The position numbers and the translations under genes were made by a program. Shown one piece after another: positions 1 to 20,000 of a stretch of 20,000 nt of DNA. How positions within the stretch are numbered: the first letter of the stretch is position 1; the number at the start of each line of letters is the position of its first letter. The stretch covers positions 231,805 through 251,804 of the forward strand of contig JBDOQK010000054.1 of the NCBI GenBank assembly GCA_040437565.1, given 5' to 3'. The DNA comes from Albugo candida (lineage: Eukaryota). The notes beneath the pieces were generated by a model. That model saw nothing but the letters and a program-made list of their open reading frames with translations. It made no database searches and was not told the DNA's origin.

Positions 1-1
1 T

Positions 2-136
2 GGTAAAGGCAAGTGTGTTATGGATATTGCTCCGAGCCCAAACGATATACTGGTGTTGGGATCTTCATTCCTAAAAGCTTATTCTATCACCGTCAATACA
101 CTTGGTGAACAGAGATTGTATAGATTCTCTAAGTAA
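2..136 (+). CDS. 3' end (partial) of a pepsin-like (A1) aspartic protease
   Basis: Frame 2 from the window edge reads GKGKCVMDIAPSPNDILVLGSSFLKAYSITVNTLGEQRLYRFSK*, stop TAA 134-136. This resembles the A1 C-terminal pattern C...ILGxxFLRxY..VFD...R.GFA. It is below the ORF-track length cutoff. Confidence 0.6.
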   Translation, partial: GKGKCVMDIAPSPNDILVLGSSFLKAYSITVNTLGEQRLYRFSK

Positions 137-2421
137 CAAATTAGGTGCTAATGAGAAGAAGGCATTTCAACCCATCTTCAGGGTTTGTAGTGAAACGGTA
201 CTCTCTTAACATAGAAATGTTAAGCAATATAAACCACGACTGATTTTGATACCTATCAGTGGAGTCTGAGCTCTCCATGGCCACAATAAGCCTAACGCGC
301 AACCACTTTCAATTCCCGAGGAGGAGTAAGTGCAGACATGTACAAAGGGTCACTGCCCAATGCGATTGCAGTAGCCGCTTTCTTGGCAAGGTATCAATCG
401 AGTTTTTTTCATAACTAGAAAGACGGCATGAAATGCGTTGCCTTGCTTTTTCCGAATGTGAAAAATCAAGGCGCATTCAAGGATATGTTTCAATAGGAGT
501 AAGTTTCATGAAAAGTTGGCAATGAGGTCATTGCTCTTTATTGTCGTTGATGTCAGCTTGCACTTGATATCATCGTGATTCACTTCCGCGAATTGCAACA
601 CTCTGTGCGGTATCGCCTTGAACACTGGAAAGCAAGAAAAGATTCGCAAGAGGCCAAACTGAATGAAAACAGCAAGTGAAACGTGCAGCTGGCGGGAGAC
701 TCGATCAACAAGTGACATTTCATACGACAAGAAACCAACTTTATCCAACCTCCCAATGGTCTCAGCATCTTTTCCTGAAGGTAGCTACTTTTTCATCAGT
801 GCTCACATAATTGGTAGTGACGTTTTACTTGTAGCTTACGTCTACGTTTGTAGCGATATCGGTAAAATCTAAGGAATAAGACGCTTTTCAATTCAAATTC
901 CGTTTCATCAGAAAGCAGGAGCAGCATTTGGGCTTTTATTTGCTTGTTCTTCCGGTGCACATCCACGCTCGTGATTCTGCCCGTGAGATTCTATCCGGAA
1001 AAGCTGATTTATGAGTGTATTTGCGTCAAGTCCGACCATCCGGTACGTGTACGCCATAAGGTCGATCCGCGATGATGCATATGTGGTTTGATAAAGCATC
1101 TAATGATCTGATAATCTGTTGACATTCGATTATTCGCATCTAGAGTACGCTTTGTCTCCGTCTGAATAGATTGTAGCATCAGTGACCATTCTACGGGGCA
1201 CGGATGGTACAGCCTTTTAAACCTTCAAGTTGTTTGGTCGACCCAAGAGTACTTGTATTGATATTCCAAGTCAATTCACATTGTCATGCTGTATCTCAAT
1301 CACCGTATACATCATAAAGAAAGGACCAGCATCTTGCCTTGCATGGATTCCGCATCTATGCTTGCTGTGGTCGATATACCGCAGCCAAGGAAGATTAAGT
1401 ACCCATATGTCGAATGTACGGTTTCGGCTGAATATGCTTGTAGAAATCAGAGCGATGAGTTTTACCATGGCAATATTTATGCATAAATGCACTGGGGTCG
1501 TTCGCACACATTATACCTATGGTTCGATGGCATTTCTTCGATGACTTGGGTGTTGCTTGGTTATGTGTAGATACATCGACGAAATTAACATGATCAGTGA
1601 TAGTCAAATGTCGGAGATTTCTCAGCACCATACAAAAAAGAAAAAGCCATAAACCTATTTTCTAGGTGAATAGTTGCATCGCATCAACTGCACAGTCACC
1701 TCCTCGATACAAGACAGAAGTGATGCAAATAATACACTTGTAATCCTACTCATCTCGGTAAAGCATAACATAGGAAATGCTATCCTAAATGTGCCTTCCC
1801 ACCTTGCACCTTTCGTAGTGATTCCTTTTGACTGTAATCTTGATTCGCAACAATCCTGTTATTGTCATCCCTCTGCCTCGAAAAGTTGCTGGCTCAACTC
1901 TTTAAGCAGAACGTTGCTCAATGTATCCCTTTCCTTTTGGTTGAATCATCTCGACTTCATATACCATCATATTCAATTAAATCATGATCCGCAGGTCGGC
2001 ATAAAGATCAAGAAATATCGATGCGGTTTCTTTGATGTGCCAGCCACCATCATAATCACGCACTAGAATTCAACTCTTTGATATTGATTGTAGCAGCCAT
2101 TTGTTTGAAATTATTGTCCGCTTGACGACTGATTGCCTAGTCGATATCTGATGCCTGGCCTCTATAAAATTATGTCTCTAATTTCGATGAGTGAGATCGG
2201 CATCCAAGATTCTTGAGTGAAGGAAAACTTACTTGGTAATCCTTTCAATAAGCTTCCTAATCAAGCATTATTCTCTTTTCCGTGCTACCTCTTCCGATTG
2301 AATGCTATCAGTTATTCAAGTTTCTGTTTGCATCGGGAGTGTTACGTCATTGATCAAAGCCTAACACGAAGATTAAGTTGTCTGCCCACTATTTCATGTA
2401 TTCCACACCAAACGTATAAAC

Positions 2422-3264
2422 ATGGAGACATTAAGGAAATGTGAATCCGAATTGAATCAACATTTGATCGATTTAGAAAATTGCTTGCAGTCCAATGAGT
2501 TGGAATGCGATCTAGAATTTACGAATAAGGAAGAAAAATTACTTGAGCGTGAAATCAACAGATTAATCCGAAGCTGTGCTGATGCTACACTCAGATACGA
2601 AGAACAGTGCAAGGATAATAATATCAGAATGCAAGAAAGGGGATCGCAATCGCTCAAGAAATACGTTGTTCGAAGCAGAAAGGTACGGCCAGTAAATACA
2701 TTCTTTTCTTGGTGGCTCATCTTGCTATGGTAAGCTCTTAATGGAATATCGTTTGAAGTCAAATGCAGTCAAGCAAGAGGATACAAAGAAAAAGCTCCTA
2801 CATGTGCAAACGCCGAAAACGCAGAATGAGTACGTGAAGTGTCCCCATTTTATTTGTACAGAATTTCTGCTGACGAAGGAAGCGTAGTATGGAAAGGTCC
2901 GAGGATCCAATTAGGTTTTTGGCCTCATTGCATCGAACTCGACAAGTAATGTCGGATGAAATCCAACGCGTGACAAATGTGAGTAAATTGATGGATGATG
3001 GACGTGAAGCACTAGCAAGCTCGCATCAAGAGTACAGCAGCGTTAAGAATGAAATACAGGCAATTCGAAAACAACTCATGCATCTACAGGTAAAGTTGCT
3101 TTCATTGTATACAGTCAAGCATATCTTGATGGTACATCTAGTGGCAGACTAAGAAAGATCGACTGTGGATTGGGTCGGGTATACTCACACTCTTGACCAC
3201 ATTGATAGTTATCATCCATCAGCGTACGGGGATTCCAGTAATATCGGTATTGTTTAACCAATGA
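2422..3264 (+). CDS. SEC20: Sec20/BNIP1-type ER SNARE, 4 exons (2422-2682, 2735-2829, 2888-3089, 3142-3264)
   Basis: GT-AG introns of 52, 58 and 52 nt join the frames. The product has an N-terminal coiled coil, the Sec20-like segment SLHRTRQVMSDEIQRV...HQEYSSVKNEIQAIRKQL and a C-terminal anchor KDRLWIGSGILTLLTTLIVIIHQR. Stop TGA 3262-3264. Confidence 0.8.
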
Positions 3265-3494
3265 ATCAACTGATTCACTCGTAATCAAGTCGGCTAATTC
3301 TACTAAGGCTTTTGTTCTCTCTGATCATGATACACTTCTCTTTGTTGGCACCAAATACACCAAGGCTTTTTATCGTATATGGATGTATATTAAACCACCT
3401 AAATCGCATTGTCATAAAGAATCACGTCCGATATGTCGAGTGTTACTGTAGGACATTATAACTTCTATTTATTGATACAGCTATCGAGCTCAAA

Positions 3495-5000
3495 ATGTCG
3501 CTTCCCCGCTCTCCTTCCGCAGTCGAAGGTTTTCGTCCATTACGAGCAACGCTTTATTGTTGTTTTATCCCGTTTCATGTTTCTAGGTTTTCTAAAATTT
3601 GTGAATAGCTCACCTTCTCCATTTCATGCGGTGCAAGAAGCCATTGAAATTCTCAAATCGGCTGGATTTCAAGCAATCGCCGAAGATAAGTTACATCAAA
3701 ATGATCTGCAGCCAGGGGGCAAATATTACGTCACTCGAAACCGTTCAGCTATCGTACGGAAGTAAACTTTCGTAATCATTCTCGATGCAACTAATGCATT
3801 CTTGCCTCACCATAGATTGCATTTGCTATTGGCGGCAAGCATGAACGAAGAAATGGATTCAATATTATTGGAGCCCATACCGATAGCCCTTGTTTAAAGA
3901 TCAAGCCGATTTCAAACCTCGAGAGTGAAGGCTTTTTACAAGTTGGTGTAGAGTGTTATGGAGGCGGGTTATTCCACACATGGTTCGATCGGGACTTGGG
4001 CTTCGCTGGACGCGTTATTGTACGTGAATCAAAAAGATCCTTCAAAACAAGATTGGTGTGCGTGAATCGTCCGATTATGCGCATTCCTACACTTGCTATA
4101 CACTTGGACCGCGAAGCTGCAAATGGTATCAATTACAACAAAGAAACACATCTCCGTCCAATCTTGGCAACTGCTATTCGAGCTGAATTGGAGAAAATAG
4201 CGCATGGAGAAAAAAAAGCGAAAAAAGATGATGAAAGGCCAAAACACCACTCGATACTTCTCAATCTAATCGCCAAGGAGCTAAAAGTGAGGACAGAGGA
4301 AGTATGTGATTTTGAACTTTGTCTCTTTGATACACAGGGAGCAAATGTTGGTGGTCTGCTCAACGAGTTCATTTTTTCTGCACGGCTTGATAATTTGTGC
4401 TGTTCGTGGCTAGCGTTAAAATCACTCGTGTCATCAATAGATTCTCTGGATCAAGAAACAAACACTCGAATGATTGCTTTGTTCGACAATGAAGAAGTAG
4501 GCTCTCAGTCGAGAATGGGTGCAGGATCAGATTTTTTACAAACAGTCATGACCGCAGTAGCAGGTGAGCAGAATTGGTTTGAGGCGGCACGAAACTCGTT
4601 CTGCGTTTCAGCTGATATGGCTCATGGAGTCCACCCAAATTATTCACAAAAGCATGAGCACAATCATCGACCAGCTCTACACGCCGGACCTGTCATCAAG
4701 TACAATGCGAATCAGCGGTATGCGACTACATCTGAATCTGCATTTCTGATGAAAGAGCTTGCTCGTCGTCACGGTGTCAAGCTCCAGGAATTTGTGGTTC
4801 GACAGGACACAGGTTGTGGATCAACTATCGGTCCTATAATGTCCACTAATACTGGGATGCGAACAATTGATGTGGGTCTTGCACAATTGAGTATGCACAG
4901 TATTCGAGAAATGTGTGGAACAGATGATTTAGAGCTCGGACTGACTTGGTTCAAAGCGTTTTTCTCGGAATTCACTAATTTGAACAGTTACTTGAGTTGA
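3495..5000 (+). CDS. DNPEP: Aspartyl aminopeptidase (peptidase M18), 3 exons (3495-3528, 3587-3753, 3816-5000)
   Basis: Motifs FVNSSPSPFHAV, GAHTDSPCLK, WFDRDL, IPTLAIHL, RLDNL, DNEEVGS, SADMAHGVHPNY, CGSTIGP and LSMHSIRE. GT-AG introns of 58 and 62 nt keep the frame. Confidence 0.95.
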
Positions 5001-5622
5001 TTAGCGTAGTCAACTATTTGAAATATCACAACCTTTACATGAATGTATGGCTATCTCTTAGGCAAAGATTACACTCGAAATCATCATCGAAACAATCAGC
5101 AGCTAAAATGAGGATTTTCCTTAAAGCCATAAATCGCAGCGCCTTGTATTTAATCTATAGTGTGTGTTAAGCGGGATTGTTGACTACTCATTGTATTGTG
5201 ACTTTCATGGACTTTCAACTCTTTTATTGCTTGTACCGAAAGTACTATAATTTCTGTAAGTATTGTCAATCTGGAGGGGAAATTGGAGGATTAACTCATG
5301 ATAAATCCGCCTACACACTTTCAAGGCAGTCGTGTCATACTCTTAACATTGCCACCTGTTCAGTTTCGAATGGTTTTCTCGATCCTCGCATTCGAAATCA
5401 CACAGTCACTCGTGAGTTGCTATCCACAAGTAAAAAGTGAATCCTCATTATGACGTATCGTATTAAAAAGAAGTGTGAAATTCAGACCTAATCCCTCTAC
5501 TCCCATCGCAATTGAAACTACGGCACAAAATTTAGCTAATAATACTCTTCACGAATATCAACTTTGTTACCCACTACAGATCAATTATCGCTATAGTTTG
5601 TATATATTTTCCATTAGTGACT

Positions 5623-7122
5623 ATGACTCCCGAAGAGATTGAAGGAGGTTATAAATGCAGTTTGAAGATTGAAGAGTACAGAATCCGTAAGAAAGCAGAG
5701 TATAAAATCTTCGTTCAGCTATCATTCTTTTCTTCACGGTCACACGGGCATGGCTCAACAAGTTGGCACATTTGGCGCTCTTTTGGCAAATTCAGAAAAC
5801 TAGATGAGCTTTTACGCAAACGGAATCCGTCACACATGAAAGGGATACAATTTCCACCGCTGTATCGTCGTCGTTTGATTATACGATCGCATTTGAGGGA
5901 AGATTTTTTAGAAATGCGTATGCGAGAGCTCGATACGTACTTACGTATGGTTATTCAGAGTCCCTCAGTAGTTGCATTTCATATGAGTTCGCCTCAAAGT
6001 CAGACACTCAAGACCTTTATTGGATTTGTGAGTGGCTTTGGCATGAACGCACAGTATGAACCCTCGAACGTTCGTCCGTCAATGTCTCAACTAACAGCTT
6101 GCCCCACTATGGCATACACACAAACAGCTAGTGTTGTAGCAGACGACGATGATGATTTTCGATCGGTCGCCTCATCTACATATTCTTCTATTTCGTCTAG
6201 TTTTGGTAACTCAGCTGTATATCGGTGGTCCGGAACGGGCTTTCAAGGGTATAGTACACATCCTGAACGTATAATCAACGCCAGAAGGAATTACCATGTT
6301 TCAAGTTATTCTCATCCGTCCAGCGCCAGGTCCAGTTTTGGTCGAAACGATACGTTATCACTATCATCAAACCGAAACTTTAGTAGAACGGATGCTTACG
6401 GGGAATGTGTGGGGGAAATGACGCACGAATCAGAAGTGCAAAGAGCGAGAATGGAACGGGAATTATATAAAGTTGAATTGGTAGGTGTCGGAATGCCCCC
6501 AGATGGATCGTGTTTGCTGCATTGCATAGTCTATGAAATGTACCCATTGCAGTGCTTGAAAGATTATCCTACATCGATGACAATTGTGAATGTTGGAGCT
6601 GCTGACGGTATGGCGCCACGACGCATTGCAGCAGCCAGGTATCTCCGGGTAAAACTTATGGAATACGGTCTGAAGCACTTGAAACAACTAGCGAGTTTCT
6701 TGCATCAGAAAGAAGATGAATTGAGATTGCGATATGAGGCTTTCAGAGATATACCCGATGAACAGGCTACGACTGCCGAATTATATGCCGCTTCAAGCAT
6801 GTTCAACATCGAGATTGTGCTGATCAGTAATAACGAAAGCTTTAAAATAGAACCCGTGACCCCAATAGCAGGTCTTCCATCTTCGCGGGAAGGTACGAGA
6901 AGAACGGTCACATTTGGATACATGACTCCAAGTGACGGATTGGGTGGTCACTACATTTGCACTCGGCCCAGGCCGTATCGATTTGAAGAGTCAAATAATC
7001 CTTTCGCTGGTGGAAAGTATTGTGGTTCCATTGCAATCGGTCCCCCACGAAAAAGCTCAAACATTCGATGTGTGCCAAACAAAACATTGAATTTCGGTCA
7101 TGTCAATGAGCAGCCGGTTTGA
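5623..7122 (+). CDS. PX-domain protein with a C-terminal OTU-like cysteine protease domain
   Basis: Single ORF, first ATG at 5623. N-terminal PX-like pattern WHIWRSFGKFRKLDELL...FPP...LEMRMRELDTYL, then a Ser-rich linker, then OTU-like motifs MPPDGSCLLHC, ELYAASSMFNIEIVLIS and GGHY. Confidence 0.75.
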   Translation: MTPEEIEGGYKCSLKIEEYRIRKKAEYKIFVQLSFFSSRSHGHGSTSWHIWRSFGKFRKLDELLRKRNPSHMKGIQFPPLYRRRLIIRSHLREDFLEMRMRELDTYLRMVIQSPSVVAFHMSSPQSQTLKTFIGFVSGFGMNAQYEPSNVRPSMSQLTACPTMAYTQTASVVADDDDDFRSVASSTYSSISSSFGNSAVYRWSGTGFQGYSTHPERIINARRNYHVSSYSHPSSARSSFGRNDTLSLSSNRNFSRTDAYGECVGEMTHESEVQRARMERELYKVELVGVGMPPDGSCLLHCIVYEMYPLQCLKDYPTSMTIVNVGAADGMAPRRIAAARYLRVKLMEYGLKHLKQLASFLHQKEDELRLRYEAFRDIPDEQATTAELYAASSMFNIEIVLISNNESFKIEPVTPIAGLPSSREGTRRTVTFGYMTPSDGLGGHYICTRPRPYRFEESNNPFAGGKYCGSIAIGPPRKSSNIRCVPNKTLNFGHVNEQPV

Positions 7123-7465
7123 AATCAATCGAGTCGACATGGCACGGCGATTACCAATGTTGAAAGAGGCAGAGGTCAAGTACTTACGACTTTGTCAAAT
7201 AGCTTTATGTACTTGACCTAGTAGGTGCCGTCGGCGGATGAAAAAGCAGTTATGCCAATTTCTTGCCATTTGCTTATCAGAAAGAAAGAGGGCATCTTCT
7301 CTGTGTCGCGACACACATTGAGCCATACATTTGGATTGGATTTTTCTTATTTAAAGCTCGATAGGCCTGCTCGATGTAAGGATCAGAAATATAAAGAAGA
7401 ATGATTTCCCTCGATCTAGGCGCTTTGATATTGCTTCTTATATTTGTGGTAAAATTCCAGTAATA

Positions 7466-8943
7466 TCATTCTTCCCTCGGACAAGCTCGGTACGCCTGAA
7501 TGGGGCTACTATCGCAATCAAATCGAATAGCTTCATTTGCCGAAACCAAAAATACTTTGCCTTGTTGAATGGAGAATTCTGCAGATTCGCCACGCAATCG
7601 TCCGGTACCTTGGAGAATCAACAGAATGCTTGCGGCCTTGCGAATGGGAACATCATACGTTGAATGAGATGGTATGTCATATCGCTCGACCTGGAACTCA
7701 GGTACAATGGACGTATACAGCCGATACTTATCATCGATTTGTTGGCCTTGTTGTACTGTTGGCAGCCCAGTGCTTCATTATAAAAGTAAGAACGCATGAA
7801 ACATACATCAAGGAGACTTACGAATAGGTGAGTAATTCGCAGAGTGTTACTTTATCGACCAGTTTGCTAGTCAATGCGGCCCGTATCACATTATCGGAAC
7901 ATGCCATGCATTCAACGCAGTCTCCAGACAAGTACGCATGAGGCTCATTGGAAGCCAAAAATATAGCTTCGCCTGGTTTCAGCTCCAAATAATTCAGTAA
8001 AAATGGACAAAAGCAACCGATATCATTCGGAAAGGCTGCATGCAAACGCAATACTAATTTCTCCACCATGCTATGTTGAGACACAGAGACTGCATTGAGA
8101 CGTCCGACAATTTTGTTGACTTGAGCCTCAATGATTTGAGTATCCACATTCATGAAAGCCTCAAAGAAAATTTTCAGCGCTTCTTGATCCTTTTTTGCAA
8201 CCAATTGCTGGACGACTAAAATCAGTGAATAAGGGTAAAGCATTACCGAGCACGTAAATAAGATACGCACTTTGTGGTTGTACAAGCTCCCGGAATTCCA
8301 CTACTGTTTCCAAAAATGTACTGATCTCACTAATGTCTCGAAACTGGCATCTGCAAACAAGTCAATCAATGTCTGAGATTGGTAAGACTGCATGTATAAT
8401 CATGGACAATACAGGGCTTCAAATTGACTTAACGCGATAGCCATTTCGGGTTTATGATTGGCGTCTTTGTAGATATCTGGATGCAACGCATGTAACCTTT
8501 GTGCAGATATTTTGTCTGGGTGAATTTGTATCGAGAGCGGTTTTCCAATCGATAGAACTTTGAAAAGAAAAGGAAGATTTTGATTCGTAGAATTCCCTAA
8601 ATGACTTGGATGTTGCTGAAGCCACTCAAATAATGAGACACAAGTCTTCTCTTCAGTGTGAGCAAAGGATGGACCATTTGGGTGGGTTCCCATCCTAAAA
8701 CCATATCATAAAGACGTTTTGTTTTATTTGGGGGGTATAAGAGTGTCACAAACCATAATTCTGCATATGGAAGTTCCGCATCCAGTTCAAAGCTCGGTTC
8801 ATGAACCTTGAAGATACACTCAATACGGAATGTTGCCAATCACAGGTGGAACGCGTGATACGTACTTTTAATTGTGCCACTTTACTGGTATTCCCACGTT
8901 TTCCCCACTTATACGACTGAACAGCACATTCCAGTTCCAGCAT
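7466..8943 (-). CDS. MPI: Mannose-6-phosphate isomerase type I, 6 exons (8943-8866, 8806-8754, 8694-8413, 8350-8271, 8215-7822, 7772-7466)
   Basis: Motifs YKWGK, PYAELWMGTHPNGPS, LPFLFKVLSIGKPLSIQIHP, YKDANHKPEMAIAL and NEPHAYLSGDCVECMACSDNVIRA. Five GT-AG introns of 49-62 nt with consistent phases. The last exon ends ...AYRACPREE*. Confidence 0.95.
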
Positions 8944-9853
8944 TTGACAGTCGGATTGAGTATTTATGAGCCAATCCGGCGACTTAAGCAATCGAAAACT
9001 ATCAAAATTTTCTACAAAGGCAGCTTTTAGAGTCGCGTGATATTTCGCGTTTTGCGATACAGTACCTTTTGCTGCTGACACAACACCAAAATATTACGAG
9101 AATTATCGGGTTTGGTACCGATAACGATCTTAGTTCGGTTATAAACTCATTTTTGATTATAAAACGTCGCGCGGCAGCGCAAACTACGAACACAAGACAC
9201 AAGCGATTAACGGAAGCGGGCATTGCGTGTCTTTAGGATACCCCGCATTTATGTATATATCACAAACTAAGTATATTATAGTAATAATTAGAAGAATTAC
9301 ATCAAATTGCGTCGACTCGTTGTTCATTAAACTTGAGTAATTGGATCGCAAGTAGCTAAGCCTTTTTATGATGCGGTCCTAGAATACTGAACCGTTCATG
9401 ATTTCGAATTTTTAGCAGTTGTCAGCAATCAAGTACAGAGAGAACAAATACTTTTTTGCTGCGCACACAAATACTCGTGTCATCAAGTGTCAGGATTGAC
9501 TCGCATCAATAAACTCTGTATTTTCCATTCAATGCTCACGCGCAATCAAGTTAAGCGTAGATAAGAAAAATATTACTCACAGAATGATAGCTCTTGATGG
9601 TTGCGATTGTGATATCACTGCCATTTGGATCCCGAGAGTACTCACTCAGTCCGTTTGACATGGAAATTGGTATCTTACACTCGCCAGCAATGTTAAAGTC
9701 GAGATTATATATCGTTTGCTACAGGTTATCTAACAATAGAGAGCGCTTGTTGCTCTGTAAATATATGGTGCGAAATAACTGTTCTTCCATTCATTTAAGC
9801 GCAACTGTCGATTGCAGATTCAAGGCGAGCAGTAAGTATCTTGATTCTTGTAA

Positions 9854-12194
9854 ATGATGCGACCAAGTCCAGGATTTGAAAGGCTAAGCGATTCTTCAGA
9901 GACGAGTGAAACGCATGAAAACTTGAGGCTCAACACGACCCCAGCTCCTGACATCACAGTTCAAACCGAATGTCGCGATCAGTCTTCGTACATCAGCTCT
10001 TTCACACCCGCTCAAGTGCGCCAACGATTCATTCAACTTCATGTTTTCGATCGTCAATATAAAGAACCTTCCTGGATGCATCCAAACATTGGTGGTGGGG
10101 CAGTCTTCTTGGAAGCGCCAACAGAAGAGGATCGAGCATACAGTGAGGAGAAGATGCATTCCACGAAGACTCAACTGAAAGAATGGCCAAGTACAGCAAT
10201 TGGAGGCAATGACATTTTGTCAAGTGTACTGTTCACTGCAGGCTTGACCGTAGCGAAATCTGGTTATTTGGCTCCCGTCGTGCAAGTGGTTGTAATCGTA
10301 GTGATTTATTGCTTCAGATGGATTTTTCAGGAAGTGGTGAGCACTATTCCATTGAATGGTGGAAGTTATGCTGCATTACTCAATGCTAGCTCTAAAAAGG
10401 TTGCTGCAGCGGCGGCCATTTTCAGCATTTTGTCGTATTTGGCAACCGGTGTTGTTTGTGCCGTGTCTGCATCCAACTATCTCAATCATTTGGTGCACAT
10501 TCCTGTCGTAACGTGCACAATTGGTCTTCTCTTTTCTTTTGCACTTCTGTGTGTCATTGGAATTTCGGAAAGTGCTTCTGTGGCACTTGTTATTTTCCTA
10601 CTGCAAGTATGCACGCTTACTGTTCTATGTATTGCTTGTTTTATCTATGGTACGATGCACCCGTCCATTTTTATGCACAATTACAACGTTCCGCTCCCGA
10701 ATGAATCCTTATGGGGACATATGATCACTGGAAGTGTAGAAAATGCGCTTTTCGCCGGATTTGCACCGGCACTTTTGAGTGTTACCGGATTTGAAAGTAC
10801 AGCTCAATTTGTGGAGGAGCAAGCACCTGGCGTTTTCCCAAAAACGTTGCGTAACATGTGGATCATTTCCAGCTTTTTCAATCTAGCATTTTCATTCTTG
10901 TCGCTCGCAGTGGCTCCCATCGAAACGATTCTACTTGAGAGCGACGTTTTACTTGCTTATATAGCTAACGTCTCAGCAGGTCGCTGGCTCGAAGTTGTTG
11001 TATCGATTCAGGCTTTTATTGTACTCGCAGGTGCAGTACTTACATCGTACGTGGGTATCGTTGGCCTTGTGAGACAACTTGCAAGTGATCGTTTATTACC
11101 TCGTTTCCTGCTGCACAAAAATGCTTGGAGGGGTACACATCATTACGTGATATTTGGCTACTTTGGTATCGCCTCGAGCTTGACGCTCTTACTTGATGGT
11201 GAAATCACGGTTTTGGCCGGTATTTTTTCATTCGCTTTTCTAGGAGTCATGATGTCTTTTGTATTGGCGTGTGTGGTGCTGAAGGTTAACCGTGAGCACA
11301 TGGTTCGTGCCCACACAACTTCGTGGACTAATGTACTGTTCTGTGGAGTTATGATTATGATTGGATTGATTTCTAATGCAGCGTCTGACCCGTATGCTTT
11401 GGGGTACGTTTCACTNNNNNNNNNNNNNNNNNNNNNNNNNNNNNNNNNNNNNNNNNNNNNNNNNNNNNNNNNNNNNNNNNNNNNNNNNNNNNNNNNNNNN
11501 NNNNNNNNNNNNNNNTATGATTATGATTGGATTGATTTCTAATGCAGCGTCTGACCCGTATGCTTTGGGGTACGTTTCACTGTATTATGGAGCTTTTTTC
11601 AGTATTATATGGCTCATGCTGGATCGCATAACGATTCTTAAGTGTCTGCTGTATGTTTCCAGACAATGGAAAGTGTTTCTTCTCTCACGTCAAAATGCTC
11701 GATCGCGGCCAAATCCTTCTCAGCGTGGGCTTCCAAGTGCACATTATCGGACTGAACAACAATCGCGTTTTGTGATTGGAAGTGTCATAATAGCAAAAGC
11801 AATTGAAAGCATCAAAAAGACACCAATTATATTATTTTGCAAGAGTTCCAGTCTTCCGAAAATCAATCAAGCTATTTCCTATGTGATCCGCAATGAGCAG
11901 ACGTATTGTCTTCGATTGGTTCATATAACGTCCAGCGATTTGTATGAAAGTGATACAAACGACGATAAATTGACTTATGATCCCAAGTTCGACGATACTG
12001 TGTGCTTGTTTGATCACATATATCCGTCTATGAAAATCGACTTTGTGTCTATTCGTGGTCGATTCGAGCCGATACTTGTGCAGTGGATTGGCGAAAACAT
12101 GAATATACCAATCAATCTGATGTTGATGCGTCAGCCTAGGAGTGATGATAGTTATCGCGTTGCTGCCTTGGGTGTTCGTATCATACTCGATTAG
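9854..12194 (+). CDS. APC-superfamily membrane transporter with a C-terminal cytosolic domain (KimA/YdaO-like motifs), interrupted by an assembly gap
   Basis: About 12 hydrophobic segments with motifs GNDILSSVLF, PLNGGSY, VTGFESTAQ and LASDRLLP. Collapsing the 66-nt duplicate (11350-11415 = 11516-11581) gives one continuous frame to TAG 12192-12194. Confidence 0.85.
11350..11581. repeat. 66-nt exact duplication flanking the 100-N gap at 11416-11515 (assembly overlap)
   Basis: 11350-11415 is identical to 11516-11581. Confidence 0.9.
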
Positions 12195-12506
12195 ANNNNN
12201 NNNNNNNNNNNNNNNNNNNNNNNNNNNNNNNNNNNNNNNNNNNNNNNNNNNNNNNNNNNNNNNNNNNNNNNNNNNNNNNNNNNNNNNNNNNNNNNAAGTT
12301 CGACGATACTGTGTGCTTGTTTGATCACATATATCCGTCTATGAAAATCGACTTTGTGTCTATTCGTGGTCGATTCGAGCCGATACTTGTGCAGTGGATT
12401 GGCGAAAACATGAATATACCAATCAATCTGATGTTGATGCGTCAGCCTAGGAGTGATGATAGTTATCGCGTTGCTGCCTTGGGTGTTCGTATCATACTCG
12501 ATTAGA
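11985..12506. repeat. 211-nt duplication flanking the 100-N gap at 12196-12295 (assembly overlap)
   Basis: 11985-12195 matches 12296-12506, repeating the transporter's 3' end and stop codon. Confidence 0.9.
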
Positions 12507-12604
12507 TCCCACATTAGACATCCAAGGTCAAATATTCAATGATAGGTTCGACCTTAAAGTAAACAGTATGTGCGCTGCCACGTCTACTTGCGATAATTCC
12601 TTAA

Positions 12605-13236
12605 CTTTATACAAATTTCGACTACGATTATGAAGTGGTGTACTATCACCATTTTCTCTGTTGTTTCACGGTCATTTTACGGAAATAATGAGTCTTTTGC
12701 GAAGACCATTGAACCTGAAAGCTCTTCCATAGTGAGACACGATGCAGAGAAGCCTTCAACTTCTATGGTCTCTAGTTTAAGCAATTCACATCGATCAACT
12801 GCAAATATCGATCATACTATAGACGTGTTCCCTGTACCAACTAAACAAACTCCACCAGTGTCAGATACAGNNNNNNNNNNNNNNNNNNNNNNNNNNNNNN
12901 NNNNNNNNNNNNNNNNNNNNNNNNNNNNNNNNNNNNNNNNNNNNNNNNNNNNNNNNNNNNNNNNNNNNNNCTTTATACAAATTTCGACTATGATTATAAA
13001 ATGGTTTACTATCACCTTTTTCTCTGTTGTTTCACGGTCATTTTATGGAAATAATGAGTCCTTTGCGAAGACCATTGAACCTGAAAGCTCTTCCATAGTG
13101 AGACACGATGCAGAGAAGCCTTCAACTTCTATGGTCTCTAGTTTAAGCAATTCACATCGATCAACTGCAAATATCGATCATACTATAGACGTGTTCCCTG
13201 TACCAACTAAACAAACTCCACCAGTGTCAGATACAG
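12605..13236. repeat. 266-nt near-identical duplication flanking the 100-N gap at 12871-12970 (probably two haplotypes)
   Basis: 12605-12870 versus 12971-13236, offset 366, with 7 substitutions. Confidence 0.9.
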
Positions 13237-15204
13237 AGTCAAATAATGTTATCAATCACGTTGAAACACAGCTTCAGATATTACAAATTTTAGAGACTAA
13301 CGTTGCTACAAGTATCGAGAAAATGCAAAGTGATGTTTTACTACAAGTGCAAGACCAGCAATCGCTCCACGAAGCAACAAAACTCTTTCGAGAGCTGCAC
13401 ATTGTACAGGTACCCCCTTCTATTCCATCTTGACAAGCTTTATTTCTATAAATTCCTTTTTATTGAAGAACAATTTGCAAAAGCTTGCAACAGGACTGAA
13501 CGAAACTCTATTTGATATGCAAGTGGTAGAAAAAAACAGCGAGAAAAAATCTCAACAATTACAAAGTGTATTGGATCATCAAAGAGAAGAACAGGAAGAC
13601 GCTTTCATTGAAGAAAATGGTATCAAAGTGATCGACTACGAAACAGGCCAACTCCAAAATATCACCGGTTTATCAAGCACCAAGTCAAAAAAACTGAAAG
13701 ATGTTGATCCAGCGGTATGTTCGCAAAAAGATTGTGAAATAAGCTCATAATGAATGTGTAGGTCCTTCACTATGACTTTGAGCTTTTGGGGCAAATCGCG
13801 GTGCTACTTGGAATCTCGGCGATCGGTGGCATTTGTGCCACATATTTCAACATCCCGCCTCATACTGGTTATCTGCTTGGCGGCGTGCTGGTGGGTCCTT
13901 CTTGCTTGGGAATCGTACATAACTACAAAGAAGTTGAAACCATTTCCTTATTTGGTTCCATCTTCTTGCTTTTCGGACATGGGACAGGATATATCCTACA
14001 AAGGCCACGGGTCTTGAAAATGTATCTGATCGGAAGTTCAGCTTACGTGGTTGCTACTATTGCAACTGTTGCGATTTTGATGTCTTTTATCGGATGGACG
14101 GAGTCAATTTTGCAAGGAATTATCATCGGAGTGGCAGTGTGCTTTACTACGACAGCTCCAATCTACGAGAGATTGCGAGCCAATGAGGTTCATGATACTT
14201 CCTTCGGACGAGTAAGATCTACAGACTCATATCCGCGGAGTGTGCCCTAAGAATTGTATTCGTATTAGACTATCACGTCAATCATCGCCTTGCAAGATGC
14301 ACTAATGAGTTTTGCACTTGGTGCACCCGAGTGGTTCTCAGTCAAATCCTTCAGCTTGGTCAGCATAGCGGCAATACGGTCCATTTTTTCGTATGGAATC
14401 GTTGTATCCGTGTCCTACATGCTGCACACTCGTGTTCTTCCACCTTTAATGCAATTTTTGGTTGATATGGAGCGCTTGCATCATTCACCTTTGGTATTGC
14501 TTGGAGTCGTTAGTGTATGTCTCTTTATGGCCTTGCTCACTGAGTTTCTCGGACTCTCTTTAGAATGTGGAGCTTTTCTAGCTGGTCTCACCTTTATGGA
14601 GAACACAGCTCGAAGCACAAATATGCAAAAGGCGATTGCATCCATTCGTGTCATCGAAAATCTATTTGGCAGCATGTTTTTCGCATGTGTTGGGATGATA
14701 CTAAATCCGAGCTTTTTGATCCGTAATGCATGCGAAATAATCAGTTTGGTTACTTTGATTGTGGGAATAAAAACAGTTTGCACCACTGCGGTCATGCGAT
14801 TCTACAAAGTTTCCTTCAGAAAAGCATTGATTGCAGGCGTCAGTCTTTGCCAGATTGGAGAATTATCACTAATCTTCATGATCAAAGCGCACTCTTCCCA
14901 TCTCGTCACACGTCGGTTTTATTTACTTTTCATTGCAGCCATTGCAGTATTCTTGGGATGTTCATCTTTATTCGAGCGACAAATTGTGCTGGCTAGAAAA
15001 AAAAAATTGTTCCGACTTCCAGCCACAGATGCGAGGAACCAAAAAGTACCAGTTCTACCAAGAAAATCAATCGATTCCAAGCATGAAAAGAACGATAAGG
15101 CCACCTCGCCTTCAGTCATCAAGCGAGATGATACTGTGGAGAGTAGAAGACCCAAGAGTTGTATGCACGCTTCCAGTGTCAAGCCTCAGAATACCTTCAG
15201 ATAA
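12990..15204 (+). CDS. K+/H+ antiporter of the CPA2 family (KEA4-6/TMCO3-like), 4 exons (12990-13409, 13469-13714, 13762-14211, 14269-15204). An alternative 5' copy starts at 12630.
   Basis: Short hydrophobic N-terminus, a coiled-coil region, then TGYLLGGVLVGP, VETISLFGSIFLLF, LQD, GLSLECGAFLAG, FFACVGM and LCQIGELS. GT-AG introns of 59, 47 and 57 nt, all phase 0. Confidence 0.88.
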
Positions 15205-17509
15205 TGCCGATGGGTTTTGGGTCAAAGTGGTCTTATCTGTTCCATCATTGTCTCGGATTTTTGTTGCTGACTCGGAAGCAATTTTCGAACATTCTTCTGG
15301 AACCTGGTAGGCAACTTCCAATTCATGCTCTTCTTGATTCTGGTCGACTTGCGTCTGCGAAAACTCGACTCTATGCTTCTCTCGGCATAATCTATCGATC
15401 AAGTAGGAAAAAGTGTCTCGTGTGTCTTGGTCTGTAAATTCTAAATGAATGGCATTTTGTGAAGATTTTAAAGATAATAAGCATGAAGTAGAAGGCTTCG
15501 CGTTACTGAGGTATTTTCTTCTCTCTGTTGGCGAGCACAACAACCTGTTTTGTGTAATTGTATCTCGACCAGACGTTTCTACGTCAAGTGATGGGTTCCC
15601 AATCTGAATTTGAGTGATGTTTACCAGTTCTACGGAACTCTGAGGCCGTTCGGGAGCTCGAGTTTGATCTTGTGCTGCCACTGGGTCATTATTTTGGACA
15701 AAGTCACCCGCCAGAGCCAACGGGATATCATTAGTCCACCAGATGTGCTTCCTAGCGTGTGTGATTGTTTCTCTGATGCTTAGGGATGAATGCAGTGATA
15801 AAGAGGAGCCGGACCAAGTAGATTTTTCTCTCGAAGGAGGGCAGGGATCCTCGACAAGGTTGACGATCTTTGATCTGGGTTTTCTCTGAATCTGGAATCC
15901 TTCCAAATCATTCAAACGACGTAGAGCTGGATGGAGATGGGAGAACGGATGCAGCTTGCTTCCTTCATGCGGTTTGCTATAGATGGGCTTACTCAAGTTT
16001 TCATTACCCAAAGTGGATGGTAGACGTCGGAAAAAGCTGCTTAAGGCGCGCCTACTACACAATCTAAACGCTTCAAATTTCGGAGTCTTCCTTACCCAGC
16101 GCAAGGTGCTCCCATCTGCAGATAAGAATATCTTTGTGCGGAAGCTCTCTCTATCTTCATGTTTTATGGTGTTGATTCCATATCCCTTCTCTGGGCCATA
16201 TTCAGTAGCACGTAGTTTCTTCTCCAACACACTTGCAAGTTTCTCTTTTCTCTTTTGATTCTGAATGGACCGGCTTTCGAGAAGCTTGGCCTTGCTCTTG
16301 TCCAGCATTTCTTTTCCGTTAACAATCCAAGGATGCGAGACTAAATCACTCGTTTTAGGTCGCTTTGTTGGATCGACCTGTAACATTTCAGCCAGCTATA
16401 TATACAGTATGAACAGCGTGTCGGTCTCACTTCATGTTGATGTCACTTACCAGTTCCCGGATTCTCGGATCGATGTGAATCCAGTCCTTACTCGGGAAAC
16501 GTAATCCAAAGTTATGGGCTCGAAGTTGCGACAATTTCATGGGAAAAGGAGGGTACCCACTGAGTATGATGTAGATCACCACGCCAAGACTAAAAATGTC
16601 CACCTCAATGCCATAAAGCTTTCCATCCAAAATCTCAGGGGCTGCATAACCCGGTGTGCCACAAGAATCAGCCGACAGCTCTCCAACTGTCTTAAGACGT
16701 TTTGCGAATCCGAAATCACATAATTTGACGCCACATTCTCTATGTATAAGAACATTCTCAGGTTTTATATCGCGATGAATGATTGCGTTGGTGTGGCAAT
16801 AATGGAGCGCATGAACAAGTCCAGCGGCAATTTTCTGGGCTTCTATAGGTGTGACTTTGCCCCGTTTCACAACACGATCAAATAGATCACCATGCTCCAC
16901 AAGTTCCATCACCATGTAGCATTTTGTATCATCTTCAATGACGTCATAAAGTTTCATTATGTGTTCATGATCTACATATCGAAGTACCTCGATTTCGTGT
17001 CGTAAGGCTAAGCGATCAATTGGCGATAAGCTGAGTTTATCTACAATCTTACAAGCAAACGATTCGCCACTCATTCGATGTATTACTCTTTTTACAGTTG
17101 AGTAAGAGCCGGCTCCGATATGTTTGATGATTGAATACTCTTGATGGAAACTCAATAAAGATTTCTCATCTTGTCTGTGCATTGGTGGAGCGCTGGAGCA
17201 ACGTTGAATCAATGACATCTTAGAATCCACGATCTTCGCTACCGCTAAATTGTCGATTCTTTCATCATTTGCTGGATTTTGGCACCTTTCAGCCATCACG
17301 TCAACTTTTCCTTCATAGTTGTTATCACTGATTCCAGACGACGATTGATTTTCACTCTTGCCGTTTTTCCACTTGAGGAGATGCCGTAAGCGGAAGCGAG
17401 AGCTACTACTTGAGACACCTCGACGGGCTGTGTGATCACTGTTGCACTGATTTCGTCTAGTGGGGCAGAATTGGTCCGGTTCACCACTTATACATCGTGT
17501 AAATACCAT
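15112..17509 (-). CDS. CaMK-group Ser/Thr protein kinase with a C-terminal split PH-like domain, 2 exons (17509-16451, 16395-15112)
   Basis: Motifs IGAGSYSTV, ACKIVDK, HRDIKPEN, DFG, CGTPGYAAPE and DIFSLG. A 55-nt GTAAGT...TAG intron joins to LAEMLQVDPTKRP...HPW, completing subdomain XI. Confidence 0.9.
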
Positions 17510-17713
17510 TTTGCTTGTGCTAAAGAATTAATGAAACCAAATGGAAGTTATGACTATTTAAATACTCTGTGGCATTTTAATTCAAAAATATCTGGCTAAT
17601 CGAGCAGTTTCAAATATCGCACGAGATCCGGTTCCGAGTGTTGTGTACACCACGAAAATCGTCAATTTGTTTGTTGTAACGTGGCTCAGATTAAAGTGCG
17701 ACGAGCTTCATAT

Positions 17714-18838
17714 TTAATGGGCGACCACTTCATCATCGAAAGCATCCGCTGAGCTATTTCTTAGAACGAACTGAACCGCAGAGTCTTTCGAAGCCTTCTC
17801 CATTGATGTTTTGCTGAATGTATGGACACTATATATGTTGTAGACTGGTTGATTTTTTACTTGAATAGGTGAAAATCAGTACCTGAGATCATTGAAAGCA
17901 GATTCGTATTGAAAATAGTGAGGATCGCTTTCTGGTACATCGAAATCGAGTGACATCTCGCTTGTATAAAAGAGCATAGCGATAATCGCGGATTGACGCC
18001 GTTCTGATGTCTTCATGATACTAGTGTTGTATGTCCTGAAACTATAAGTCAAGAGTTTAGAGTGTTCTAAATTCGTCCTAGCCAAATTGAATCGATACCT
18101 GTTGCCAATAATCACAATATTATCGATACAGCGGCATGTGAGATTTGCAACAAGCGTATTATGATATAATAGCCTCCCACAATGTGGCATGATAAATACG
18201 GTCGTACGCTCAGCCTTGTGGTACCCTCGTACATTAATATTCAATACATTCAAGCCTGCCTCTCGTGCAATAGCTTTATCCGTCTAGACGCCAATAGAAA
18301 ATGTCAGACTCGAACGCGAAATGCATTATCTTGCCTCAGTCATCACGGGATCGTAGATGTCAAAGTTATGAACGCTGTTGTCACCGACTTGTGATCGCAA
18401 CTCTTCGTAAATGTTAATTGAAAGTGCGAGTTGCTTCACTGCATTCGAATTTGTGCAAAAACTTCCGAGTCCATAACAGATAATACTAATACACTTCTCT
18501 TTGTTAGTATCACCAATGCTCCACGTTGATTGCCTCGTATTATTCGTCTCGATTGTTTTTTGAACAATGGCTTGAACCAATTTACCACCTTTGAGCTTTG
18601 CTTTGGCTAATGCAATTGATTTACAAATTTTATTCAATGTCGTTTTATCGGGTGGAGCAGGTACACTATGAGAAACTGACACGAGTTGACATCGGTTATG
18701 ATATTGTGAGTTGTGTCACTATAAAGCACTATTACTCTCAGTTTTTTCTATAGTTTTTTTGCTCGTTTTTGTGTGAAATCGGGCGCGATGCCGCGACTTG
18801 CGCGTTACCAGTATCCACTCATCACCGACAGCTACCAT
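17714..18838 (-). CDS. SRR1: SRR1-like protein, 5 exons (18838-~18736, 18675-18335, 18283-18099, 18041-17883, 17828-17714)
   Basis: Motifs W..V.RK, CYGLGSF...AVKQLAL, YDPVM, TVFIMPHCGRLLYHN, IIGNSF and AFNDLSVHTF once introns of 51-60 nt are removed. The first donor is ambiguous (18735 or 18729). Confidence 0.85.
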
Positions 18839-19472
18839 ACGTATATAAATGTAAATTAGATGAACACCGTCAAGGATATTCGCTTGATGGCGATAATTCA
18901 CTGATGTGAAGTAATGGTGGAATGAAGCCTACAGCAAATTGAGACGAGTCACATTCTAAATTGGAATCAGTCTGCTCGAATAACGTACTTTCGTGCATTT
19001 CGCTCAACTCTGTCAAATATACACATGTTGTGGTCCATACAAACACGAAATTTCTGGGTGAGTAGATGAAGTACTAGAAGCTCTCGCAACCAATTTTACC
19101 GGATTAAAAATCTAGCAACTAGGATTGGTGGAACTTGTTCCAAGGATTCACCCAGCCGTACCCAGCATACCGATAGCAGTGAATTGGCAACATAGTCTGA
19201 ATAGGGAACATCGAGCAGACTCTGACGTGTTTCAATATCTGTACGCTATGTGTTTATGCTAAAGCATCTACAAAACATATGAACGAAGAGGAACAGCGAT
19301 TGCATCGTACACTTAGGTGATATGCACCAGTTCAAGAAAAGAAAAAGGCCATTACATCATACATTAGCTCAGACATAACGCTACACGACTACTTCGTCAG
19401 AGCCATTTTCCTCACATTCCAGCCATACTATCTTTGATCCGATCATTTTGACTATTTCACAGTCTTTCTTGT

Positions 19473-19704
19473 GCATCATTTTCTTGTTTTTTCCAAGTGG
19501 ACCTGGATTGCGGACTTGAGGTAAAAATAAAAGATTATNNNNNNNNNNNNNNNNNNNNNNNNNNNNNNNNNNNNNNNNNNNNNNNNNNNNNNNNNNNNNN
19601 NNNNNNNNNNNNNNNNNNNNNNNNNNNNNNNNNNNNNNGCATCATTTTCTTGTTTTTTCCAAGTGGACCTGGATTGCGGACTTGAGGTAAAAATAAAAGA
19701 TTAT
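19473..19704. repeat. 66-nt exact duplication flanking the 100-N gap at 19539-19638 (assembly overlap)
   Basis: 19473-19538 is identical to 19639-19704. Confidence 0.9.
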
Positions 19705-20000
19705 TGACGTACAATGATTTATCTCTATCCATTTGCTGTGAGAAGACTCAAGAAAACCGAATACCCGGTTTACCAGGGTATTGAAGTCTTGCAACTTTCG
19801 AGTTGCTGTTAGTTCTGTAGACTCGTTGTAGATCAATCATAATTTTTTTTATAATACCACACATAGAGAATGTAGTTTGCTCTGAAGTATCCTCCAGTAA
19901 TTCTGTGCAATATATTTACATGAGCTGAACGAGTTGATTCTGCTGTCTTCTGAAACGGTGTTGCAGGTTGGTTACCCATGACGGCACTTGCTTTTCTATC

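What the first reader, a model, noticed from the sequence alone, without database searches (positions are those of the whole stretch)
5623..7122. PX + OTU-like fusion: candidate membrane-targeted deubiquitinase
Seen: one intronless ORF carries a PX-like domain (~5650-5990), a Ser-rich linker and an OTU-like domain. The D-G-S-C loop has Asp at 6502 and Cys at 6511, the 'EL.A.S..FNI.I.L' helix-strand is present, and GGHY has His at 6949. Known: PX domains bind phosphoinositides on endosomes, and OTU proteases use a DGxC...HY Cys-His dyad to cleave ubiquitin chains. Inference: this could be a sorting-nexin-like deubiquitinase that couples lipid recognition to ubiquitin editing. I do not recognise PX-OTU among characterised OTU families, so it may be an uncharacterised lineage-specific architecture.
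Basis: partly seen in the sequence, partly recalled or inferred. Interest (0 to 1): 0.75.

Follow-up and report, generated by a model that had tools for sequence, protein, structure and literature searches.

The report
Oomycete PX–OTU deubiquitinase with dead twin
A white-rust oomycete gene encodes a PX domain joined to a divergent OTU-type protease with its catalytic cysteine and histidine intact; the design is shared across oomycetes, is labelled only 'PX protein' in databases, has a catalytically dead sister gene, and probably removes ubiquitin from trafficking proteins, though not by binding the usual endosomal lipid.

Summary
Window 5623-7122 (+) is one intronless 499-aa ORF: PX domain, Ser-rich linker, OTU domain. 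Pfam OTU is below cut-off, but the predicted fold matches Otu2, OTUD3 and OTUD1 (Z 14-15; first non-OTU 4.1), and Cys297/His443 fall on their published catalytic residues. Both residues are kept in 45 of 45 intact homologues; all 29 named hits are oomycetes, none annotated OTU. A published P. parasitica cysteine-protease inventory omits the orthologue.

Two corrections. (1) The PX lacks the Arg needed for PtdIns3P binding (46 of 47) and the secondary-site His/Tyr, so 'endosomal PI3P sorting nexin' is unlikely. (2) The OTU lacks the usual third catalytic residue (His+2 is Ile) and the Trp-Gly-Gly loop; Glu278 in the S1' helix is a candidate A20/Cezanne-style substitute.

New here: a paralogous family (PX + OTU-like + PAH-like), also in this genome, has lost the Cys (0 of 46), His (1 of 46) and Glu278 (0 of 46) but keeps core residues, i.e. 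a pseudo-deubiquitinase.

Best reading: an active cytosolic deubiquitinase docked by an atypical PX (about 0.55). Activity, substrate and location are untested; ubiquitin binding could not be modelled. New variant of a known kind; interest 0.55.

The parts
5623..7122 (+). Intronless ORF, 499 aa, PX-linker-OTU (P0001); no signal peptide, TM segment or RxLR
   Evidence: hydropathy maximum 1.17 over 19 residues, no RxLR in the first 80 residues
5638..6057 (+). PX domain with long beta-strands and a conserved C-terminal extension (residues about 6-145)
   Evidence: Pfam PX E 4e-8; block pLDDT mostly above 80; Z 13.9, rmsd 1.4 over 106 residues to SGK3/CISK PX
5776..5784 (+). R52-S53-F54: RRY motif lacking the 3-phosphate-binding Arg
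   Evidence: aligns to RRY of SGK3; Arg at this site in 1 of 47
5803..5805 (+). Asp61, at the helix-1 position where secondary-site PX domains have His/Tyr
   Evidence: aligned to Tyr of SGK3 (site assignment is my inference from PMC6449406); Asp in 47 of 47
6058..6414 (+). Ser-rich, predicted disordered linker (residues 146-264)
   Evidence: 22% Ser; pLDDT under 50 for most of it
6142..6168 (+). Acidic-aromatic linker motif DDDDDFRSV (candidate short docking motif)
   Evidence: 39 of 47; absent from the four named Saprolegniales sequences; function unknown
6220..6243 (+). Near-invariant linker motif YRWSGTGF (candidate short docking motif)
   Evidence: 45 of 47; mean conservation 0.91 against 0.64 and 0.49 in the flanks; not confidently folded
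6415..6972 (+). OTU domain, OTUD/Otu2-like fold (residues 265-450)
   Evidence: AF2 pLDDT 81.4, pTM 0.78; Foldseek; Z 15.3 Otu2, 14.5 OTUD3, 14.4 OTUD1
6421..6471 (+). N-terminal (S1') helix of the OTU, carrying Arg274 and Glu278 (6454-6456; candidate third catalytic or proximal-ubiquitin residue)
   Evidence: helix 267-283 overlays Otu2 alpha5, 150-165; Glu278 45 of 45 against 0 of 46 in the dead paralogue; the role is inference
6502..6513 (+). Cys loop D294-G-S-C297 (oxyanion loop and nucleophile)
   Evidence: registers with Otu2 C178, OTUD1 C320, OTUD3 C76; 46 of 47, the exception an apparent mis-call
6535..6621 (+). Family-specific conserved insertion after the Cys helix (residues about 305-333)
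   Evidence: many 45-of-45 positions, not kept in the paralogue; lower pLDDT, 50-70
6763..6771 (+). Q381-A-T in place of the W-G-G loop
   Evidence: three other OTU loci of this genome show WGGxxE[LI]; Q 44 of 45, A 45 of 45, T 45 of 45
6946..6957 (+). G442-H443-Y444-I445: catalytic His, with Ile at the usual Asn/Asp position
   Evidence: registers with Otu2 H300/N302 and OTUD1 H431; H and I 45 of 45
6973..7119 (+). Low-confidence C-terminal tail with a partly conserved NxFxxGx[YF] motif
   Evidence: 40 of 47; pLDDT under 50

Best explanation
A conserved, cytosolic oomycete deubiquitinase of the OTU class. SHOWN (computationally): PX fold plus OTU fold in one chain; Cys297 and His443 on the catalytic positions; both under constraint that the dead paralogue has lost. 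INFERRED: Cys297 attacks a ubiquitin isopeptide bond, with His443 as base and the D294-G-S loop as oxyanion hole. Because His+2 is Ile, the His is polarised from outside the strand, most likely by Glu278 on the S1' helix (as Asp/Glu before the Cys does in A20/Cezanne), or the enzyme works as a dyad. The PX domain positions the enzyme at a membrane or trafficking complex, through its basic patch (anionic lipids other than PtdIns3P) or through a protein partner; the two linker motifs recruit partners or cargo. Net effect: local removal or editing of ubiquitin on trafficking cargo or machinery. The paralogue (PX + dead OTU + PAH-like) arose by duplication and is a pseudo-enzyme, probably a binder or scaffold.
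For: All 11 Foldseek hits at E<=0.001 are OTU deubiquitinases. Against 48,161 chains the best rows are Otu2 (Z 15.3, rmsd 3.5, 152 aligned), OTUD3 (14.5, 2.8, 136), OTUD1 (14.4, 3.4, 145); first non-OTU row Z 4.1. Counting in from the ends of seven structural alignments puts C297 on C178/C320/C76 and H443 on H300/H431/H182; C178, H300, N302, C320, H431 and C76 are the published catalytic residues (OTUD3 H182 is recalled). ESM Atlas: 28 of 30 hits carry PF02338, best 0.94. D294, C297, H443 45 of 45 in intact homologues; C 0 of 46 and H 1 of 46 in the paralogue, which keeps core residues such as M277, L281, C301, E386, L387, G442, Y444. Loss of the His+2 acidic residue can leave OTUs active, and A20-type OTUs use a residue before the Cys (PMC7396840; PMC11776055). 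PX has 15 Lys/Arg against 5 Asp/Glu in residues 50-101, with R65, R67, K73, R99 invariant. Among the nearest other PX proteins are ones with WH2 (12 of 131) and the WASH subunit CCDC53 (8 of 131), a trafficking context. Covered by spliced-RNA-bearing runs; 6 of 8 SNPs in the ORF are silent, 2 conservative.
Against: No activity, substrate or localisation data. Pfam OTU is below cut-off and sequence searches of the PDB find no OTU; identity to solved OTUs is only 14-19%. His+2 is Ile and the Trp that holds the ubiquitin GlyGly tail in other OTUs (PMC7396840) is Gln. Glu278 is only one of several positions lost in the paralogue (E305, D328, E380 also), and its distance to His443 could not be measured. 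The PX lacks both the canonical Arg and the secondary-site His/Tyr, which in human PX domains predicts no lipid binding at all (PMC6449406). The two domains have no confident mutual packing (pTM 0.45).
Confidence: 0.55

Rival explanations
1. One reading: a sorting-nexin-like deubiquitinase recruited to endosomes by canonical PtdIns3P binding.
For: True PX fold; helix-2 Arg99 invariant, aromatic F54 kept, Arg82/83 near the PPK-loop Lys position; in P. sojae another PX protein needs its PX for vesicle localisation (PMC8233823).
Against: Arg of the Arg-Tyr pair absent in 46 of 47, and in 42 of 42 paralogues where the motif was found, against present in 75 of 90 other PX hits. PMC6449406: all four side chains are needed for PtdIns3P binding.
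Confidence: 0.13
2. An active OTU-fold cysteine protease whose substrate is not ubiquitin: a ubiquitin-like modifier (NEDD8, SUMO, ATG8) or another peptide bond.
For: Invariant dyad but rebuilt substrate channel: QAT for WGG, Ile at His+2, a conserved insertion of about 28 residues. Viral OTUs accept ISG15 as well (PMC7396840 passage).
Against: Closest folds are ubiquitin-specific OTUDs; the Trp position varies among active human OTUs (recalled, not tested here).
Confidence: 0.17
3. A non-catalytic or barely active ubiquitin binder or scaffold, with Cys and His kept for binding, folding or redox sensing.
For: Third residue absent; some OTUs bind ubiquitin without cutting the model substrate (BurkOTU); the family has already produced one dead lineage.
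Against: D294, G295, C297, H443 are 45 of 45 across sequences down to 41% identity, and are the residues that the dead paralogue discarded; pseudo-OTUs such as FAM105A are described as lacking activity and lose the Cys (recalled).
Confidence: 0.12
4. Artefact: chance motifs or a mis-joined gene.
For: Sub-threshold Pfam score; assembly gaps elsewhere in the window.
Against: Both domains are in one chain in dozens of independently assembled oomycete genomes; run X7 spans 3000-9200 in one contig; fold and register match.
Confidence: 0.01

Closest known systems
OTUD-clade deubiquitinases: yeast Otu2 (7pl7, 8c83), human OTUD1 (4bop), OTUD3 (4bou), OTUD5/DUBA (3tmp)
   Same: Fold, size, N-terminal S1' helix, DGxC loop, Cys...His-aromatic order and register.
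   Different: 14-19% identity; Ile instead of Asn/Asp at His+2; QAT instead of WGG; conserved insertion after the Cys helix; fused to a PX domain.
A20-subfamily OTUs (A20, Cezanne/OTUD7B, Cezanne-2, TRABID, VCPIP1)
   Same: No acidic residue at His+2; third residue supplied from before the Cys (PMC7396840, PMC11776055). The C-x-x-H after the nucleophile and a hydrophobic His+2 resemble these enzymes (recalled).
   Different: They have a much larger OTU domain and match less well (Z 8.9-10.1); their acidic residue lies further from the Cys (37 residues in Cezanne-2, against 19 for Glu278); no PX.
Sorting nexins / PX-only proteins: SGK3/CISK, SNX16, SNX11, SNX3, SNX25
   Same: PX fold (Z 12-14), helix-2 Arg.
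   Different: No Arg of the Arg-Tyr pair, Asp at the secondary His/Tyr site, no BAR/PDZ domain; carries its own protease. In animals the PX-OTU link is between two proteins, SNX27 and OTULIN, and is non-catalytic (PMC7823608).
OTULIN / FAM105A (OTULINL) enzyme and pseudo-enzyme pair
   Same: An active OTU with an inactive paralogue (PMC10318531).
   Different: Different OTU clade (Z 9.7 to FAM105A); here both carry a PX domain and the dead copy adds a PAH-like domain.

Membership tests
OTU cysteine protease family (PF02338) | OTU fold | tested here: met
   Foldseek 11 of 11 hits at E<=0.001 are OTUs; Z 15.3, rmsd 3.5, 152 aligned to Otu2; first non-OTU Z 4.1
OTU cysteine protease family (PF02338) | Pfam gathering score reached | tested here: not met
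   18.1 and 21.5 bits against 23.3; 32 of 47 homologues match at E<=0.1, best E 0.00027
OTU cysteine protease family (PF02338) | Catalytic Cys in a DGxC loop, in register | tested here: met
   with 82, 86, 87
OTU cysteine protease family (PF02338) | Catalytic His followed by an aromatic residue, in register | tested here: met
   H443-Y444 45 of 45; register H300/H431
OTU cysteine protease family (PF02338) | Hydrolyses ubiquitin isopeptide bonds | not testable with these tools
   needs a bench assay
OTUD clade (Otu2, OTUD1, OTUD3, OTUD5) | Asp/Asn/Glu two residues after the His | tested here: not met
   Ile445 in 45 of 45, on Otu2 Asn302
OTUD clade (Otu2, OTUD1, OTUD3, OTUD5) | Aromatic (Trp) GlyGly-holding loop | tested here: not met
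   Q-A-T here, WGG in three other OTU loci of the genome
OTUD clade (Otu2, OTUD1, OTUD3, OTUD5) | N-terminal S1' helix | tested here: met
   helix 267-283 overlays Otu2 150-165
A20 subfamily of OTUs | Acidic third residue N-terminal to the Cys and next to the His | tested here: inconclusive
   Glu278 has the expected conservation pattern but the distance to His443 could not be measured
A20 subfamily of OTUs | Large A20-type OTU domain as the closest fold | tested here: not met
   OTUD folds score Z 14-15, A20-type 8.9-10.1
PX domain (PF00787) | Pfam score and three-strand, three-helix fold | tested here: met
   (47 of 47)
PtdIns3P-binding PX domains (groups II and IV of PMC6449406) | Arg-Tyr pair at the beta3/alpha1 junction | tested here: not met
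   Ser/Thr/Gly/Pro in 46 of 47
PtdIns3P-binding PX domains (groups II and IV of PMC6449406) | Lys of the PPK loop | tested here: inconclusive
   FPPLYRRR: no Lys, Arg82/83 close by; alignments are gapped here
PtdIns3P-binding PX domains (groups II and IV of PMC6449406) | Arg in helix alpha2 | tested here: met
   R99 47 of 47
Secondary-site PX domains (groups III and IV of PMC6449406) | His/Tyr in helix alpha1 | tested here: not met
   Asp61 in 47 of 47 opposite the SGK3 Tyr
Secondary-site PX domains (groups III and IV of PMC6449406) | Basic cluster at the end of alpha1 and start of the PPK loop | tested here: met
   R65, R67, K73 47 of 47; 15 K/R against 5 D/E in 50-101
Secreted oomycete effector (RxLR type) | Signal peptide and RxLR motif | tested here: not met
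   no hydrophobic N-terminus, no RxLR in the first 80 residues (simple hydropathy scan, not SignalP)

The most novel reading that the evidence does not exclude
Oomycetes have their own enzyme/pseudo-enzyme module for ubiquitin editing in trafficking. The active partner is an OTU of a hybrid kind: an OTUD-type scaffold that takes its third catalytic residue from the S1' helix (Glu278), so that binding of the proximal ubiquitin and activation of the dyad are coupled and give an unusual linkage specificity. Its PX is a protein-docking rather than lipid-binding module, and the dead paralogue docks at the same site and gates or opposes it.
Probability: 0.2. Interest if true: 0.78.

Novelty: new variant of a known kind. 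Interest (0 to 1): 0.55.

Why it matters
It adds an unrecognised deubiquitinase subfamily, hidden below annotation thresholds, to a group of major crop and fish pathogens whose ubiquitin and trafficking biology is little studied. It joins in one chain two modules that animals link only as separate proteins (SNX27 and OTULIN). Its active site departs from both known OTU triad layouts, and a natural dead paralogue shows which residues go with catalysis, so the mechanism is directly testable. An oomycete-restricted cysteine protease with an unusual pocket would also be a plausible selective inhibitor target if it proves essential. It remains a new arrangement of two known domains, with no function shown.

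Tried and rejected
Sequence searches of the PDB found PX domains only, no OTU, with the protein, the 47-row profile and a 6-row OTU-only profile: the OTU is too divergent for these. The genome-wide Pfam OTU search listed 5 matches and missed this gene. An OTU-only search for proteins of 112-359 aa gave 3 hits of 179 candidates, all fragments of the same family; longer fused forms were not searched with that tool, but the HMMER search of representatives has no length limit. A viral origin was considered: best viral fold matches are 10-19% identical with TM-scores no higher than the cellular ones, so no support. None of 131 other PX hits has a Pfam OTU match at E<=0.01; one (P0094) scored 15 bits with my family OTU profile and was not followed up. 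Modelling the OTU with the genome's own ubiquitin was not available, so ubiquitin binding is untested. Cys-His and Glu-His distances could not be measured because model coordinates are not returned; register was inferred from the ends of alignment ranges, assuming no gaps between end and catalytic residue. No run was on record as RNA. DDDDDFRSV resembles an ATG8-interacting motif but has Arg after the aromatic residue (pattern recalled); left as a lead. The careful PX tree did not finish; the quick tree is quoted. Seidl et al. 2011 on oomycete domain combinations is not held, so I did not see it; supplements of papers other than PMC7060141 and PMC2837644 were not searched and might list the gene. 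Earlier findings of this scan by sequence and by words: none.

Full report
1. The observation. The frame at window 5536-7122 (+) is open; its first ATG at 5623 gives 499 aa and homologues start at the same Met. Asp294, Cys297 and His443 lie at 6502, 6511 and 6949 as stated. Pfam gives PX at 42-115 over its cut-off and OTU at 292-444 below it (18.1 bits against 23.3). Only 41 of 20,000 shuffles give the DGxC...HY pair at OTU-like spacing. The window is the end of contig C54 of a 36.6-Mb genome. A member of the protein's own 90% cluster is named Albugo candida, CCI46764.1, so this is a white-rust oomycete. Contigs of runs X1, X2, X4 (one study; RNA by the tool's guess) skip GT..AG introns in both neighbouring genes but cross this ORF without a joint, while X7 spans the stretch unspliced: the gene is intronless and probably transcribed. 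Of 8 SNPs in the ORF, 6 are silent and 2 conservative.

2. Distribution. The word-based search gave 50 proteins among 6,365 candidates. All 29 of the other 49 that carry an organism name are oomycetes: Albugo (85%), Phytophthora, downy mildews and Pythium-like taxa (mostly 50-59%), Saprolegniales (40-42%). Precomputed annotation shows PX or nothing; none shows OTU. A profile search of 1.84 billion representatives (174 hits at E<=0.001, 150 listed) added fragments, a paralogous family and PX-only matches. One copy was found in this genome.

3. The OTU domain is real. AlphaFold2 folds residues 265-455 with pLDDT 81.4 and pTM 0.78. All 11 Foldseek hits at E<=0.001 are OTU deubiquitinases. Against 48,161 representative chains the best are Otu2 (Z 15.3, rmsd 3.5, 152 aligned), OTUD3 (14.5) and OTUD1 (14.4); the first non-OTU row has Z 4.1. 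Counting in from the ends of seven alignment ranges places Cys297 on Otu2 C178, OTUD1 C320 and OTUD3 C76, His443 on H300, H431 and H182, and Ile445 on Otu2 N302. Those are the published catalytic residues (passages of PMC10175282, PMC5995870, PMC10566363; H182 recalled). This assumes no gaps near the ends; I could not measure distances. The ESM Atlas agrees: 28 of 30 hits carry PF02338, best score 0.94. In the 47-row alignment (50 hits less P0041-43, left out as probably partial or mis-called) Cys is kept in 46 and His in 45; the exceptions P0040 and P0050 run into unrelated sequence and look mis-called.

4. It is not a standard OTUD. His+2, usually Asp/Asn/Glu (PMC7396840, passages), is Ile in 45 of 45 intact sequences. 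The Trp-Gly-Gly loop seen in three other OTU loci of this genome is Gln-Ala-Thr. A conserved insertion of about 28 residues follows the Cys helix. A20-type OTUs also lack the His+2 residue and use an acidic residue before the Cys; in Cezanne-2 that Glu bridges the His through water and also binds the proximal ubiquitin (PMC11776055, abstract and passages). Here Glu278 sits in the helix that overlays Otu2's S1' helix, which is thought to set linkage or substrate specificity. That it plays the same part is inference; Glu305, Asp328 and Glu380 share its conservation pattern.

5. A dead twin. The profile search exposed a second family of mostly 570-860 aa: PX, an OTU-like region and a PAH-like domain (PF23202, mostly near or below cut-off). 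It occurs in this genome at G000:C26:331499-333568 (BLASTP E 2e-13 for the PX part and 8e-10 for the OTU part) and across Phytophthora, downy mildews, Pythium (44 hits among 8,000 candidates) and Aphanomyces. In 46 paralogues the Cys is Thr or Ser (0 of 46 Cys), His is kept in 1 of 46 and Glu278 in 0 of 46, whereas Met277 (43), Leu281 (45), Cys301 (45), Glu386 (45), Leu387 (46), Gly442 (46) and Tyr444 (45) are kept. The Atlas weakly reads this region as OTU (0.90, a lead only); I did not fold it. In a quick tree of 65 PX domains (16 active, 9 paralogue, the 40 best-scoring of 127 others) the two families are sisters with SH-aLRT 82, modest support for a duplication after the fusion. The contrast argues that the dyad in our gene is kept for catalysis.

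6. The PX domain. The fold is clear (Z 13.9, rmsd 1.4 to SGK3), with a conserved extension to about residue 145. PMC6449406 (passages) finds four side chains necessary for PtdIns3P binding. The Arg of the Arg-Tyr pair is Ser, Thr, Gly or Pro in 46 of 47, against Arg in 75 of the 90 other PX hits where the motif was found (131 examined). The helix-2 Arg is kept; the PPK-loop Lys is unclear. The helix-1 His/Tyr of the secondary site is Asp in 47 of 47, but the basic cluster beside it is invariant. So canonical PtdIns3P targeting is unlikely; binding of other anionic lipids or of a protein remains open. The genome has 57 PX matches, and related PX proteins carry WH2, PDZ, PAH-like and CCDC53 domains; none of 131 has a Pfam OTU. 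The disordered linker holds two conserved short motifs, YRWSGTGF (45 of 47) and DDDDDFRSV (39 of 47). There is no signal peptide, TM segment or RxLR by simple scans, so it is not a secreted effector.

7. Mechanism. Most likely a cytosolic deubiquitinase: Cys297/His443 cut ubiquitin isopeptides, the atypical PX and linker motifs hold the enzyme at a membrane or trafficking complex, and the paralogue is a non-catalytic binder. Folds, register and conservation are shown; activity, substrate, third residue, localisation and any link between the two proteins are inferred. I put about 0.7 on ubiquitin as substrate of an active enzyme and about 0.55 on the whole reading. Rivals: another modifier as substrate (0.17), canonical PtdIns3P endosomal enzyme (0.13), non-catalytic binder (0.12).

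8. Novelty. Ten literature searches, six aimed at this architecture (listings only), found no paper on it; the phrases PX-OTU, OTU-PX and similar occur in 0 papers. The PX-architecture survey PMC2837644 has no 'OTU' in its text or 4 held supplements, and does not mention oomycetes. The P. parasitica inventory of 80 cysteine proteases lists 7 OTU-like genes, and the orthologue PPTG_15727 is not among its 80 identifiers (PMC7060141, passages and supplements). The library lacks most subscription papers, and InterPro-type resources could not be queried. The nearest known link between a PX and an OTU is the SNX27-OTULIN complex (PMC7823608, passages). Verdict: real; an OTU-fold protein that fails two OTUD-clade features; a new variant of a known kind; interest 0.55.

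Noticed in passing
G000:C26:331499-333568 (L016): Paralogue: PX + catalytically dead OTU + PAH-like domain, conserved across oomycetes (P. infestans PITG_10485, P. sojae PHYSODRAFT_488429), annotated only as PX; the Aphanomyces copy keeps the His but not the Cys.
   Followed up: partly
G000 genome-wide; proteins P0063-P0196: 57 PX matches in a 36.6-Mb genome; related PX proteins are fused to WH2 (12 of 131), PDZ (11), PAH-like (10) and the WASH subunit CCDC53 (8), an apparently oomycete-rich set of PX architectures.
   Followed up: no
window 11417-11516, 12197-12296, 12872-12971: Three 100-N scaffold gaps, each flanked by a repeated stretch of the same gene; most likely assembly artefacts that break an amino-acid permease gene and the next gene.
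   Followed up: partly
window about 3000-5000 (+): Spliced aspartyl aminopeptidase (M18) gene directly upstream; three GT..AG introns seen in contigs. No functional link to the finding.
   Followed up: no
window about 7400-9100 (-): Phosphomannose isomerase gene, convergent with the PX-OTU gene, six introns seen; contigs of X1 and X2 run through both genes, suggesting overlapping 3' ends.
   Followed up: no
window 15112-17527 (-): Ser/Thr kinase (Pfam Pkinase, CAMK-like by eye) followed by a 427-aa frame with no Pfam match, probably its C-terminal part; it overlaps the end of a Na/H-exchanger-type frame on the + strand.
   Followed up: no
P0094: A PX protein that scores 15 bits with the family's OTU profile; possibly a further divergent member.
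   Followed up: no
window 6130-6180: In the full-length model, residues about 170-185 (the acidic DDDDDF motif) align with the C-terminal part of several PX structures, as if folding back on the basic PX; pLDDT about 55 or less, so only a lead for autoinhibition.
   Followed up: no
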